Shown here: positions 1 through 64,000 of the stretch, piece after piece
Layout: the number at the start of each line of letters is the position of its first letter
Position numbering within the stretch: the first letter of the stretch is position 1
Assembly: GCA_035309945.1 (NCBI GenBank)
Contig: DATGEQ010000114.1
Span: 4,266 to 68,265 of the forward strand
DNA: 64,000 nt
Direction of reading: 5' to 3'
DNA from: Gemmatimonadales bacterium
GTDB taxonomy: Bacteria; Gemmatimonadota; Gemmatimonadetes; Gemmatimonadales; GWC2-71-9
Position numbers and translations under genes: made by a program
The notes under the pieces: model-generated
Databases searched by the model: none
What the model saw: only the letters and a program-made list of their open reading frames with translations
Told to the model about the DNA's origin: nothing

Positions 1-608
1 CGCTCACGCTCTGGCTGCCCGCGCCCATCAGCCTGACGCCAGCCGAACGCGCGGCGATCCCGCCGACGGCGCTCGCGCTTGGTATTGTGCTACTGATTTC
101 GGCGGGGTTGGTGTGGTACGCGGGACGTGCGGTGCATTCCCGCCCCGCGCTCGCCGTCATGGGCTACGCGCTCGTCGTGATCGCGACGCCGATCGTGTCA
201 GGACGGTTGCTGGCCGCCGTGGGAGAGGACCGCTCGGCAGCGACGCTGGCTCGCGTCATCCACAACAGCGGAGGTGACCGCGTCGCTGTCATGGGTGTCT
301 CGGCATTCCCGACGTCCTTGCCGTTTTATCTGCGTCGCACGATTCCGGTCGCAACCGCCACCGGTGACGAGCTGACAAGCACCTTTATCGCCGATCATCA
401 GAAAGACTTTCGCGCAGACAGCACAGGGCCGCTCAAACCGGCCGACGCCTGGCGCGAGCGGATTGCGCATTGCCGGACTCCCACCGTTTTCGTCGCCCGA
501 GCGGGCGACATGCGATTCCGGGCCCAGCTCGATTCGGTGCTCCCCCTGCTTGCGGTAGAAGGCCATTACGCGGCGTACGGACCATGTGCGGCATCTTCGG
601 CGCGATAG
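1..608 (+). CDS. C-terminal fragment of a membrane glycosyltransferase (ArnT/PMT-like, GT39/GT83 type); 5' end outside window
   Basis: Frame 3 is open from the window edge (LTLWLPAPISLTPAERAAIPP..) and runs into listed ORF 87..608. Hydrophobic helices are followed by a soluble tail. Family assignment rests on recollection of similar C-termini, not on a diagnostic motif. Confidence 0.4.
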   Translation, partial: LTLWLPAPISLTPAERAAIPPTALALGIVLLISAGLVWYAGRAVHSRPALAVMGYALVVIATPIVSGRLLAAVGEDRSAATLARVIHNSGGDRVAVMGVSAFPTSLPFYLRRTIPVATATGDELTSTFIADHQKDFRADSTGPLKPADAWRERIAHCRTPTVFVARAGDMRFRAQLDSVLPLLAVEGHYAAYGPCAASSAR

Positions 609-2395
609 CACGCGGCGACGCGCCCCTGCGTCATCCCGAAGCGATTTACCGCATGGCGGCGGCATTGCGACATCGCGGCCCGGACGGCGAGTCCATCGTC
701 GGGCACGAGCGTGCCCGCCTCGGCGCGCGGCGACTCGCGATCATGGATCTCACGACTGGGGACCAGCCATTTCAGAGCCCCGACGGGAAGATCTGGATGG
801 TTTGCAATGGCGAGATCTACAACGCGCCGGCGCTGCGCCGCGAGGCGAGTACCTGGGGATATCCGTTTCGCTCGCACGGCGACATCGAAACCATTGTCCC
901 GTTCTACGAACGCTTCGGTCCGGAGGCCGTTGCGCGGCTCGAAGGCATGTTCGGACTCGCCGTCTGGGATGACGCGCGCCGCCGTCTGCTGCTCGCGCGC
1001 GACCGCGCCGGCGAGAAGCCGCTCTTCTGGACCGATGTCTCCGGTGAGCTGCGCTTTGCGTCCGAGATTCAGGCCCTGCTGGAATTCCCCGATCAGATCC
1101 GGCGGGTGAATCGGAAGGCGCTGGCGCTCTATCATGCGCTGGGCTACGTGCCCGCGCCCTACACCATGTTCGAAGGGATTCACAAGCTCCCCCCCGCGTC
1201 GCTGCTGGTAGCCGCGGATGGACACATCGACGTCACGACGTACTGGAGCGCCGCCGCCGCCGCGAGCCGGCCGTCATCCCTGACTTTCCAGAATACTGCC
1301 GCGTTGCGCGAGACACTGCTGCGCGCGGTGGAGCGAGAACTGATGTCGGACGTTCCACTCGGCGTATTCACGAGCGGCGGGCTCGACTCCTCGTTCCTGA
1401 TCGCGGCAGCGGCGCGCGTGATCCCGGGCGAACGGATTCACACCTATGCGATCCGGTTCACCGAACCGGGCTACGACGAAAGCGCGTACGCCGAGGCCGT
1501 CACCCACGAGATCGCGAGCGTACATCACGTCGTCACGGCAGACGACGAATCGTTGGGCCGCGCGCTCGAGGTCGTGTCGCGGTCTCTCGCGGAGCCGCTT
1601 GGCGATCCCGCGGTCTTGCCCACCTGGCTCCTCGCCGAGGCAGCGCGTGAAGACGTGAAAGTCGTCCTCTCCGGCGAAGGCGCCGACGAGCTCTTCGGCG
1701 GCTATCCCACCTATCTGGGCCACAAGTTCGCGGCGACGTGGCAGGCGATCCCGGGCCCCCTGCGCCGCAGCGCGCGCTGGGCCGTCGAGCGCTGGCCGTC
1801 GTCGACCGGCAAGATGACGTTCGAGTACATGCTCAAGCAGTTCCTGGCGGCGTCCGATCGGCCGTGGCTGGAGCGGCATCTCACCTGGCTCGGCGCGCTG
1901 TCGATCGAGAACGGTGTCATCCCGGAGCTCGCCTCCAAGCTGGACCGCTTTCCGCATGACGATCCGCTGAATCGCGTGCTCTGGTTCGACTTCCTGACCT
2001 ACCTGCCCGATGACCTGCTCGTGAAGGTCGATCGCGCGACCATGCTGGCGTCCGTCGAGGCGCGGGCGCCGTTTCTCGACCGCGAGGTCATGGAGCTGGT
2101 TCTCCCGGGTCCCGCTCGTTCCAAGGTGCATGGCCTCACGACCAAGGCGATATTAAAGGAAGCAGCGCGTGGCCTCGTGCCGCGCAAGGTGATCGACCGG
2201 CGCAAACGCGGCCTGTCTGTTCCCGTGGCGCGGTGGCTCAATACGGGACTCGCCCCTCTGGCCGACCGTTTGCTGGACACACCGCTCCTCACCGAACACA
2301 AGAGCGGTCGCCGTAACCACGCGCGACGTTTGTGGCCGCAGCTCATGCTCGCCCTCTGGGCGGAACGTTGGAACATGGACATTCATGAATCGTGA
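584..2395 (+). CDS. asnB: asparagine synthase (glutamine-hydrolysing)
   Basis: Listed ORF 470..2395. Start moved to ATG 584 because it gives the obligatory N-terminal M-C-G-I-F-G Cys nucleophile of class-II amidotransferases. PP-loop SGGLDSS is present (..VFTSGGLDSSFL..). Confidence 0.9.
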   Translation: MCGIFGAIARGDAPLRHPEAIYRMAAALRHRGPDGESIVGHERARLGARRLAIMDLTTGDQPFQSPDGKIWMVCNGEIYNAPALRREASTWGYPFRSHGDIETIVPFYERFGPEAVARLEGMFGLAVWDDARRRLLLARDRAGEKPLFWTDVSGELRFASEIQALLEFPDQIRRVNRKALALYHALGYVPAPYTMFEGIHKLPPASLLVAADGHIDVTTYWSAAAAASRPSSLTFQNTAALRETLLRAVERELMSDVPLGVFTSGGLDSSFLIAAAARVIPGERIHTYAIRFTEPGYDESAYAEAVTHEIASVHHVVTADDESLGRALEVVSRSLAEPLGDPAVLPTWLLAEAAREDVKVVLSGEGADELFGGYPTYLGHKFAATWQAIPGPLRRSARWAVERWPSSTGKMTFEYMLKQFLAASDRPWLERHLTWLGALSIENGVIPELASKLDRFPHDDPLNRVLWFDFLTYLPDDLLVKVDRATMLASVEARAPFLDREVMELVLPGPARSKVHGLTTKAILKEAARGLVPRKVIDRRKRGLSVPVARWLNTGLAPLADRLLDTPLLTEHKSGRRNHARRLWPQLMLALWAERWNMDIHES

Positions 2396-2963
2396 ACAGG
2401 CCGTAGCGCTCATGAACGAGCACACGCAGTCGCCGTCGCTGCGCCAGCACATGCTTGCCGTCGAGGCCGCGATGCGCGCGTATGCCGCGAAGTTCGGCGA
2501 AGACCCGGAGCCGTGGGGCTTGGTCGGCCTGCTGCACGATTTTGACTATGAGAAGTATCCCAACCAGGAGCACTCGGCGACCGAGGGCCACCCGGCGTGG
2601 GGCGTGAATCTGCTGCGGTCCAAGGGCGTCGCCGATCCGCTGCTGCGGGCCATTCTGGGCCATGCGACCTACTCCGGCGTACCGCGTGACACGCAGCTGG
2701 CCAAAACGCTGTTCGCGGTCGACGAGCTGTGCGGATTTCTCGTCGCCTGCGCGCTCGTGCGCCCGTCCAAGAGTTTTCGCGATCTCGAAGTCTCGTCGGT
2801 GAAGAAAAAACTGAAGGACAAAGCGTTCGCGCGGGGCGTGAATCGCGAGGAGGTGCGTCAGGGCGCCGAAGAGCTTGGCGTGCCGCTCGACGAGCATATC
2901 GCGTTCTGCATTCAGGCGCTCCGGACGGTCGAGCCGTCACTGGGGGGGGGCCTCGGCGGGTGA
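2385..2963 (+). CDS. HD-domain (HDIG-type) metal-dependent phosphohydrolase
   Basis: ORF 2385..2963; H..HD signature (..QHMLAVE.. / ..GLLHDFDYEKYP..). The 3' end contains a G9 run and overlaps the next start (GTGA). Confidence 0.75.
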   Translation: MNREQAVALMNEHTQSPSLRQHMLAVEAAMRAYAAKFGEDPEPWGLVGLLHDFDYEKYPNQEHSATEGHPAWGVNLLRSKGVADPLLRAILGHATYSGVPRDTQLAKTLFAVDELCGFLVACALVRPSKSFRDLEVSSVKKKLKDKAFARGVNREEVRQGAEELGVPLDEHIAFCIQALRTVEPSLGGGLGG

Positions 2964-4396
2964 CCGCGACCGCTCCGTCCACCGTCCCCTTTTCGCGGGC
3001 GCTCGACCGTGCCACGGGCGCGCGGCCGATCCCGGGGAACATCGTGCGCCACATCGCCGTCAGCAGCGATGCATTGAACACGATGCTCGAGGTGATTGCA
3101 AGCGCGCGGCGCACGGTCCATTTCGAGAACTACATGATCCACGACGACGCGACCGGCAGCCGCTTTGCGACGGCGTGGGCGGACCGTGCGCGCGCCGGCG
3201 TGCGTGTTCGCGTGCTGTACGACGCGTTCGGCTCACGCAGCACCAGCGCGGGCTATTGGCGTGAGCTGCGCAGCTACGGCGTAGACGTCCGGCCGTTTCG
3301 CCCGATCTGGACCAGTGGCCCGATCGAGGCGTTCAGCCGGGATCACCGCAAGCTGCTGGTTGTGGATGGCGAGCGCGCGATGACGGGCGGCCTCTGCATC
3401 GGCGACGAGTGGGCCGGCGACGCGGACGACGGTCAGGCCTGCTGGCGCGACACCATGGTGCTGGTATGCGGTCCGGCTGTCGCCGCGCTCGACGCATCGT
3501 TCGGACGGATGTGGGCGCGCGCCGGCAGGGCGTTGCGCGAAGACGAGACGAATCCGGTGCCGGAGGAATGCGGCCCGTCAGCCGTGCGGGTCGTGGAAGG
3601 ATTCCCCGGCCAGTCGCGCGTCTATCGCGCGGTGCAGCTGCTCGCCGCCGCCGTGACGGAGCGACTGTGGATCACCGATGCCTATCTCGTCGCGCCGTTG
3701 CCGCTGTATGCCGCGTTCCTCGACGCGGCGCGCAGCGGCGTGGACGTGCGATTGCTGTTGCCCGGCGCGTCCGACATTCCGCTGGTCCGCCTCTTCACGC
3801 GCGCCGGTTATCGCGAGCTGCTGCACGCGGGCGCGCGCATCTTCGAGTACCGCGGCCCCATGCTGCACGCCAAGACGCTCGTCGCGGATCACGAATGGGC
3901 GCGCGTCGGCTCCAGCAACCTCAACGTCTCCAGCCTGCTCGGCAATTACGAGCTCGATCTCGTCGCCGAGCACGACGGGTTGACCGCGTCGCTCGCGACG
4001 CAGTTCTTGCACGACATGGCGCAGAGTCGCGAGGTTGTGCTGGCGCGGCGGCGCCTGCCGCTGCCACTGCCGCCGCGCCTCGTCGACACGGCGGCGGTCC
4101 CGGCGACCACGTGGCACGACGTCGTGCCGAGCGCGCCGCCGCCGCCCCAGCACAAGCGGACGATGCGAGCGCGCCAAGCCGCAGCCGTGGTCGCGTTGAT
4201 GCAGGTGGCCGGCGGCGCGCGACGCATGCTGGCGGGCGCCGCCGCAGCGTTTTTCCTGGTGATCGGTGTACTGCTCATCATCTTTCCCCTCGTGACCAGC
4301 ACCATCATCGCCGTAGGCGCGCTGGCTAGCTCGTTATGGCTCGCCGGCTTCGCCGTCGCCCGCCGGCGGCGGCGCCGGGAGAGCGATGTCCGCTGA
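2960..4396 (+). CDS. phospholipase D / cardiolipin-synthase-like protein with C-terminal TM anchor
   Basis: ORF 2729..4396, start placed at GTG 2960 (GTGA overlap with the HD stop). Two HKD motifs (HRKLLVVDG and HAKTLVAD..GSSNLN). Hydrophobic C-terminus (AAAFFLVIGVLLIIFPLVTSTIIAVGALASSLWLAGFAV). Confidence 0.85.
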   Translation: MTATAPSTVPFSRALDRATGARPIPGNIVRHIAVSSDALNTMLEVIASARRTVHFENYMIHDDATGSRFATAWADRARAGVRVRVLYDAFGSRSTSAGYWRELRSYGVDVRPFRPIWTSGPIEAFSRDHRKLLVVDGERAMTGGLCIGDEWAGDADDGQACWRDTMVLVCGPAVAALDASFGRMWARAGRALREDETNPVPEECGPSAVRVVEGFPGQSRVYRAVQLLAAAVTERLWITDAYLVAPLPLYAAFLDAARSGVDVRLLLPGASDIPLVRLFTRAGYRELLHAGARIFEYRGPMLHAKTLVADHEWARVGSSNLNVSSLLGNYELDLVAEHDGLTASLATQFLHDMAQSREVVLARRRLPLPLPPRLVDTAAVPATTWHDVVPSAPPPPQHKRTMRARQAAAVVALMQVAGGARRMLAGAAAAFFLVIGVLLIIFPLVTSTIIAVGALASSLWLAGFAVARRRRRRESDVR

Positions 4397-4985
4397 AGCG
4401 CCGTTTCAACCTCCCGGCAGCCCTGCGCGTATGGCAAGCAGCGAACCCGACGCGGCTCTGGTTGCCAAGACCGTCGCAGGCGACCGAGCCGCTTTTGGGG
4501 TGCTCGTGGAGCGCTATGCGGGTCAGGCGCGCCGCGTGGCGCGGGCGGTGTTGGGCGATCCGGACGATGCGGACGACGCGGCACAGGACGGCTTTCTCTC
4601 CGCCCTGGTGAAGCTGGAGCAATACGATGCGAAACGCCCGTTTGGACCCTGGCTGATGCGAATCGTGGCGAATGCGGCGACCGATCGGCGCCGGCGTCGC
4701 ACCGTGAGACAGGCAGAGCCGCTCGACCCGTCGCTCGTGGGCGGCGGCCCGCGGCCCGATGCCGCCGCGGTGCGGAGCGAGCTGGGTGACCGGCTGCGCA
4801 CCGCACTGGGCGAACTGCCCGAACGCCGCCGCACGGCTGTCGTGCTGTTCGATGTCGAAGGGTATTCGCACGCGGAAATCGCGCAAATTCTGGGAATTCC
4901 TGAAGGAACAGTGCGGTCCGAAGTTTTTCACGCGCGTCGCCGTCTACGCACGCTGCTGTCCGATTGGAAGGAGCATGTACGATGA
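4386..4985 (+). CDS. ECF (sigma-70 family) RNA polymerase sigma factor
   Basis: Region 2 (DDAAQDGFLSALVKLEQYD..FGPWLMRIVAN) and region 4 HTH (VVLFDVEGYSHAEIAQILGIPEGTVRSEVFHARRRL). Confidence 0.9.
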   Translation: MSAEAPFQPPGSPARMASSEPDAALVAKTVAGDRAAFGVLVERYAGQARRVARAVLGDPDDADDAAQDGFLSALVKLEQYDAKRPFGPWLMRIVANAATDRRRRRTVRQAEPLDPSLVGGGPRPDAAAVRSELGDRLRTALGELPERRRTAVVLFDVEGYSHAEIAQILGIPEGTVRSEVFHARRRLRTLLSDWKEHVR

Positions 4986-5368
4986 ACGAACTGCCGTCTT
5001 CAGACTTTCGTCCCGATCCGGAGCTTGCCGCCGTGCTGCGTAGCGCGCTCGAGCCGAGCACCGATCAGGCGACCTTCGTAGCCCGCGTCATGGCGCAATA
5101 CGACCGTGCACGCGAGCGCGGCCCGGTACCCATTCCCACGTTTGACGTCCTGGCGTCGTGGTTCCGCCCCGGTGTTGCAGCCGCCTTGGCGGGAGCGGCG
5201 CTGATCGCCGGCATCCTGTTCGGCCGCACCATGCTCAATCCGGCGACACCCGCGTCGATCGAGACCGCGCTCGCGCCCGCGGAGGGTTCGGGCCTCGCGG
5301 ATCTCGTCACGTCCCCGAATCCACCGGACGCCAGCGTCGCGTATACGTCGCTCGTCGATCAACGCTAG
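4982..5368 (+). CDS. putative single-pass anti-sigma factor
   Basis: ATGA overlap with the sigma-factor stop (ATG 4982). One central TM helix (GVAAALAGAALIAGILFG). No zinc motif; the call is by position only. Confidence 0.45.
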   Translation: MNELPSSDFRPDPELAAVLRSALEPSTDQATFVARVMAQYDRARERGPVPIPTFDVLASWFRPGVAAALAGAALIAGILFGRTMLNPATPASIETALAPAEGSGLADLVTSPNPPDASVAYTSLVDQR

Positions 5369-5386
5369 AAAGAGGAAGCTCGAGAC

Positions 5387-5797
5387 ATGCTGAATCGATC
5401 GAAACTCGCCGCCGTCGGTTTGCTGGCCGCCGTATTTGTGGCGGGCGGGCTGGCCGGCTGGGGCGGCCGCGAGGCCGCGGCGCGCGATGCCCACGGGCCC
5501 GGCGGGCATCATGGCCCCGACGCCGTCGTCGCGTATCTGAGCCGCGAGCTGAAGTTGAGCGACGCCCAGCGCGATTCGGTGCGTGCGATCCTCGCGCGCC
5601 ATCGCCCCGAGACCGACGCGCTGTGGGCGCAGGTGCGGCCGCGCTTCGACTCGATCAAGTCGCGGGTGCGCGCGGAGATCGATGCCCAGCTGACGCCGGA
5701 TCAGCGCGTGCGGCACAAGCAACTGATCGATCAGGCTGAGCATCAGCGTAGAGAGCGGGAAGACTCGGCGAAAGCTGAGCGGGGGGAGCGTCACTAA
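5387..5797 (+). CDS. periplasmic Spy/CpxP-family (LTXXQ) protein
   Basis: Signal/TM N-terminus. Two LTXXQ-type motifs (LSDAQ, LTPDQ) in a charged helical protein. Confidence 0.6.
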   Translation: MLNRSKLAAVGLLAAVFVAGGLAGWGGREAAARDAHGPGGHHGPDAVVAYLSRELKLSDAQRDSVRAILARHRPETDALWAQVRPRFDSIKSRVRAEIDAQLTPDQRVRHKQLIDQAEHQRREREDSAKAERGERH

Positions 5798-7071
5798 TGC
5801 GCTGGATCGCAGGTGTCCTGACGATAGTCGTCGCGGTTCCCGCGTCGGCGCAGCAAGTCTCCGTTACGCTTCAAGAAGCCGTCAACCGGGCATTGCGGGT
5901 GCAACCCGCAATGGTCCAAGCCCGCGGCGACGAAAGCAACGCCGGCGCGCAGCGCCTCGCCGCCGTCGGCGCATTCATTCCTGCAGTCACGCTCAACTCG
6001 AGCGCGTTCCGCCAAAACATCGGGTCCATCGTCAACGGCGTGCCGGTGCCGGGGAGCACGTACCAGTACAACACCGGACTCAGCTTCACCGTCGATCTGT
6101 TCGACGGATTGCGGCGCGTGCAGCGCTATCGCAACGCCGCCGCCACGGCGTCCGCCGCGGACGCGGGCTACGTCAATCAGGAGTATCAGGTGACGTTGCT
6201 GACCAAACAGGCCTTCTACAACGCCATCGCGAATGAGGAGCTGGTCCGCGTCGCCCAGTCGCAGCTCGACCGCGCGAAGCAGCAGCTCCAGATCTCGATC
6301 GACAAGCTGCACGCGGGTTCAGCGACCCGCTCGGACTCACTCCGCTCGACCGTCGACTACGGCAATGCCCGGATCGCGCTGCTGCAGGCCCAGGCGAATC
6401 TCGCGACCGCGCAGGCGAATCTCGGCCGTCAGATCGGCATCGACAGCCTCGTCCGCGCCGTGCCCGATACCGCGCTGCCGCCGATGCCGGATTCCACCGG
6501 ACTGCGGACTGCGGCGATCGAAAGCTCCCCGCAGGTCGTGCAAGCCGAGGCGCAAGCCCGCGCCATGTCGGCCACCGTGTGGGATCAGCGTTCGCAGTAT
6601 TTCCCGACGTTGTCGCTCTCGTACAACACGTCGAGCCAGGGATACACGCAGCCGTGGCAGGGATTTAGTCCGACCAATCGCAACATCAACCGCCTGAGCT
6701 TTGCGCTCAGCTGGACGATCCTCAACGGCTTCCAGCGCGAGCAGCAGCAGACGGCCGCGAGCGTGCAGCGCGACGTCGCGCAGGCACACGCGGAAGACGT
6801 GCGCCGCCAGGTCAACGCGTCTCTGACGCAGCAGCTCGCGGCGCTGTCGACCGCGTTCGAGCAGATCAGCATCGCGCAGGACAACGTCGCCGCGGCAACC
6901 GAAGATCTGCGCGTCCAGAACGAGCGCTACCGCGTGGGCGCCGCGACGATTCTCGACCTGCTGACGTCGCAGGCGGCACTCACCCAAGCCGAGGTCAACC
7001 TCGTGCAGACACGCTTCAACTATCTGATCGCGCGCGCGCAGGTCGAGGCGGTCGTGGGGCGGACGCTATGA
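5797..7071 (+). CDS. TolC-family outer membrane efflux protein
   Basis: 424 aa with signal peptide. Duplicated coiled-coil/beta pattern, with the typical C-terminal ..[36 protein letters not shown]. Confidence 0.85.
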
Positions 7072-7808
7072 CGGCAACGCAGTCGATGACGTTCCGCACG
7101 GGCGACACGCCGACGCCCGACATCGTGATCCTCACGCATCATCTGACGCGCGAGTATCAGATGGGCGCCGAGGTGGTCCACGCGCTCCGCGGCGTCGACA
7201 TCCAGATCAAGAAGAACGAGTTCGTCGCGATCATGGGGCCGTCGGGCTCCGGCAAGTCGACGCTGATGAACTTGATCGGCTGTCTCGACACCCCGACCGC
7301 CGGGGAGTATTGGCTGAACGGCCAGAAGGTGAGCGATCTGAGCGACGACGAGCTGGCGCGGATCCGCAACAAAGAGATCGGCTTCGTTTTCCAGACCTTC
7401 AACCTGCTGCCGCGCGCCGACGCGCTGCACAACGTCGAGCTGCCGCTCATCTATGCCGGCATGACGGCCAAGGACCGGCGCGACAAGGCAGCGAACGCGC
7501 TGCGGCAGGTGCAGCTCGCGGACCGCATGGATCACCGGCCCAACGAGCTGTCGGGTGGGCAGCGCCAGCGCGTCGCGATCGCGCGCGCACTGGTGAACGA
7601 CCCGAGCATCCTGCTCGCCGACGAGCCCACCGGCAACCTGGATTCGGCGACGGGCAACGAAATCATGGCGCTGTTCAAGGAACTGCACCGAGCAGGCCAG
7701 ACCATCGTGCTGGTGACGCACGAACACGACATTGCGGCGCACGCGCACCGCCAGATCCATCTGCTCGACGGAAAGATTGCGCGCGATGAGAGGATGGAAG
7801 TTCAGTGA
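7068..7808 (+). CDS. ABC transporter ATP-binding protein (MacB/LolD type)
   Basis: Walker [10 protein letters not shown], signature LSGGQRQR, Walker [14 protein letters not shown] overlap with the TolC stop. Confidence 0.92.
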
Positions 7809-9364
7809 ACAAATACGGAGCGGCATTCGCGACGGCGCTGCTGGGCATCGCCGCGTGCCACAAGACGCAGGCCCCGCAGGCGTACGAAGCGGTCCCGGTG
7901 CAGCGTCGCAACATCGTCGTGTCGGCGTCCGCCTCGGGCGCGATCGAGCCGGTGCTCACCGTGGACGTGAAGTCCAAGGCATCCGGCGAAATCATCGCGA
8001 TGAACGACGAGGTCGGTGACGACGTCAAGAAGGGCCAGCTGCTGGCCGAGATCGACCCGCGGATCCCGCGCAACAATCTGGCCCAGGCGCAGGCCAATCT
8101 GCAGGTCGCGCAGGCGCAGCTCTCCAACTCCAAGGCGCAGCTCGCACGCTCCGATACGCTGTTCAAGGCGCAGGCGATCACGCAGACCGAGTACGATCAG
8201 TCCCGGCTCGATTACGCGAACGCCAATGCAGGCGTGATCAAGGCGCAGTCGGACCTCGAGAACGCGCGCGACCGCATGACCGATACGAAGCTGCGCGCCC
8301 CGCTCGCCGGCACGATCATCCAGAAGAACGTGGAGCTCGGCACCGTGATCTCGTCGCCGTCGACGGACGTCGGTGGCGGCACGACGCTGTTCCGCATGGC
8401 GAATCTCGATACGGTCCAGATCCGCGCGCTCGTGGATGAAACAGATATCGGCAAGGTGCAGACGGGCCTGTTGACCACGATCACGGTGGACGCCTATCCC
8501 AACCGGCCGTTCGACGGTTCGGTGCTGAAAGTCGAGCCGCAGGCGACGGTGCAACAGAACGTGACGATGTTCAACGTGCTCATTCGCATCCCGAATCCGG
8601 GACATCTGCTCAAGCCCGGCATGAACACCGAAGTCGAGATTCACGTCGGCCAGCGGCAGAACGTGATCGCCATTCCGAACGCGGCATTGCGCACACCGCG
8701 CGACGTCGCGTCGGCGGCGCAGGTGCTCGGGCTCGACCCCAACGCGGTGCAGCAACAGCTCGCGGCAACACCGCAGCCGCAAACTCCCGCGAATCGCGAC
8801 AGCGCGTCGCTCGGCGGGGGGGTCGCGAATCGCGATTCCGCGGCGCGCCGCGACTCGGCCAAAGCGACCGGGGGCAGCACGATGACGATGCCCGACGGCC
8901 GGACGATCCAGCTCCCACCGGGCGTGACGGAGGCACAGGTTCGCTCCGCATTCCAGAAGCGGATGTCGGGCCAGGAGCTCACGCCCGCCGAGCAGAACGC
9001 GATGTCGGCGATGCGCGCGGCGTTCCAACGTGCGGGCGGTGGCCAAGGTGGCGGGGGGGGCGGGGGCGGGGGGGGCATGCGGCGCGGCGGCGATCAGTCC
9101 AGCTACATCGTGTTCGTACTGAAGCAGGGTAAACCGACGCCGGTGCAGATTCGCACGGGGCTCACGGACCTCGACTACATCGAAGTGGTGAACGGTCTGA
9201 CGGAGCAGGACACGGTGCTCGTGCTGCCGAGCGCGTCGCTCGTGAACGCGCAGCGCGACATGCAGCAGCGCATGCGGCAGTTCACCGGCGGCGGCCTGCC
9301 GGGCGTGCAGCAGCAGACGCCGGCCCGTCCCGCGGCGCCGCCGGCCGCGCCCGCGAGACCGTAG
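7805..9364 (+). CDS. periplasmic adaptor (MacA/HlyD membrane-fusion family) with a poly-Gly linker
   Basis: Lipoyl/coiled-coil/beta-barrel order typical of MFPs (..[26 protein letters not shown].. ..[17 protein letters not shown]..). GTGA overlap upstream. Run of 13 Gly encoded by G8-C-G5-C-G8. Confidence 0.85.
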
Positions 9365-9365
9365 C

Positions 9366-10586
9366 ATGCTGATCGGCGAGATCATTCAGGTCGCGCTCCA
9401 GGCGATCCGCGCCAACAAGCTGCGGTCGTTTCTGACGATGCTGGGCATCATCATCGGCGTCGGCGCGGTGATCACGATGGTGGCGCTCGGCAGCGGCGCC
9501 CAGAAGTCGGTGCAGGAACGCATCGCGGCGCTCGGTCCCACGTTGCTGTCGATTTATCCCGGGCAGGCGTTCCGTGGCGGCATCGCCATCGACTTCGGCG
9601 CGCGGGTGAGTCTCACCGTGGCTGATGCGGACACGCTGGCCGCGAACGCGCGCTACGTCAAAGCCGTCGTGCCGGAGCTGACCCGCAACCTCCAGATCAA
9701 GAAGGCCGGGCAGAACGCCAACGTCAACATCGTCGGCACGACCCCCAACTATCCGGCCGTAAAGAACTACACGTTCACCGCCGGCCGCATGTTCACGGCG
9801 GGCGAGAACGAAGGGCGCCGGCGTGTCGCCGTCCTCGGCTCCGCGATTCCCGACATGTTCAACGCGAACCCCGGCGGCATGATCGGTCAGGAGATGCAGA
9901 TCCGCGGCATTCCGTTCGAGATCATCGGCGTCTTGTCATCGAAGGGCTCGGCGGGGGGATTCGGCAACCCGGACGAGCAGGTGCTGATTCCGCTGCAGAC
10001 CGCGCGTTACCGCATCATGGGAACGGATCGCCTGCGCACGATCACGGTGGACGCCGCGAATGTGAATCAAATGACCCTGACCATGATCGAGATCGAGCGC
10101 GTGCTGCGGAAGGAGCACAAGATCCGGCCCGGCGCCGACAACGATTTCCAGATCCGCAATCAGTCGGACATTCTCGCGACGTTCCAGCAGACGACCGAGA
10201 CGTTCACGTATCTGCTCGCCGGCATCGCGGCGGTCAGCTTGCTCGTCGGCGGCATCGGGATCATGAACATCATGCTCGTGTCGGTCACGGAGCGTACGCG
10301 CGAAATCGGCGTGCGCAAAGCCCTGGGCGCGACGCGGTTCAACATCCTGTTTCAGTTTCTGGTGGAAGCGCTGGTGCTCTGCATGGTCGGGGGAATCATC
10401 GGGATTCTGTTCGGGTCGCTGGGAGCCGTGGCGTTGTCCAAGATCGCGCACTGGAATACCCTGATCAATTTCTTCTCCATCCTGGTCGCGTTCTTCTTCA
10501 GCGCGGTCGTGGGACTGTTCTTCGGGATCTGGCCGGCGCGGCGGGCGGCGGCGATGGACCCGATCGTCGCGCTGAGATACGAATAG
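9366..10586 (+). CDS. ABC transporter permease (MacB/FtsX family)
   Basis: N-terminal TM, large periplasmic MacB_PCD-like domain, then the FtsX 3-TM C-terminus (..RTREIGVRKALGATRFNILFQFLVEA..). Confidence 0.9.
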   Translation: MLIGEIIQVALQAIRANKLRSFLTMLGIIIGVGAVITMVALGSGAQKSVQERIAALGPTLLSIYPGQAFRGGIAIDFGARVSLTVADADTLAANARYVKAVVPELTRNLQIKKAGQNANVNIVGTTPNYPAVKNYTFTAGRMFTAGENEGRRRVAVLGSAIPDMFNANPGGMIGQEMQIRGIPFEIIGVLSSKGSAGGFGNPDEQVLIPLQTARYRIMGTDRLRTITVDAANVNQMTLTMIEIERVLRKEHKIRPGADNDFQIRNQSDILATFQQTTETFTYLLAGIAAVSLLVGGIGIMNIMLVSVTERTREIGVRKALGATRFNILFQFLVEALVLCMVGGIIGILFGSLGAVALSKIAHWNTLINFFSILVAFFFSAVVGLFFGIWPARRAAAMDPIVALRYE

Positions 10587-10603
10587 TCGGCATCGCGTAC
10601 AAA

Positions 10604-10680
10604 GGGGGACGGGAGCGGGGACAAGTACGCGACGGTTCGTAATGAGAACCGCGGCGGACCTCTCCCCTCTCCCTTCTCCC
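10604..10680 (+). terminator. long imperfect GC/purine-pyrimidine hairpin with a nested 6-bp hairpin, downstream of the permease gene
   Basis: GGGGGACGGGAGCGGGGA (10604-10621) pairs with TCTCCCCTCTCCCTTCTCCC (10661-10680) with about 2 mismatches and 1 G-T. Inner CGGTTC/GAACCG stem at 10633-10651. No clear U-tract. Confidence 0.3.
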
Positions 10681-10696
10681 GCGTTAGTTTGGTTCC

Positions 10697-13015
10697 ATGT
10701 TCGCCGTTCTGCTCCTGCTCACGCAGTCTCCAGCCGGGCCGCAACAGATTTACGACGGCCGCCTACACAACATCCACGTGCGGATCCCCCGCATCGACGC
10801 GACCGTGCGCATCGACGGCGCGCTCGACGAGCCGGTCTGGCAGCAAGCGGCGCTGCTGAAGGGTTTCACGCAGTACATCCCGGTCGACAGCCGGCCGGCG
10901 GCGGACTCCACCGAAGTGCTGACGTTTTACGCTCCCGACGCCATCTACTTCGGCATTCGCGCTTACGAAGCGCACGGCAATGTCGTGCGCGCGACGCTGT
11001 CGGATCGCGACAACATCGGGACCGACGACAACATTCAAATTCTGCTGGACACCTTCCATGACCGCCGGCGCGCGCTGTTGTTTGCCGTCAACCCGCTCGG
11101 CGTGCAGCAGGACGGCGTGCGCAGCGAAGGCCTGGCGGGGGCGGCGGGAGGCGCGAACCAAAGCATGCGGTTCGACGGCGTGGTCGATCTCAATCCCGAT
11201 TACGTCTATCAGTCGGCGGGCCACCTGACTCCGTGGGGCTACGAGGTCGAAGTCCGCATTCCATTCAAGAGCCTGCGCTACCAGAGCGCCGACCCGCAGG
11301 ATTGGGGTCTGCAGATCACCCGCGTCACGCAGCATACCGGATACGAAGACACGTGGGCGCCGGTGATTCGCGCGAGCGCCAGCTATCTCATTCAAGCGGG
11401 AACGCTCCAGGGGTTGACCGGCCTGCGACGCGGTCTGGTGATGGACGTGACGCCCGAGTTCACGTCGCGGCTCGACGGCGCGCCCGCGACGCCGTCGTCG
11501 TATCAGTACAAGAACGTCGACCCCGAGCTCGGCATGAACGTGCGCTGGGGCGTCACGCAGAACTTGAGCGCCGCGGGCACCGTGAATCCCGATTTCTCGC
11601 AGGTGGAGGCGGACGTCGGGCAGGTGACCGTGAACCAGCGGTTCGCCCTGTTCTTCCCCGAAAAGCGGCCGTTCTTTTTGGAGGGGCTCGAGCAGTTCGA
11701 TACGCCCAACGCGCTGATCTACACGCGTCGCATCATCTCCCCGCGCGGCGGCGCCAAGCTGACCGGCAAGATCGGCGGCACCGCGGTCGCCTATATCGGA
11801 GCCGTGGACGCCGCCGACAGCACGCCCAACAGCGCGCACCCCGTCGTCAACCTGCTGCGGCTGCGGCGCGATCTGGGCGCGAGCTCGACGCTCGGTCTCG
11901 CCTACACCGACCGCATGGTGGGCGGCGACTGGAATCGCGTCCTCGGCGCCGATGCCCGCGTGATCTGGAAAAAGATCTGGTATTCGACCGCGCAGCTCGT
12001 CGGCTCGTGGACCAAACAGGGAGTCGGTACGGGCGTGCAGAAGGGCGAGCTGTGGGACGTCACGGTCTACGATCGCACCGGCTACTCCTACGGCAATCAC
12101 GCCGAATTCGTCGGTGTGAGTCCCGATTTCGTGGCGCTCAGCGGATTCGTGAATCGGACGAACGTCGTACAGGGACGCATCGCGAACCGGTTCACCTGGT
12201 ACGGCAGGCCGGGAGCGTTCCTGGAGAACGCGACCACGTTCATCATGGTCCAACCGGTCTGGCATTACAATCAGTTCTTCAAGCTCGCGAGCACCGCCGA
12301 GGGCGACATCAACGAGCAGTGGATCCTGACGCTGCGTGGTGGCTGGACCGTCAATGCGCGGTGGCAGAACGACCACCAGCGCTTCGATCCGGGCGATTAC
12401 ACCTCTTATCAGATGGATTCGAGCAGCGTTCTCAAACCGTTCGCGGTCCCACACGGCCTGTACAACCTCTGGGGCGGTACCGTGGCGCTGGCGACGCCGG
12501 AGCGCAAAGCAAAAGTGAACATCAGCCTTGGCCGCGTATCGGGTCCGATCTTCGCGGAAGCCGCGGAAGGCCGCGCGACGAATATTTTTCTCGCCGCCAC
12601 CTGGAAACCGACGGCGTCGCTGCATTTCGACGCACAGTGGCCGCATCAGATCATCACGCGCGCGCGCGACGGCAGCTGGTTCTCGAGCGCCAACATTCCG
12701 CGGCTCAAGGTCGAATATCAGCTCACACGCGCGATCTTCGTTCGCTACGTCGGCCAGTACACGGTCCAGAAGATCGATGCGCTGCGCGATCCGCGCACCG
12801 GCGACACGCTCGTCATCAACAGCACGACGTCTACCCGGACTACGAGCACCGACTTTCGCAACGATTTCCTGATCTCGTATAAGCCGACGCCGGGAACCGT
12901 CCTCTTCTTCGGGTATGGCGCCTCGCTCACCGAGCCCGATCCGTTCAGCTTTCGGCAGCTGTCCCGCACCGGCGACGGCTTCTTTCTCAAAGCGAGCTAC
13001 CTGTTCCGGATGTGA
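10697..13015 (+). CDS. DUF5916 / CBM9-like (DOMON-like) domain outer-membrane protein
   Basis: 772 aa. The N-terminal ..[29 protein letters not shown].. matches my memory of the carbohydrate-binding family 9-like + DUF5916 architecture. Long beta-rich C-terminal part. Confidence 0.6.
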
Positions 13016-14649
13016 CCAGTCTCGGGGCGCAGCTCCACGCCGAGCGACTCGCCAAACAGCGGCAGTACGTGCTGACGAACACCCGCGCGCGCTGGGGATT
13101 TGTCGGCTTCGGCATCGCGCTGCTGGCGGCCGTGAAGCTCGCCGGTATCACGACGATCTCGTGGTGGTTCATCCTCGTCTTCGCCGCGATCTTCGCCGCG
13201 GCGAACGCCGCCATTCGACGGCTCGTGCTCAGTGGCCGGTTCGAGCCGTGGTATGCGCAGCTCAACATCGCCGTGGGCTGCCTGCTCATTTCAGCGGTGC
13301 TGTACGCAATGGGCCCCAATGGCCACGTGCTGTACGGCGCGTACGTCATCGCCCCGCTCCAGGCCGCGCTCTACCTCGACCGGCGCGATGCGTGGGGCGC
13401 GTTGATCATCAACCTCGTGGCGTTCACGCTGGTGACGGCATTCGCGCAAGTCGCGGGACACGGCTGGACCTGGTCGCTCTACATCCAGGAAAGCCTCGTG
13501 CTCGTCTTCGCGTGCGTGGCGCTCGTACCCATGCTCGTGCAGATCGTCGACCGCCTGCAAACCACCCGCAGCGTGCTCGGCGAGATCGAGCGCGGCGACC
13601 TGACGCAGCGCCTGGAAAGCGGCGCCGGCAACGGCGCGACCGACGAGCTCGGCTTCCTCGGCGTCAGCGTGAACCGCACGACAGCCGCGATCGCCGAGAT
13701 CATCCGCGAGATCAGCCGGCAAGGTGACACGCTCGCCGCGATGGCGCGCGGGCTCGCGACCGCGGCGCGCGAGCTGCAGGCCGCCTCGCACGCGATTTCC
13801 ACCACGACGACGCAGCTCTCCGAAGGCACGGAGCGCCAGCGCCAGCTCATCGGCTACGGCCGCCAGGACTCCGAGGCGGCGTCGGGTCTCGCCACGACGT
13901 TGCACGCGCGCGCGCAACAGGCGGAGCGGCAGATCACCGAGATCGCCCTCCAGGCGCACCGGCGCGGTGAAGAAGTCGCCCGCGCGAGCACTCTGCTAAT
14001 GAATCTCATCGTCCACATGGATCACGCATCCGAAGTAGCGGGCGTGCTGGACCGCGAATCGCGCGAGATCGGAAAGCTGGTGGACGGCATCACCCGCATC
14101 GCGAGCCAGACCGACCTGCTCGCGCTCAACGCCGCGATCGAGGCGGCGCGCGCGGGACAGCATGGCCTCGGCTTCCGCGTCGTCGCCGCGGAGGTCCGCA
14201 AGCTTGCCGAGCAGAGCGCACGCTCGGCGGAGGAGGTGCGAGTACGCGTGCGCGCGACGCAGGATCAAATCACGCGCGTCGTGGATGCGATGCAGAAAGG
14301 GCGCGAAGCCGCGCAGGGCGTCGGCAGCGTCGCGACGACCGTGCACGGCGCGCTGGACGCGATCTTTACCGATCTCAACACGACCGTGCAGTTCGCGACC
14401 GCGTTCGCGGCGGAAACCGAAAATCAAACCAAGCGGATGGGCGAAGTGTTGCGCCGGATGGCGGAGGTCGCCGAGATCGCCGAAGGCGCCGCGAGCGGCG
14501 CGCGCCACACATCGGCGGCGACCGCGCAACAAATCGCTTCGCTCAACGAGCTCACCGCGACGTCGCAGCAGCTCTCGGATGCCGCCGCCCGTTTATCGGA
14601 GACGACGCGACGCTTCCGCACCAACGGCGCTGGCGCTCCCGAAAGCTGA
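13012..14649 (+). CDS. methyl-accepting chemotaxis protein with multi-TM membrane-embedded input
   Basis: 5-6 N-terminal TM helices and a HAMP-like linker. Highly conserved signalling hairpin ..[40 protein letters not shown]... GTGA overlap upstream. Confidence 0.85.
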
Positions 14650-14651
14650 CG

Positions 14652-15989
14652 CTACAGGCCCACAGCGCGACGCAGGCGGCGAGCATGAGTGTTGGCCGCG
14701 CGGCGAATCTCCGTCACATCAGCGGTCGCGAGTGAGCCGTCGCGGACGACGACACGGCCGTCGACGATGACGTGGCGCACGTCGCTTGCCCGCCCGCTGT
14801 AGACGATTCGCGAAACGAGGTCCGCTTCGTCGGGCTGGGCGTGCGGGCCGCCCAAATCCAGCACGATCAGATCGGCGCACTTCCCGACTTCGATCGACCC
14901 AATCTCGGCTTCGAGGCCGAGCGCGCGCGCGCCGCCGAGCGTCGCGAGCTCGAATGCCTGGGCAGCCGGGAGCGCATCCGGGCCGAGGCGCGGCTTCTGG
15001 ATCAGCGCCGCAAGTCGCACTTCCTCGAACGCATCGAGCCGGTTGTTGCATGGCGCGCCGTCGGCGCCGATGCCGACGCGGCAGCCGGCCGCCAGCATTT
15101 CAGGGATGGGCGCGATGCCGCTGCCGAGCTTCAAGTTCGAGCTGGGGCAATGAACGACGTTGGTCTGCTGGCGCGCGAGGTGCGCGATGGCGTCGGCGTC
15201 CACCCACACGCAGTGCGCCAACGCCGCGCGCGGGCCCGAAATGCCGATCGAATCGAGATACGCGATTTCGTCGTGGCCGGTCTCGCGCTTCACGGTGTCG
15301 AGCTCGAGCGGCGTTTCGGCAGCGTGCGTGTGAATCGTGATACCGCTCTGCTCGGCCAAATCGCTCACCGCACGCAGCAACGGACCCGTGCAGCTCGGCA
15401 CGTAACGCGGAGCGAAGCAGTAGCGCAGCCGGCCGCCCGCCGCGCCATGCCAGCGCGCGCAGAGATCGGCGCTTTCGGCCAGCGCCTGGTCGGTGGACTC
15501 GCGCAACGCCGGCGGACTGGCCGGCGAATCCATCATGCACTTCCCCGCGGTCGCGCGAATGCCGATTTCCTCGAGCGCTGCGAACGCGGCGTCCGTATGG
15601 CGCACCGTCTCCATGTCGAGAATCGCGGTCGTGCCACCGAGCAGCAGCTCGGCGGCGCCGAGCATGGCGGAGGCGTAGACGGAGTCTTTCGTGTGGGCCG
15701 CTTCGAGCGGCCAGATACGCTTCGCGAGCCACTCTTCGAGCGCGAGGTCGTCAGCGAGTCCGCGGAAGAGCGTCTGGCAGAGATGAATGTGCGCCTGAAT
15801 GAGCCCGGGAAGTATGACGAGACCGGAACAATCGATGACGGTGGGTTTTGACCGCCCGACCGCCGGAGCCCCCGACCGCCCGATTCTCGTGATGCGCCCG
15901 TCAGCGATGAGCACGTCGGCGTCGAGAATGCGACGGGAGGCATCCATGCTAACCAGCCGCCCGCCGCGCAGCAGGAGCGCTTTGCTCAA
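14652..15989 (-). CDS. amidohydrolase, MTA/SAH-deaminase (MtaD/TRZ-ATZ) family
   Basis: Metal-binding HxH (..LIQAHIHLCQTL..), HTHAAE, ..VVHCPSSNLKLGSG.. and ..GIGADGAPCNN.. motifs typical of the family. TTG start at 15989. Confidence 0.8.
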   Translation of the reverse strand: MSKALLLRGGRLVSMDASRRILDADVLIADGRITRIGRSGAPAVGRSKPTVIDCSGLVILPGLIQAHIHLCQTLFRGLADDLALEEWLAKRIWPLEAAHTKDSVYASAMLGAAELLLGGTTAILDMETVRHTDAAFAALEEIGIRATAGKCMMDSPASPPALRESTDQALAESADLCARWHGAAGGRLRYCFAPRYVPSCTGPLLRAVSDLAEQSGITIHTHAAETPLELDTVKRETGHDEIAYLDSIGISGPRAALAHCVWVDADAIAHLARQQTNVVHCPSSNLKLGSGIAPIPEMLAAGCRVGIGADGAPCNNRLDAFEEVRLAALIQKPRLGPDALPAAQAFELATLGGARALGLEAEIGSIEVGKCADLIVLDLGGPHAQPDEADLVSRIVYSGRASDVRHVIVDGRVVVRDGSLATADVTEIRRAANTHARRLRRAVGL

Positions 15990-16519
15990 GTCGAGATCCG
16001 GGGCCTCGTGCCGGTGCTGTCGGACGACGGCAGATCGAAGTAGGCCTCGACTTCGTCGAGCAGCTCGTCGTCCGAGTACAGTCCGGCTAAAATGCGCTCC
16101 GCGGTGCCCGGCGCTACCAACACGTAGCCGAATGGGTAGTCCACGCCGCTCAGCAAGATCATCCGGCGCTGCCGGTTGGGAAGCGCGACGTAGATCGTGT
16201 CGGAGTTGGTCGGCACGAGCTTGATGTTGTGACGCGCGAGCGTCGGCGCGATTCCTGCCGTCGTGGAGTTCAGCTCCTGCAGCGCTTCCGATTGATCCTC
16301 GGCCGTGAACGTGTCCGACGCGGCGATCCAGAAGACGAGGACCGTCGGCTCGGAGACGAAGCGCGGCTTGAGCAGCGCGCTATCGGCAGAATCGGTGGGT
16401 GTTACATCGGCAAACGTGAGCGAGTCGGGGTCGCGTGTGGTCTTCGTCGCCACGTCGGCTTGTTGCTGCGGCCGGCAGGAGAGCACACCAAGGGTCGCGA
16501 TGAACGTTGCTGCGCGCAT
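15986..16519 (-). CDS. hypothetical secreted/lipoprotein (177 aa)
   Basis: Only the last 177 codons of listed ORF 15986..17371 look coding. ATG at 16519 gives MRAATFIATLGVLSC (lipobox-like). The upstream part of the ORF is antisense to the cytochrome b gene. Confidence 0.55.
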   Translation of the reverse strand: MRAATFIATLGVLSCRPQQQADVATKTTRDPDSLTFADVTPTDSADSALLKPRFVSEPTVLVFWIAASDTFTAEDQSEALQELNSTTAGIAPTLARHNIKLVPTNSDTIYVALPNRQRRMILLSGVDYPFGYVLVAPGTAERILAGLYSDDELLDEVEAYFDLPSSDSTGTRPRIST

Positions 16520-16526
16520 GGCAGAG

Positions 16527-16534
16527 AATATACT
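16527..16534. promoter_or_regulatory. shared AT core holding two overlapping divergent -10 boxes (TATACT on +, TATATT on -)
   Basis: The 21-bp gap between ATG 16519(-) and ATG 16541(+) reads gcagagAATATACTtacccc. Each hexamer lies exactly 6 nt from its ATG. Confidence 0.45.
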
Positions 16535-16540
16535 TACCCC

Positions 16541-17254
16541 ATGTCTGCACCCGCCGCGCCCGCACCGGCCGCACCGCCCGCCGCGCCGCCTGTCCAACCC
16601 GTCAAGCGACATCATTGGATCGTTCGTCTCACGCATTGGCTGACGTTTGTGTTGCTCGTCGGAATGATCACGAGCGGCTTGCAGATCTACACGGCGTACG
16701 CGCGGTTCGGCGAGCGCGGCGAGCCGTCTTACGTCAACGCATTCGAAGGACAGCGTTTTCCCGCGTGGAGCAAACTCGGCGGCTGGCTCGCCGGCGGATT
16801 GAACTGGCATTTCACGCTGATGTGGCCGCTGATCTTCGGCGGGCTGCTCTATTTGTCGTATCTCGTCGCGAGCGGCGAGTGGCGCTCGCTGCTGTTTCGC
16901 CCGCGTGACATCAAAGGCGCGATCGAAATGCAGAAGTACTATCTGCGATTGCGCAAAGAGCACCCGGCGCAGGGCAAACACAATCCGCTCCAGAAGCTCG
17001 CCTACACGTTCATCATCTTCCTGGGCATGCTGTCGGTGCTCACGGGTTTCGCGATCTACAAGCCGACGCAGTTCTCGTGGCTCACGGCACTCTTCGGCGG
17101 ATTTCAGGCGGCGCGCTACTGGCACTTCTGGGCGGTGTGGCTGTTCACTGCCTTCTTGATCGTGCACGTGATTCTGGTTTTTGTCGTCGATCCGTCGTCG
17201 CTCAGAGCGATGATCACCGGGTGGTATCGCGGGAGATTCCCGAGCCATGATTGA
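16541..17254 (+). CDS. b-type cytochrome membrane subunit (cytochrome b561 / PhsC-HydC-like family)
   Basis: C-terminal 237 codons of ORF 16229..17254, ATG 16541. Four TM helices with conserved His (..RLTHWLTFVLL.. ..NWHFTLMWP.. ..HFWAVWLFTAFLIVHVILV..). Confidence 0.75.
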   Translation: MSAPAAPAPAAPPAAPPVQPVKRHHWIVRLTHWLTFVLLVGMITSGLQIYTAYARFGERGEPSYVNAFEGQRFPAWSKLGGWLAGGLNWHFTLMWPLIFGGLLYLSYLVASGEWRSLLFRPRDIKGAIEMQKYYLRLRKEHPAQGKHNPLQKLAYTFIIFLGMLSVLTGFAIYKPTQFSWLTALFGGFQAARYWHFWAVWLFTAFLIVHVILVFVVDPSSLRAMITGWYRGRFPSHD

Positions 17255-17951
17255 CCGGCGCGCGTTTCTCCGGCTCGCGGCAGCGGCTGGCCCCGCATCT
17301 CTCGTGAGCGCGTGCGGCTGGGACGGTGGCAACACCGTGCGACCGCTGCTGTTGGATGTCAGCCGCGTCAACGACTGGGTGGGCGAGAAAATTCTCTACT
17401 CGCAGCGTCGGCTCGCGCCGCTGTACGACGTCTCGCAGCGATCGCAGCAGCTGCCGATGTATTTCATCTCACCCGAGATGCCGATGCTGCGCGATCCGAA
17501 GTCGTGGCGCCTGCAAGTCGCAGGACTCGTGCGACAACCGCTGACGCTGTCGCTCGATGATCTACAAGCCATGCCGCGGACGACGTACACCGTCAAGCAT
17601 CACTGTGTCGAAGGTTGGAGCGCGATCGCGACATGGCACGGCGTGCCGTTCTCCGCGATCGCCGAGCGGTGCGGGATGTCGCCGCAGGCGCGCTATGTAC
17701 GGTTCGATTCGTTCGACTCCGGCTACTTCAACGGCTGGGACCTCGCGAGCGCGATGCACCCGCAGACGATTCTCGCCTACGGCCTGAACGACAATCCGTT
17801 GCCCGTCTCACACGGCGCGCCGCTCCGGCTCTACGCGCCCACCAAGCTCGGCTACAAGATGACGAAGTACCTCGTGTCGGTGACGTTCACCGCCGACCGG
17901 CCCGGCGGGTATTGGGAGGATCAGGGATATCCTTGGTTTGGAGGTGTGTGA
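17247..17951 (+). CDS. molybdopterin-binding oxidoreductase, sulfite-oxidase/YedY(MsrP)-like family, Tat-exported
   Basis: Twin-arginine leader [15 protein letters not shown]. ..[20 protein letters not shown].. and ..[21 protein letters not shown].. are typical of the Moco-binding fold. Confidence 0.8.
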
Positions 17952-18403
17952 TGCCCGAGTTCAAACTCTCCGTCAACGGCCAATCTCGTACCGTCAACGT
18001 CCCCGCCGACATGCCGCTCCTCTGGGTCCTGCGCGACACGCTCGGCCTCACGGGCACCAAGTTCGGCTGCGGCATCGCGCAATGTGGCGCATGTACTGTC
18101 CATCTGGACGGCGCGGCGACGCGCTCGTGCGTGACGCCGGTCGCCGCGGTCGGCGCGCACAAAGTCACGACGATCGAAGGGCTGTCGCCGGACGGTAGCC
18201 ATCCGGTGCAACGCGCCTGGATCGCGGAAGACGTGCCGCAGTGCGGATACTGCCAGGTGGGCCAGGTGATGGCGGCCGTCGCGTTGCTCGCGGCAAAACC
18301 GCATCCAACCGACGCGGAAATCGACGGGGCAATGACCAATATCTGCCGCTGCGGGACCTACCAACGCATTCGCCGAGCCGTGCACCGCGCGGCCGAGGTG
18401 TAA
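17951..18403 (+). CDS. (2Fe-2S)-binding small subunit of an IorAB/aldehyde-oxidoreductase-type molybdoenzyme
   Basis: ATG 17951 (TGATG overlap). Motifs [11 protein letters not shown] and ..[10 protein letters not shown].. ..[11 protein letters not shown]... Confidence 0.9.
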
Positions 18404-18404
18404 C

Positions 18405-20486
18405 ATGACACACACCACACAGACTCGCCGCGAGTTTCTGCAATCGACCGCCGCCGCAGGCGCCACACTCATCATCGGATTCCATCTTCCACGCACGACG
18501 GACGACGCACGACGCACGTCGTCGTTTAAGCCCAACGCGTGGCTCGAAATCCTGCCCGACGGGACGGTCAACATTTGGACCGGCCGGTCGGAGATGGGTC
18601 AGGGCGTGCGGACCGCGATGCCGATGATCGTCGCCGAGGAGCTCGACGCCGATTGGCAAAAGGTGCGGGTGATCCAGGCGGACGCCGATCGCGCCTACGG
18701 TGATCAGATGACGGTCGGCAGTCGCAGCGTGCAGTCCGGATGGGAGCCGCTGCGTCACGCCGGCGCCGCCGGGCGCGAGATGCTCATCTCGGCCGCAGCG
18801 CTGGTATGGGGTGTGCCTGCGGCGGAGTGTCGCGCCGAGAAGGGTTTCGTAAGACACGCCGGCAGCGGCAGGAGTCAGAGCTACGGCCAGCTGACCGAGC
18901 GCGCCGCGACGCTGCCGGTTCCGGAGAATCCGCGGCTCAAGTCGCCGGCCGAGTTCTCGATCGTCGGCACGCGAGTGCCGCGCGTGGACACGCCGGCGAA
19001 GGTCATGGGCCGCGCGGAGTTCGGGATGGACGTGCGCGTGCCGGGCATGGTGTTCGCGGCGCTCGCGCGCTGTCCGGTGTTCGGCGGACAGGTGAAGTCG
19101 TTCGATGCGACGGCGGCGCGAGCCGTGCCGGGCGTGACGGCCGTACAGCAAATCAGTCGCGGTGTCGCCGTCGTGGGAGAGACCACGTGGGCTGCGTTCC
19201 AGGGGAAGCGCGCGCTACGCGTCGAGTGGAACGAAGGAGACAACGCGCGCTGGTCGACTGCGGGGATCAATCAGGCGTTCGCGGCCGCCGCCGCGCAGCC
19301 CGGAGAGTCCGTGCGCGCAACGGGCGACGTCGACGCGGCGCTGCGCGGCGCGACTCGCACCGTGGACGCGATCTACGAGGCGCCGTATCTCGCGCACGCG
19401 TGCATGGAGCCGATGAACTGCACCGTTCATGTCACCAACGGTCGCGCCGAGATCTGGGCGCCCACGCAAAATCCGCAGGGCATCCAGCGCGAGGCGGCGC
19501 GGATTCTCAGTCTCGCGCCCGAAGCCGTAACGGTGCACGTCACGTACATGGGCGGCGGCTTTGGCCGGCGCGGTGGGCCGATGGACTACGCGACCGAAGC
19601 GGTCGAGCTCGCCCAAAAACTCGGCCGCCCGGTGAAAGTCGTGTGGACGCGCGAGGACGACATCCAGAACGGCGTGTATCGGCCGGCGACGTACAACGTG
19701 ATGCGCGCGGCGCTCGACGCGGCGGGCCGGCCGGTCGCATGGAGTCATGTGCTGGTAGGTCCGGACGGACCGTCGTTCATGATCACGCGCGGCGCCGATG
19801 AGTTGATTTACCCGATTCCCAACTTTCGGCTCACGCGCGTCAAGGAAGATCCCGGCATTCCGGTCGCGCCGTGGCGCGGAGTCGGACCGTCGCAGAACGG
19901 CTTCATCGTCGAAGGCTTCGCCGACGAGCTGGCGAGCGCGGCAGGTAAGGATCCGTACGACTATCGACGCGAGCTGGTCCGCGGGAGCCCTAGGCTCGTC
20001 GCGGTGCTCGACGCAGCGGCCGAGCGGGCCGGCTGGAAGTCACCGGCGCCGTCCGGTCGTCATCGTGGCATCGCGCTTTGGCGATTCGGCGACACGTTCG
20101 TGGCGGAGGTGGCTGAAGTCTCGGTCCAGCAGGACGGCTCGCCGCGGGTGCATCGCGTCGTGTGCGCGATCGACTGCGGCACGGTGATCAATCCCGACAC
20201 GGTCGAAGCGCAGTGCCAGAGCAACATCGTGTACGGTTTAACGGCGACGTTGTATAGCGAGATCGACGTCGATCGCGGCCGCGTGCTGCAGAGCAACTTC
20301 AACAACTACCCGATGCTGCGGCTCGCGCAGATGCCGGAGGTGGAGGTGGTGCTGGTGCGCAATGACGCGGCGCCGGGCGGCGTCGGCGAGGCGGCGCTGC
20401 CGGCGATCGCGCCGGCGGTGTGCAATGCGTTGTTCGCCGCGACGGGAAAGCGGATTCGGAAACTGCCGATCGCGCCCATGGCATGA
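18405..20486 (+). CDS. molybdopterin-binding large subunit (isoquinoline 1-oxidoreductase beta / membrane-bound aldehyde dehydrogenase type), Tat-exported
   Basis: Tat leader TRREFLQSTAAAGATL. ..GRSEMGQGVRTAMPMIVAEELDADW.. and ..EAPYLAHACMEPMNCT.. are typical of the family. Confidence 0.9.
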   Translation: MTHTTQTRREFLQSTAAAGATLIIGFHLPRTTDDARRTSSFKPNAWLEILPDGTVNIWTGRSEMGQGVRTAMPMIVAEELDADWQKVRVIQADADRAYGDQMTVGSRSVQSGWEPLRHAGAAGREMLISAAALVWGVPAAECRAEKGFVRHAGSGRSQSYGQLTERAATLPVPENPRLKSPAEFSIVGTRVPRVDTPAKVMGRAEFGMDVRVPGMVFAALARCPVFGGQVKSFDATAARAVPGVTAVQQISRGVAVVGETTWAAFQGKRALRVEWNEGDNARWSTAGINQAFAAAAAQPGESVRATGDVDAALRGATRTVDAIYEAPYLAHACMEPMNCTVHVTNGRAEIWAPTQNPQGIQREAARILSLAPEAVTVHVTYMGGGFGRRGGPMDYATEAVELAQKLGRPVKVVWTREDDIQNGVYRPATYNVMRAALDAAGRPVAWSHVLVGPDGPSFMITRGADELIYPIPNFRLTRVKEDPGIPVAPWRGVGPSQNGFIVEGFADELASAAGKDPYDYRRELVRGSPRLVAVLDAAAERAGWKSPAPSGRHRGIALWRFGDTFVAEVAEVSVQQDGSPRVHRVVCAIDCGTVINPDTVEAQCQSNIVYGLTATLYSEIDVDRGRVLQSNFNNYPMLRLAQMPEVEVVLVRNDAAPGGVGEAALPAIAPAVCNALFAATGKRIRKLPIAPMA

Positions 20487-20519
20487 CTTCGAGCGCGACG
20501 GACCTCAAAAACACGATAA

Positions 20520-21140
20520 ATGACTCGCATACGCGCTATCGTCGTCGACTTCGGTGGCGTTTTGATCGACTGGAATCCACGGTACCTCTATCGCAAGCTC
20601 TTTCCCGACAACGAAACGGCGATGGAAAGCTTTCTCGCCGAGATCGGCTTTACAGAATGGAATCGGGAGCAGGATGCCGGCCGCGCCTTTTCGCTCGCTG
20701 TCACCGAGCTCGTGAAGCGGTTCCCATCCTATGCCGATCTTATCCGAGCGTATGACGAGCGATGGGAGGAATCCATTGCCGGCCCGCTTCAGGCCACCGT
20801 CGATCTGCTGCCGCCACTGAAGGCGGCCGGATTCGAACTCCACGGGCTCAGCAACTGGTCCAGTGAAAAATTCGCATCCGTTCGTACACGGTACCCGTTC
20901 TTTCAGTTGTTCGAAACGATCCTCCTGTCCGGCGATGTCAAACTGGTCAAGCCAGATCCCAGGATTTTCGGCGTGTTGCTGGAACGGATCGGAAGATCGG
21001 CCAGCGAGTGCTTGTTCATTGACGATTCAGAGCAGAACATCGAAACAGCCCGCACCCTCGGGTTTGAGACGATTCGATTCGAATCGGCGGACCAATTACT
21101 CGGAGAATTACAGCAGCGTCGACTACTGCCGATCACATAA
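20520..21140 (+). CDS. HAD-superfamily hydrolase (subfamily IA)
   Basis: Motif I VVDFGGVL, motif II ..LSN.., motif III/IV ..KPDPRIF.. ..LFIDDSEQN... Visibly lower GC than its neighbours. Confidence 0.85.
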   Translation: MTRIRAIVVDFGGVLIDWNPRYLYRKLFPDNETAMESFLAEIGFTEWNREQDAGRAFSLAVTELVKRFPSYADLIRAYDERWEESIAGPLQATVDLLPPLKAAGFELHGLSNWSSEKFASVRTRYPFFQLFETILLSGDVKLVKPDPRIFGVLLERIGRSASECLFIDDSEQNIETARTLGFETIRFESADQLLGELQQRRLLPIT

Positions 21141-21206
21141 CATGGAGCAGCGAGTCGCCCCGGCACCGCGCTTTCAACTCTCCAGGTTGAGCGCTAACGT
21201 CTGATC

Positions 21207-21467
21207 ATGGCGGTCTCCGCTGTACGGCTCGAACGAATCCCCAGCGTACCCCTCGCCGTCATCCGGCGCAGCGCAAAAGCGGGCGAGTTGTAGCGCGTCG
21301 TGCCGGAGTGCTGCGGGCTCGTCTGGAACGCGGTGCGCGCGCAGCGAGCTCCGCCCGGACGAAACGTCGCGGTGTATTGGGACGGCAGCATTCGGCTGGA
21401 AGTCGGCGTCGAGCTGCTCGGGCCGTTCGCCGAGCAGGGTGAAGTCGTTCGCTCGGCGCAATCGTAG
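21207..21467 (+). pseudogene. GyrI-like (AraC effector-binding fold) gene remnant with in-frame TAG and 3' truncation
   Basis: My own translation, not in the ORF track: MAVSAVRLERIPSVPLAVIRRSAKAGEL*RVVPECCGLVWNAVRAQRAPPGRNVAVYWDGSIRLEVGVELLGPFAEQGEVVRSAQS*. Amber codon at 21291-21293. It ends about half-way through the expected domain of roughly 150 aa. Confidence 0.55.
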
Positions 21468-21563
21468 AATGGTTCCACGTCCGGATTAGTCGTGACTGAG
21501 GCCTTCGGTCCGATCCGGTGGGTCAGCGAGACGACGGTCGCGCCGTGGTCGGACTAGGAGGGT

Positions 21564-23591
21564 TCAGCCCAGCCGCGCCAACGCATCATGCATCTCCGAC
21601 GCGCTCGCGTAGCGATCGGCCGGCTTCTTCGCCATCGCCTTGAGAATCACCGCCGCCAGCGCCTCCGGCACCTCACCGTTCACACTGCGCGGATTCGGCG
21701 GCTCCTCCTCGAGATGCTTGGCGATCAGCGTCCACGGCGTATCGGCCTCGAACGGCACGCCGCCGGTGACGCACTCGAACAACACCACACCCGCCGAGTA
21801 GAGATCGCTGCGCTGATCGAGCTCGGCGCCGGAGAGCTGCTCCGGCGACATGTAGTCGGGCGTGCCGATCGACATCCCCACCTCGGTCAGCCCCTTCCCT
21901 TTCGGCGGATTCGCGAGCCGCGCGATGCCGAAATCCATGACCTTGATGAACCCGCTCGGCTCCACGACGATGTTCTGCGGCTTGATGTCGCGATGAATGA
22001 TCCCCTCGGCGTGCGCGACCTCGAGCGCGCGGCACAACTGCTTGCCGACCGTGAGCGCGACCGCGACGGGCAGCTTGCCGCGCGCCGCGATGAGCTGCTT
22101 GAGTGAGGTACCCTCGACGTACTCCATCGTCAGGTAATACATCCCGTTCTGCTCGCCGAGGTCGTACGTGCGGACGACGTTGCGATGCGCAATGCGGCGC
22201 GCGAGCTTGATCTCCTGCTTGAACCGGTCGAGCGCCACGCCGCCGCCCGCCATCGCCTCGGCCTTGAGCGTCTTGATCGCGACCGGCTCCTGCAACTCGC
22301 GGTCGAACGCGCGATACACGACGCCCATCCCCCCCGCGCCGATGACCTCCTTGATCTCGTAACGGCCGTCGAAGACGGCGCCGGGCCGGATCTGGTCGCC
22401 ACCGGCAGCGCGAATCGCGGTCGGCATCGATTGGATCGGCTGCGTCGCCGCGCCGCCCGACGCGGCCATCATGTAGTCCACCAGGGCGGCCTTGGCCTTG
22501 AGATCTTCGACCAGGCCCTTGAACGCCTGCGACAGAATACCGATCTCGTCGCGCGATTTCACGGCGATGTCGACGCTGTAATCGCCTTCCTGCACCTGCC
22601 GCGTCGCGACCGCGAGCCGGCGAACCGGCCCCGTGATCTGGCGCGCCTGCACGAACGCGAAGATCAGCGCGAGCACGATGCCGAGCGCTGTTGCCCACAC
22701 CATGGTCCGGCGCAGTGCGTTGAACGCCGCGAGCTCCCCCTCGCGCGAACGGAGCGCCACGAAGCCGCCGCGCAGATCGCCGCTCGGCGAGCGGATCGCA
22801 CCCGCGAGACCGATCAGATGCTGATCACCCATCGACGCGGCGAGTGCCATGCCCTCGCCGCCGGTATCGGCCGCGAGCGCGTCAGTCTTGACGTTGCTTT
22901 GCAGCGCGGGCGCGATGTCCTGCTTGGGGACCGTGCTCCCCACCACGACCGGCTTGTTCAGCGTGTCGAGCGAGAAGAACACGACGTCGGAGTTGGTGGC
23001 CTTCTTGATGGCGTCAGCGAGGGAGTCGTCGATCTGATAGCTGGCGACCAGCGCGCCCAGCGGCGCGGCGCCGGGACGATCGCGCAGCGGCGTGCCGATG
23101 GCGATGAACATCGTCCCCTGGACGTCGTCCAGCCACGCGCCGCTCGTCTGATCGCCGCTCAGCGCATTGGCGACGAGCGGCGCGACCGACATGTCGCGGT
23201 CGGTCTGCTCGCGATAATCGGTCCGCGCGATCAGAATGCCGTCGCTGTTCGTCACGAGCACCCACGCCGCATCGATGAGGCCGCGAATGTCGTCCGCCTG
23301 ATCGAGCGCTTCCGAGCGGTCACGACTCAACAGGCGCTGCCGGTACTGCGGCACGTCGGTCGCCACCGTGCTCGCGCGCCCCAGCGTGCGCGTGCGTGCC
23401 GCGAGATAGTCGTCCACGGCGCGCCGCGTCGACAACAGGGCGCGATGGATCGACGCGTCGGCGGTGCGGTTTGCCTGCAACGACGTCACGCCGAAGGTGA
23501 TGCCCAGCACCGCCACGACGAGCAGTGTCGAGGCGATGAAGATCTTTGCCGTGAGACCGAACGCCGGCTTAGTAGCGCTCGCGTCCGGCAT
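21564..23591 (-). CDS. sensor Ser/Thr protein kinase: TM - periplasmic Cache-like domain - TM - HAMP - Hanks kinase
   Basis: C-terminal kinase motifs GAGGMGVVY, AIK, HRDIKPQN, DFG, GTPDYMSPE. HAMP (..ITGPVRRLAVATRQVQEGDYSVDIAVKSRDEIGILSQAFKGLVEDL..) follows the second TM. Confidence 0.85.
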   Translation of the reverse strand: MPDASATKPAFGLTAKIFIASTLLVVAVLGITFGVTSLQANRTADASIHRALLSTRRAVDDYLAARTRTLGRASTVATDVPQYRQRLLSRDRSEALDQADDIRGLIDAAWVLVTNSDGILIARTDYREQTDRDMSVAPLVANALSGDQTSGAWLDDVQGTMFIAIGTPLRDRPGAAPLGALVASYQIDDSLADAIKKATNSDVVFFSLDTLNKPVVVGSTVPKQDIAPALQSNVKTDALAADTGGEGMALAASMGDQHLIGLAGAIRSPSGDLRGGFVALRSREGELAAFNALRRTMVWATALGIVLALIFAFVQARQITGPVRRLAVATRQVQEGDYSVDIAVKSRDEIGILSQAFKGLVEDLKAKAALVDYMMAASGGAATQPIQSMPTAIRAAGGDQIRPGAVFDGRYEIKEVIGAGGMGVVYRAFDRELQEPVAIKTLKAEAMAGGGVALDRFKQEIKLARRIAHRNVVRTYDLGEQNGMYYLTMEYVEGTSLKQLIAARGKLPVAVALTVGKQLCRALEVAHAEGIIHRDIKPQNIVVEPSGFIKVMDFGIARLANPPKGKGLTEVGMSIGTPDYMSPEQLSGAELDQRSDLYSAGVVLFECVTGGVPFEADTPWTLIAKHLEEEPPNPRSVNGEVPEALAAVILKAMAKKPADRYASASEMHDALARLG

Positions 23592-24243
23592 TGGTCGGGT
23601 AGTTGCGCCCGTACTTGTTGCGATGCGGCTCCCACTTGTAGCCGCGCGCGTCCAGCGAAATCTGCACTGTCGAGTCGGGGCCGCCCGGCGCGACGTCTCT
23701 CACGACCTCGGTGGGGATGCGCTCGTGCCAGACGTGCAGCTTGTAGCGTCCCGCGGGCACGTTGTCGATCGTGAAACTGCCGTCGCTCGCCGGCTGCGCG
23801 TAGTAGCGATTCGCCATGACGAGCACGTACGCGACCATGCGCGGGTGGACATTGCAATACACGCGCACGAGGCCGGGATGATCGAACGTGTGGCTCTTCG
23901 TTTCGCCGCGACCGTAGAGCCCGAGGTCGAACGTATTGGGCTCGCTGACGGAGAAGACGTTGTGGTTGAAGGGGTCGTGATTGGGAAAGCGGACGGTGGA
24001 GCCGAGTGGAACGACGACGACGTGCGGGGCATAGGTCTTGTCGGTGATGGCGATCTCGACCGTCACCGGCCTTGCGGCCGGCGCCGTCGCCGGCGCGTCG
24101 AGATAGACGACCGCGTCGCTCAAATCGTGGGACGGCTTGTTGTCCTTCTCGAGAATCGCAATGCGTCCCGCGATGCCGGCGTCCGACGCGAGCCCCCACC
24201 CGCACAATACAACCAGCGCCAGCGTTCCCGTCACAGCCCGCAT
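23569..24243 (-). CDS. secreted cupredoxin (type-1 copper) protein with CarboxypepD_reg-like C-terminal domain
   Basis: Signal peptide. His..Cys-x2-His-x2-Met ligand pattern (..FPNHDPFNHNVF.. ..YCNVHPRM..). ..GSFTIDNVPAGRYKLHVWHE.. beta-sandwich. Overlaps the kinase start by 23 nt. Confidence 0.7.
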   Translation of the reverse strand: MRAVTGTLALVVLCGWGLASDAGIAGRIAILEKDNKPSHDLSDAVVYLDAPATAPAARPVTVEIAITDKTYAPHVVVVPLGSTVRFPNHDPFNHNVFSVSEPNTFDLGLYGRGETKSHTFDHPGLVRVYCNVHPRMVAYVLVMANRYYAQPASDGSFTIDNVPAGRYKLHVWHERIPTEVVRDVAPGGPDSTVQISLDARGYKWEPHRNKYGRNYPTNAGRERY

Positions 24244-24322
24244 CCGTCCGTCTCCCAGAAAACTGTTGCGTCCGAGGGCGTGGAGCTTACTGTAGTGCTA
24301 ACCAACTCGCCAGGAGCGAGCC

Positions 24323-24796
24323 GTGACTCGCGTCCTTGTCTTGTGCGTTCTCGCTCTGCAACAAGCGCCGGCAAAACGGTCCGTCGAATTCACTGGCACC
24401 GTGCTGATGAACGCGTTCTATAATAGCGCCCGCACGAACAACAGCGACGTGCCGGTCCTCGCCGACACCGACGCGACGCGCATCACCGGCGGCAGCGCGA
24501 CGATGCGGCAAACGCGACTCGGCGTCTTTGTCACCGATCCCGACGTACTCGGCGGCAGCTTCAGCGGCGAAGTCGACGTCGATTTCTTCGGCGGCCAACA
24601 GCCCGCTGCCGGCAACCGGATGTTTCCGCTGCGACGCGCGACCGGGACGGTGCAGTGGACGCACCTGCAGCTGATGATCGGCCAGGAAACGCCGCTGGTC
24701 TCCGATCGCAATCCGCGTTCGCTCGCGGGTATCGGCGTTCCGGACTTCAGTCTCGCCGGCAACCTGTGGTTCTGGCTGCCGCAGGTGCGCGTCACC
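24323..24796 (+). pseudogene. 5' fragment (about 158 codons) of a porin-like outer-membrane beta-barrel gene
   Basis: GTG 24323 with AGGAG 6 nt upstream and a signal peptide. ..RQTRLGVFV.. ..DVDFFGGQQP..FPLRRA..LMIGQE.. ..AGNLWFWLPQVRVT is porin-like and has high GC3. After about 24796 the frame becomes antisense to the converging gene. Confidence 0.45.
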
Positions 24797-25087
24797 GCTC
24801 TGCTGCTTGCCGCAGTCGGGGCACATTCCTTCGGCAATGACGACGATCTTATCGGCATTCAGTCGCTCGAAGAAGGTGTAGATGCCGTACAGCAGGAACG
24901 ACGGCACGAGCAGGAAGTGCGCGACGGGAATGAATACGCTGCCGAGCGCGGCCGCCCAGAACGTCCCGAGTCCTTTGAGCGCGCGCCGCATCCGCTCCGG
25001 TTTGTCGAAGGAGCGAATCGTCACGGTTGCGGTGGTTGGGGTTTGACTGTAGCCGGTCAGCTGATAGGTCTGCGTCGTCTCCGTCAT
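24797..25087 (-). CDS. small 2-TM membrane protein with CxxC, translationally coupled to the ClC gene; 3' end probably lost
   Basis: ATG 25087 overlaps the ClC stop (ATGA). MTETTQTYQLTGY...GTFWAAALGSVFIPVAHFLLVPSFLLYGIY...GMCPDCGKQQS. Beyond about 24797 the ORF runs antisense through the porin fragment to 24287. Confidence 0.45.
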
Positions 25088-26931
25088 TTTCCGCCGTGAC
25101 TTTTCCTCCGCCGCCTGAGCCGCGTCGCCAGCCCGCCGCGCAGCCGCTGAAACCCCCCACTCAGCCACCCTGAGTCGCGGGTCTGCTCCTCGCGCGTGGC
25201 GTGCAGCCACACTGCCATTACCCCCGCGCGGCCCAAGAGTCCCACCAGGCGCGTCGGATCTTTCCGATCGACGACGGGCAGCCGCCCGATGTCGTGCTCG
25301 ATCATTTTCGCCGTCGCGTCCTCGAGCAGCTCGTCATCGTGGGTGATGATGAGCTTACGGCTGCCGAGGTCCTTGATGGACCAGTGGTCGCCATCTTCGC
25401 GGTCGAGCGCGCGCACGAGGTCGCCGCGCGTTACGAGACCGACGAGGTGCTCGTTCTCGTCCACCACCGGCCATTCCTGGCGGCGCGCCAGCACCGGATC
25501 CTCCTCGGCCAGTCGCTCGAAGAGGCCGTCGATCGGCAATGCCGCGGGCACGGTGGGTACGTCGCGCTCCATCACCTCACCAACGCGCACGAGGTGCAGC
25601 GGGTTGACGATGTACTCGCGCGTCACGTGCGTGCCGCGGCGCGCGATCTTTTCGGTCAAGATCGATCGCTTCATCAGTAGCACGGTGACCGCATCCGCCG
25701 TGAATGCGGCGATCAGCAGCCCCGGCAGCAGATTGACGTCGTGCGTCGCCTCGACCAGGAACGCGATCGCCGTGAACGGCGCGCCCATCGTGCCGGCCAT
25801 CATCGCGCCCATCGCGAGCGTCGCCCACAGGCCGGCGTCGCCCGACGGGAAGAGCGGCGCCGCCAGCGCGCCGAGGCAGCCGCCCATGATGAGCAGCGGG
25901 GCGAGTACGCCGCCGGAGTGGCCCGAGCCCAGCGACACCGCCCAAATGACGGCTTTCGTGACCAACAGGCCGAGCAAAAACATTCCGACGATCCGGCCAT
26001 TCAGGAGGTCGCGAATCACGTCGTAGCCCACACCCAGCGCGCGCGGATAGAACAATCCGCCGACGCCGATCACGATGCCGCCGATCGCGGGCCACCACAT
26101 CCAGTGAATCGGCACCTTCTCGAACGCATCTTCGCAAGCGTAGACGAGTCGCGTGATCAGTCCAGACGCGAACCCGACCAGGAGGCCGAGGATGAGCGCG
26201 CCCACCAGCGCGCGCAGGTTCATGGCGTCGTGCGGCGTCGTGAGGAAAACCGGACCCGCTCCCATCAGCGGGACGCGCAACGCGGCGGCTACCGCTGCCG
26301 CACTCGCGACGGGAATGAAGCTGCGCGGCTTCCACTCGAACAGCAGCAGCTCGACGGCGAGCAGCACCGATGCGACCGGCGCCGCGAAGATCGCCGCCAT
26401 GCCGCCCGCCGCGCCCGCGACCAGCAGCGTCTTGCGCTCGGCGGCCGACATGTGGAACGACTGCGCGAACAGCGAGCCGAACGCGCCGCCGGTCATGATG
26501 ATCGGACCCTCGGCGCCGAACGGTCCGCCCGTTCCGATCGCCAGCGCCGACGACAGCGGCTTCAGTACCGCGACGCGCGGCTCCATGCGGCTGCGTCCGA
26601 TCAGAATCGCTTCGAGCGCTTCGGGGATGCCGTGGCCGCGGATTTTTTCCGACCCGTAGCGCGCGATCAACCCGACGATCAAACCGCCGATGACCGGAAT
26701 GAAGATCGCGAGCAGGTGGAGATGATTGTCGGCCGGCGATGTATCGGCGGTCGAGAGATGCTGATAGTAAAAAAGATTTGTGAAGAAGTAGATCAGCTTC
26801 GTGAGGATCAGTGCGACGAATGCGCTGGCGACGCCGATGAGCACCGCCATGAACGTGAGAACAAGGACTCGAGGATTGGCTGTAAAATCCCCGCGAGTAT
26901 TAGCGGGGTCGGCGGCGGCAGCTCCAGACAT
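25084..26931 (-). CDS. ClC-family chloride channel/antiporter with C-terminal CBS pair
   Basis: Start placed at ATG 26931 (MSGAAAADP..). Motifs GHGIPE, GAEGP, GVLAPLL. Two CBS domains in the C-terminal 150 aa. Confidence 0.9.
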   Translation of the reverse strand: MSGAAAADPANTRGDFTANPRVLVLTFMAVLIGVASAFVALILTKLIYFFTNLFYYQHLSTADTSPADNHLHLLAIFIPVIGGLIVGLIARYGSEKIRGHGIPEALEAILIGRSRMEPRVAVLKPLSSALAIGTGGPFGAEGPIIMTGGAFGSLFAQSFHMSAAERKTLLVAGAAGGMAAIFAAPVASVLLAVELLLFEWKPRSFIPVASAAAVAAALRVPLMGAGPVFLTTPHDAMNLRALVGALILGLLVGFASGLITRLVYACEDAFEKVPIHWMWWPAIGGIVIGVGGLFYPRALGVGYDVIRDLLNGRIVGMFLLGLLVTKAVIWAVSLGSGHSGGVLAPLLIMGGCLGALAAPLFPSGDAGLWATLAMGAMMAGTMGAPFTAIAFLVEATHDVNLLPGLLIAAFTADAVTVLLMKRSILTEKIARRGTHVTREYIVNPLHLVRVGEVMERDVPTVPAALPIDGLFERLAEEDPVLARRQEWPVVDENEHLVGLVTRGDLVRALDREDGDHWSIKDLGSRKLIITHDDELLEDATAKMIEHDIGRLPVVDRKDPTRLVGLLGRAGVMAVWLHATREEQTRDSGWLSGGFQRLRGGLATRLRRRRKSHGGK

Positions 26932-26942
26932 GTGCGCGAAAT

Positions 26943-27101
26943 CTAGTCGAGGTGTACCGCTTCTTGGTGTTTTTCCCGCCTGCGATACGCCTTCTTGGAA
27001 CGGTGGACCTTGTGGGAGGGCGTCTTGAGGCGTTCGCGCACGGGAGCCCGCGGATTGGGCACCCGGACGACCACTTTTTCCTTGTCCCGCTTGCGACTCA
27101 C
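26943..27101 (-). CDS. 52-aa highly basic small protein
   Basis: GTG 27101 overlaps the DinB stop (GTGA). VSRKRDKEKVVVRVPNPRAPVRERLKTPSHKVHRSKKAYRRREKHQEAVHLD has 18 K/R against 6 D/E. GC3 is about 75% with AAG-biased Lys codons, consistent with coding. Confidence 0.4.
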   Translation of the reverse strand: MSRKRDKEKVVVRVPNPRAPVRERLKTPSHKVHRSKKAYRRREKHQEAVHLD

Positions 27102-27607
27102 GGTGTTTCGCCCATGCCGAGGCGTTCGCGGATTTGCCGCGCGTGGTGGCGCGCATGGATGTCGTGGAACCGCAGCCACTCTTCGATGGTCATGTCGCCC
27201 ATACGCGGGTGTTTGACGAACAGATCGGCACGCCGCTCCGGCATCAGGGCGCGGTCAACCTGGTCCCACGCTTCGATGCCCTCGAGGAAATGCGCTTCGG
27301 CGTGCGCGCGGGTCACGTGCGGCGCCGGCACCGTCCGCTCAGGCGCTTTGCGGCGGGGGGGAAACCAGCGAAGTCCGAATATGAAGAATCGGGCGACGTG
27401 CTCGGCCGGAGTACGTCGCCGGCGCGACATGGGGGCATGGCCGCGGCGCGCCTGGAAGGTGTCCGCGCTCAGGTTGAGACCGAGCGCGAGGTGCTCGACG
27501 ATCTGCGCGGGGGTCCATTTGCCGAGAGGCCCGCGCTCCCAGTCGGCAGCGCTGCGGTCCATGAGCGGCCCGAGCACGACGTCGATCAGTTCGCCGAGCG
27601 GTTTCAT
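27098..27607 (-). CDS. DinB-family (DinB_2) four-helix-bundle metalloprotein
   Basis: His triad context (..QIVEHL.. ..FHDIHARHHARQI..) and size typical of the DinB superfamily. Confidence 0.8.
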   Translation of the reverse strand: MKPLGELIDVVLGPLMDRSAADWERGPLGKWTPAQIVEHLALGLNLSADTFQARRGHAPMSRRRRTPAEHVARFFIFGLRWFPPRRKAPERTVPAPHVTRAHAEAHFLEGIEAWDQVDRALMPERRADLFVKHPRMGDMTIEEWLRFHDIHARHHARQIRERLGMGETP

Positions 27608-27645
27608 TCTTTAATGAAGCCCGCGCATCGCGTGTAGAGCCCGAG

Positions 27646-28911
27646 GTGACTAGTTTCTACGCGACCCGACATGCGGGGAATTTGCGAGTGAACCTGCTGC
27701 GCCGCCATCCAGTTGCCGTGATACTTGTGGTCTTGCTGCTCGTGACGGCGATTCACCCGTTCCCGTCGCTCGTCGATGCGGTGACCGGGTCGGCGCCGGG
27801 AGGCACCGACCTCGACCGCCCGATCCTGTACGTCCTCTTCGCGCCGCTCTCCAACACACTCGATGCACTCACGTTCTTCAGCCTCTCGCGCGCGGTGTGG
27901 GCGTTGGTCGTGTGGATACTGCTGCTGGCCGCCTGGGGCGCCGTGCGCGCGGCGAGCGACTCGCTGGGCTGGCGCCGTGTCGTCGCGACCAGCCTCGTCG
28001 GCCCCGCGGTGCTGGTGCTGCTCGTGCTCGCGGCGCTGGTGTTGCCCCGTCCCGTGCCGCGCCTGATCAACGACGGCCCTGGAACGGTCATCGATTACCA
28101 TGCGCACACGAACGCGTCGCACGACGGCCGGCCGGGATGGACGCTGGCGAAGCTGGCGGAGTGGCACGAGCGCCAGGGATTTCAAGCGTCGTACGTGACC
28201 GATCACAACATCGTGTACGACGGTTCGATGCCCGCGCCCGAAGGGGCGTCGATTCGGCTGCTGCCCGGCGTCGAATGGAGCGTCTACGGCCAGCACGTCG
28301 TGGCAATCGGGCCGGTCGAGCCGTTGCCGCGCGACAGCTTCGGCCTGACCACGGTGCGAATGGTTCGCATCTTCAACGCCATCGAGCGGCAGGGCGCACT
28401 CAGCATCGCGTCGCTCCCCGAGTACTGGCGCTATCACCAGGAGGAGCTCGGCCAGTTCGTGCTCGCCGGAGTGGACGGATTCGAGATCGTTAACTGCGCG
28501 CCGAAGGCGCTGGCGTTTCCGTCCGACTTGCGACGCCAGGTGATCGCGCTCGCGGGCAGTCACGATCTGGTGGTCGTCGGCGCGAGCGATAACCACGGCT
28601 GGGGACAGGTCACGTGTGTCTGGAACGTGTCGCAGCCGGGAGCGCAAGGATTCCACACCAATCGCGTTTTCGCGCGGCCGCTGGCGCTCGTGCAGGGCGA
28701 CTGGCAGGCGTGGACCGCGCCCGTGACGCAGCCGTGGTTCATGTTCCGCTCGCTGAGCTGGAGTGAGCGGGCGAGCTGGCTGACGTGGGTGGTGATCATT
28801 CTGCTGTATCGTGTGATGCCGCGGCGTGAAGGCCAACGTGCCGGGATCGGCATTCTGGCGCGATCGCTCGGCGGTGGCCGGAAGTCGGGTGCTAACCAGA
28901 TTCCGACGTGA
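27646..28911 (+). CDS. membrane-anchored PHP-domain (polymerase/histidinol-phosphatase-like) protein
   Basis: 3-4 N-terminal TM helices, then ..VIDYHAHTNASHDG.. ..SYVTDHN.. PHP metal motifs. C-terminal TM. Confidence 0.6.
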   Translation: MTSFYATRHAGNLRVNLLRRHPVAVILVVLLLVTAIHPFPSLVDAVTGSAPGGTDLDRPILYVLFAPLSNTLDALTFFSLSRAVWALVVWILLLAAWGAVRAASDSLGWRRVVATSLVGPAVLVLLVLAALVLPRPVPRLINDGPGTVIDYHAHTNASHDGRPGWTLAKLAEWHERQGFQASYVTDHNIVYDGSMPAPEGASIRLLPGVEWSVYGQHVVAIGPVEPLPRDSFGLTTVRMVRIFNAIERQGALSIASLPEYWRYHQEELGQFVLAGVDGFEIVNCAPKALAFPSDLRRQVIALAGSHDLVVVGASDNHGWGQVTCVWNVSQPGAQGFHTNRVFARPLALVQGDWQAWTAPVTQPWFMFRSLSWSERASWLTWVVIILLYRVMPRREGQRAGIGILARSLGGGRKSGANQIPT

Positions 28912-28991
28912 CCTCCCGCAACCAAACGACAGACTTGCACGTCTTACTCGCAGGTGCTGCTCGCCCTTCCCTTCATTCTGGAGCGCGTTCC

Positions 28992-30680
28992 ATGCAGGCA
29001 GTTCGTCGTCTTCTCGGCGTCGCCATGTCCGTGGTCATCGCCGCACCCGCGGCCGCGCAGACGGCGCTCCCGCTCAAACACACGCCGGCGCGCACGCAGA
29101 CCGCGATCACACCGGCCGATCTCATGACTCGCCTCTATCTCTATTCGGACGATTCGATGATGGGTCGTCTCGCGGGCAGCGCGTACGATCTCAAGGCGAC
29201 GGCGTACGTCGCTTCGGAGTTCAAGCGCCTCGGGCTGCGGCCCGCCGGCGACTCCGGCGGCTATTTCCAGAACGTGCCGCTCGTGAAGCGCCAGCTGGAT
29301 CCGAACGCCAGCTTCTCGGTCGACGGCACATCGTTCCGGCCGTGGGACGAGTTCTTCCCGCGCGATCCGGGTGTTGCAACCCATCCCTTTGACGCCACGC
29401 AAGCGATCTACGGCGGCGTCTGGCCGGACAGCACGCTGATCACCGCCGATCAGGCGGCCGGGAAGTTTGTCGTATTGGGAGCGCACACCGGTCCGAACGT
29501 GACGCCGCAGCAGGGGATCAACCGCGGCGCAATGCTGGCGCGCTATCGCACGGCCGCCGGAATCGCGGTCGTCGCGCTGGAGTCATTCCCGCCGGGGGCG
29601 AGGAATTTCTTCCGCCAGCCGGCGACGATTCTCAAGGATGCCGCGGCGAGCGATACGACGACACTTCCGGTCTACCTGTATGTCACGAGTGCGGGTGGGC
29701 GGACGCTCTTGGGCGCGCCGATCGACAGTCTGCAGCCGGGAGCGTTGGGGAAGACGGTGCACGGCTCGATTTCCTTCAATGAAACGCCGGCACCGGCCCG
29801 CAACGTGGTGGCGATTTTGTCGGGCAGCGATCCCAAGCTTCGCGGTCAATATGTCGCGCTCGGCGCGCACAACGATCACATCGGGTTCAATAACAACGCG
29901 GTGGATCACGACTCGATCCGCGCGTTCAACGACGACGTGCGCAAGCTCGTGCTCGCCGCGCCGACGCATCGCGTGAGCCCCGATCAGGTGCAACAGATTC
30001 ACGTGAACGTCGACAGTCTCCACCGGCTGCACGCCGCGCGGCGCGATTCCATCTACAACGGCGCCGACGACGACGGCTCAGGGACGGTGGCGTTGCTCGA
30101 GATCGCCGAGGCGTTCGCGGGAGCGAAGGGGACGGCTCGTCCGAAACGCTCGCTGATTTTCGTCTCGCATACCGGTGAAGAGCTGGGATTGTTCGGGTCG
30201 CAGTACTTCACCGATCATCCGACCGTGCCGCGCGATTCGATCGACGCGCAGCTCAACATGGACATGATCGGCCGGGGTCGCGCGGATGACGAGAACGGCG
30301 GTGGCCCGGGGTACTTGCAGCTCATCGGCACCCGGCGGCTCTCGACCGAGCTCGGCGATGTGATCGAGACGGTCAACAAGCAGCGCAAGCAACCGTTCAC
30401 GTTTGACTATCAGTTCGACGCGGCGGGACATCCGGAGCAGTACTACTGCCGCAGCGATCACTACATGTATGCGCGGTACGGCATTCCGATCGCGTTCTTC
30501 ACGACCGGCAATCATCGGGACTACCATCAAGTGACGGACGAGCCGGAGTACATCGACTACGAGAAGCTCGCGCACGTGTCGCAATTCGTGTACGACATCG
30601 CGACCGCCGTAGCGAACCTGGATCACCGGGTTGTGGTCGACAAACCGAAACCCGACCCGCACGGGAATTGCGTGCAGTAA
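28992..30680 (+). CDS. M28-family aminopeptidase (secreted)
   Basis: ATG 28992 gives signal peptide MQAVRRLLGVAMSVVIAAPAAAQ. Motifs ..GAHNDHIG.. ..NGADDDGSGTVALLEIA.. ..FVSHTGEELGLFGS... Confidence 0.85.
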   Translation: MQAVRRLLGVAMSVVIAAPAAAQTALPLKHTPARTQTAITPADLMTRLYLYSDDSMMGRLAGSAYDLKATAYVASEFKRLGLRPAGDSGGYFQNVPLVKRQLDPNASFSVDGTSFRPWDEFFPRDPGVATHPFDATQAIYGGVWPDSTLITADQAAGKFVVLGAHTGPNVTPQQGINRGAMLARYRTAAGIAVVALESFPPGARNFFRQPATILKDAAASDTTTLPVYLYVTSAGGRTLLGAPIDSLQPGALGKTVHGSISFNETPAPARNVVAILSGSDPKLRGQYVALGAHNDHIGFNNNAVDHDSIRAFNDDVRKLVLAAPTHRVSPDQVQQIHVNVDSLHRLHAARRDSIYNGADDDGSGTVALLEIAEAFAGAKGTARPKRSLIFVSHTGEELGLFGSQYFTDHPTVPRDSIDAQLNMDMIGRGRADDENGGGPGYLQLIGTRRLSTELGDVIETVNKQRKQPFTFDYQFDAAGHPEQYYCRSDHYMYARYGIPIAFFTTGNHRDYHQVTDEPEYIDYEKLAHVSQFVYDIATAVANLDHRVVVDKPKPDPHGNCVQ

Positions 30681-30685
30681 GCGGT

Positions 30686-31090
30686 GTGGCTGGCTACTCT
30701 GGTCGGTCGCTCGTAGAGAAGCTTGGGATAAAGCCCCGGACGCGGATTGCGATCGTCGATCCGCCCCGGGGCTTTCGCGCGACCCTGGGAAAGCTGCCTG
30801 ATGGCGTGACCGTCGCGTCGCGCTTGAGCGGATCCTACCCGTTCATCCACGTCTTCACGCGTAGTCGCGCCGTACTCGAAGCCAAGTTGCCCGGACTGTT
30901 GCGCGCCCTCGAAACCGACGGCACGCTCTGGGTTTCCTGGCCAAAGCAACGCTCCGGACTCGCGACCGACATCACCGAGAATGTCGTGCGCGCGGTGGCC
31001 CTCCCGACCGGGCTCGTGGACGTGAAGGTCGCCGCCGTGGACGACGTGTGGTCCGGGCTGAAGCTCGTCCGGCGCCGCAAAAACCGGTAA
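30686..31090 (+). CDS. DUF3052-family protein
   Basis: GTG 30686 gives VAGYSGRSLVEKLGIKP.., the N-terminus I recall as typical of DUF3052. Confidence 0.65.
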   Translation: MAGYSGRSLVEKLGIKPRTRIAIVDPPRGFRATLGKLPDGVTVASRLSGSYPFIHVFTRSRAVLEAKLPGLLRALETDGTLWVSWPKQRSGLATDITENVVRAVALPTGLVDVKVAAVDDVWSGLKLVRRRKNR

Positions 31091-31102
31091 TCTGCTTTAC
31101 GT

Positions 31103-31114
31103 TGCAAAGTACTT
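31103..31114. promoter_or_regulatory. candidate operator TGCAAAGTACTT (contains 8-bp palindrome AAGTACTT), copy 1, overlapping a TTGACA -35-like hexamer
   Basis: Exact 12-mer repeated at 32151-32162. AT-rich in a GC-rich genome. Lies upstream of the membrane-protein/wHTH pair. Confidence 0.4.
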
Positions 31115-31130
31115 GACATAAGCAGTAGCG

Positions 31131-31730
31131 GTGGCCAGTTTTTCTCCTATGACGTCCCCGCAGCCGCTTCGCGATCGAGCGCTCGACAACCTCAAATTCA
31201 TTCGCTCCACCATGGAGCGGGCGGGTTCGTTCACGGCGGTCCCGGGCTGGGGTATGGTCGTCGTGGGATCCACCGCCCTGGCGGCCGCCTGGCTGGCCCA
31301 GCGGCAGGCCCGTCCGACCGACTGGCTGGCGGTGTGGCTCGGGGAAGCGGTCATCGGCGTCGTGGTCGGCGGGGCCGCTATGGTGCAGAAGGCGCGGCTC
31401 GCGAACGACCCGCTGCTCTCGGGTCCCGGCCGGCGGTTCGGCTTGAGCTTCTTGCCGCCCATCATCGTCGGCGCGCTGCTGACGCTCGCGCTCGATCGCG
31501 CGGGCGACTTCGCGCTGATGCCGGCCACCTGGCTGCTGCTGTTCGGTACGGCCGTCGCCACGGCCGGCGCCTTCTCGGTCCGGGTCGTCCCGCTGATGGG
31601 CGCGTGCTTCATGCTGCTCGGCACCATCGCCCTGTTCGCACCGGGGCTGTCGCCCTGGCTCATGGCGCTGGGATTCGGCGGTCTCAACATCGCATTCGGC
31701 ATCATCATCGCACGGAGGCACGGTGGCTAA
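31131..31730 (+). CDS. hypothetical 5-6 TM membrane protein
   Basis: ORF 31131..31730 (GTG; alternative ATG at 31149). Overlaps the downstream wHTH regulator gene. Confidence 0.5.
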   Translation: MASFSPMTSPQPLRDRALDNLKFIRSTMERAGSFTAVPGWGMVVVGSTALAAAWLAQRQARPTDWLAVWLGEAVIGVVVGGAAMVQKARLANDPLLSGPGRRFGLSFLPPIIVGALLTLALDRAGDFALMPATWLLLFGTAVATAGAFSVRVVPLMGACFMLLGTIALFAPGLSPWLMALGFGGLNIAFGIIIARRHGG

Positions 31731-32115
31731 GAGCAACATGGCGCGGCTCACACGCGACCGCGCGGAAGCGGAACGTCCGGTGAAAACCAAAACGCAACCA
31801 GCGCCGGCGGAGCTCGACCGGCTGATCCACGAGCGGGTGCGGCTCGCCATCGTGAGCGCGCTGGCGGTGCGCGACCGCCTCACGTTCAACGAGCTCAAGG
31901 CGCTGCTCAAGACGAGCGACGGCAATCTCAGCGTGCACGCGCGCAAGCTCGAGGACGCGGGCTACATCGCATGCGACAAGTCGTTCGCGGAGCGCGTTCC
32001 CAAAACGGAATACCGACTCACCGCCCTCGGCCGGCGGGCGCTCGAGCGCTACCTCGATCACATGGAAGCGTTGATCCGCGCCACCCGCGCGGGCGGGGGC
32101 GGGGGGGCACGCTGA
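31723..32115 (+). CDS. winged-helix transcriptional regulator (HTH_34-like)
   Basis: ..[71 protein letters not shown].. is a classic wHTH. G-rich 3' end (G3-C-G5-C-G7). Confidence 0.7.
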
Positions 32116-32146
32116 CGGTGGACTCTTTTTTTTGCGGGATAACTTT

Positions 32147-32782
32147 ATGATGCAAAGTACTTCTTTCCACGTGGCATTCGTCATGGACGGCAACGGTCGC
32201 TGGGCCACGCGCCGCGGCTTGCCGCGCGCCGCCGGCCATCGCGCCGGCGCGGAAGCGGTGCGCCGGATCGTGCGGATCGCGCCCGGCTGCGGCATTACCG
32301 ATCTCACGCTGTACGCATTTTCGTCGGACAACTGGCGCAGGCCGGCGGCCGAAGTGTCGATGCTGATGCGGCTGTTCGCCCATCACCTGCGCAGCGAGAC
32401 GGCGGAGCTGGTGGAGCAAGGTGCCCGGCTCACGATCATCGGCCGGCGCGACCGGTTGCCGGGTGCGCTGGTCTCCGCGATCGGCGCGACGGAAGCGGCC
32501 ACCGCGGGAGGCACGCGCCTCAACCTGCGGCTCGCGGTGGACTATTCCGGCCGCGCAGCGATTCGCGCGAACGCGCTGCTGCCCGACGTCGATCTCCTGA
32601 TCCGGACGGGCGGCGAGCAGCGGCTGTCGGATTTTCTGCTCTGGGAATGCGCGTATGCGGAGCTGTGGTTCACCGAGCGCATGTGGCCGGATTTCGGGCC
32701 GTCGCAGCTCGCGACCGCGGTGCACGAGTTCCATTCGCGCGACCGCCGTTTCGGCGGCTTGCCCACGCAGGAGGCGGTATGA
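32147..32782 (+). CDS. uppS: undecaprenyl-diphosphate synthase (cis-prenyltransferase)
   Basis: ..[13 protein letters not shown].. ..[12 protein letters not shown].. ..[24 protein letters not shown].. motifs. ATG 32147 preferred over TTG 32132. Confidence 0.9.
32151..32162. promoter_or_regulatory. candidate operator TGCAAAGTACTT, copy 2, at the uppS start codon
   Basis: Identical 12-mer to 31103-31114. Preceded by a T8 run. Overlaps codons 2-6 of uppS. Confidence 0.4.
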
Positions 32783-34278
32783 CCGCGGTGACCGGCCGGA
32801 CGAGGATCGGGCTCGAGATCGCCGCCGCCGGTCTTGCCGGCGGCCTCGTCGGCGACACGCTGCTGCGCGCCATGCCGTGGGGCCTCAACGTCGCGGTGGG
32901 CACTACGGCACTGCTCGCTGCCGGAGCGCTGCTGATCCGCCGCAGCCGGATTACGCCGGGGCCGGACGCCGCCTGGCTCGCCGTGACCGCGCTCCTCTTG
33001 GGCGTGGCGTTCGTCCGGCGCGACGCCGCTCCGCTCGCGCAATTCGACATGCTGGCGCTGATCGCGGCGCTCGCTTTTGCCGCGGCCAGCGTGCAGGGCG
33101 AGCGCATCATGCAGTGGAGTCTGGTCGATTATGTGCGCGCGGGCGTCACCGCAACCGCCGCGAGCATCGGCGGCGTGCTGCTCCTGATTACGCGCGACAT
33201 CGATTGGCGCGCCACACCAGGCGAAGGAAAGAGCCGTTTGCGACAGGCGCGCGCGGCCCTGGCCGGCGTCCTGATCGCCGTGCCGCTGCTCGCGATCTTT
33301 GCGGCATTGTTCGCGTCTGCCGATCGGGTGTTTGCGAACGTCCTCGAGAATATCTTCGACTTCGATGCCGTCCGCATCGTCCAGCACACGTTCTTCATTT
33401 GCTTCTGGGGCGCGCTGACGGCCGGTCTGCTGCGCTGGGGACTCATCGCTCGACCAATCGCCGCTCCGAAAATGGAATACATCCCCACCAGCCCCACGCC
33501 ATTCGCGGTCGCGCTCGGCCTGTTGGACGCACTGTTTCTCCTCTTTGTCGTGGTGCAGCTGCGCTACTTCTTCGGAGGTGCGACCCTGGTCGAACAGACC
33601 GGTGGACTCACCTACGCCGAGTACGCGCGGAGCGGCTTCTTCGAGCTGGCGACGGCGAGTGCGCTCGTGCTACCGGTTCTGTTAGCACTCGATCATCTCA
33701 CGCGCGGCGGCACACCGCCGCAGATCCGGACGGTGCGCCAGCTCACCGGCCTGCTGCTCGTCCTGCTTGCTTTCGTCATGGCCTCAGCGCTCGAGCGCAT
33801 GCGCCTGTACGTGGACGCGTATGGGCTGTCGGCCACGCGGCTCTATGCGACGGCGTTCATGGTCTTTCTCGTCGGCGTGTTCGTCTGGTTCGCCTGGACC
33901 GTGCTGCGCGGCAACCGCGCGCGCTTTGCGTTCGGCGCGCTGATGCAGGGGCTGGCCGTTCTTGCCGGCCTCCACGTGCTGAATCCCGACGCGTTCATCG
34001 TGCGCACGAATCTCCACCGCCCGGATGCGGTCGTCCCGTTCGATGCCGCGTACGCGGCGTCACTCGGCGCCGATGCGGTTCCCGCACTGCTCGACGCGAT
34101 GCCACGGCTCGATCAAAACGATCGCTGCGAAGTCGCGTCGCGGTTATTGCGGCGCTGGAGCGCGCCGGCGGATTGGCGTACCTGGAATTGGAGCCGAGCG
34201 AAAGCGCATCGTCTGGTGAGCGAGCGCGCCGCGGATCTGCATGCGACCTGTCCCGCAGGCAAAGGAGTAGCGCCATGA
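32779..34278 (+). CDS. DUF4153/DUF4173-like polytopic membrane protein
   Basis: ATG 32779 (ATGA overlap with the uppS stop). About 10 TM helices. The upstream part of listed ORF 32647.. lies inside uppS. Confidence 0.55.
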
Positions 34279-34907
34279 TCACTGACGGCCTGAGTCCCCT
34301 GGCGGTGCTGGTGTTTATGGGCGCTGTCCTCACGACTGTGGTTTTGATCATCACCTACGTCGTCGCACGCCTGGCCAAACGTGACGGCGTTGCGCGCATT
34401 GCGGTCCGCACCCTGCTCGCGGGGCTCGGCGTCTACGCCGTCATCCTCCTGACCGCATCGCTGACGAGCCGCAATCGCGTGCTGGCACTCGGCGACGAGA
34501 AGCACATCTGCGAGATCGACTGCCATCTCGCCTATTCGGTCCTGGGCGCGAAGTCGGAATCGTTGCCGGATGGCTCCGTGCGCGAAGTGGTCACCGTGAA
34601 GGTGCGCTTTGACGAGACCACGATCGCGCCATGGAGGCCCAAGGACGCGCCGCTGTCGCCGAACAGCCGGTACGTTGCTTTGATCGACGGACAGAACCGG
34701 AGATTCACCGGATCGACTGAAGCGCTTAAACGGCGATTGATTCCCGGCGCATCCTACACAACGGACATCGCGTTCGATGTCCCCGCCGATGCGCGCGATC
34801 TCCGGCTCGTGCTGCGAAACGATGATCCCGAGACGCGGCTCATCATCGGGCATGAGAACAGCCTGCTGCACGGCAAAACGACGTTTGCGTTGACGCGCGC
34901 GAGTTAG
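34275..34907 (+). CDS. hypothetical 2-TM protein with periplasmic beta-rich domain
   Basis: Last 210 codons of listed ORF 32655..34907. ATG 34275 (ATGA overlap with the upstream stop). Confidence 0.5.
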   Translation: MITDGLSPLAVLVFMGAVLTTVVLIITYVVARLAKRDGVARIAVRTLLAGLGVYAVILLTASLTSRNRVLALGDEKHICEIDCHLAYSVLGAKSESLPDGSVREVVTVKVRFDETTIAPWRPKDAPLSPNSRYVALIDGQNRRFTGSTEALKRRLIPGASYTTDIAFDVPADARDLRLVLRNDDPETRLIIGHENSLLHGKTTFALTRAS

Positions 34908-34917
34908 ATTTGGAGGC

Positions 34918-35727
34918 ATGAGCCTCCGCATCACGCAAGTCGACGCATTCACCAGCAAGCCATTCGCGGGAAATCCCGCAGGGGTATGCATCCTCGCCGA
35001 GCCCGCCAAGCCGCAATGGATGCAGGACGTCGCGCGTGAAATGAACCTCGCCGAGACGGCGTTCCTCGTAAGGCAACGGGACGGGTATGATCTCCGCTGG
35101 TTCACACCCGCCGTCGAGGTCGACCTCTGCGGCCACGCGACGCTGGCCAGTGCACACGTGCTGTGGGAAGACGGTCATCTCCAGCCCGACGCTCAGGCGC
35201 GGTTTCACACAAAGAGCGGACTGTTGACCGCCGATCGGCGGGGCGGCTGGATCGAGCTCGACTTTCCGGCGACGCCCGTCTCGACCGCCCCGGCTCCCGC
35301 GGGGCTCGTCGAGGCGCTCGGCGCCAAGCCACAGTTCATCGGCCGCAGCAAATTCGATTATCTGATCGAGGTCGACTCAGAACAGACGGTGCGGCGACTC
35401 GATCCCGATCTCACCGCGCTCGGTCGCGCGCAGGCTCGGGGGGTGATCGTTACGAGCCGCGCGGACGGCAGGAGCACGTACGATTTCGTCTCGCGCTTCT
35501 TCGCGCCGCAGTCCGGCGTGCCCGAGGATCCCGTGACCGGCTCCGCGCACTGCGCCCTCGCTCCGTACTGGAGCGCGAAACTCGGCAAGAGCGAGCTGAG
35601 CGCGTATCAGGCTTCGGCGCGCGGCGGCGAGCTGCGGCTGCGGGTCGTCCGTGACCGCGTGAAGATCGGCGGCCAGGCGGTGACGGTATTGCGCGGCGAA
35701 CTCACGGCCGGCAATATCGCGTCGTGA
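34918..35727 (+). CDS. PhzF-family isomerase
   Basis: ..QVDAFTSKPFAGNPAGV.. ..ETAFLV.. ..RWFTPAVEVDLCGHATLA.. ..EDPVTGSAH.. signature. Confidence 0.9.
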   Translation: MSLRITQVDAFTSKPFAGNPAGVCILAEPAKPQWMQDVAREMNLAETAFLVRQRDGYDLRWFTPAVEVDLCGHATLASAHVLWEDGHLQPDAQARFHTKSGLLTADRRGGWIELDFPATPVSTAPAPAGLVEALGAKPQFIGRSKFDYLIEVDSEQTVRRLDPDLTALGRAQARGVIVTSRADGRSTYDFVSRFFAPQSGVPEDPVTGSAHCALAPYWSAKLGKSELSAYQASARGGELRLRVVRDRVKIGGQAVTVLRGELTAGNIAS

Positions 35728-36674
35728 CCGCCGCTTCCTCCGGCGCTACCGCCACGCGACCGAGTCGCGTCATCGGCTACCTCTTCGCCCTCGGCGCCGG
35801 CGCCACGTGGGGCACCACCGGCCCGCTGTCGACCGGCTTGTACAATCTCATGCCGGCGACCAGCATCGGCTTCTGGCGTGTGCTCATCGGCACGATCGCA
35901 CTCGCCATCTGGGGCGGGCTGTTCCGCCGCGACCTGTTTCGCGCCGATCGACGCGGCTGGCTCATCGTCGGCCTTGGCGGCGGCGCCATGGTCGCGCTGT
36001 TCGAGATCGCCTATCAGTTCGCCATCGCGGGCGTGGGAGTCGCCGGCGCCGCCGCGCTCCTCTACACCGCGCCGGTGATCGTCGCCGTGCTGGCGCGGCT
36101 GATCCTCAAGGAAGCGCTCACGCCGACGCGCATCGCCCTCGCGGTGCTCGTCATGGTGGGCGTCGCGCTGACCGTCACCGGCGGCAGCAATGCCGGCGCC
36201 GAAGCGGCGCGCATGGGAGTGACGGCCGGCGTCGCCGGCGGACTCCTCTCGGCGCTGAGCTACGCGTTGACGTCGCTCATGGGACGCTGGGCCGCGCCGC
36301 GCTACGGCGTCGTGAAGGTGTTATTCCTCGAGGCGATCGGGGGCGTGGTGTTGATCTGGATTGCGCTGGCGATCTGGGGCGGCGGCCGCACGCCAACTTT
36401 GCCGCCGTCCGCCGCCGCCTGGCGCGGCCTGCTCGGCCTCGCCGCCGGCTCCGTGATCGCCGCCAACCTGTTGTTCTTCGGCGCCATGAAACGCATCGAA
36501 GCCGCGCCCGCATCCGTGGCGGCGACGATCGAACCGGTTGTCGGCGCGCTGCTCGCCCTACTCCTTTTTAGCCAACGACTCACCGCGCTTGGATGGCTTG
36601 GGCTGCTCATGGTCGTCGCCGGGGTGGCGACGGGATACTTGCTCGAAGGACTGAGGAAACAGCCCGAGCCCTGA
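35724..36674 (+). CDS. DMT-superfamily (EamA) transporter
   Basis: 10 TM helices in two EamA halves. GTGA/ATGA-type overlap with phzF. Confidence 0.8.
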   Translation: MTAASSGATATRPSRVIGYLFALGAGATWGTTGPLSTGLYNLMPATSIGFWRVLIGTIALAIWGGLFRRDLFRADRRGWLIVGLGGGAMVALFEIAYQFAIAGVGVAGAAALLYTAPVIVAVLARLILKEALTPTRIALAVLVMVGVALTVTGGSNAGAEAARMGVTAGVAGGLLSALSYALTSLMGRWAAPRYGVVKVLFLEAIGGVVLIWIALAIWGGGRTPTLPPSAAAWRGLLGLAAGSVIAANLLFFGAMKRIEAAPASVAATIEPVVGALLALLLFSQRLTALGWLGLLMVVAGVATGYLLEGLRKQPEP

Positions 36675-36676
36675 GG

Positions 36677-37090
36677 CTAAACGCGCGTTTCCTGTAGCTG
36701 CCCGGAGTAGAAGTTTGGCTTCCCGGAGGCCTGCAAGATCGCGTGGACCACAAACTCGAGTCCCACAAAGAACAGCCCGCCCCACAGCAACCCGGGAAGC
36801 TCGGTCGTGTTGCGGCCGTAGAGCAGCAGCAACCAGCGCGCCACTTCATAGCACCACAACCCGCCCGCAAACCAGCCGAGGACGCGAATCAGTTTTCCGC
36901 CGGACGTTTCGATGCCGGGGATCTTGAGGAGGACCACCTCGACCCAGTGCCCGACGTAGGTGAAGCAGAACGCGAGCGTGAACGCGTCGAGCAGGTCCCA
37001 GCCGAGCAACCCTTGATGGGGCAGCACGGTCGTGTAGATGAGGAAGGCGAGCGGGATCGCCAGCAGCGTGCTACGGGTGAGGTCTTTCAT
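36677..37090 (-). CDS. hypothetical 4-TM membrane protein
   Basis: ORF 36677..37090. Overlaps the S9 peptidase 3' end by 20 nt (same strand). Confidence 0.5.
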   Translation of the reverse strand: MKDLTRSTLLAIPLAFLIYTTVLPHQGLLGWDLLDAFTLAFCFTYVGHWVEVVLLKIPGIETSGGKLIRVLGWFAGGLWCYEVARWLLLLYGRNTTELPGLLWGGLFFVGLEFVVHAILQASGKPNFYSGQLQETRV

Positions 37091-39083
37091 TCAAGTAGTC
37101 CCCCAGCCAGTCCAGGACGGTGCCCCACCAGATCCGGCGATTGCGCGGCCGCAACACCCAGTGTCCCTCGTCCGGGAAATACAGGAATTTGGCGTTCACT
37201 CCCATCCGCTTCGCCGCCGTAAACGCCTGGTAGCCCTCGGACAAGTCCACGCGATAGTCGAGCTGGCTGTGCACGATCAAGATCGGTGTCTTCCAGTCGC
37301 TCACATGATTCAACGGAGACCACTTCTCGTACAAGTCCCTGTTCCTGTAAACCGGCCCGCCGAACTCCCAATCCGGGAACCACAGCTCCTCGGTGCTGCC
37401 GGACATGCTCACGGTGTTGAACACGCCGTCGTGCGCAACGAGCACTTTGAAACGGTTCGTGTGACCCGCGAGCCAATAGATCATGTAGCCGCCATAGGAC
37501 GCGCCCGCTGCGCCCATGCGCGTCGAGTCCACGTAAGGCAAGCGCGCGACGATATCCAGTCCTTTCATCAGGTCTTCGTACGGGTAGTCACCCCAGTGCT
37601 GCGAGATGGCGTCGGTGAACTTCTGCCCGTAGCCCGTCGAGCCGTGGAAGTTGACCTCGGCGACGACGTAGCCGCGCGACGCGAACAGCTGATTGTTCCA
37701 GCGGGGGCCCCAGCTGTCGGTCCAGGCGCCCTGCGGTCCGCCATGGATCAAATAGATCAGCGGATACTTCTTGGCCGGGTCGAAACCTGGCGGTTTTTGC
37801 AGCCAGCCGAACACTGAATCGCCCAGCGCGCCGACGAAGCCGAACTCCTCGAGCGGCGGCAGATCGAGCGTCGCGAGCGCGGAGTCGTTCTGATGCGTGA
37901 GGGCCTTGCCCGAAACCCAGACCTCCGCCGGTTGCGAGTTCGATTGATGCAGATAAACGAGCGTCTTGTTATCGGGACCGACTTGCACGCCGGTGTTCAC
38001 GCCGCCCGTGATGACGCGCGTGCGTTTGTAGCCCGGAATCTCGATGCGATAGATGTTGTCGCGCCCGCGCTCCTCGACGACGGCGTAGACGCATTTCGAG
38101 TTGGGGCACCACGTGTACGAGCCGATGGAAAGCGTCCAGCCGGCAGTTGCGTCGACGGGCGAACCCATGCCCGTGCTGCGGTCGGCGACCATCAATCGCA
38201 CCCGATCGGCTTCGAACCCGGCGCGCTCCATCGAGAGAAAGGACGCCCAACGGTTGTCGGGAGAAAACCGCGGCGTGTTATCGGCGCCCTGGTTGGTGGT
38301 GATCCGGTGGAGCATCGGACCGTCGATGGTATAGAGATCGACATTGGTGTTGTCGGCAACCGTTGAGTCACCATGCATCGCCACGACCAGGAATTGCCCG
38401 TCGGGCGAGACCGCGTAGTCGCCATCACCGCTCGTCGCGATGGTCGGCACGTCGTGATCGATGGGTGTGAGATCGGTGCCCTTCCCCGTCGCGAGGTCGA
38501 CGCGGAACAGGTGCTGCCGCTGGCCGGCCCGGAACTCATCCCAGTGGCGCCAGAGGAACCCCGTCCAGATTCGCGCGCCGGTCGGAAAGTCACCGTTGCG
38601 CCGATCGATCTCCTGATCCACGGGCCACTTGATGTCGCTCGTGACCAGGAAGCCGGATCCATCCGGCAGCCAGACAGGGTCGGACGCGCCGTCCGGCAGA
38701 TGCGACACTTTGCGCGCATCGCCGCCCGCGTTCGGCATCACCCAGACTTGCGCGCCCGAGTCGCGCGTCGAGACGAACGCGAGCGTCTTGCCGTCGGGCG
38801 ACCAGCGCGGCTGGCGGTCGGATCCCGGACCGTTCGTGAGCTGGCGCGACTTCCCCGTCGCCACTTCCGCGAGCCACACGCGGGAGACGTTGCGATTGTC
38901 CTGGAGCGACGGGATCGACACGGTGTACGCGACCCACTTGCCGTCGGGGGAAAGCTGCGGATCACTCACGCTCTGCAACGCGATGAAGTCTTCGAATCGG
39001 ATGGCGCGTTTTTGGGCGAAACCGGGATCAGGGAAGAGCGACAAAGGAATGGTCAGGCATGCGAACAACAGCAACGATCGCAT
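37071..39083 (-). CDS. S9-family serine peptidase (beta-propeller + prolyl-oligopeptidase/acylaminoacyl-peptidase domain)
   Basis: Signal peptide and TolB-like propeller repeats (..PRWSPDGK..). Catalytic GASYGGYM (GxSxGG) with downstream D and H (..VHSQLDYRV.. ..PDEGHWV..). Confidence 0.9.
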   Translation of the reverse strand: MRSLLLFACLTIPLSLFPDPGFAQKRAIRFEDFIALQSVSDPQLSPDGKWVAYTVSIPSLQDNRNVSRVWLAEVATGKSRQLTNGPGSDRQPRWSPDGKTLAFVSTRDSGAQVWVMPNAGGDARKVSHLPDGASDPVWLPDGSGFLVTSDIKWPVDQEIDRRNGDFPTGARIWTGFLWRHWDEFRAGQRQHLFRVDLATGKGTDLTPIDHDVPTIATSGDGDYAVSPDGQFLVVAMHGDSTVADNTNVDLYTIDGPMLHRITTNQGADNTPRFSPDNRWASFLSMERAGFEADRVRLMVADRSTGMGSPVDATAGWTLSIGSYTWCPNSKCVYAVVEERGRDNIYRIEIPGYKRTRVITGGVNTGVQVGPDNKTLVYLHQSNSQPAEVWVSGKALTHQNDSALATLDLPPLEEFGFVGALGDSVFGWLQKPPGFDPAKKYPLIYLIHGGPQGAWTDSWGPRWNNQLFASRGYVVAEVNFHGSTGYGQKFTDAISQHWGDYPYEDLMKGLDIVARLPYVDSTRMGAAGASYGGYMIYWLAGHTNRFKVLVAHDGVFNTVSMSGSTEELWFPDWEFGGPVYRNRDLYEKWSPLNHVSDWKTPILIVHSQLDYRVDLSEGYQAFTAAKRMGVNAKFLYFPDEGHWVLRPRNRRIWWGTVLDWLGDYLNERPHP

Positions 39084-39341
39084 TCAGTACTCCGGGTGCG
39101 TGAGAATGGCGCGGACGAGGTCGTCGAAGAGCTTGGACTCCGGCGTGACGTTGCCGGCGGCGTCGGTGTGCACGTTCCAGGCAGCGAGCTCATTTAAGGC
39201 GGTCGCTTCTTCGTACGTGAGGTGCAGCACGCGACCGTTGGAGTTCTTGCTCGCCTTGTCGAGCGCCTGCTTGAGCACATCGGGGAGGTGCTTGGCGTTG
39301 CGCACCGCTTCGTACTGCTCGCTGGTCACCGTCAGGTCCAT
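39084..39341 (-). CDS. hypothetical 85-aa protein
   Basis: ORF abuts the S9 peptidase start (TGA immediately followed by ATG). No recognisable motif. Confidence 0.45.
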   Translation of the reverse strand: MDLTVTSEQYEAVRNAKHLPDVLKQALDKASKNSNGRVLHLTYEEATALNELAAWNVHTDAAGNVTPESKLFDDLVRAILTHPEY

Positions 39342-39388
39342 GCGCTAATCTTGGGTACCTGCATCGCCACCCGCAACCCAGAGCGCGC

Positions 39389-40384
39389 ATGCCACGCACC
39401 GCATTTCTTTCGACGGGCTTTCACGTCCCCGCGCGGCTCGTCACCAACGACGATCTCGCGCAAATAATGGACACGTCGGACGAATGGATCGTGCAGCGCA
39501 GCGGCATCAAGACGCGCTACTGGGTGGACAAGGGTGATACCGGCGTCTCGCTCGCGCGCGAAGCATCCAAGAAGGCCCTCGCCAAGGCGGGACTCACTCC
39601 AGCCGACATCGATTGCATCATCTACTGCACCTGCACGCCCGATCACTTCGAGCCCGGCAACGGCGTGTTTCTCCAGCGCGAGCTCGGTCTCACCGACATC
39701 CCGGCCGTCGACGTGCGCAATCAATGCAGCGGCTTCATCTACGGACTCTCGATCGCGGACGCGTGGATCCGCACGGGGCAGTACAAGCGCATCCTGCTCG
39801 TGGGCGCGGAAGTCCACTCGCGCGGCCTCGACAAGACGACGCGCGGCCGCGACACGGCGGTGCTGTTCGGCGATGGCGCGGGCGCCGCAGTGCTGGGGTC
39901 CATTGCCGACGACGGGCGCGGCGTCTTATCGACGCACATCTTCGCCGACGGACGTTATGCCGAGAAGCTCTGGGTCGATGGTCCCGGTCTGGCGCACGAT
40001 CCGTATGTGAGCGTCGAGATGCTGGAGCAGGGGCTGCATCGGGCGGTGATGGAAGGACGTGACGTCTTCAAGTTCGCCTCGATCAAGATGCCCGAATCCG
40101 TCGCCATCGCCCTCAAGACCAACCGACTCACTTCCGCCGACATCAAACTGCTCGTCCCGCATCAGGCCAACCTGCGGATCATTGAAATGGTCCAGAAGGC
40201 GGCCGGCCTCCGCGACGATCAGATCTACAGCAACATTCAGAAGTACGGCAACACCACCGCGGCGTCGATTCCGATCGCGCTCGATGAAGCGATCGGCGAG
40301 GGGCGGCTCGCGCCAGGGGACGTGCTCGTCCTGACGGCGTTTGGGTCGGGATTTACTTGGGGGAGTGCGGCGATTCGCTGGTAG
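39389..40384 (+). CDS. fabH: 3-oxoacyl-ACP synthase III
   Basis: ..DEWIVQRSGIKTR.. active-site ..NQCSGFIYGL.. ..VPHQANLRII.. ..GNTTAASIPIAL.. ..AFGSGFTWGSA... Confidence 0.92.
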   Translation: MPRTAFLSTGFHVPARLVTNDDLAQIMDTSDEWIVQRSGIKTRYWVDKGDTGVSLAREASKKALAKAGLTPADIDCIIYCTCTPDHFEPGNGVFLQRELGLTDIPAVDVRNQCSGFIYGLSIADAWIRTGQYKRILLVGAEVHSRGLDKTTRGRDTAVLFGDGAGAAVLGSIADDGRGVLSTHIFADGRYAEKLWVDGPGLAHDPYVSVEMLEQGLHRAVMEGRDVFKFASIKMPESVAIALKTNRLTSADIKLLVPHQANLRIIEMVQKAAGLRDDQIYSNIQKYGNTTAASIPIALDEAIGEGRLAPGDVLVLTAFGSGFTWGSAAIRW

Positions 40385-41027
40385 CGTCCAGCGCCTTCAG
40401 CTCCTTGAGCTCGCGTTCCGCGCCGACCGCGAGCGGCGACCCGCGATAGCGATCCACGAATCGGGCCAGCTCCACACGGAGCCGTCCGGTCCGTCCCGTC
40501 TTCCGATACAAATCGATCAGCCCATTCGCCGCGCGCATTTGCTCGCGACCACTCGCCGGCGGCTGCGCGTTGCGAATCTCGAGATAGAGCCGCTCGGCTT
40601 CATCATAGCCCGCCAACTTCGTTTCCAGGAGATGCGCGAGCAGGATGCGAGCCTCGTGATCGTCCGGCTCGATCCGGATATGATCGCGAAACCAGTCGGC
40701 CGCCTCGGCATACTCCCCGCGCACGATCAGCACGTCCTGCCGCGGATACGTTCGCGGGGGCGCAATGTCGCCGGCCGCAAAGATCATCTTGACCAGCCCG
40801 GTCGAGGTCGCATTCACCGACTTGTGAATGGCGACGACGGCGGCGGCGGCCAGCGGAATGTTGAGTACCGTGAGCAACGCCTCCATCCACCCCGGTATCC
40901 AGCCCTTGGCGTGCGCGAAGTACCAGGCCATCGTCAGCATGATGAAGCAGGGAGGACCAAACAGGACCGCGACGCGCAGCAGCTGCGTGCGCTCCGCCGC
41001 ATCGATGTCGCGTAGCCCGGTTGCCAT
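40353..41027 (-). CDS. membrane-anchored TPR-like protein
   Basis: ORF 40353..41087, start preferred at ATG 41027 (MATGLRDID). Two TM helices, then ..YAEAADWFRDHIRIEPDDHEARILLAHLLETKLAGYDEAERLYLEI.. TPR-like repeats. Its 3' end overlaps fabH convergently by 32 nt. Confidence 0.45.
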   Translation of the reverse strand: MATGLRDIDAAERTQLLRVAVLFGPPCFIMLTMAWYFAHAKGWIPGWMEALLTVLNIPLAAAAVVAIHKSVNATSTGLVKMIFAAGDIAPPRTYPRQDVLIVRGEYAEAADWFRDHIRIEPDDHEARILLAHLLETKLAGYDEAERLYLEIRNAQPPASGREQMRAANGLIDLYRKTGRTGRLRVELARFVDRYRGSPLAVGAERELKELKALDATSESPHSPK

Positions 41028-41098
41028 CGGAAACGAGATTGCGCCTGAAACGCACCCCTGGCAAGTTGCGTACAGGCCCGTACTCAACAGGAGATCAT

Positions 41099-41368
41099 AT
41101 GTTTGCGACGTTGGGCCTCATCCTGGCCGGCACCGCGCTGGTCGGGGGATACACCGTCACCAAGAACTTCGTCCGGCGCCGGCTGCGCTACGTCGATGCG
41201 GTTAAGAGACCCGCCGCGCCGCTCGTCGCGGGAGCCGTTGCCGCGGTGGCGCTGCTGCCGGCGACGTTATTGCCCGCGATTGGCGTGGGGACGATGTTGG
41301 CGTTGGGTGTCGGTGTAGCCGGTGGAGTGGCGAGCGGCCGGAACGCGCCTCCCCCCGAGAACGACTAG
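41099..41368 (+). CDS. small (89 aa) 3-TM membrane protein
   Basis: ATG 41099 is preceded by AGGAGA (41089-41094), one of the few clear Shine-Dalgarno sites in the window. Confidence 0.5.
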   Translation: MFATLGLILAGTALVGGYTVTKNFVRRRLRYVDAVKRPAAPLVAGAVAAVALLPATLLPAIGVGTMLALGVGVAGGVASGRNAPPPEND

Positions 41369-42249
41369 CCGGCGCGCAACGCCTCGGGGCGGCCGGCCAC
41401 CATTCTGAGTGCGCGCACCGCTTCGCGCGCAAAGGTGTGGCCCGCACCCTTCTCGATTTCCTCCAGCGCGCTCCAGCGCGTGAACGCGGGGCGCACCGGC
41501 GTCGCCATCTGCAGCGTCTCGAATGCGTCGGCGACGGCGAGCACCTTCACCGTCATCGGCATCGGCAGCGCTTCGATATCCCACTCATCGCCGACGATCT
41601 CGTAGTAATGCGAGTACTCCGCGATGATCTGCGCGGCGCCGCGGAGCGCGCGCGCGACCGCCAACGTTTCATCCGTCACGGAGCGCGTCAGCAGCTTCAG
41701 CAAACGCTGATCGGCCGTTCCCACTTCGTGCAGGAGCGCCGCGATCCGCAGGTTCTCGAGCTCGCCCGCCGGCAACTTGAGCTCTGCGCCCATGGCTGCC
41801 GCAAGCTCGGCCACGCGAGTCGAATGACCTTCTTGATTCGTCTCCGCTGACTCGATGTGAAAGGTCAACACCTCGAGCGTAGCGAGATACGCGTTCTTGA
41901 GATCGGTGAGACGCGACGCGCGCTGTTCGGCCAGACCGCCCACGACGTAGCCGGTGAGGATGAGAAAGCCGGCCCACGGGACCAGCGTCAACAGCGTGTC
42001 CTCGCTCAACCCCGGCGCGTCGCCGAGGCCCTGCGTTGCCTGGAAGAACAACACGAGCGCTACGACAAAAAATCCGGATCCGACGGCGAAGCGGCGGCCG
42101 CCATAAAAGCCCGCGAGAATGATCGGTAGATAGTAGAAGCTCAGAAACGCGAACTTTTGGTCGATCAGGGAATTGATGACGAGCATCGAAGCGACGAGCA
42201 GCACCACCAGAACGCGCTCGAAATGCTTCAAGAAGAACTGCTGAATCAC
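41365..42249 (-). CDS. membrane protein with degenerate HD-GYP-like domain
   Basis: ORF 41365..42339, GTG 42249 preferred. 5 TM helices, then ..GHSTRVAELAAAMG..LRIAALLHEVGT.. (HE replaces HD), ..EYSHYYEIVGDEWD.. (replaces HHE..GYP), ..VLAVADAFETL... Confidence 0.55.
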   Translation of the reverse strand: MIQQFFLKHFERVLVVLLVASMLVINSLIDQKFAFLSFYYLPIILAGFYGGRRFAVGSGFFVVALVLFFQATQGLGDAPGLSEDTLLTLVPWAGFLILTGYVVGGLAEQRASRLTDLKNAYLATLEVLTFHIESAETNQEGHSTRVAELAAAMGAELKLPAGELENLRIAALLHEVGTADQRLLKLLTRSVTDETLAVARALRGAAQIIAEYSHYYEIVGDEWDIEALPMPMTVKVLAVADAFETLQMATPVRPAFTRWSALEEIEKGAGHTFAREAVRALRMVAGRPEALRAG

Positions 42250-42414
42250 AAAACCCTTTCGACTAAGGAGATACAGCGCGGGCGAGCGTCCGAACCAAAG
42301 TGAGTGAGTGGTAGGCAATCTGCAAGTGAGAACGGTCACAATCGCGCACCATTGAGCACGCGGTAGCGCCCGGCACGGAATTCGCCTAGCCGATCACCCG
42401 GGGAGATGCGTGGA

Positions 42415-42451
42415 CAGGCGGGGGCCTGCGCGTCCTGGAGGCCCCCGCCTG
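42415..42451 (-). terminator. perfect 12-bp GC hairpin downstream of the small Cys4 gene
   Basis: CAGGCGGGGGCC (42415-42426) / GGCCCCCGCCTG (42440-42451) with a 13-nt loop. No U-tract. Confidence 0.3.
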
Positions 42452-42474
42452 AGAGGCAACGGATTCTGCTTGCG

Positions 42475-42677
42475 TCAGCCCTTGTCGCGATCGCTCTCGG
42501 GTTCAGTAAGTGGATCACGCCGGTCGTAGCCGGGGCACTGCAGAACCGGTAGCGGCGGGTAGCGCAGGAACCGGGGGTCGGTGTCGGCGCGCAGGCAGCG
42601 GTAGAAGACGGATCCCCGACGGTTCGTCGCACTCCGCACCCAGCGGCACGTCGCGCAAAGCCCTACGGAATCGGTCA
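42475..42677 (-). CDS. small Cys4 (CxxC...C...C) protein, conserved hypothetical
   Basis: ATG 42677: MTDSVGLCATCRWVRSATNRRGSVFYRCLRADTDPRFLRYPPLPVLQCPGYDRR... The ..RF..YPP.PV..C.G.. pattern matches a small family I recall as widely conserved. Confidence 0.55.
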
Positions 42678-42705
42678 TTAGGTCGAAAGACAAGCTAGTT
42701 ATATC

Positions 42706-43542
42706 TTGGAGCCCGTGAGCTCGGCCCAGGTCGACGACTTCGGGCTGCCCCCCGGAGTCCGAGACGAGTACCTCCAAGGCGCGCGCGATCAGTTGGGCGC
42801 AATCGCAGAGCTGGCGGAGCGGCTGATCGCCGCCGGCGACGACACGGCCGCAATCGAAACGCTGCGCCGCGATGCCCATCGTCTGCGTGGCTCGGCCGGA
42901 TCGTTCGGATTTCCCCAAGCCTCGGTCGTCGCCGCCGAGCTCGAAGAAGCCGCCAAACGCTGGCTCGAGCATCCCGACAACGGCGTGGGGGACCGCGGCA
43001 AAATGACTCGTGCGTTCGTTCGCCGCCTCGCAGCGTCGCTTTTCACGAAACAGGCTACTGCTCCCGCCGCGGCACCGCCGTCTGACGTCGCCGCCCCTGC
43101 GCCGCCGCCTTTGATCGCCGCCCCTTTGCCGCCCCCCTCCACCGCAATGTCGGAGCCGGACGTTCCCGAAGTAATCGTCGTCGAGGATGATCCTGCCTTG
43201 GGAGAGCTGCTCACTTTTGGTCTCGAGGCGCGTGGATATCGGTTCCTGCACTTTCACAATGGCCGCGAGGCGCTGGACGTGCTCGAAACGATGGACACGC
43301 GCGGCACGAGGCAAGCGCCACTGCTGCTCCTGGACGTCGACCTTCCGGCGCTGGACGGGTACTCAATTTTCGAGGAGCTGCAGCAGAAATGCCCGGGGAA
43401 GTTCCGCGTGGTCTTCACGACCGTGCACGGCAGCGAGACCGAGCAGCTGCGTGGTCTTGAGGCGGGCGCGATCGACTACATGGTCAAGCCGATGAGCCTG
43501 CGCGTGGCGCTGGAGAAAATCCGGCGCTGGGTGGGCCGATGA
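42706..43542 (+). CDS. Hpt - linker - receiver (REC) phosphorelay protein
   Basis: Hpt His motif ..RRDAHRLRGSAGSFGF... Ala/Pro linker. REC with ..VIVVEDD.. ..LLLLDVDLPALDG.. ..DYMVKP... TTG 42706 (alternative GTG 42715). Confidence 0.8.
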   Translation: MEPVSSAQVDDFGLPPGVRDEYLQGARDQLGAIAELAERLIAAGDDTAAIETLRRDAHRLRGSAGSFGFPQASVVAAELEEAAKRWLEHPDNGVGDRGKMTRAFVRRLAASLFTKQATAPAAAPPSDVAAPAPPPLIAAPLPPPSTAMSEPDVPEVIVVEDDPALGELLTFGLEARGYRFLHFHNGREALDVLETMDTRGTRQAPLLLLDVDLPALDGYSIFEELQQKCPGKFRVVFTTVHGSETEQLRGLEAGAIDYMVKPMSLRVALEKIRRWVGR

Positions 43543-44600
43543 AGGCGCACACCTTTCTCATCGTGGTTGCCATTGTCCAGGGATTTCTGCTCGGCGCCCT
43601 CATGGCGCTGATCGTCCTGAACCGCTGGTTTCGGTTGCGCCGGAGCTCGCGCCTCAATCCTCGCCGCGAAGCGGTCGATGCCTCGATGCGCCGCTGGACC
43701 GCGGGGGCCGCCCCGCTCGCCGGCGTGCTCGTCGGGCTGTCGCGTCTGCCCGTCCCGCTTGCGATCGATGCGCTCGTCAAATGGTCGGCGCGCGTGCCTG
43801 GCGAGCGCTGGCGACAGCTGGCGGAAGCGCTCGAGCACACCTGGTGGGCCAGGCTGGTCCGCGCGAACAGCAGCTCGGCGCGCTGGTGGAAGCGGCTCGA
43901 AACTGCTCGATTCCTGAGCGTCGCGGCCACACCTCGCGACGTCGCGCGGCTCACGACCCTCATCGACGATCCGCATCCTGCCGTGCACGTGGCAGCGGTC
44001 GCGAGCCTCGAGCGCATGGAAAACACGCGGCTCACCTTGGCCGCGCTCGACCGGCTCCCGCAACTCGCACCGACCGTGCAGGCCTATTACGCCGCGATGC
44101 TGCTGCGCTCACGCCCGGTCGTAGTCGAACATCTGCAAAAGCGCCTGCGCCGTAGCGAAGACCCCGCCCTTCCCCGGCTGGCCGAATTCGCCGCCCGGCT
44201 GGGCGAGCCGGCGTTGCGCGAACGCCTGACCGCGCTCGCCGATCACCCCGATCCGGAAGTCCGCGTGCAGTCGGCGCGGGCGCTCGGCAGTTTTCCGCAT
44301 CGCGACTCGGTGACGGCGTTGAAACACCTCATCGTCGACGATGCCTGGGCCGTGCGCGCGCAGGCCGCGCGCTCGCTCGGCATGATCGCGGATGTGAGCG
44401 TGCTGCCGCTCGTGAAAGCCGCGCTGCGAGACGACGTCTGGTGGGTGCGGCTGCGCGCCGCGCTCGCGCTGATGCGCTTCGCCGCCCCAGGGCGCAATGC
44501 CCTGCTCGAGGCCGAAGTCGGCGCTGATCCGTCTGCGCGGACGATCGCACAGATGGTGCTGGGACTGCCCGCGCAAGCGCTGGCGGAGTTCGCCGCGTGA
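43539..44600 (+). CDS. N-terminally anchored HEAT-repeat protein
   Basis: One TM helix, then repeated ..D(P/D)xxxVRxxAAxALG.. units (HPAVHVAAVASL, DPEVRVQSARALG, DAWAVRAQAARSLG, DVWWVRLRAALAL). ATGA overlap upstream and GTGA overlap downstream. Confidence 0.7.
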   Translation: MKAHTFLIVVAIVQGFLLGALMALIVLNRWFRLRRSSRLNPRREAVDASMRRWTAGAAPLAGVLVGLSRLPVPLAIDALVKWSARVPGERWRQLAEALEHTWWARLVRANSSSARWWKRLETARFLSVAATPRDVARLTTLIDDPHPAVHVAAVASLERMENTRLTLAALDRLPQLAPTVQAYYAAMLLRSRPVVVEHLQKRLRRSEDPALPRLAEFAARLGEPALRERLTALADHPDPEVRVQSARALGSFPHRDSVTALKHLIVDDAWAVRAQAARSLGMIADVSVLPLVKAALRDDVWWVRLRAALALMRFAAPGRNALLEAEVGADPSARTIAQMVLGLPAQALAEFAA

Positions 44601-46732
44601 GCGTCTTGACGAACATCATCGCGGGGACGGACCTGACGATCCTCGTCTACTTCCTGGTCCTGAATTCGTTCTACGCCGTGCTGCTCATTCTCTCCATCCC
44701 CGAGATCTGGGAGCAAACGCGACTCGCCGAAGACGAAGACTTCCAGCGCCTGATGCAGAGCGACGCCTTGCCGCCGATCACGATCCTGGTGCCCGCGTAC
44801 AACGAGCGCGCGACGATCGAAGCGAGCGTAACGGCGATCCTGACGCTCGAGTATCGCAACTACGAAGTCGTGGTGGTGAACGACGGCTCGAAGGACGACA
44901 CCCTGGAGCGGCTGCGTCACGCCTTCGACCTCTATGAAGTTCCACGCATCTATCCTGAGACGATCGCGACGATGCCGCTGCGCGCGCTGTACCGCTCGCG
45001 GTCGCGCTCACGACTGCTCGTGCTCGACAAGGAGAACGGCGGCAAGGCGGATTCGCTCAACGCCGCGATCAATGCGTCGCGGTTTCCCCTGGTCATAGCC
45101 GTCGATGCCGATACCCTCATCGAGCCGGACGCCTTGCTGCGGCTCACACGCCCATTTTTACTCGGCCGCGAGATTGCGGCGGTGGGCGGCACCGTGCGCG
45201 TGGCCAACAACTGCACGGTGAAAGACGGGCGCGTCATCGATGCCCGCGTTTCCCGCAAGCTGCTGCCGGGCATCCAGGTGGTGGAGTATCTGCGCGCATT
45301 CCTGTTCGGCCGCCTCGGCTGGAACCGCCTGGGGGGCAACCTCATCATCTCCGGCGCGTTCGGCCTGTTTCGCAAGGAGTACCTGATGGCGGTCGGCGGC
45401 TACCGTACGACCAGCATCGTCGAAGATCTCGATTTGGTCGTGCGGCTGCACCGCTACCTGCGCGCGCAGAAGATCGATTACGTTATGCCGTTCATTCCGG
45501 ACCCGGTGGCGTGGACCGAGGTGCCCGAATCGATGAAGGTCCTGTCGCGCCAGCGCGAGCGGTGGCATCGGGGCCTGATCGCCGCCATGTGGCAGTACAA
45601 ATCGATGCTCTTCAACCCGCGCTACGGGCGAATCGGGTTGCTGGCGATGCCGTTCTATGCCTTCGGCGAAATGCTCGCGCCGGTCGTCGAGCTGGCTGGC
45701 TACCTGATCACGGCGGTCGGCCTTGTGTTCGGAATGGTCAACGTCTCATTTGCGCTCCTGTTCGTCCTGGTCGCGTGGGGGTACGGCATGCTGCTATCGA
45801 TCTGGGCGGTCGTGCTCGAAGAAGTCAGCTTCCGCCGCTATCGCCGGTTCGACGATCTCTTCCGGATGCTGCTGTTCGCTTCACTCGAGAACTTCGGCTA
45901 TCGCCAATGCACGGTCTGGTGGCGGCTCAAGGCGTTCGTGAGCGTGTTCAAGGGCGTCCACGTCTGGGGGGACATGGCGCGCAAAGGCTTCGGAAAACCG
46001 AGTGTCGCGGCACTGCTCGCGCTGTGCCTGGCCGCGCCGTGCCTCGGTCAAAACGCGCGGCTGTCGGCCTGGAGCTCGTACGAGTCCGTCTCCGGCAGTC
46101 AGGACTGGTCGACCCTCGGCGGTCAGTTTACTGTCACGTCAGCGCACGGGAACGGCGGCTGGATTGCCGCCGAGATGCTCGGCCGGTTCGGCAAGACGGA
46201 TGTGCACGAGCGGATCGGTGCGGTTCTCCATCCGACGCCACGGCTCTGGCTCACCGCCGAGGCAGGCACGTCCAAGCACCCGGTGTTCTCGCCGAAGAAC
46301 ACCTGGGAGTTGGACGCGAGCGCGCTCGTCGCACCGCGCGTTTCGGCGGGACTCGGGTACCGACGCTGGAATTACGTGGTCGGTCCGGTGGACGTCTGGA
46401 TGCCACACCTGGAGACCGAAACGGCCAAGATGTCCTGGGCGCTGCGTTTTTCTGTGTCCCGCAATCCAACCCACCGAACGGACCTGGCCGGATCCGTCAG
46501 AGCATCGCGCGCGATTTCGCATCGCACCACCATTTCGGTGCTCGGCGCCGGAGGCCGGGAGAGCTACTTCGTCGGCGGCTCGATACAGTCGCTGAAAACG
46601 CTTACCGGTGTGGCGGGTGTCCGCTACAATGCTGCGCGCGGCACGACGCTGCGGCTCGACGTTAGCGCGATTCACTCGAGTCCCGTTTTGTCCCGCGGCG
46701 GAGTCGCGATCGGTGTGGAACGGGGCCTCTGA
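44597..46732 (+). CDS. processive family-2 glycosyltransferase (PgaC/YaiP-like synthase) fused in frame to a YaiO-like outer-membrane beta-barrel domain
   Basis: Single 711-codon ORF. GT2 motifs VVVNDGSKDDT, AVDADT, QRERW, then 4-5 TM helices. From codon 460: a signal-peptide-like segment plus a roughly 225-aa beta-rich domain. Confidence 0.8.
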   Translation: MSVLTNIIAGTDLTILVYFLVLNSFYAVLLILSIPEIWEQTRLAEDEDFQRLMQSDALPPITILVPAYNERATIEASVTAILTLEYRNYEVVVVNDGSKDDTLERLRHAFDLYEVPRIYPETIATMPLRALYRSRSRSRLLVLDKENGGKADSLNAAINASRFPLVIAVDADTLIEPDALLRLTRPFLLGREIAAVGGTVRVANNCTVKDGRVIDARVSRKLLPGIQVVEYLRAFLFGRLGWNRLGGNLIISGAFGLFRKEYLMAVGGYRTTSIVEDLDLVVRLHRYLRAQKIDYVMPFIPDPVAWTEVPESMKVLSRQRERWHRGLIAAMWQYKSMLFNPRYGRIGLLAMPFYAFGEMLAPVVELAGYLITAVGLVFGMVNVSFALLFVLVAWGYGMLLSIWAVVLEEVSFRRYRRFDDLFRMLLFASLENFGYRQCTVWWRLKAFVSVFKGVHVWGDMARKGFGKPSVAALLALCLAAPCLGQNARLSAWSSYESVSGSQDWSTLGGQFTVTSAHGNGGWIAAEMLGRFGKTDVHERIGAVLHPTPRLWLTAEAGTSKHPVFSPKNTWELDASALVAPRVSAGLGYRRWNYVVGPVDVWMPHLETETAKMSWALRFSVSRNPTHRTDLAGSVRASRAISHRTTISVLGAGGRESYFVGGSIQSLKTLTGVAGVRYNAARGTTLRLDVSAIHSSPVLSRGGVAIGVERGL
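45974..46732 (+). CDS. possible independently initiated YaiO-like OM beta-barrel (nested, in frame with the GT2 ORF)
   Basis: ATG 45974 preceded by GGGGGG. MARKGFGKPSVAALLALCLAAPCLG|QN looks like a Sec signal. At 252 aa the length is about that of E. coli YaiO. Segments ..RLWLTAEAGTSKHPVFSPKN.. and ..GLGYRRWNY.. resemble my recollection of YaiO ..NWLTTRTGIAFADNTPVFARQD.. and ..TGYRYTKYY... Confidence 0.4.
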   Translation: MARKGFGKPSVAALLALCLAAPCLGQNARLSAWSSYESVSGSQDWSTLGGQFTVTSAHGNGGWIAAEMLGRFGKTDVHERIGAVLHPTPRLWLTAEAGTSKHPVFSPKNTWELDASALVAPRVSAGLGYRRWNYVVGPVDVWMPHLETETAKMSWALRFSVSRNPTHRTDLAGSVRASRAISHRTTISVLGAGGRESYFVGGSIQSLKTLTGVAGVRYNAARGTTLRLDVSAIHSSPVLSRGGVAIGVERGL

Positions 46733-46837
46733 GCAGGTGATTTGACGCACAGTTGCCTCCGTCCCGTTGTCAGGGTCTTAACGCATCAGCCACCGTGCCG
46801 TCTCAACCGGGACCAACAAACTTCTCGAGGACAGGCC

Positions 46838-47260
46838 ATGAAAAAGCGTACACTCGTCGCCGCGTTGCTCGCGCTGGCCCTTGGCGTACCCGCCGTGGTG
46901 CATGCGCAGCAGCCCGGCGATTCCAACCGAGACAAGCGCGAAGTGCGCAGCGACCGACGCGACTTGCGTCGTGATCGTCGTGACGCGCGCAGCGATCGGC
47001 GCGACATTAAGCACGACAATCACGATATCCGGCAGGACCAGCGCGAGCGCCGGCAGGACATGAAGCAGGGTGATACCACGGCGGCGCGTCGGGAATCGCG
47101 TGACATCCGGCAGGACCGGCGTGATGTTCGCGGTGACCGCCGCGACCTGCGGAGCGACCGGCGTGATCGCCGCTCCGACCGGCGTGACGTGCGGCAGGAT
47201 CGGCGTGATGTCAACCGCGACCGTCACGACAGCAGCGCAACTCCCCCAAAAAATCCGTAA
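46838..47260 (+). CDS. secreted highly charged heptad-repeat protein (DRRDxRx)n
   Basis: ATG 46838 with signal peptide MKKRTLVAALLALALGVPAVVHA|QQ. Residues 31-131 consist of about 13 imperfect 7-aa (21-nt) repeats. Confidence 0.6.
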   Translation: MKKRTLVAALLALALGVPAVVHAQQPGDSNRDKREVRSDRRDLRRDRRDARSDRRDIKHDNHDIRQDQRERRQDMKQGDTTAARRESRDIRQDRRDVRGDRRDLRSDRRDRRSDRRDVRQDRRDVNRDRHDSSATPPKNP

Positions 47261-47283
47261 TTGCCAGCGGAGATGATTGCCAG

Positions 47284-47311
47284 GTAGGGGCGCAGCATGC
47301 TGCGCCCCTAC
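47284..47311. repeat. 28-bp perfect palindrome GTAGGGGCGCAGCATGCTGCGCCCCTAC (REP-like / bidirectional terminator), copy 1
   Basis: Self-complementary 28-mer followed by TGTTTTTGTT. Identical copy at 58570-58597. Contains the TAG stop (47308-47310) of the converging dipeptidase gene. Confidence 0.8.
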
Positions 47312-48519
47312 TGTTTTTGTTGCCTGCTGGTTCTCGCGACCTGCTCCGCCGCGCGCATAATGCGCAGGATATTCAATCCGGCAACTTTCCTCACGTCCGC
47401 CGTCGACCAGCCCCGGCGCAGCAGCTCGGCGATCAGATCGGGAAACTTCGACACGTCCTCCAAACCCACCGGTACGTCGGTGATGCCGTCGAAGTCGGAG
47501 CCGATGCCGACGCAATCGACGCCCGCGACTTTGCGGATGTATTCGATATGATCGGCGACCTGTTGCAGTGTGGCATGAGGTCCACGGGCGTTCCAGACGT
47601 TCACCGAATCGGCGCGGGTGGCTGAATCGGCTCCCTCCGCGCGTAGCTGCTCCAACCGCGCATCGACGCTGTCGCCGTAGACCCGCACCGCCTCGGAAAC
47701 AAAGCCGGGATTGAAGTTCACCATGACGATGCCCCGGTTGGTCGCGACGAGCTTCAGGATCGAGTCCGGCACGTCTCGCGGATGATTGGTGAGCGCCCGT
47801 GCCGAGGAGTGCGAGAAGATGACGGGCGCGCGCGAGGTGTGAAGCGCGTCCGACATGGTCTGATCGTTGACGTGCGACAGGTCGACCAGCATGCCCAGCC
47901 GGTTCATCTCGAGCACGACCTGCTTGCCGAACGCCGACAGGCCGCGATGGGACGTATCGGTCGACGCGACGGCCCAGTCCAGGCTCCGCCAGTGCGTCAG
48001 CGTCATGTACCGCGCGCCCAGATCGTAGAACATTCGCAGCGCGCCGAGCGAGTTTTCGATCGCGTGGCCGCCCTCGATGCCGATCAGGCAGGAGAACTTG
48101 CGGGCAGCGAAGTTGTGCTCGACGTCGGCGGCGGTGTATGCCATCGCCATGCTGCGGGACGTGCTGCACAGCCGGTGCACGAGATCGATCTGCTCCAGCG
48201 CATACACCGCCGGATGCTGGCCGGAATCCATCGTCGTGGTGGGGACATAGGCGGCCCAGAACTGGCCGGCGACGTGGCCCGCGCGCAGCCGCGGGAGATC
48301 AGTCATGAGCTTCGGCTGACTTACCGCGAAGTCGACCGAATCGAGTCCCCCGCGCTCGCGAATCGCATCCGGAATGTCGTTGTGCCCGTCGATGAGAGGA
48401 ACGGTCATGAGGATGGCGATCGCCCGCGTGCGCAACGAGTCCGGCACGGTCTGGGCGGGGCAGCGGTGTGGCCGAGCGAGCGACAGAAGGATGGCGAGGC
48501 CGGCGAGCTGTTTGATCAT
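47308..48519 (-). CDS. M19-family membrane dipeptidase
   Basis: Signal peptide. ..IDGHNDIP.. ..LTHWRS.. ..VDLSHV.. ..IFSHSSA.. ..GIGSDFDG.. motifs. Confidence 0.9.
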   Translation of the reverse strand: MIKQLAGLAILLSLARPHRCPAQTVPDSLRTRAIAILMTVPLIDGHNDIPDAIRERGGLDSVDFAVSQPKLMTDLPRLRAGHVAGQFWAAYVPTTTMDSGQHPAVYALEQIDLVHRLCSTSRSMAMAYTAADVEHNFAARKFSCLIGIEGGHAIENSLGALRMFYDLGARYMTLTHWRSLDWAVASTDTSHRGLSAFGKQVVLEMNRLGMLVDLSHVNDQTMSDALHTSRAPVIFSHSSARALTNHPRDVPDSILKLVATNRGIVMVNFNPGFVSEAVRVYGDSVDARLEQLRAEGADSATRADSVNVWNARGPHATLQQVADHIEYIRKVAGVDCVGIGSDFDGITDVPVGLEDVSKFPDLIAELLRRGWSTADVRKVAGLNILRIMRAAEQVARTSRQQKQ

Positions 48520-48563
48520 GGCCAGAAGCTGGCGTCCACTCTACCTCTTATCAAGATTACGTC

Positions 48564-49046
48564 ATGGTGTCGATCACACTCGAGCTGAATGGTGAGCACA
48601 AGGAGATTGCCTTTGCGCCACACAAGACGCTGCTCGAGGTCCTGCGTGAGGATCTGAGTCTCACCGGCACGAAGCATGGCTGCGAATTGGGTGAATGCGG
48701 CACGTGCACGGTGCTGCTCGATGGAACGCCGGTCCTGTCGTGTCTGGTCCTCGGCGCGGCGTGCGACGGACGTGCGGTCCGCACGGTCGAAGGCATGGCG
48801 GAAAATGGGCGGCTGCATCCGCTCCAGGAGACCTTCGCGGATCTCGGCGCCGCCCAGTGCGGCTACTGCACACCCGCGTTCCTCCTGACAGCGGAAGCGC
48901 TTCTCGCGAAGAATCCCAAGCCGACGCGCGAACAAATCAAGCACGCGCTCGCCGGCAATCTCTGCCGCTGCACAGGCTACATCAAGATTTATGAAGCCGT
49001 GGAGTCAGCAGCGGCGCGCATGCGCGGTGAGATTCATGGCCGGTAA
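48564..49046 (+). CDS. (2Fe-2S)-binding small subunit of an XDH-family molybdoenzyme (HcrC/CoxS-like)
   Basis: Motifs CELGECGTCTV, ..CGYCTPAFLL.. and ..NLCRCTGYIKI... Confidence 0.9.
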   Translation: MVSITLELNGEHKEIAFAPHKTLLEVLREDLSLTGTKHGCELGECGTCTVLLDGTPVLSCLVLGAACDGRAVRTVEGMAENGRLHPLQETFADLGAAQCGYCTPAFLLTAEALLAKNPKPTREQIKHALAGNLCRCTGYIKIYEAVESAAARMRGEIHGR

Positions 49047-51456
49047 GCCCTCGGCCTATCGCATCATCGGCAAGGCACTCCGTAAGGTCGATGCCGTCGC
49101 CAAGGTCACCGGGACGACCAAATTCGCGGACGACCTCGCGCTTCCGCGCATGTTGTACTGCAAGCTGCTGCGCAGCACGCAGCCGCACGCGCGGATCGTA
49201 TCGATCGACACGAGCGCGGCCGAGCGGCATGAAGGCGTGCAGGCCGTCCTCACCGGCAGGAGTTTGCCGATTCCATTCGGGATTCTCCCCGTGTCGCAGG
49301 ACGAGCACGCGCTCTGCATCGACAAGGTTCGCTTTGTCGGCGATCCCGTCGCGGCCGTCGCGGCGACGAGCGAAGAGGCGGCGACCGCCGCGCTCGACCT
49401 CATCAAGGTTGTGTACGAGCCGCTCACCGCGTTCGACTCCGCCGCCGCGGCAGTCGCGCATCCCGAGCCGCAGATCCACGACTACGGCGATAGCGGCAAC
49501 ATCCATAAGCTGATCAATCTCGAATTCGGCGACGTCGAAACGGGATTTACCGAAGCGGATCTCGTCCGCGAGGATCTCTTCTTTTTCGAAGGCAACACGC
49601 ATTTGCCGATGGAGCAGCATGCGGCGGTCGCGACGTGGTCGCCGGACGGCAAGCTGACGCTGTGGACGTCGACGCAGACGCCGCACTACGTGCATCGCGC
49701 GCTCGCCAAGGTGCTCGAGCTCGCGCCGGCGCGGATCCGCGTCATTGCCACACCCAACGGCGGCGGCTTCGGCGGCAAAAGCGATCCATTCAATCACGAA
49801 ATCGCCGTCGCCAAACTCGCGATGCTGACCGGCCGGCCCGTGAAGATCACGTTGACGCGCGAAGAGGTGTTCTACTGCCACCGCGGACGCCATCCGACAC
49901 TCATGTGGGTGCGCACGGGCGTGAAGCAGGACGGATCGATCACCGGCATGCATTTCCGTTCGCTGCTGGATGGCGGCGCGTACGGCTCGTACGGCGTGGC
50001 GAGCACCTACTACACGGGCGCGCTGCAGACCGTCACGTACAACGTGCCCCGCTACCACTTCCAGGGCGCCCGCGCGTTCACGAACAAGGCACCGTGCGGG
50101 CCCAAACGCGGTCACGGCACACCGCAGCCGCGCTTCGCGCTCGAAGTCCATCTCGATAAGATCGCGGAAGAATTGAAGATCGATCCCGCGGAGCTGCGCC
50201 TCAAAACGCTCGTCCCCGCCAATTCTTTGACGGCGAATTACCTGCGCGTCGGCTCGATGGGTCTCGGTACCTGCATCGAGAAGGTCGTCGCTGGCTCGGG
50301 CTGGAAACGCAAATTCCGCAAGCTCCCGCAGGGCCGCGGGGTCGGCCTCGCGTGCTCCAGCTATATCTCCGGCGCCGGCCTGCCGATTTACTGGAACAAC
50401 CTGCCGCATTCCGGCGTGCAGCTGAAATGCGACCGCGGCGGCGGCGTCACCGTCTTCTGCGGCTCGACCGAAATCGGGCAAGGCTCCGACTCGATCCTCG
50501 CCTATATCGTCGCGGAAGTGCTCGGCATCGATCCGTTCGACATCGCCGTCGTCACCGCTGACACCGATCTCACGCCGGTCGACCTCGGCAGCTATTCCAG
50601 CCGCGTCACACTGATGAGCGGCAATGCGGCGTTGCAAGCCGCGGAGCGCGCGCGCCAAATCCTTGCCGTCCATGCCGCAAAGAAGCTGGAGGTGCCGGCC
50701 GAGCGCGTGACGTTCGCGGATGGCCGCGTGTTCGACAGCAAAGATCCGAAACGCGGTACGTCGTTCGCCGAGGCGGTGCAGTTGGCGGAGGCGGCCGAGG
50801 GCACGATCGGTACGGTTGGGTCATACACGCCGCCACAGAGCGCCGGAAAGTATCGCGGCGCCGGCGTCGGCCCGTCGCCGGCGTACTCGTACAGCGCGTG
50901 CGTCGCGGAAGTCGAAGTCGATCCCGAAACCGGAATCGTGCGCGTGCCGACGATCTGGATCGCGCACGACGTCGGCCGCGCGATCAACAGCGCAGCGGTC
51001 ATCGGGCAGGTCGAAGGCTCGATCTACATGGGCCTGGGCGAAGCATTGATGGAGGAGATGGCTTACCGGGGCAACCGCAACGTGATGCACAAGATCCCGT
51101 CGCTGCTCGAATACAAGAGCCCGACGACGCTCGAAATGTGCGATGTGGTCACCTATCTCGTCGAAGATCCCGACCCCAATGGTCCATTCGGCGCGAAGGA
51201 AGTCGGCCAGGGCCCGCTGCTGCCGGTGATGCCTGCCGTGGCGAACGCGGTCTACGACGCGGTGGGTGTGCGGGTCGACGAAGTGCCGATCACGCCGGAG
51301 AAGGTGTTGAAAGCGCTGCGCGCGAAGGCCAAGGGTGAGCCCGGTCGCGTCGGCCCGAGCGAATTCCCGGCGATTCCCTGGCCCGAGCCCACGCGCGTAC
51401 CGACGCCGTGGGAGGGCGGCGACGGCAAAGCGGTCGCGATGGAACGAGCTCACTAA
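49036..51456 (+). CDS. molybdopterin-binding large subunit of an XDH-family enzyme (HcrA/CoxL-like)
   Basis: ATG 49036 (MAGKPSAYRIIGKALRKVDAVAKVTGTTKFADDL). ..GGGFGGK.. and ..AKEVGQGPL.. conserved blocks. Confidence 0.9.
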   Translation: MAGKPSAYRIIGKALRKVDAVAKVTGTTKFADDLALPRMLYCKLLRSTQPHARIVSIDTSAAERHEGVQAVLTGRSLPIPFGILPVSQDEHALCIDKVRFVGDPVAAVAATSEEAATAALDLIKVVYEPLTAFDSAAAAVAHPEPQIHDYGDSGNIHKLINLEFGDVETGFTEADLVREDLFFFEGNTHLPMEQHAAVATWSPDGKLTLWTSTQTPHYVHRALAKVLELAPARIRVIATPNGGGFGGKSDPFNHEIAVAKLAMLTGRPVKITLTREEVFYCHRGRHPTLMWVRTGVKQDGSITGMHFRSLLDGGAYGSYGVASTYYTGALQTVTYNVPRYHFQGARAFTNKAPCGPKRGHGTPQPRFALEVHLDKIAEELKIDPAELRLKTLVPANSLTANYLRVGSMGLGTCIEKVVAGSGWKRKFRKLPQGRGVGLACSSYISGAGLPIYWNNLPHSGVQLKCDRGGGVTVFCGSTEIGQGSDSILAYIVAEVLGIDPFDIAVVTADTDLTPVDLGSYSSRVTLMSGNAALQAAERARQILAVHAAKKLEVPAERVTFADGRVFDSKDPKRGTSFAEAVQLAEAAEGTIGTVGSYTPPQSAGKYRGAGVGPSPAYSYSACVAEVEVDPETGIVRVPTIWIAHDVGRAINSAAVIGQVEGSIYMGLGEALMEEMAYRGNRNVMHKIPSLLEYKSPTTLEMCDVVTYLVEDPDPNGPFGAKEVGQGPLLPVMPAVANAVYDAVGVRVDEVPITPEKVLKALRAKAKGEPGRVGPSEFPAIPWPEPTRVPTPWEGGDGKAVAMERAH

Positions 51457-52421
51457 TGCTGCGATTACCCGCGTTTCGATATCTGCAACCCACCGCTCTC
51501 GCCGAAGCCCTTCGGATGAAGGCCGGTGCGGGACCGGACGGCATGTTTGTCGCCGGCGGCACTGATTTGTATCCAAACATGAAACGCCGTCATCAGGAGC
51601 CGAAGATTGTCATCTCATTGATGGCGATCCCGGAACTGCGCGAGCGGTCGGACAATCGGATTGGCGCGTGCGTCACGCTCAGCGACTTGACAGCCGATCC
51701 ACCATTCGGCCCATCGGCCCTGCGGACCGCCGCAGCCCTGGTCTCCACACCGCTGCTTCGCAACATGGGCACCATCGGCGGCAACCTGTGTCTCGATACG
51801 CGCTGCAACTATTACAACCAAAGCTATGAGTGGCGGAAGTCGATCGACTTTTGCATGAAAAAAGACGGTGCGATTTGCTGGGTGGCGCCGTCGTCGCCAC
51901 GCTGTTGGGCCGTCAGCTCATCCGATGTGGCACCGGTCATGGTCGCGATCGGCGCCGAGTATCGACTGATGGGAACGCAAGGCGAGCGCATCGTTCCCGC
52001 GGGCCGATTCTACAACAACGATGGGATCAACTATCTCACCAAACAGCCGGACGAAATCCTCGTCGATGTGCGCCTGCCCGTGCCCAATGGGTGGGACGCG
52101 GTCTACCACAAGCTGCGGCGGCGCGGCTCCTTTGATTTCCCCGTGTTGGGCGTCGCCGCTTGGATCCGGTGGAATGGCAGGACTGTTGGGGATGCGCGAG
52201 TCGTCCTGGGTGGCGTCGCTAGTTACCCACAGGAGATTCCCGCAGCGGGCGCAACATTGAAAGGCTCATCGCTCTCAGACGAGGCGATCGCCGCCGCGGC
52301 AGATGCAGCCTATCAACCTTCGAAACCGATGGACAACACCGATTTCGATTTGTCGTGGCGCAAGCAGATGACACGGGTCTACGTGAAACGAGCCCTCGAG
52401 GAGCTGAGGGCCCGCCACTAG
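51456..52421 (+). CDS. FAD-binding medium subunit (HcrB/CoxM-like) carrying a Cys-rich [4Fe-4S]-type insertion
   Basis: ATG 51456 (TAATG overlap). FAD motif ..VAGGTDLYP.. ..TIGGNLC... Insertion CLDTRCNYYNQSYEWRKSIDFCMKKDGAICWVAPSSPRCWA. Confidence 0.85.
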   Translation: MLRLPAFRYLQPTALAEALRMKAGAGPDGMFVAGGTDLYPNMKRRHQEPKIVISLMAIPELRERSDNRIGACVTLSDLTADPPFGPSALRTAAALVSTPLLRNMGTIGGNLCLDTRCNYYNQSYEWRKSIDFCMKKDGAICWVAPSSPRCWAVSSSDVAPVMVAIGAEYRLMGTQGERIVPAGRFYNNDGINYLTKQPDEILVDVRLPVPNGWDAVYHKLRRRGSFDFPVLGVAAWIRWNGRTVGDARVVLGGVASYPQEIPAAGATLKGSSLSDEAIAAAADAAYQPSKPMDNTDFDLSWRKQMTRVYVKRALEELRARH

Positions 52422-52437
52422 AGTGACCGCGCGAACG

Positions 52438-52995
52438 TCAGGCCGTGCCGGCCCCGGACTTCGCGAGATCTTCGATTTCTTCGACCGCCGTCGTGAGAAT
52501 CTCCGCGACCCGCTTCCGCGTCGCGTCGTTGTCAGCCCGCCAGCCGGTCCGATACACGGACTTCACCAGCCGCCCCAACGCGCGATTCACTTCGGCCATC
52601 GAGCCGCCCACCGTACGCTCAACCGTTGCGGCGACGCGCTCGAAAATGTCGTCGACGATGTCTTTGTGTTCTTCCAGGAAGGCCCGCCCTGTGTCGGTGA
52701 TTTCGTAGACCTTCTTGCCTTCGACTTCCCGCGCGACGACCAGGCCTTCATCCTCGAGCCACTGCAGCGTCGGGTAGACCGTCCCGGGCGACGGCGTGTA
52801 ACAGCCGTGCATCTGCTCTTCCAGCTCCTTCATGACTTCGTATCCGTGGCGCGGTTTGTCGCGCAGCAGCTTCAGGATCACGTACTTCATGTCACCGGCG
52901 CCGAACCACTGCCGCCGGCGCCTGGGCCCTCGAAACCCCCAAGACCGCGGACCCCAGGTAAAACCAAACCCTTCCCAGTCCCATTTGCCACGCAT
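52438..52995 (-). CDS. PadR-family transcriptional regulator
   Basis: ..ILKLLRDKPRHGYEVMKELEEQ..YTPSPGTVYPTLQWLEDEGLV.. canonical PadR wHTH. Gly/Trp/Arg-rich N-terminal extension. Confidence 0.85.
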   Translation of the reverse strand: MRGKWDWEGFGFTWGPRSWGFRGPRRRRQWFGAGDMKYVILKLLRDKPRHGYEVMKELEEQMHGCYTPSPGTVYPTLQWLEDEGLVVAREVEGKKVYEITDTGRAFLEEHKDIVDDIFERVAATVERTVGGSMAEVNRALGRLVKSVYRTGWRADNDATRKRVAEILTTAVEEIEDLAKSGAGTA

Positions 52996-53187
52996 TGCTG
53001 CCTTCTTGTGAGATGTTACGTGACGATATTCTTACACGATATATCTTGTCAAGCCTCCGTCGGGAGGCTGTGCGCCAAGTCACTATCGCACTTAAGCTTG
53101 CAATGTCGACGGCCACTCGTACATTCAGGCCACGCTGGACCGCCGATCCCTTGAACGCCCCACCCGCGCCCGGGAATAGGAGCAGCA

Positions 53188-53865
53188 ATGGCCGTGGAGA
53201 TCACCCCGCACCCTACGTGGGTGTCGGAATTGGACGCGACACTAGAGCCGAGCCGTCAGGCGATCCTCGACACGCCTGTCATCGTGGACGCGTCCGAGAA
53301 TCAGCTCGTCGACGGCCAGATCCAGAACTTTCTCGTCGCCTTCTACCCGATCATTCGGGACTTCCCGCAATGGCTGCAGATGCTGCTCGATCGCTCGCCA
53401 GCGATGGGCCGGGAATTCTTCAAGGACAACATCCGTGTCGAGCGCCGGCACGACGCGATGTGGCGCGCCATGGGCGACGGCTTCAACGTCCCCAAGAAGC
53501 GCTTTCAGGAGCCGGAGGCGATGCTTCCCGAAACGAAGAAATTCCACGCATACCTCACCGAGATGTGCCGCAACGCGGACTTCGGCCAGGCGGTCTCGGC
53601 GACGAACTACGCAGTTGAAGGAGTCGCCCAGAAGATTTCCGAGAAGGCACTGCGTGGTCTCGCGAAGAACGAAAAGATCGGCCCGCGCGGCCGCTGGTGG
53701 CTCGAGGAGCACGCCAAGTACGACGACGAGCATCCGATCCATGCGCTCGAGATCATCAAGGACTGCGTGAAGAACGGCGGCGACGATCCGCGAACGATCA
53801 CCGAAGCCGCGCTCGAGAGTCTGCGGTTGATGCGTTTGTCGATGGAGGCTTCCTATCACGCGTGA
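53188..53865 (+). CDS. heme-oxygenase-fold / TenA-PqqC-like 'iron-containing redox enzyme' family protein
   Basis: All-helical 225 aa. ..FYPIIRDFPQWL.. ..ERRHDAMW.. ..ATNYAVEGVAQ.. ..EEHAKYDDEHP.. pattern (E/H-rich helices). Family call from memory. Confidence 0.55.
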   Translation: MAVEITPHPTWVSELDATLEPSRQAILDTPVIVDASENQLVDGQIQNFLVAFYPIIRDFPQWLQMLLDRSPAMGREFFKDNIRVERRHDAMWRAMGDGFNVPKKRFQEPEAMLPETKKFHAYLTEMCRNADFGQAVSATNYAVEGVAQKISEKALRGLAKNEKIGPRGRWWLEEHAKYDDEHPIHALEIIKDCVKNGGDDPRTITEAALESLRLMRLSMEASYHA

Positions 53866-55799
53866 GTAAGGCTCGCCGCATCTCGCCGGCACGCGGGACC
53901 GGGACCGGACCCGCGGCCGGTAAGCGCCCGCTCTCTCCTGAGCGACTGGACCTGCTCCAGGCAGCGGCCGACGTTGTGGCCGCGCTGCCCGATGCAGTCG
54001 TCGTGACGGGTACGGATCGCCGTGTCTTGGCGGCCAACCAGGCCGGCGCCCAGCTGCTCGGCTGGGAACCGGACAACGTCGTCGGCCAGGCGATCTCCGA
54101 TCACGTCACGGCCGCCGAGCGCGCCCACGTGGCTTCGCGGGAAGACAAAGTGCTCGCCGGCGAGACGCAGCGGTACGAGACGCGCGTCGTCAATCACGCA
54201 ACCAACGAAGAACGCGACGTCGCTGTCTCGAGCGGTCCCTTCCGCGTCAACGGTGAAATCATCGGCACGGTCGCGACGCTCCGGGACATCACCGAACCCA
54301 AGCGCGCGCAGGAAACACTCGCCCGCTCGGAAGCGCGCTACCGCCACCTGGTCGAATCGGCCTCGGATGCCATCGTCACACTGGACGCGAACGGCCGCTT
54401 CACCACGGTCAATCATGCGGCGGAAAACATCTCCGGCTACAAGCGCGAGGAGCTCGTCGGCCAGTGGTTCGCCCCGATGCTCCCCGACGACGACCTCCCG
54501 AAGGCGCTGGGCCACTTCCAGCAGGCTCTCGCCGGCGAGACCGGTCTGTTCGAGACGCAGTTCTACCGCAAGGATGGCGAGGTCCGGATCATCTCCGTGA
54601 CGTACTCGACGCCGCAAAAGGACGAAGAAGTCCTCTGCTTGATCCGCGACGTCACCGATCAAAAGATGCTGCAGGAGCAGCTGATTCAATCGGAAAAGAT
54701 GTCGGCGATCGGGCAGCTGGTCTCCGGCGTAGCGCACGAGCTCAACAACCCGCTGGCCGGCATCTCCGCATTCGCGCAGCTGTTGCTCGCCGAAAAGCGC
54801 TTCCCGCCCGATCAGCGGACCGCGGCGGAAACAATCTACAGCGAAGCTCGACGCGCCAGCCGCATCGTCCAGAACCTCCTCACCTTCGCGCGCCAGCACA
54901 AAGCCGAAAAGATTCTCACGGCCATCAATCAGGTGCTCGACGACACGCTCGAGCTGCGCGGCTATGAGCTACGCGTGCGCGGCATCGACGTCCGGCGCGA
55001 GTACGACGAAACCCTGCCCGATACGATGGCCGACGCGCATCAGCTGCAGCAGGTCTTCCTCAATTTGATCACGAACGCCGAGCAGGCGATGGAGCAGCGG
55101 GACGGCCATCATCACCATCTGACCGTGCGGACTCGGCGCAACGGCGACGCGATCCGGATCGAGGTCGAGGACACCGGTGGCGGCATTCCGCCGAACTTGA
55201 TCGAGCGGATCTTCAACCCCTTCTTCACCACGAAGCCGACGGGCTCTGGGACCGGGCTTGGCCTCTCGATCTCGCTGGGCATCGTCCGCGAGCACGAAGG
55301 GAAAATCTGGGCCGAAAACGTCCCGCCGCCGCAGGCCGGCGCGCGGTTCGTCGTGGAGATCCCGATCACGGAGCCGCGCACGTCGGGCGAGCACGCCGCA
55401 GTGACGCAGGCGCACCCCCTCGGCAACGACAGCCTGCGCGTGCTCGTCGTGGACGATGAAGCGTCGGTTCGCGTCTCGCTGCAGCGCTATCTCGCCGGCA
55501 AAGGTCATCAGGTGGAAACCACGGCCAGCGGCGAGGATGCACTGGTACGGTTGAAGGGCACGAAGTACGACGCGGTAATTCTGGACATGCGCATGCCCGA
55601 TCTATCGGGCGAGCAGATCTACGAACGCCTTCGCAGCAACGATCCCTCCCACGCCGAGCGCGTGATCTTCACGACTGGCGACCTGGTGAACGAGCAGATG
55701 CGCCGGTTCCTCGACGGCACGGGGCGACCTTGCGTCCCCAAGCCATTCGAGTTCGCTTCTTTCGACCAGGCGTTGCCCGCGGCACGACGCCGCGCGTAA
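53862..55799 (+). CDS. hybrid sensor histidine kinase (PAS-PAS-HisKA-HATPase-REC)
   Basis: GTG 53862 (GTGA overlap upstream). H-box ..VSGVAHELNNPL... N, G1 (DTGGGI) and G2 (GSGTGLGLS) boxes. C-terminal receiver ..VLVVDDE.. ..VILDMRMPDLSG... Confidence 0.9.
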   Translation: MSKARRISPARGTGTGPAAGKRPLSPERLDLLQAAADVVAALPDAVVVTGTDRRVLAANQAGAQLLGWEPDNVVGQAISDHVTAAERAHVASREDKVLAGETQRYETRVVNHATNEERDVAVSSGPFRVNGEIIGTVATLRDITEPKRAQETLARSEARYRHLVESASDAIVTLDANGRFTTVNHAAENISGYKREELVGQWFAPMLPDDDLPKALGHFQQALAGETGLFETQFYRKDGEVRIISVTYSTPQKDEEVLCLIRDVTDQKMLQEQLIQSEKMSAIGQLVSGVAHELNNPLAGISAFAQLLLAEKRFPPDQRTAAETIYSEARRASRIVQNLLTFARQHKAEKILTAINQVLDDTLELRGYELRVRGIDVRREYDETLPDTMADAHQLQQVFLNLITNAEQAMEQRDGHHHHLTVRTRRNGDAIRIEVEDTGGGIPPNLIERIFNPFFTTKPTGSGTGLGLSISLGIVREHEGKIWAENVPPPQAGARFVVEIPITEPRTSGEHAAVTQAHPLGNDSLRVLVVDDEASVRVSLQRYLAGKGHQVETTASGEDALVRLKGTKYDAVILDMRMPDLSGEQIYERLRSNDPSHAERVIFTTGDLVNEQMRRFLDGTGRPCVPKPFEFASFDQALPAARRRA

Positions 55800-55843
55800 C
55801 AAGAGATCCGTTGCTGTTTTGGCTGACCTCAACCCGGACTGCC

Positions 55844-58555
55844 ATGCGCCCCCGCCCCCGCCCGCGCGCCGGCCCCGTGCTCTCCCTGCTGTTCGTGTTT
55901 GCGTCCCCGCTGATCGCTCAACAGCCGTTCGACTTCTACTCGCGCGGCCCCTATCGCCCGGCCGTGCCCCGGCCCGAGCAGATCACCGGATACGCCGCCG
56001 GCGACCAACAGACCATGTACGCAGTTATGCAACACTATCTCGACACCTTGGTCGCTACCGCGAGCGATCGTGTGCGGATCGAGACCTGGGGCCGCACGAG
56101 CGAGTACAGGCCGATCCGCGCCCTGATCATCTCCGATCCGGCCAATCTCGCCAAGCTCGACCAGGTCCGCGCCGAGATGGCCGAGCTGGCCGATCCGCGG
56201 AAAACGTCGGCCGCGCGCGCCGCCGCGATCGCCGCACAGAGTCCCGCGGTCGCGCTGTTTCAGTACTCCGTCCACGGCGATGAGCCGGCCGGATTCGAAG
56301 CGGCCATGCAGGTCGCCTACCAGCTGGCCGCTTCTGAGGAACCGCAAACGCTCGAGATCCTCAAATCGGTCGTGCTCGTCCTCAATCCATCCGCCAACCC
56401 GGACGGTCACGAGCGCTTTGCGGCGTGGTACAACTCAGTCGGCATCGGCGCCGATAACCCTTTCGCGTTCGAGCACAATGAGCCCTGGAGTATCACGGGC
56501 CGCTACAGCCATTACCGCTTCGACATGAACCGCGACCTCCTGGCGCAGAGCCAGCCTGAGGTCCGGGCGATGATGGACGGTGAGCTGCGCTGGCATCCCC
56601 AGGTCTTCGTCGATCACCATTCGACGACGCCGACGTTTTTCTTCCCTCCGGTAGCGCAAGCCGTGAACATGAATCTGCCCGCGCAAACCACCCGGTGGTT
56701 CGACACCTATGGCCGCGGCAATGCTGCGGCGTTCGACAAGTACGGCTGGCAATACCAGATCCGCGGCGTGTTCGACTTCTTCTACGTCGGCTACTGGGAC
56801 GAGTGGTCTACCTTCCAGGGCGCGACCGGGATGACGTACGAAACCGACGGGGGACCCGAGTTCCGCCTCCGCCGTGATGACGGCAGCATCTCGACCTTCC
56901 GCGACGGCATCGCGCATCATTTCGTCGCCTCGCTCGCCACGCTCGAGACGACGGCCAAAAATCGCCAGAACCGCCTTTCCGACTACTATGATTTCCGCCG
57001 CTCAGCCATGGCCGAAGCCGCCACCGATCGGATCAAGCGCGTCGTCATCGTGCCGGGCGACGACCCCCAGTCTGCGGCGCATGTCGTAGGACTGCTGCTC
57101 AGGAACGGGATCGAGGTGACTCGGCTCCGGCAACCGCTCGCATCACGCGCGGCCCACAGCTATCTGACGCGGCGGAGCGCAGGGATGGCGCGCACGTTCC
57201 CGGCCGGCACCTATGTGATCGATCTCAACCAGCCGCAGCGCCGCGTCGCCAAGGGGATGCTCGAGCCGGACCCGGAGTTTCGAGCGTCGTTCGTTGCGGA
57301 GCAGCAAGCGCGGTTTCAGCGAAATCGGCGGAGGGGCGAAAGCACGGACAGAGAAGACTACGGCTTCTACGACATCACCGCCTGGTCGCTGCCCATGTCG
57401 TTCAATCTCGACGCGTACTGGACCGAGGACACCGGGGGAGGCCCCGCCGGCGACGCCGTGACGGACTCGGTGGTGCCGCCGCCCGCGGCGCCGGCGCACG
57501 CGACGAGTGCCTATCTCTTTCTCAACGACAGGCCCGGCGCCGCCAAGCTCGCCTTGGCGCTCGAGCGCGAGGGATTCCTGTTGTCGATCGCGCGCTCCTC
57601 CGTGCATGCCGACGGCCGCTCCTACCCGCGCGGCGCATTCATCGCGCGGACGCAGCGCAATCCGGCCGCCTTGCACGAGCGCATCGCCGCCCTGGGTCCG
57701 TCTCTTGGCGTGCCGGTCATTCCCGTCCAAACCGCGTTCCCGGACTCGGTCGACTACGGCATCGGCTCCGACGAAGTCATCGCGTTACACGCGCCCAAAA
57801 TCCTCGTCGCTGCCGGCGACGGCATCTGGGAAACGAGCTACGGCTGGCTCTGGTACTACCTGGCCAAGGAGTTGAACGCGCCGTTCACCCCCGTCCCGCT
57901 GCGCGCGATTGGTCGCATGTCGGACCTCGATGCCTTCAATGTCATCATCATCCCCGATGGTTCCGGCGGTCGCATGCGGCGCGAGCTCGGCGATGACGGA
58001 GTCGAAAAGCTGAAAGCGTGGGTGCGGTCAGGGGGCGCGTTGATCGGTTATGGCGGCGCCGGCAGCCTGGCGTCGAACAAAGACGTGGACTTGACGAGCG
58101 TTACCACCGTCGCGCCGGACAGCGGCGCGGCGGCCGACACGACGCTCCCGGGCGCCGAGCCACCAATGGTATCGAAGACCGCTCCGCCGCGCGGGCGAGT
58201 CGAGTGGATTCCCGGCTCGATCTTTCGTGCCACCCTCGACACCACGCATTGGCTGACGCTGGGTTATCCGCGCGACCGGCTCCCCGTGTTCATCGACGGC
58301 GACACGTTCTGGCGGCCATCGAAGAGCGGCGCGAACGCCGTCGCGTTCACCGATCCGGCAGACTCGCTCGTGCTGTCGGGATTCACGTGGCCCGATAACA
58401 CCGCGCGGCTGCTCAAGGGCTCGACCTGGGCCGTCGTCGAGAACCAGGGCAACGGGCACGTCGTGCTGTTCTTGAGTGACCCGTTGTTTCGCGCTTTCTG
58501 GCGGGGGCCAGCGAAGCTGTTGACGAATGCGATTCTGATTGGGCCGAATCGGTAG
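55844..58555 (+). CDS. large secreted M14-family zinc carboxypeptidase-like protein
   Basis: ATG 55844 with signal peptide. Zn motif ..SVHGDEPAG.. (HxxE) and ..NPDGHE... Long C-terminal extension. Confidence 0.75.
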   Translation: MRPRPRPRAGPVLSLLFVFASPLIAQQPFDFYSRGPYRPAVPRPEQITGYAAGDQQTMYAVMQHYLDTLVATASDRVRIETWGRTSEYRPIRALIISDPANLAKLDQVRAEMAELADPRKTSAARAAAIAAQSPAVALFQYSVHGDEPAGFEAAMQVAYQLAASEEPQTLEILKSVVLVLNPSANPDGHERFAAWYNSVGIGADNPFAFEHNEPWSITGRYSHYRFDMNRDLLAQSQPEVRAMMDGELRWHPQVFVDHHSTTPTFFFPPVAQAVNMNLPAQTTRWFDTYGRGNAAAFDKYGWQYQIRGVFDFFYVGYWDEWSTFQGATGMTYETDGGPEFRLRRDDGSISTFRDGIAHHFVASLATLETTAKNRQNRLSDYYDFRRSAMAEAATDRIKRVVIVPGDDPQSAAHVVGLLLRNGIEVTRLRQPLASRAAHSYLTRRSAGMARTFPAGTYVIDLNQPQRRVAKGMLEPDPEFRASFVAEQQARFQRNRRRGESTDREDYGFYDITAWSLPMSFNLDAYWTEDTGGGPAGDAVTDSVVPPPAAPAHATSAYLFLNDRPGAAKLALALEREGFLLSIARSSVHADGRSYPRGAFIARTQRNPAALHERIAALGPSLGVPVIPVQTAFPDSVDYGIGSDEVIALHAPKILVAAGDGIWETSYGWLWYYLAKELNAPFTPVPLRAIGRMSDLDAFNVIIIPDGSGGRMRRELGDDGVEKLKAWVRSGGALIGYGGAGSLASNKDVDLTSVTTVAPDSGAAADTTLPGAEPPMVSKTAPPRGRVEWIPGSIFRATLDTTHWLTLGYPRDRLPVFIDGDTFWRPSKSGANAVAFTDPADSLVLSGFTWPDNTARLLKGSTWAVVENQGNGHVVLFLSDPLFRAFWRGPAKLLTNAILIGPNR

Positions 58556-58569
58556 CAGTTGATGAAACA

Positions 58570-58597
58570 GTAGGGGCGCAGCATGCTGCGCCCCTAC
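58570..58597. repeat. 28-bp perfect palindrome GTAGGGGCGCAGCATGCTGCGCCCCTAC, copy 2
   Basis: Identical to 47284-47311. Lies between the convergent M14 (+) and PDZ (-) genes. Confidence 0.8.
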
Positions 58598-58618
58598 GAT
58601 CACGACTTTCGGCGCCGG

Positions 58619-59599
58619 TTAGATCGCCCGGCTGGTCCGAATCACATCGCGAATCCGCCGCAACGGGATCTGGATCCGTTGCCGAATGTCCGGCGCGATC
58701 CTGAACCAGCTCGGCTCCTCATGCGCGCGCGGCGTCATCCTGAACATCCGCTCGTCACGGTCCGGCACCTTCCATGACACAGCGACGTGCCTCTGTTTCC
58801 GCAATACGTCCAGCGTGACCGTCTCGCCCACATCGTAGGAGCGGAGAATCCGCATCGCTTGCTCGGGCGAAGAGGGTTTGCGCCCGCCGATCGACACGAT
58901 GACGTCGCCGCCCTTCAGCGCCAGGGCCGAGTCTTCCGGCGCTTTCACGACGAGCACGCCCTCGCGGGTTCCGAAGTAATCGCCGAGGTCGGGATTCAGC
59001 TTCACCATCTCGATGCCGCCCCACGGGCTACCCCACGAGAATTCAAACTCACTGCCGGGACCCATCTGTACCTTCGGCATATCTCCCATGAGGGGAGCCA
59101 TGTCCGGCATTTCCATCGATCCCGTCCAGGCCATCCCCCCACCGAGGTCCTCGGCGACGATCGTCGCCTTGCGCGTGTCGCTGCCGCGCTTGTACTCAAC
59201 TTGGACCGTGTCGCCCGGCTCGAGCCGGCGCGCCAGATCGATCAGCTTCATACCGGGGCCGGAGTCCTCATCCCGCTCGGCCGTCGCGCCGGCCAGACTG
59301 GTGTCGTTGAAGCGCGTGATGACATCGCCCGCCTTGAGGCCGGCCTTCTCGGCCGGTCCCCCGGGTGTGATGCCTTCGATACGCGCGCCGACCTTATCGC
59401 CGGACGCGTCGGCTTTGGTGTCGACGATGACGCCGATACGGCCGCGATTGCCCGTGAACGCCAAGGTATATGGTCCGTCGCGCGTCTCGACCCGCACCCG
59501 CGGCCGCGCACGGGCTCGTGGCGCGGTGGCTTGTGTGTTCGCCGCGGCCGGCCACATCAGACAAACGGCAAGCGCTGCCACTGTGAAATTGCGAACCAT
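58619..59599 (-). CDS. periplasmic tandem-PDZ protein (no protease domain)
   Basis: ATG 59599 with GGGAGGGAAG upstream and a signal peptide. Two PDZ cores (..GARIEGITPGGPAEKAGLKAGDVITRFN.. and ..GVLVVKAPEDSALALKGGDVIVSIGG..). Confidence 0.7.
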   Translation of the reverse strand: MVRNFTVAALAVCLMWPAAANTQATAPRARARPRVRVETRDGPYTLAFTGNRGRIGVIVDTKADASGDKVGARIEGITPGGPAEKAGLKAGDVITRFNDTSLAGATAERDEDSGPGMKLIDLARRLEPGDTVQVEYKRGSDTRKATIVAEDLGGGMAWTGSMEMPDMAPLMGDMPKVQMGPGSEFEFSWGSPWGGIEMVKLNPDLGDYFGTREGVLVVKAPEDSALALKGGDVIVSIGGRKPSSPEQAMRILRSYDVGETVTLDVLRKQRHVAVSWKVPDRDERMFRMTPRAHEEPSWFRIAPDIRQRIQIPLRRIRDVIRTSRAI

Positions 59600-59622
59600 C
59601 TGCTTCCCTCCCCCAGGGGCTC

Positions 59623-60204
59623 CTAGAGCCCGACGTAGCGCGCGCGCGTGGCGTGAGCGTTCACCAGCTCCCGCATCAGATCCACGCGCTGCTGCCACAG
59701 TTTGACGAGCTCGGCATCTTCCCGCGCGCTTTGCTGTTGCTGCGCGAGCGTACCGTCGAGCATGGAAATGCGGTCTTCCAAATCCGCGACGACGGCAGCC
59801 GCATGACCGCTCATGACGCGGCCGTCGGTATCGTATTGCTTCAGGGAGTCTTCCAATGACGCCGACTGCTGTTTCGCCTGGCTCAACTCAGCGTGCAGCG
59901 GCGTCTGGCTTCCCGGTTGGATCAGCAGGATGGCGGCGATACTGGCGGCGAGGGCGAGGCTGCCGGTCCACGTCCCCCAGGTGCGACGGCGGCGTGAGCG
60001 CTCGGCGCGCAATGTTGCCTGAATGACGGGCCAGCGGTCGCGCGGAGGATGCAGCGCCGGCAATGCCTTGAGCTGCGCGACACGCTGGTAGAGTCCTTCC
60101 AGCTCCGCCTGACACTGAGCGCAGGTAGTGATGTGCCGGCGCGCCCACACCGACGCCTCACGCGCCTGCAGTGCTCCCAGATCTTCCATCGTACAGTGCA
60201 TCAT
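59623..60204 (-). CDS. zinc-binding (ZAS, HxxxCxxC) anti-sigma factor, single-pass
   Basis: ..HITTCAQC.. motif, TM helix (LALAASIAAILLI) and coiled-coil periplasmic tail. ATGA overlap with the sigma gene. Confidence 0.75.
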   Translation of the reverse strand: MMHCTMEDLGALQAREASVWARRHITTCAQCQAELEGLYQRVAQLKALPALHPPRDRWPVIQATLRAERSRRRRTWGTWTGSLALAASIAAILLIQPGSQTPLHAELSQAKQQSASLEDSLKQYDTDGRVMSGHAAAVVADLEDRISMLDGTLAQQQQSAREDAELVKLWQQRVDLMRELVNAHATRARYVGL

Positions 60205-60731
60205 GCGCGTGCTCCTTCATCGAGCATCCGCCGCAACCGCGCGTGGGCCCGCGCCAGCTGCGACTTCGAAAAGCTCACCGTCTTTCCCATCTGCTCGGCG
60301 ATTTCCTCGTGTGTGTATCCCTCGACATCGTGCAGCCACACCACCGCGCGCGATGTCTCGGACAACGTTTCCAGCGCCCGCTCCAAATCGAGGTTGGCAC
60401 CGATGTGCATCCCCGGCTTACCGGGCTCCTCGTCCAGCGACTCCGTTTGACGCACCTGCTCGCGACGAATGCGCATCAGTGCCTTGGTGGTCGCGATGCG
60501 CCGGATCCAGCCCCACAAGTGTCCCTCACCGCGATACTGCTTGAGGTTGCGCACCACCTCCAGAAACGTCTCCTGCAGCACGTCCTCCGCGTCCTCCGGC
60601 CGGCGCAGAATCCGCCGGACGAGGTTGTAGACAGGCGTCTCGAAGGCACGGTACAGGGCTTCGAGGGCGGCTTCATCTCCGGCTTGCGCGCGGGCGACGA
60701 TGACATCGGGAACGGCGAAGGCCACTGTCAT
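60201..60731 (-). CDS. ECF sigma factor (RpoE-like)
   Basis: Region 2 ..DAEDVLQETFLEVVRNLKQYR..LWGWIRRIA.. and region 4 ..VVWLHDVEGYTHEEIAEQMGKTVSFSKSQLARAHARLR... Confidence 0.9.
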   Translation of the reverse strand: MTVAFAVPDVIVARAQAGDEAALEALYRAFETPVYNLVRRILRRPEDAEDVLQETFLEVVRNLKQYRGEGHLWGWIRRIATTKALMRIRREQVRQTESLDEEPGKPGMHIGANLDLERALETLSETSRAVVWLHDVEGYTHEEIAEQMGKTVSFSKSQLARAHARLRRMLDEGARA

Positions 60732-60829
60732 GTCCGAAAGTTTAGATGCGACAACGAGCTATAGCGTCGCGACCAACGTACGTCGTACCTCGCGCGTCGT
60801 GCGTCGGTTTCCTAAGTAGTTACCCAGTA

Positions 60830-60857
60830 GGAACTTGACGACATCGCAGATATCTTA
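60830..60857 (+). promoter_or_regulatory. ECF/sigma-E-type promoter GGAACTT-N16-TCTTA directly upstream of the VIT1 gene
   Basis: GGAACTT at 60830-60836, a 16-nt spacer, TCTTA at 60853-60857, and ATG at 60864 (6 nt after the -10). Confidence 0.4.
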
Positions 60858-60863
60858 GCGCGC

Positions 60864-61970
60864 ATGCCAACACCCGACGTGAAAGAGTGGTTACATCACT
60901 GGCAGGACGAGGCTGACGCAGCCTTTCTCTATCTCGCGCTGGCTGGACAGGAACCCGATCCTCACCGGAAAGACGTCTACATCAAGCTCGCGGGAGTGGA
61001 AGAGCGCCACGTTCAAATGTGGAGCAAGCTCCTGGCCGAGCATGGCTATCGCGTCGACCATGCGAAGCCGTCGCTGAATGCGAGACTGCGCGCGTGGTTC
61101 GGCCGGCGCTTTGGGACTCGCTATCTGTTGCCGATGCTGCTGCGCGAGGAGGGCGACGAAGTCAAAGGCTATCTCAACCTTCATAAAGCCAGCGGTCAGG
61201 CCGACGCGAAGGAGGTGTCGCTGCAGCTCGCCAAGGAGTCCGCCGCGCACGCCGGCACGCTGGCCGATCTCGCCGGCAAGGACGCCGAGCCGTGGCACAA
61301 GACCGGGTCGGGCGGCTTTCTGCGCAACGTGGTATACGGCTTCAACGACGGGCTGACGGCGAATTTCGGTCTTGTCGCGGGCGTCATCGGCGCGGCGGTC
61401 CAGCCGCACATGATCATGATTTCCGGCGTGGCGGGCATGTTCGCCGACGCGCTTTCGATGGGAGCGTCAGGCTATCTCGCCGCGAAGAGCGAGCAGGAAG
61501 TCTACGAGCACGAGATCGCGATGGAGAAGGAAGAGATCGCGCTCATGCCGGACGTCGAGATGGAGGAGATGGAGCTGCAGTATCAGGCGAAAGGCGTGGA
61601 CCCGCGGACCGCAAAGCGCATGGCCGAGGAGGTGATGCGCGATCCGGAGCGCGCGCTGGGAGAGCAAGTGCGGGAAGAGCTGAAGATTGGTGAGGCACAC
61701 GCCACGCCCTTGCGCGAAGGCTGGATCACGGGTCTTGCGACTGCGATCGGGGCGTTCATTCCAGTATTTCCTTTTCTTGTTTTGCAGGGCCGCGCCGCGA
61801 TCTGGGTGGCCTTCAGCATCGCGATGCTCTCGCACTTCGGCGTGGGCGCGGCACGCAGCTTCTTCACGGGCCGCGGCGTCGTTCGCAGCGGCATCGACAT
61901 GTTCGTGGTCGGACTGGGAGTCGCGGCGGTCGGCTACTTCGTCGGTGAGCTGGTCGCGAAGACGCTCTAG
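60864..61970 (+). CDS. ferritin/rubrerythrin-like domain fused to a VIT1/CCC1-family iron/manganese transporter
   Basis: N-terminal ..EADAAFLYLALA..LAGVEERHVQMW.. four-helix-bundle motif. C-terminal ..VYGFNDGLTANFGLVAGV.. and 5 TM helices typical of VIT1. Confidence 0.85.
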   Translation: MPTPDVKEWLHHWQDEADAAFLYLALAGQEPDPHRKDVYIKLAGVEERHVQMWSKLLAEHGYRVDHAKPSLNARLRAWFGRRFGTRYLLPMLLREEGDEVKGYLNLHKASGQADAKEVSLQLAKESAAHAGTLADLAGKDAEPWHKTGSGGFLRNVVYGFNDGLTANFGLVAGVIGAAVQPHMIMISGVAGMFADALSMGASGYLAAKSEQEVYEHEIAMEKEEIALMPDVEMEEMELQYQAKGVDPRTAKRMAEEVMRDPERALGEQVREELKIGEAHATPLREGWITGLATAIGAFIPVFPFLVLQGRAAIWVAFSIAMLSHFGVGAARSFFTGRGVVRSGIDMFVVGLGVAAVGYFVGELVAKTL

Positions 61971-64000
61971 ACGACCAGGTTCACCAACCGGTCCTGCACG
62001 AAGATCACCTTCTTCACCTTCTGACCGTCGACGAACTTCTTCACCGCCTCATCGGCGAGCGCGCGATTCACGACGTCCTTTTCCGCCATCCCACGCGGCA
62101 CGGTGAGACGCGAGCGCAGCTTGCCGTTCACCTGGACCGCGATCTCGACGTCGCCTGCGGAAGCCAGGCGCTCGTCATACGCCGGCCAGCGAGCCTGAAA
62201 CACCGATTCCTGGTGGCCGAGGATCTCCCACAGCTCCTCGGTGATATGGGGAGCGTAGGGCGCGAGCATGACCACGAGTGGCTCCAGTAGCTCCCTGCTC
62301 CCCGCGCCCTGCTCGCGGAGTTCGTTGACGTACTCCATCATCGCTGCAATTGCGGTGTTGTACTGCAACGCCTCCGTATCGGCCGTCACTTTGCGAATCG
62401 TGCGATGCAGCTTCTGCTCCGCCGCCGGGGTAGTCTTGGCGCCCCCCCCCGCCCCGAGGTCATGGATGAGCGTCCAGACGCGCTCGAGGAAGCGCCGAAT
62501 TCCAACGATCCCGGTGTCCCGGAAATCGCCGCCCTCCTGAAAGGGACCAAGAAACATGAGATACATGCGGAACGTGTCAGCGCCCCATTCCTTGATATAG
62601 ACATCGGGCACGACGACGTTGCCGCGCGACTTCGACATCTTGGCCCCGTCCTTCACGATCAGGCCGTGCGCGCGGAACTTCGGGTACGGCGACTCGAAGG
62701 GAACGTGCCCGAGATCTTGCAGCACGAGGTTGATGAAGCGCGCGTACAGCAAATGCAGGACGGCGTGCTCGTTGCCGCCGATGTAGCTCGAGACGGGAAG
62801 CCATTTCTTGCTGCGCGCGGGGTCGAACGGCCGGTCGTCGAACTCGGTCGACGGATAGCGCAGATGGTACCAGGCCGAATCGAGGAACGTGTCCGACACG
62901 TCGGTTTCGCGCCGCGCCTTCGCCCCGCACTGCGGACATTTCACGAAGTACCACTCTTCGTGGCGCGCGAGCGGGCTGACGCCGGTGTCGTCGGGGCGGA
63001 AGTCCTCGATGTATGGGAGCGCGACGGGCAAGTCCTTCTCCGGCACCGGCACCACGCCGCACTTCTCGCAGTAGATGATCGGAATCGGCGGGCCCCAGTA
63101 GCGCTGCCGCGAGATGCACCAGTCGTGCAAGCGATACTGGACGCGCGGCGTCGCGAGCCCGCGCTCCTCAAGCCAGGCAACGATCTTGCGAGCGCCGTCG
63201 AGGCACCGCGTGCCGTCGAACGGCCCTGAATTCATCAGCACGCCGTTCTCCGATACACTGGGCAAAGTTTCGCCCTCGACCGCGACGACCTGCCGAATAA
63301 GAAGCTTGAACTGCGTCGCGAATTCGAAGTCGCGCTTGTCGTGCGCCGGCACGGCCATGATCGCGCCGGTGCCGTATTCCATCAGCACGTAATCGGCGAT
63401 CCAGATCGGGATCGACTCCCCCGTCGCGGGATTGCGGGCATAGGAGCCGATGAAGACGCCTGTCTTGGTCTTGTCACCCACGCGGCGCGACACGATGTCC
63501 TTGGACTGGACCTCGCGCTGATAGGCCTTTACCGCGCCACGCTGCTCGACCGCGGTGAGCTCGTCGACGACCGGGTGCTCCGGCGCGAGCACGAGGTAGG
63601 TCGCGCCGAACACCGTATCGGGGCGCGTCGTGAACACCGTGATCTTCTTGCCGCTCGGCGTCTCGAAAATGAGCTCGGCGCCGTCACTCCGCCCGATCCA
63701 GTTCCGCTGCAGGAGCTTGGTGGAGTGCGACCAATCGATGTGATCGAGATTGGCGAGCAGCCGCTCGGCGAAATCGGTGATTCGGAAGAACCACTGGTCG
63801 AGGAAGCGCTGCTCGACCGGCGTGTCGCAGCGCTCGCAGCGGCCGTCGATGACCTGCTCGTTCGCGAGCACGGTCTTGTCTTTGGGACACCAGTTCACCG
63901 CCGCGCGCTTCTTGTACGCGAGCCCCGCCTTGAAGAGCTGGAGAAAGAGCCACTGCGTCCACTTGTAGTACGCGGGATCCGTGGTCGACAGCTCGTGCCG
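61967..64000 (-). CDS. leuS: leucine--tRNA ligase (N-terminus outside window)
   Basis: The frame continues open to the window edge (..RHELSTTDPAYYKWTQWLFLQLFKAGLAYKKRAAVNWCPKDKTVLANEQV..). KMSKS loop present (..GAKMSKSRGN..). Confidence 0.95.
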   Translation of the reverse strand, partial: RHELSTTDPAYYKWTQWLFLQLFKAGLAYKKRAAVNWCPKDKTVLANEQVIDGRCERCDTPVEQRFLDQWFFRITDFAERLLANLDHIDWSHSTKLLQRNWIGRSDGAELIFETPSGKKITVFTTRPDTVFGATYLVLAPEHPVVDELTAVEQRGAVKAYQREVQSKDIVSRRVGDKTKTGVFIGSYARNPATGESIPIWIADYVLMEYGTGAIMAVPAHDKRDFEFATQFKLLIRQVVAVEGETLPSVSENGVLMNSGPFDGTRCLDGARKIVAWLEERGLATPRVQYRLHDWCISRQRYWGPPIPIIYCEKCGVVPVPEKDLPVALPYIEDFRPDDTGVSPLARHEEWYFVKCPQCGAKARRETDVSDTFLDSAWYHLRYPSTEFDDRPFDPARSKKWLPVSSYIGGNEHAVLHLLYARFINLVLQDLGHVPFESPYPKFRAHGLIVKDGAKMSKSRGNVVVPDVYIKEWGADTFRMYLMFLGPFQEGGDFRDTGIVGIRRFLERVWTLIHDLGAGGGAKTTPAAEQKLHRTIRKVTADTEALQYNTAIAAMMEYVNELREQGAGSRELLEPLVVMLAPYAPHITEELWEILGHQESVFQARWPAYDERLASAGDVEIAVQVNGKLRSRLTVPRGMAEKDVVNRALADEAVKKFVDGQKVKKVIFVQDRLVNLVV

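What the first reader, a model, noticed from the sequence alone, without database searches (positions are those of the whole stretch)
42706..46732. Compact phosphorelay / HEAT / synthase-barrel operon: a minimal synthase-dependent exopolysaccharide system
Three ORFs are chained by ATGA (43539) and GTGA (44597) overlaps:
- an Hpt-linker-REC protein, which is an unusual single-polypeptide order;
- an N-terminally anchored HEAT-repeat protein;
- a processive GT2 synthase (D, DxD, QRERW, multi-TM) carrying a YaiO-like beta-barrel.

Synthase-dependent EPS systems (Pga, Bcs, Alg, Pel, Nfr) normally need a synthase, a co-polymerase or receptor, and a separate OM porin, and are usually gated by c-di-GMP. 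This module has no PilZ, GGDEF or MshEN domain that I can see. Control appears to come from a His-Asp relay, with the HEAT protein as the only candidate co-factor. I do not recall this three-gene architecture being characterised.
Basis: partly seen in the sequence, partly recalled or inferred. Interest (0 to 1): 0.65.

Follow-up and report, generated by a model that had tools for sequence, protein, structure and literature searches.

The report
REC–HEAT–synthase–porin polysaccharide export operon
This soil bacterium carries a compact operon for making and exporting a sugar polymer; the gene set recurs in more than a dozen phyla, appears never to have been studied, and here the outer-membrane pore is fused to the inner-membrane synthase through an internal signal peptide.

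Summary
Three co-directional ORFs joined by ATGA and GTGA overlaps encode an Hpt–REC protein, a membrane-anchored HEAT-repeat protein, and a 711-aa processive GT2 synthase with a C-terminal beta-barrel.

In 163 loci from at least 12 phyla:
- A homologous HEAT gene sits directly upstream of the GT2 in 134 of 135 testable loci.
- A gene ending in a REC domain precedes it in 91 of 101.

Natural HEAT–GT2 fusions exist, and their topology matches that of the two separate proteins.

The barrel belongs to a YaiO-type family that recurs in this system as a separate gene (62 loci) or fused to the synthase (5). Monoderm phyla lack it.

It has a small residue at -1 in 110 of 110 homologues and an invariant Gln at +1. 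No linker follows it, so the pore is probably cut free by signal peptidase.

The Hpt–REC order is a trimmed form of longer Hpt–REC–REC–GGDEF–REC regulators. c-di-GMP independence is therefore plausible but unproven.

No paper or curated family describes the system. I rate it a new variant of synthase-dependent secretion. Function is inferred, not shown.

The parts
42706..43542 (+). Hpt–linker–REC phosphorelay protein (278 aa). Hpt domain at about nt 42760-42960 with His58; Pro/Ala-rich linker at aa ~110-150; receiver at about nt 43171-43521 with Asp210.
   Evidence: Pfam gives Hpt E 4e-11 and Response_reg E 5e-18. His is conserved in 32 aligned Hpt domains. The DD, D and K residues of the terminal REC are conserved across the 65 regulators.
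43539..44600 (+). Membrane-anchored cytoplasmic HEAT-repeat protein (353 aa); putative partner subunit of the synthase. Its start overlaps the ORF1 stop (ATGA).
   Evidence: HEAT_2 E 7e-19. TM at aa 8-26 followed by RLRRSSRLNPRRE. Homologous across phyla, with a conserved SRxWWRR motif. HEAT_2 is found in 21 of 21 orthologues. Adjacent to the GT2 in 74/75 and 60/60 loci. Fused to the GT2 in 14 of 149 family representatives.
44597..45994 (+). Processive GT2 synthase-translocase core (aa 1-466). It has an N-terminal TM, a GT-A domain with D96, D170xD172, E276D277 and Q319RERW, two C-terminal TM helices plus amphipathic helices, and a conserved cytoplasmic end WGxMxRxGF. Its GTG start overlaps the ORF2 stop (GTGA).
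   Evidence: Pfam and NCBIfam. 29% identity to E. coli PgaC. Profile hits to hyaluronan synthase and BcsA. AF2 core pLDDT 84-98. Foldseek top hits 7sp7 (TMt 0.65), BcsA, Chs1.
45974..46048 (+). Internal signal-peptide-like joint (aa 460-484): n-region MARKGFGK, h-region PSVAALLALCLAA, then P-C-L-G. The predicted signal peptidase I site lies between Gly484 and Gln485.
   Evidence: Position statistics over 110 homologues: -1 is G/S/A/C in 110/110, -3 is C/G/L/V/S, -4 is P in 107/110, +1 is Q in 110/110. Barrel-less sister proteins stop 10-30 aa after the GF motif. Other barrel fusions have equivalent segments.
46049..46732 (+). YaiO-type outer-membrane beta-barrel domain (aa 485-711, 14 predicted strands) plus the stop codon.
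   Evidence: AF2 pLDDT 81-93 with 14 strands. Foldseek top hits OmpG, Omp33 and other porins. An HMM built only from Pfam-verified YaiO domains of other lineages hits it at E 1.7e-12. TIGR04390 is sub-threshold.
46838..47260 (+). Possible fourth gene: a 140-aa secreted Arg/Asp-repeat protein with its own signal peptide. Lineage-specific; a role in the system is unproven.
   Evidence: ORF and translation. 21/42-nt tandem repeats. A homologue was found only in L004/L005.
47283..47312 (+). Hairpin terminator (13-bp stem with 9 G-C pairs, then a T-run). It probably ends the transcription unit and is shared with the convergent dipeptidase gene.
41365..42339 (-). Divergent neighbour: a membrane protein with a degenerate HD-GYP-type domain (HD changed to HE, no GYP motif). 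It is conserved next to the operon only in close relatives and is not part of the pan-phylum core.
   Evidence: HD_5 E 3e-9 and HD E 9e-6. Sequence. Found in only 11 loci, all close Gemmatimonadales.
53697..55799 (+). Hybrid histidine kinase (PAS-PAS-HisKA-HATPase-REC) that lacks an Hpt domain. It is a candidate phosphodonor for the Hpt–REC protein; this is speculative.
   Evidence: Also present in the syntenic locus L002.

Best explanation
The operon encodes a self-contained synthase-dependent polysaccharide secretion module.

**Shown by sequence, structure model and comparative genomics**
- ORF3's first ~466 residues form a membrane-embedded processive GT2 of the PgaC, hyaluronan, cellulose and chitin synthase type. 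Enzymes of this type polymerise a UDP-sugar and thread the chain across the inner membrane.
- ORF2 is a cytoplasmic HEAT-repeat scaffold tethered by one TM helix. It is an obligate genomic partner of this GT2 subfamily.
- The C-terminal 227 residues of ORF3 form a YaiO-type 14-stranded outer-membrane barrel. The same barrel family appears as a separate operon gene in other diderm lineages.

**Inferred**
- The HEAT protein binds the cytoplasmic face of the synthase as a co-subunit.
- The hydrophobic joint after the synthase's cytoplasmic tail (RKGFGK-SVAALLALCLAAPCLG|Q) acts as an internal signal sequence that carries the barrel into the periplasm.
- Signal peptidase I cuts at Gly484|Gln485. 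The released barrel is inserted into the outer membrane and serves as the export pore.
- A hybrid kinase phosphorylates His58 of the Hpt domain, and the phosphoryl group passes to Asp210 of the C-terminal receiver.
- The receiver has no output domain, so in its phosphorylated form it switches the HEAT–synthase complex on or off by direct binding.
- The product is most likely a beta-linked hexosamine-type homopolymer, judged only from the nearest families (PgaC, NodC, chitin and hyaluronan synthases).
For: **GT2**
- Motifs and Pfam hits; PgaC_IcaA is the best NCBIfam match.
- 29% identity to PgaC, E 4e-27.
- The profile matches hyaluronan synthase across residues 14-401.
- AF2 core pLDDT is 84-98, with Foldseek top hits 7sp7, BcsA, Chs1 and CesA.

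**HEAT partner**
- Adjacent and co-directional in 74/75 genome loci and 60/60 metagenome loci, often with 4-nt overlaps.
- 13 N-terminal HEAT–GT2 fusions carry one extra TM helix. One C-terminal GT2–HEAT fusion has none. This fits a cytoplasmic HEAT domain and a cytoplasmic GT2 C-terminus.

**Barrel**
- Confident 14-strand model resembling OmpG.
- The seeds-only YaiO HMM scores E 1.7e-12.
- Separate TPR–YaiO or YaiO genes lie inside the operon and were verified with Pfam.
- Across 163 loci: 42 upstream-adjacent, 20 downstream-adjacent, 5 fused, 8 nearby.
- Absent from all 8 Actinomycetota loci and the 1 Chloroflexota locus.
- Independent GT2–(TPR)–YaiO and GT2–TPR–BcsC_C fusions exist.

**Joint**
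- Sister proteins end just after WGxMxRxGF.
- The -3/-1 pattern is conserved in 110 homologues.
- All other barrel fusions have signal-peptide-like segments.
- The first strand starts two residues after the predicted site.

**Regulator**
- A gene ending in REC lies directly upstream of [barrel–]HEAT–GT2 in 91 of 101 loci.
- The terminal REC keeps its phospho-acceptor residues, and the Hpt His is conserved.
- No riboswitch lies upstream.
Against: - No experiment supports the model, and no transcript data exist; only DNA metagenome runs hold the sequence.
- There is no direct evidence that REC contacts the HEAT protein or the GT2. No REC–HEAT or REC–GT2 fusion was seen among 149 representatives.
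- Most Gemmatimonadota relatives lack any barrel at the locus: 43 of 48, some with 80-83% identical cores. The barrel is therefore not essential for the core module, or it is encoded elsewhere.
- The barrel's C-terminus ends in ...ERGL, not the usual aromatic residue of Proteobacterial barrel signals.
- The curated YaiO threshold is not reached, and profile comparison with E. coli YaiO is weak.
- The operon contains no periplasmic TPR scaffold and no polymer-modifying enzyme.
- The regulators of many relatives contain a GGDEF domain, so c-di-GMP may matter in the family.
- The cleavage site was judged by eye and by position statistics, not with a trained predictor.
Confidence: 0.62

Rival explanations
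1. c-di-GMP is the real gate. The synthase–HEAT complex binds c-di-GMP made elsewhere, as PgaC–PgaD does. The Hpt–REC protein is then only a remnant or a secondary input left after the REC–GGDEF middle of the ancestral regulator was lost.
For: - 21 of 65 regulators in related loci carry a GGDEF domain between receivers.
- Four have intact GG(D/E)EF and RxxD motifs.
- The Gemmatimonas-type regulators keep a ~170-aa GGDEF-sized remnant.
- This locus has a divergent HD-GYP-type neighbour.
Against: - 17 of the 21 GGDEF domains lack the catalytic motif.
- 36 of 65 regulators have no GGDEF at all (REC, REC-REC, Hpt-REC), yet the terminal REC is universal and keeps its phospho-acceptor.
- No PilZ, MshEN or I-site-bearing domain is present in the three proteins.
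- The HD-GYP neighbour is degenerate (HE, no GYP) and lineage-specific.
Confidence: 0.18
2. The barrel is made as its own protein by internal translation initiation at ATG 45974 (Met460), giving a normal precursor MARKGFGK...CLG|Q. It would not then come from cleavage of the full-length fusion. The full-length form would be a by-product.
For: - Met460 lies exactly where a signal-peptide n-region would begin.
- A G-rich stretch (GGGGGGAC) precedes the ATG.
- The mature product would be identical.
Against: - Met460 and the RKGF residues belong to the conserved WGxMxRxGF end of the GT2 core, also in barrel-less relatives across phyla. Their conservation needs no internal start.
- The G-run ends only 2 nt (AC) before the ATG, which is poor spacing.
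- No stop codon separates the parts in more than 100 homologues, so ribosomes translating the synthase must read into the barrel.
Confidence: 0.12
3. The polymer is not a secreted exopolysaccharide but a periplasmic or cell-wall-associated glycan. The barrel would then serve another purpose, such as uptake or an anchoring role, and the REC protein would control localisation or timing rather than catalysis.
For: - Relatives fuse the same GT2 core to SPOR domains, which bind peptidoglycan, or to LtaS/sulfatase-type domains.
- Most Gemmatimonadota relatives have no barrel at the locus.
Against: - The barrel family tracks the system in diderm phyla and is absent from monoderm phyla.
- TPR–barrel fusions and separate TPR–barrel genes copy the PgaA/BcsC layout of known exporters.
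Confidence: 0.08

Closest known systems
PgaABCD poly-beta-1,6-GlcNAc system (E. coli)
   Same: - The inner-membrane processive GT2 (PgaC) is the best-scoring curated family: TIGR03937 E 1e-39, and 29% identity over the GT domain.
- A small accessory inner-membrane protein partners the synthase.
- An outer-membrane beta-barrel exports the polymer.
   Different: - The score of 136 bits is far below the family cut-off of 422, so the protein is not a PgaC orthologue.
- The partner is a 350-aa HEAT protein, not PgaD.
- There is no PgaB-like deacetylase.
- The porin is a 14-strand YaiO-type barrel without TPR, rather than the TPR plus 16-strand barrel of PgaA (PgaA structure from memory).
- The regulator is a phosphorelay receiver rather than c-di-GMP.
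Bacterial cellulose synthase BcsA-BcsB-BcsC and Chlorella virus / vertebrate hyaluronan synthases
   Same: - Same fold and motifs of the synthase-translocase core.
- The BcsC-style TPR plus barrel arrangement is seen in relatives of this system.
   Different: - No PilZ domain and no BcsB.
- The core is closer in size and topology to hyaluronan synthase (TMt 0.65).
- The porin is fused to the synthase here.
E. coli K-12 yaiS-yaiP-yaiX-yaiO locus (uncharacterised)
   Same: - A GT2 gene is clustered with a YaiO barrel gene.
- It shows the same pairing of this barrel family with a glycosyltransferase.
   Different: - YaiP is only 29% identical over 221 aa of the GT-A fold, with no aligned QxxRW region.
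- There is no HEAT or REC gene.
- A deacetylase and an acyltransferase are present instead.
- YaiO itself is very distant from this barrel.
NfrA/NfrB (E. coli; c-di-GMP-activated GT2 with outer-membrane NfrA; from memory)
   Same: A compact synthase plus outer-membrane protein system with few accessory parts.
   Different: - NfrB is gated by a C-terminal MshEN c-di-GMP domain; none is detected here.
- The partner and the regulator are different.
Bradyrhizobium FbcH cytochrome b–c1 polyprotein (from memory, not checked here)
   Same: It is a precedent for one membrane polypeptide split at an internal signal-peptide-like sequence into two mature proteins.
   Different: - It is an unrelated function.
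- Both of its products stay at the inner membrane.
- Here the released part would go to the outer membrane.

Membership tests
Synthase-dependent exopolysaccharide secretion systems (Pga/Bcs/Alg/Pel kind) | Inner-membrane processive GT2 with D, DxD, ED, QxxRW motifs and a transmembrane channel | tested here: met
Synthase-dependent exopolysaccharide secretion systems (Pga/Bcs/Alg/Pel kind) | Dedicated outer-membrane beta-barrel porin | tested here: met
   14-strand barrel model. The barrel family is linked to the operon in 75 of 163 loci and is absent from monoderm phyla. The export role itself is inferred.
Synthase-dependent exopolysaccharide secretion systems (Pga/Bcs/Alg/Pel kind) | Periplasmic TPR scaffold attached to or partnering the porin | tested here: not met
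   There is no TPR in ORF3 or elsewhere in the operon. TPR is present in the barrel genes of other lineages.
Synthase-dependent exopolysaccharide secretion systems (Pga/Bcs/Alg/Pel kind) | c-di-GMP receptor domain (PilZ, degenerate GGDEF I-site, MshEN, PgaCD interface) | tested here: not met
   No such Pfam or NCBIfam hit in the three proteins. A cryptic interface site cannot be excluded.
Synthase-dependent exopolysaccharide secretion systems (Pga/Bcs/Alg/Pel kind) | Secreted polymer actually produced | not testable with these tools
   Needs genetics and chemistry.
PgaC/IcaA (TIGR03937) | Score above the curated equivalog cut-off (422 bits) | tested here: not met
   136.5 bits
YaiO outer-membrane barrel family (PF19413 / TIGR04390) | Profile match above the curated threshold | tested here: inconclusive
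   - TIGR04390 scores 20.8 bits against a cut-off of 32, and there is no Pfam hit at E<0.1.
- hhalign against a small YaiO alignment gives E 5e-4 and probability 31%.
- An HMM built from Pfam-verified YaiO domains of the same system gives E 1.7e-12.
- Four close homologues carry a precomputed PF19413 hit.
Hpt phosphotransfer domain (PF01627) | Profile match and conserved phospho-His in the HxxKG-like motif | tested here: met
   43.4 bits against a cut-off of 24.6. His58 lies in AHRLRGSAGSFG.
Response regulator receiver (PF00072) | Profile match plus the acidic pair, phospho-Asp, Thr and Lys | tested here: met
   65.8 bits. D161/D162, D210, T238, K261.
HD-GYP c-di-GMP phosphodiesterase (neighbour gene 41365-42339) | HD and GYP catalytic motifs | tested here: not met
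   The HD_5 profile matches, but the sequence reads LLHEVGT and no GYP motif is visible.

The most novel reading that the evidence does not exclude
This would be a previously unrecognised, pan-phylum class of synthase-dependent polysaccharide secretion. A phosphorylated stand-alone receiver domain, rather than c-di-GMP, would switch a HEAT-scaffolded hyaluronan/PgaC-like synthase directly. YaiO-family barrels, so far without any known role, would be the dedicated export pores. In this Gemmatimonadales lineage the pore would be delivered as the tail of the synthase polypeptide and cut off at an internal signal peptide.
Probability: 0.35. Interest if true: 0.8.

Novelty: new variant of a known kind. 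Interest (0 to 1): 0.7.

Why it matters
- **A missing class of export system.** Synthase-dependent systems (cellulose, PNAG, alginate, Pel) are central to biofilm biology, and all the well-studied ones are gated by c-di-GMP. A widely distributed relative built around a HEAT partner and a phosphorelay receiver would show a second way to switch such synthases after translation.
- **A role for YaiO.** It would give the first functional context for the YaiO outer-membrane protein family. In the papers searched, E. coli YaiO appears mainly as a PCR marker for detecting the species.
- **A clean test case for protein sorting.** The synthase–pore fusion tests how a cell sorts one polypeptide to two membranes.
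- **Ecological reach.** The system is common in soil Gemmatimonadota and in many poorly cultured phyla. Its polymer may matter for soil aggregation or desiccation survival; that last point is speculation.

Tried and rejected
- **Narrow barrel HMM.** An HMM built only from the window's close homologues found no barrels in distant relatives. It was replaced by an HMM built from Pfam-verified YaiO domains.
- **Direct comparison with E. coli YaiO and YaiP.** Both comparisons were weak. The yai locus is an analogue, not a homologous system.
- **Exact-sequence contig look-up.** It found nothing for the window protein. Relatives P0114 and P0021 showed only whole-region synteny, which is uninformative.
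- **First AF2 run.** The shallow alignment modelled the GT2 core poorly. A second run with a diverse alignment fixed the core but lost the barrel. The two models are used for different halves.
- **Transcript evidence.** Only DNA metagenome runs hold the sequence.
- **Riboswitch or other known RNA upstream.** None was found.
- **Sigma-70 promoter scan.** There were no hits. The tool may not suit this phylum.
- **Lipoprotein reading of the joint.** Rejected, because no residue pattern fits a lipobox before either conserved Cys.
- **Assembly or frameshift artefact for the fusion.** Rejected, because the length is conserved in more than 100 clusters.
- **Literature searches.** Searches for HEAT plus GT2 plus regulator, and for YaiO in polysaccharide export, found nothing relevant. 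Subscription journals were not searched.

Full report
**1. The observation**

The window has about 65% G+C. Its proteins match Gemmatimonadales metagenome-assembled genomes from soil.

Three co-directional ORFs lie at 42706-43542, 43539-44600 and 44597-46732. They overlap by four bases at ATGA and GTGA.

- **ORF1** has an Hpt domain and a receiver (REC) domain. His58 and Asp210 are in place.
- **ORF2** has one N-terminal hydrophobic helix followed by a run of Arg residues, so the rest of the protein is cytoplasmic. It then has HEAT repeats of the PBS-lyase/alphaRep type.
- **ORF3** is a family-2 glycosyltransferase with D96, D170xD172, E276D277 and Q319RERW. Its C-terminal part gives a sub-threshold YaiO hit.

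The 711-aa length of ORF3 is kept in more than 100 clusters at 77-100% identity. The fusion is therefore real.

**2. The synthase**

- The best curated family is PgaC/IcaA, but the score is far below its cut-off (136 against 422 bits).
- Identity to E. coli PgaC is 29% over the GT domain.
- A profile of 44 diverse relatives matches Chlorella virus hyaluronan synthase over residues 14-401, and also BcsA and chitin synthases.
- With that alignment, AlphaFold2 models residues 1-465 at pLDDT 84-98.
- Foldseek ranks hyaluronan synthase first (TM 0.65 on the target), followed by BcsA, yeast Chs1 and plant CesA.

This is a processive synthase-translocase.

An exhaustive search finds 1,477 cluster representatives at E<1e-30. 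Most are 460-490 aa and end just after a conserved WGxMxRxGF motif.

**3. The gene neighbourhood**

I collected 80 loci from species-representative genomes and 80 from metagenomes. I scanned six-frame ORFs with HMMs grown from the window's proteins and checked samples with Pfam.

- **HEAT gene.** A homologous HEAT gene lies directly upstream of the GT2, on the same strand, in 74 of 75 genome loci and 60 of 60 metagenome loci that have enough upstream DNA. The usual junction is a 4-nt overlap.
- **REC gene.** A gene whose last domain is a receiver lies directly upstream of HEAT, or of a barrel gene that precedes HEAT, in 91 of 101 loci.
- **Taxonomic spread.** The genome loci come from Gemmatimonadota, Acidobacteriota, Nitrospirota, Bacteroidota, Ignavibacteria, Rhodothermales/Balneolaceae/Salinibacter, Actinomycetota, Chloroflexota, Myxococcota, Cloacimonadota, Marinimicrobia, Sericytochromatia and a Firmicutes MAG.

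Whole-region synteny explains the match only among the nearest relatives. It cannot explain conservation at this depth. The first refutation condition, that the genes are not conserved together, is also not met.

**4. HEAT as a subunit**

Among 149 family representatives, 13 are single polypeptides with the order HEAT–GT2, and one has the order GT2–HEAT.

- The N-terminal fusions carry exactly one extra hydrophobic segment between the HEAT domain and the GT2's own first TM helix.
- The C-terminal fusion has none.

This is the pattern expected if the HEAT domain and the GT2 C-terminus are both cytoplasmic and the GT2 N-terminus is outside.

Gene fusion together with invariant adjacency is strong evidence for a physical complex. 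The contact itself remains inferred.

**5. The barrel**

- With the close-homologue alignment, AlphaFold2 models residues 486-710 as 14 antiparallel strands at pLDDT 81-93.
- Foldseek's best hits are OmpG, Omp33 and other outer-membrane porins.
- Curated YaiO models do not reach threshold on this sequence. Comparison with E. coli YaiO is weak.

In other lineages, however, the operon contains a separate gene that Pfam calls YaiO with confidence (E 3e-27 to 9e-11). This gene often has N-terminal TPR repeats and sits between the REC and HEAT genes.

An HMM built only from such verified domains hits the window's barrel at E 1.7e-12.

| Barrel position | Loci (of 163) |
|---|---|
| Upstream-adjacent to HEAT | 42 |
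| Downstream-adjacent to the GT2 | 20 |
| Fused to the GT2 | 5 |
| Elsewhere in the fetched locus | 8 |
| Not found in the fetched locus | 88 |

The barrel is absent from all eight Actinomycetota loci and the one Chloroflexota locus. That is what an outer-membrane exporter predicts.

Other fusions exist among the family representatives: GT2–YaiO, GT2–TPR–YaiO and GT2–TPR–BcsC_C.

One caveat stands. 43 of 48 Gemmatimonadota loci have no barrel nearby, including sisters whose cores are 80-83% identical to the window's. The fusion is therefore a recent addition in this clade.

**6.

Barrel-less sisters stop 10-30 residues after ...WGEMTRKGF. In the window's clade the sequence continues GKPSVAALLALCLAAPCLG|QNARLSAW.

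The segment has three parts: a basic n-region borrowed from the synthase tail, a 12-residue hydrophobic core, and a Pro at -4.

Over the 110 alignable homologues of the 120 listed:

| Position | Residues |
|---|---|
| -4 | P in 107 of 110 |
| -3 | C, G, L, V or S |
| -1 | G 64, S 27, A 18, C 1 |
| +1 | Gln in all 110 |

This is the classical signal peptidase I pattern. No lipobox fits.

Every other barrel fusion I examined has an equivalent signal-peptide-like segment. Fusions to SPOR or sulfatase domains have longer, anchor-like helices instead.

The synthase tail is cytoplasmic (section 4), so the segment is oriented like a signal peptide. The first beta-strand begins two residues after the predicted site. 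An uncleaved protein could not span the periplasm.

I therefore infer cleavage and release of the pore. Internal initiation at Met460 would give the same mature protein and is kept as a minor rival. The conservation of Met460 is already explained by the core motif.

**7. The regulator**

The gene upstream of HEAT is modular:

| Architecture | Loci (of 65) |
|---|---|
| REC | 15 |
| Hpt-REC | 13 |
| REC-REC | 8 |
| Hpt-REC-REC, with a 170-aa GGDEF-sized gap | 8 |
| Forms with GGDEF between receivers | 21 |

- Pfam confirms Hpt, REC and GGDEF in samples.
- Only 4 of the 21 GGDEF domains keep GG(D/E)EF and RxxD.
- The terminal receiver is the one constant. It keeps the acidic pair, the phospho-Asp and the Lys. 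The Hpt His is conserved.

The window's Hpt–linker–REC is thus the long form with its middle replaced by a Pro/Ala-rich linker.

The receiver has no output domain and always abuts the HEAT gene. The simplest model is that the phosphorylated receiver acts on the HEAT–synthase complex by binding. This step is inference.

A hybrid kinase without Hpt lies 7 kb downstream and could be the donor.

No c-di-GMP receptor domain or upstream riboswitch was found. The GGDEF-bearing relatives and a degenerate HD-GYP-type neighbour keep a c-di-GMP role open.

**8. Operon end**

A lineage-specific 140-aa secreted Arg/Asp-repeat ORF (46838-47260) follows ORF3. A strong hairpin terminator at 47283-47312 comes next.

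**9. Comparison and novelty**

The system works like the Pga, Bcs and Nfr machines: a synthase-translocase, an accessory inner-membrane partner and an outer-membrane barrel.

It fails the membership tests for PgaC, and it lacks the TPR scaffold, the modifying enzyme and the c-di-GMP receptor of those systems.

The E. coli yaiS-yaiP-yaiX-yaiO cluster shows the same barrel-plus-GT2 pairing but is only distantly related.

I found no paper on this gene set. In the papers searched, YaiO appears mainly as an E. coli PCR marker. NCBIfam has no specific model for any of the three proteins. The search does not cover subscription journals.

I class it as a new variant of a known kind. It is widespread, uncharacterised and has two unusual features: the receiver-plus-HEAT control layer and the synthase–pore fusion through an internal signal peptide.

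Noticed in passing
window 46838-47260 (+), terminator 47283-47312: A 140-aa secreted protein made almost entirely of Arg/Asp repeats (RRDxRxD), encoded by 21/42-nt tandem repeats. It lies just after the synthase gene and before a strong terminator. A homologue was found only in one related locus (L004/L005).
   Followed up: partly
window 41365-42339 (-): Divergently transcribed membrane protein with an HD-GYP-type (HD_5) domain in which HD reads HE and no GYP motif is visible. It may be a degenerate c-di-GMP sensor. It sits next to the operon only in close Gemmatimonadales.
   Followed up: partly
window 53697-55799 (+): Hybrid histidine kinase (PAS-PAS-HisKA-HATPase-REC) without an Hpt domain, 7 kb downstream. 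It would need an external Hpt such as ORF1.
   Followed up: no
proteins P0127, P0203, P0198, P0226 (relatives of ORF3): The same GT2 core is fused, after an extra TM helix, to SPOR (peptidoglycan-binding) or sulfatase/LtaS-type domains in other lineages. This hints at wall attachment or phospho-substituent modification of the polymer.
   Followed up: no
L083:4534-5889: A MAG labelled Eubacteriales (normally monoderm) carries a TPR–YaiO outer-membrane barrel gene right after the GT2. Either the organism is a diderm Firmicute or the bin is misassigned.
   Followed up: no
L001 (E. coli K-12 380069-384616): yaiS (deacetylase), yaiP (GT2), yaiX (acyltransferase, split by IS2) and yaiO (barrel) form what looks like a cryptic polysaccharide export cluster, disrupted in K-12.
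   Followed up: partly
L016, L018, L021, L027 regulators (Gemmatimonas group): A ~170-aa segment between the two receivers starts like a GGDEF domain (HPGTGL..) but is no longer detected by Pfam. The domain appears to be decaying.
   Followed up: partly
window 48564-52421 (+): Three-gene xanthine-dehydrogenase/aldehyde-oxidase-type molybdoenzyme operon (2Fe-2S subunit, molybdopterin subunit, FAD subunit). It appears unrelated to the finding.
   Followed up: no

Follow-up and report, generated by a model that had tools for sequence, protein, structure and literature searches.

The window, 64,000 nucleotides of Gemmatimonadales DNA, contains an operon in which a GT2 synthase and a predicted outer-membrane barrel are encoded by one gene. 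The features at the locus are:

41365-42339, minus strand: membrane protein with an HD-GYP-type HD domain, divergently transcribed (Pfam HD_5/HD)
42706-43542, plus strand: Hpt plus receiver-domain (Hpt-REC) protein, first gene of the operon (Pfam Hpt and Response_reg; conserved synteny)
43539-44600, plus strand: single-transmembrane protein with HEAT repeats (TM-HEAT), upstream gene of the operon (Pfam HEAT_2/HEAT)
44597-46732, plus strand: fused gene, 711 residues, comprising a GT2 synthase, a predicted internal signal peptide and a predicted 14-strand outer-membrane barrel (open reading frame)
44597-45973, plus strand: GT2 synthase module, residues 1-459 (Pfam, NCBIfam, BcsA alignment, hydropathy, motifs)
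45974-46003, plus strand: synthase tail MARKGFGKPS, residues 460-469 (tails of unfused orthologues; invariant residues)
46004-46048, plus strand: predicted h-region and c-region, residues 470-484, VAALLALCLAAPCLG (59 distinct fused junctions; register with standalone signal peptides)
46046-46048 (G484) and 46049-46051 (Q485), plus strand: predicted signal peptidase I site between the two residues (residue pattern, register with orthologues)
46049-46729, plus strand: predicted mature barrel module, residues 485-711, with 14 beta-strands, a distant YaiO-family member (AF2, Foldseek, PF19413, dN/dS)

Both gene boundaries within the operon are 4-nt overlaps, one between the Hpt-REC stop codon and the start of the HEAT gene (ATGA), the other between the HEAT stop codon and the start of GT2 (GTGA); the HEAT gene adjoins GT2 in every related locus examined. 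The fused reading frame starts with GTG at 44597 and ends with the stop codon at 46730-46732, and its product is 100% identical to protein P0001. As the first-pass annotation of this DNA described, the 711-residue frame is uninterrupted, with the ATG at 45974 (codon 460) directly following tGGGGGGac. No stop codon separates the synthase (residues 1-469) from the barrel (residues 485-711); they are joined in frame through ...WGDMARKGFGKPS-VAALLALCLAAPCLG/Q, where the slash marks the predicted cut. The three parts named at that stage, the tail of a GT2 synthase, a segment resembling a Sec signal, and a YaiO-like barrel, were identified correctly. In databases the fused proteins go under one of two names, "glycosyltransferase" and "YaiO family outer membrane protein", both of which hide the fusion.

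Synthase, junction, and barrel

The synthase begins with a transmembrane helix (residues ~12-35), followed by a cytoplasmic GT-A domain. GT2 domains cover residues 59-395 (PF13641, PF00535, and PF13632 in Pfam), and the catalytic set of D, DxD, (T)ED, and Q(Q/R)xRW is complete: NDGS95, DAD170, VED275, and QRERW319. After QRERW comes a hydrophobic block (residues 346-409, by hydropathy), which may contain the channel-forming transmembrane helices of such synthases, and then a basic amphipathic region (residues 410-459); residues 410-469 together hold 12 lysines or arginines. The best NCBIfam match is PgaC_IcaA (partial, 1e-39), and the PgaC/IcaA equivalog TIGR03937 is not reached (136.5 bits versus a cutoff of 422.3). 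The closest solved membrane synthase is BcsA, aligned over residues 45-398 with an E value of about 1e-6. By the positive-inside rule and by analogy with BcsA-type synthases, residues 410-469 would lie in the cytoplasm; the strongly basic character of the segment before the h-region fits both that location and a signal-like orientation. The full-length AF2 model has pLDDT below 50 for residues 1-482, because the alignment comprised close homologues only, and packing of the h-region against the synthase helices is not readable from it.

Unfused orthologous synthases end in ...WG[DE]MxRKGF plus 3-26 residues. The alignment of orthologous loci proposed in the first-pass annotation finds a stop codon at that point in the unfused forms, and none in the fused forms. 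Among the fused proteins (n=120), Met460, R462, K463, and G464-G466 are invariant, and K467 is present in all but one (119/120). Judged by these tails, residues 460-469 are the ancestral C-terminal tail of the synthase, and now also make up the predicted basic n-region of an internal signal peptide.

The 59 distinct fused junctions follow a narrow pattern around the predicted cleavage site: position -1 is only G, S, A, or C; position -3 is C, V, L, G, or A; position +1 is always Q; and a proline stands at -4. The site lies 25 residues from Met460 in 53 of the 59, and the h-region spans only about 11-12 residues. Standalone orthologue barrels carry an ordinary N-terminal signal peptide, with cleavage at a small residue/Q in register with G484/Q485; their mature end reads ...A/Q..R..AW.SYE.V. 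In two loci (L009 and L011), a near-identical signal, MARKGSGRRGVAALLALCLATPCLG/Q, stands at the N-terminus of a separate barrel gene with a GGAGG site upstream. The segment in the fused proteins thus has the n-, h-, and c-regions, the small residues at -3 and -1, and the predicted N-in/C-out orientation of an internal signal peptide. Alignment with the standalone precursors shows this predicted signal to be homologous to true N-terminal signal peptides. (A lipoprotein signal built on Cys477 or Cys482 was considered and rejected for want of a lipobox, the -1 residue being wrong in both L-A-L-C and A-A-P-C; the cysteines are also missing from several fused variants, such as AKPVHA/Q and SLGA/Q.)

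The first-pass annotation had made its reading depend on a barrel fold for residues 485-711. AF2, run on the C-terminal 252 residues, predicts one confidently: a 14-strand barrel (pLDDT 89.9, pTM 0.80) with strands at residues 486-710. All PDB matches found by Foldseek are outer-membrane barrels, headed by OmpG (TM 0.63-0.69). The first strand begins 2 residues past G484/Q485, and the module contains no TPR; relatives that combine TPR and barrel exist elsewhere (P0137, P0180).

Assignment to the YaiO family comes from several partial matches. TIGR04390, the NCBIfam model of the YaiO outer-membrane domain, aligns with residues 494-708 over model positions 8-228 of 230, at 20.8 bits for the full protein and 24.1 bits for the module (cutoff, 32 bits). 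The window barrel scores 15.9 bits against PF19413 YaiO (cutoff, 23.9 bits), and this is the top family for 25 of 25 members of the barrel alignment (E<=0.1, best 2.6e-7); several barrel homologues carry the JGI or NCBI name YaiO family. BLASTP with E. coli YaiO, which is 257 residues long, in line with the first-pass annotation, gives a marginal E value of 0.028 (23% identity over 136 residues), and the aligned stretch begins where the two signal peptides end; hhalign finds no match between the barrel family profile and the single E. coli YaiO sequence (probability 0.15%). The layout is that of YaiO, with an all-beta barrel of about 230 residues behind a signal peptide. By these sequence comparisons, the predicted barrel is a distant member of the YaiO family.

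Distribution and descent of the fusion

The same fusion occurs in at least 120 protein clusters of about 711 residues (NCBI, JGI, ENA, and Logan), on contigs of up to 1.19 Mb, and in about 60 fetched metagenomic or MAG loci. Fused genes differ from one another by a dS of about 0.85-1.1; dN/dS is 0.07 in the synthase and, at a dS of about 1.1, 0.20 in the barrel. The frame is much more than a stretch of GC-rich DNA left open by chance: it is conserved across the clusters and kept by purifying selection. It is an old fusion, widely distributed and selected, and purifying selection acts on the barrel half in its fused state.

The operon (Hpt-REC, TM-HEAT, GT2, barrel) is also found with GT2 and barrel as separate genes. 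Most of these separate forms have a 4-nt ATGA or GTGA stop/start overlap, and some have a GGAGG spacer. Other orthologous loci have no barrel at all, which shows that some lineages can do without it. With an overlap of barrel start and synthase stop as the usual arrangement, a small indel or deletion would readily join the two frames.

The barrel tree shows fusion and/or fission more than once. The L009/L011 barrel nests within the fused clade (100/100 bootstraps), whereas the L009 GT2 is more distant (78%); for that reason, these loci look more like a secondary re-split or a module transfer. L009 has two M[AV]RKG motifs, but recombination between them was rejected as the origin of the fusion, because F466 and P468-S469 from the ancestral tail are still present at the fused junction.

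A probable polyprotein and its alternatives

The gene probably encodes a polyprotein that signal peptidase I cuts at the internal signal peptide, releasing the barrel for the outer membrane. Among the four possibilities raised in the first-pass annotation, a cleavable internal signal is the one best supported, by the register with standalone signal peptides and by the -3/-1 pattern. Ribosomes would translate the whole 711-residue chain; indeed, a full-length chain must be made, because no stop codon lies between the modules in any of the clusters or loci. The synthase half would insert in the inner membrane, leaving residues 410-469 in the cytoplasm, and residues 470-484, short, hydrophobic, and ending in a small-x-small motif, would enter the Sec translocon N-in/C-out as a signal peptide does. 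The 227-residue barrel domain would then be translocated, signal peptidase I would cut between G484 and Q485, and the BAM machinery would fold the freed barrel into the outer membrane. There it might act as a small pore, of about the size of OmpG, that lets out the polymer of the synthase, which for its part would retain the old signal peptide as one additional C-terminal transmembrane helix. In this scheme we infer the membrane topology, the cleavage, the role of BAM, the function of the pore, and the identity of the polymer; a polysaccharide-pore role for the barrel is suggested by gene linkage and by analogy.

An improbable but not negligible alternative is that one frame yields two proteins: a barrel precursor would initiate at ATG 45974 (Met460), with the G-rich stretch as ribosome-binding site, and the read-through chain would be a by-product or would also be processed. 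Met460 is invariant, the window has GGGGGG at -8 to -3 of this ATG, and the independent barrel gene of L009/L011 starts at exactly the Met460 equivalent (MARKG...); a precursor initiated there is viable, since that barrel nests in the fused clade. However, Met460 and TGGGG are equally present in unfused synthases, where this methionine is not a start (L008, L009, L071, L073-L090). The first-pass annotation had relied on the methionine and the G-run, and both clues lapse: Met460 belongs to the conserved WG[DE]MxRKGF tail, and GGGGGG precedes the ATG in a minority of loci only. A selected Shine-Dalgarno site was accordingly rejected, as TGGGG is forced by the Trp-Gly codons. The codon for Gly458 is GGC in 45 of the 59 distinct fused junctions (76%), which matches the gene-wide background (GGC 62%, GGG 16%) and argues against selection for such a site; the G-run, moreover, ends merely 2 nt from the ATG. 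Synonymous sites near the junction show no unusual constraint and no distinct dip, although this is a weak test. Even with internal initiation, the full-length chain would be made for lack of a stop codon and would still need processing.

The chain might instead stay uncleaved, as one polypeptide bridging both membranes or with its barrel-like part remaining attached, either at the inner membrane or in the periplasm, in another role. Single chains that span the envelope do exist, with long periplasmic linkers; PelB, for example, is described as comprising an N-terminal anchor, a TPR domain, and a porin. Here, however, only 2 residues lie between the hydrophobic segment and the first beta-strand, too few for the chain to extend to the outer membrane without being cut. 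The h-region is of signal-peptide rather than transmembrane-anchor length, the -3/-1/+1 pattern is kept as in standalone precursors, and orthologues work as separate proteins, which together make an uncleaved product very improbable. The chance of an artefact or a decaying gene, whether through faulty sequencing or assembly or through the recent loss of a stop codon, with a barrel that no longer works, is negligible. Such a frame could arise from a one-nucleotide change at an ATGA overlap, but conservation and selection refute this origin: the fusion recurs in independent clusters from four data sources, on long contigs, and in the fetched loci, with dN/dS of 0.07-0.20 on all parts at the divergence given above. 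The assembly or base-calling error once proposed is thereby discarded. The companion proposal, "recent stop-codon loss or gene fusion", survives in its second half: the fusion is too old and too plainly selected for a recent stop loss, and unfused operons with the 4-nt overlap speak for a joining of two genes.

Returning to the polyprotein, we lean slightly towards a broader proposal as well: a polytopic inner-membrane enzyme hands a barrel precursor to Sec as its own C-terminal extension, to be cut by signal peptidase I, and one bacterial family has gained or undone this arrangement on several occasions. That recurrence suggests that delivery in cis is selectively tolerated or even advantageous, through a fixed 1:1 dosage or a pore placed above its synthase.

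Known systems and implications

E. coli offers a comparison by gene content, with no bearing on mechanism: yaiO encodes a signal-peptide barrel of about 230 residues and shares its cluster and strand with yaiP, a membrane GT2. Over the GT-A domain, the window GT2 is 29% identical to YaiP (E 6e-14), but YaiP lacks the WG[DE]MxRKGF tail. The first-pass annotation placed yaiO beside yaiP as a separate gene; separate the genes are, in one cluster, but in K-12 they are not adjacent, with the IS2-disrupted yaiX between them. The likeness of the barrel to OmpG, its best structural match and a 14-strand monomeric porin of similar size, is one of fold class only: sequence identity is 8-9%, with no sign of homology or shared function.

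PgaA and BcsC are 16-strand barrels with TPR. In PgaC/PgaA, BcsA/BcsC, and NfrB/NfrA, as here, a processive membrane GT2 bearing D, DxD, ED, and QxxRW motifs and an outer-membrane barrel share one operon; NfrB/NfrA pairs such a GT2 with its barrel (PMC8669469, PMC8669472). Unlike these synthase-dependent systems, the present one has a predicted 14-strand porin without periplasmic TPR, TM-HEAT and Hpt-REC partners, and a single reading frame. AcsAB of G. hansenii (Gluconacetobacter/Komagataeibacter) unites cellulose synthase and its partner in one polypeptide that is split proteolytically (PMC4877109). It resembles the present protein in joining a GT2 synthase to a partner acting beyond the inner membrane, but that partner is the periplasmic, inner-membrane-anchored BcsB rather than an outer-membrane barrel. 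The route proposed here has a further likeness in Bradyrhizobium FbcH, a cytochrome b/c1 precursor reportedly cleaved by signal peptidase at an internal signal peptide (Thony-Meyer et al. 1991). There too the reading frame of a polytopic inner-membrane protein runs on into an internal signal peptide and then a domain that is exported; the exported part of FbcH stays at the inner membrane, whereas the barrel would have to travel on to BAM.

Outer-membrane barrels are normally separate precursors with an N-terminal signal. To our knowledge, and in the literature searched, no polyprotein of inner-membrane synthase and outer-membrane porin has been described; searches on YaiO/YaiP function, bacterial internal signal peptides, and fbcH returned nothing directly relevant. 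If the polyprotein reading is true, bacteria can route an outer-membrane protein by way of an internal signal peptide, behind a multi-pass inner-membrane enzyme, and the few bacterial polyproteins that signal peptidase splits are joined by a porin. The absent, separate-overlapping, separate-spaced, and fused forms of one operon make a ready comparison set, which could show what fusion does to stoichiometry, to spatial coupling of synthase and pore, and to dependence on SecA or chaperones.

Gemmatimonadales are an abundant, little-studied soil group, and the operon would give them a putative minimal polysaccharide export system: synthase, TM-HEAT, Hpt-REC, and a 14-strand pore without TPR. No modifying enzyme was detected among the operon partners of the synthase, and Pfam finds no c-di-GMP receptor (PilZ, PgaD, MshEN, I-site, or GGDEF) in the GT2, HEAT, or Hpt-REC proteins. 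The one hint of c-di-GMP is the divergently transcribed HD-GYP-type neighbour, a candidate phosphodiesterase for this messenger that is possibly linked to the synthase system; tblastn finds it syntenic in L007, L008, L012, L063, L065, L072, and L081.

The fused synthase and its barrel

Both modules are carried by a single gene:

44597-46732, + strand: fused gene, GTG start, 711 aa; GT2 synthase (residues 1-469), internal signal-like segment (470-484) and barrel (485-711)

The first-pass annotation had read a GT2 synthase and an outer-membrane, YaiO-like barrel in one uninterrupted frame, and both elements of that reading hold. The frame is intact and the junction is as read (...GVHVWGD-M460-ARKGFGKPSVAALLALCLAAPCLG-Q485-NARLS..., with tGGGGGGac preceding the ATG at 45974); the C-terminal part is predicted to form a 14-strand barrel. 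The protein matches database cluster P0001 at 100%, and the names carried by its near homologues point to a Gemmatimonadales bacterium as the source of the window.

Pfam places GT2 domains at residues 59-395 of the synthase half, which retains the full set of catalytic motifs: NDGS95, DAD170, VED275, and QRERW319. The top NCBIfam match, PgaC/IcaA, falls far short of its equivalog cutoff (136 bits versus 422), and the closest solved membrane synthase is BcsA, with a match spanning residues 45-398. Hydropathy identifies one N-terminal transmembrane segment, a block at residues 346-409, and a short stretch at residues 465-485.

Given residues 460-711 and a 25-sequence alignment, AlphaFold2 models 14 antiparallel strands over residues 486-710 (mean pLDDT 89.9, pTM 0.80), the first starting two residues past the predicted cleavage site; the signal-like part has low confidence. 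The YaiO outer-membrane protein model TIGR04390 aligns over its full length at 24.1 bits, under the cutoff of 32. Foldseek searches of the PDB with the barrel model return outer-membrane barrels exclusively, headed by the 14-strand porin OmpG (TM 0.63-0.69). For 25 of 25 alignment members the highest-ranking Pfam family is PF19413 (YaiO; best E 2.6e-7); the window barrel scores under threshold (E 0.013), and compared directly it resembles E. coli YaiO only marginally. The model, the Foldseek and PF19413 matches, and the marginal YaiO similarity together therefore lead us to regard it as a distant member of the YaiO family. With a barrel predicted, the refutation that the first-pass annotation had named, the lack of such a fold, does not apply.

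The barrel, whose last residue is encoded at 46727-46729, ends in ...GVERGL in the window and many fused copies, with Arg at position -3, unusual in an outer-membrane beta-signal; most standalone relatives have the usual aromatic last residue (...ERSF, ...ERQF). Two distant barrel relatives, P0137 (393 aa) and P0180 (458 aa), carry a TPR region N-terminal to the barrel, a PgaA/NfrA-like layout not shared by the window protein.

The fusion is conserved, old, and under selection. A full-protein search found at least 120 clusters of about 711 aa (77-100% identity) in NCBI, JGI, ENA, and Logan, on contigs of up to 1.19 Mb, all from Gemmatimonadetes/Gemmatimonadales; of roughly 90 loci retrieved, about 60 have the frame uninterrupted. 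For the 46 fused genes that are complete, dS has a median of 0.85-1.1, with dN/dS values of 0.074 (synthase), 0.175 (residues 460-484), and 0.198 (barrel). The recurrence of the frame and these values exclude the assembly or base-calling error initially entertained, as well as a recent loss of a stop codon. Database names of the fused proteins do not reflect the fusion. In one 184-aa fragment (P0127) the synthase transmembrane sequence ...LLFLLVAW runs straight into barrel SSYEGV..., with about 90 residues left out; chimeric assembly, or deletion between the two 'AW' motifs, is the probable cause.

Anatomy and proposed processing of the junction

In unfused synthases, 3-26 residues follow a terminal ...WG[DE]MxRKGF (KGFATPS, KGFAET, or KGFSTP before the stop, among others); the WGDMARKGF motif and Met460 are therefore the synthase's own. 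Standalone barrels begin with ordinary signal peptides, such as MTRRIVAALTAGWLAAAGLRA followed by QTLRVAAWGSYEGV, and their mature N-terminus aligns to Q485. In the fused protein the synthase's basic tail (R462, K463, K467) takes the role of the n-region; next come an h-region that is short (VAALLALCLAA) and a c-region (PCLG). In 59 different fused junctions, only G, S, A, or C stands at -1, with C, V, L, G, or A at -3, Pro at -4, and an unvarying Q at +1. Met460 lies 25 residues from the predicted site in 53 of the 59. Positions around a functional signal peptidase I site should vary in just this way.

The favoured reading, a prediction that we consider reasonably probable, is a cleavable internal signal at which signal peptidase I cuts the polyprotein. 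Internal initiation at Met460 would supply the barrel in another way, and it has one point in its favour: in L009 and L011, related loci with separate genes, the barrel gene starts at exactly this Met (MARKGSGRRGVAALLALCLATPCLG, then Q) behind a good GGAGG, so a Met460-initiated precursor is viable. However, unfused synthases equally carry Met460 and the TGGGG string of the Trp-Gly codons, neither of which marks a start there, and the sixth G is not conserved: Gly458 is GGC in 45 of the 59 junctions (GGG 9, GGT 4, GGA 1), matching Gly usage across the gene (GGC 36, GGG 9, GGT 7, GGA 6). Thus neither Met460 nor the GGGGGG before it, the two hints of internal initiation, retains value as a clue. 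In synonymous-site diversity the junction region deviates from the gene mean by no more than about 1 SD and does not rank with the lowest windows. Moreover, with no stop codon between the modules, each ribosome completing the synthase proceeds into the barrel, so a processing step is required regardless. An internal start is unsupported and considered unlikely. An uncleaved envelope-spanning chain is implausible, since the AlphaFold2 model has no linker between the hydrophobic segment and the barrel.

In the proposed cleavage pathway, residues 410-469 would be cytoplasmic, given their 12 K/R versus 6 D/E (positive-inside rule) and the analogy with BcsA-type synthases. The h-region would then span the membrane from inside to outside, as a signal peptide does, exporting the barrel domain. 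Signal peptidase I would cut between G484 and Q485, passing the barrel to BAM and leaving residues 470-484 on the synthase as an additional C-terminal helix. From gene linkage, and from the parallel with PgaC/PgaA and NfrB/NfrA, the barrel would be the exit pore for a polymer, and any prediction of what that polymer is comes from these two sources as well.

Precedents among polyproteins split after translation include the respiratory protein FbcH. The synthase polyprotein AcsAB is also split post-translationally (PMC4877109). No description of an inner-membrane synthase/outer-membrane porin polyprotein was found in the literature searched. The fused gene would rate among signal-peptidase-processed fusion proteins in synthase-dependent export systems. 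Compared with PgaC/PgaA and the NfrB/NfrA synthase/porin pair (PMC8669469, PMC8669472), the window system lacks a TPR scaffold, a recognised c-di-GMP receptor, and modifying enzymes, and instead has TM-HEAT and Hpt-REC proteins. The fusion is of use chiefly as an example from nature in which to study how outer-membrane proteins are targeted and how genes fuse and split where stop and start codons overlap.

Operon organisation and history of the fusion

Related loci share a constant gene order, Hpt-REC, TM-HEAT, GT2, barrel, flanked upstream by a divergent HD-GYP-type gene and downstream by M19 peptidase, Fer2, and aldehyde-oxidase genes. Features in the window are:

41365-42339, - strand: membrane protein with HD-GYP-type HD domain (PF13487/PF01966), divergent from the operon
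43539-43542: Hpt-REC/HEAT-gene junction, 4-nt ATGA stop/start overlap
44597-44600: HEAT-gene/GT2 junction, 4-nt GTGA stop/start overlap

Synthase-barrel architectures at related loci
Fused: window, L002-L007, most metagenome loci
Separate genes, 4-nt overlap of synthase stop with barrel ATG/GTG (ATGA/GTGA): L008, L092, L093, L095
Separate genes, 11-nt spacer with GGAGG: L009, L010, L011
Barrel absent at locus: L063, L071, L073, L077, L080, L075, L081, L090

The 4-nt overlaps suggest that the whole operon is translationally coupled. Since they occur at both upstream junctions and in unfused loci, the fused junction is the merged form of a coupled gene pair, the sole spot in the operon where the overlap collapsed into a single frame; a single small indel suffices to join the frames. 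The HD-GYP-type gene keeps its position in many related loci and may link the system to c-di-GMP; no recognisable c-di-GMP receptor was found in the window operon.

An exhaustive barrel-module search of 1.84 billion representatives returned only 21, with all fused forms in one 50% cluster and standalone proteins of about 250 aa as the next relatives; a profile search added many further standalone forms. Fused barrels are monophyletic in 0 of 100 bootstraps of a neighbour-joining tree. Bootstraps support the fused group L007/L072/L087 as monophyletic (97/100) and place it outside the main fused clade (84/100), and separate barrels nest within that clade (L009/L011, 100/100; P0166, 99/100). The fused L065 barrel is 68% identical to standalone P0152 versus 55% to the window. 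Junctions differ among fused groups (KGFGKPS-VAALL..., KGFATS-AVALCV..., KGFGSSS-IAAPLL...), and GT2 and barrel similarities to the window are discordant: 78% and 69% identity for L009, 88% and about 50% for L007. The tree, junctions, and discordance argue for fusion, fission, and/or module exchange more than once, the direction of each event lying beyond these crude trees.

L009 (4957-5030) and L011 (628-700) each have two M[AV]RKG motifs 44 nt apart, one in the tail of the synthase (MVRKGFATPS, then stop) and one where the separate barrel gene starts (MARKGSGRRG...). It would seem that either a once-fused gene was split again or a fused lineage donated its barrel module.

The eight barrel-less loci keep the Hpt-REC, HEAT, and GT2 genes; in L081 and L090 a convergent M19 peptidase gene follows GT2 almost directly. 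Some of their synthases branch among those of fused loci in the GT2 tree, suggesting barrel loss.

Directly after the fused gene lies a small ORF (46838-47260, + strand) with a good signal peptide, MKKRTLVAALLALALGVPAVVHA, followed by QQ. By tblastn it has no match in 16 related loci, and it is therefore either lineage-specific or not a real gene. Its body is highly charged, with DRRD(V/L)R(S/Q)DRRD-type repeats (TRF period 21/42), and a GC-rich 13-bp hairpin with a T-run (47283-47312) lies 3' of it.
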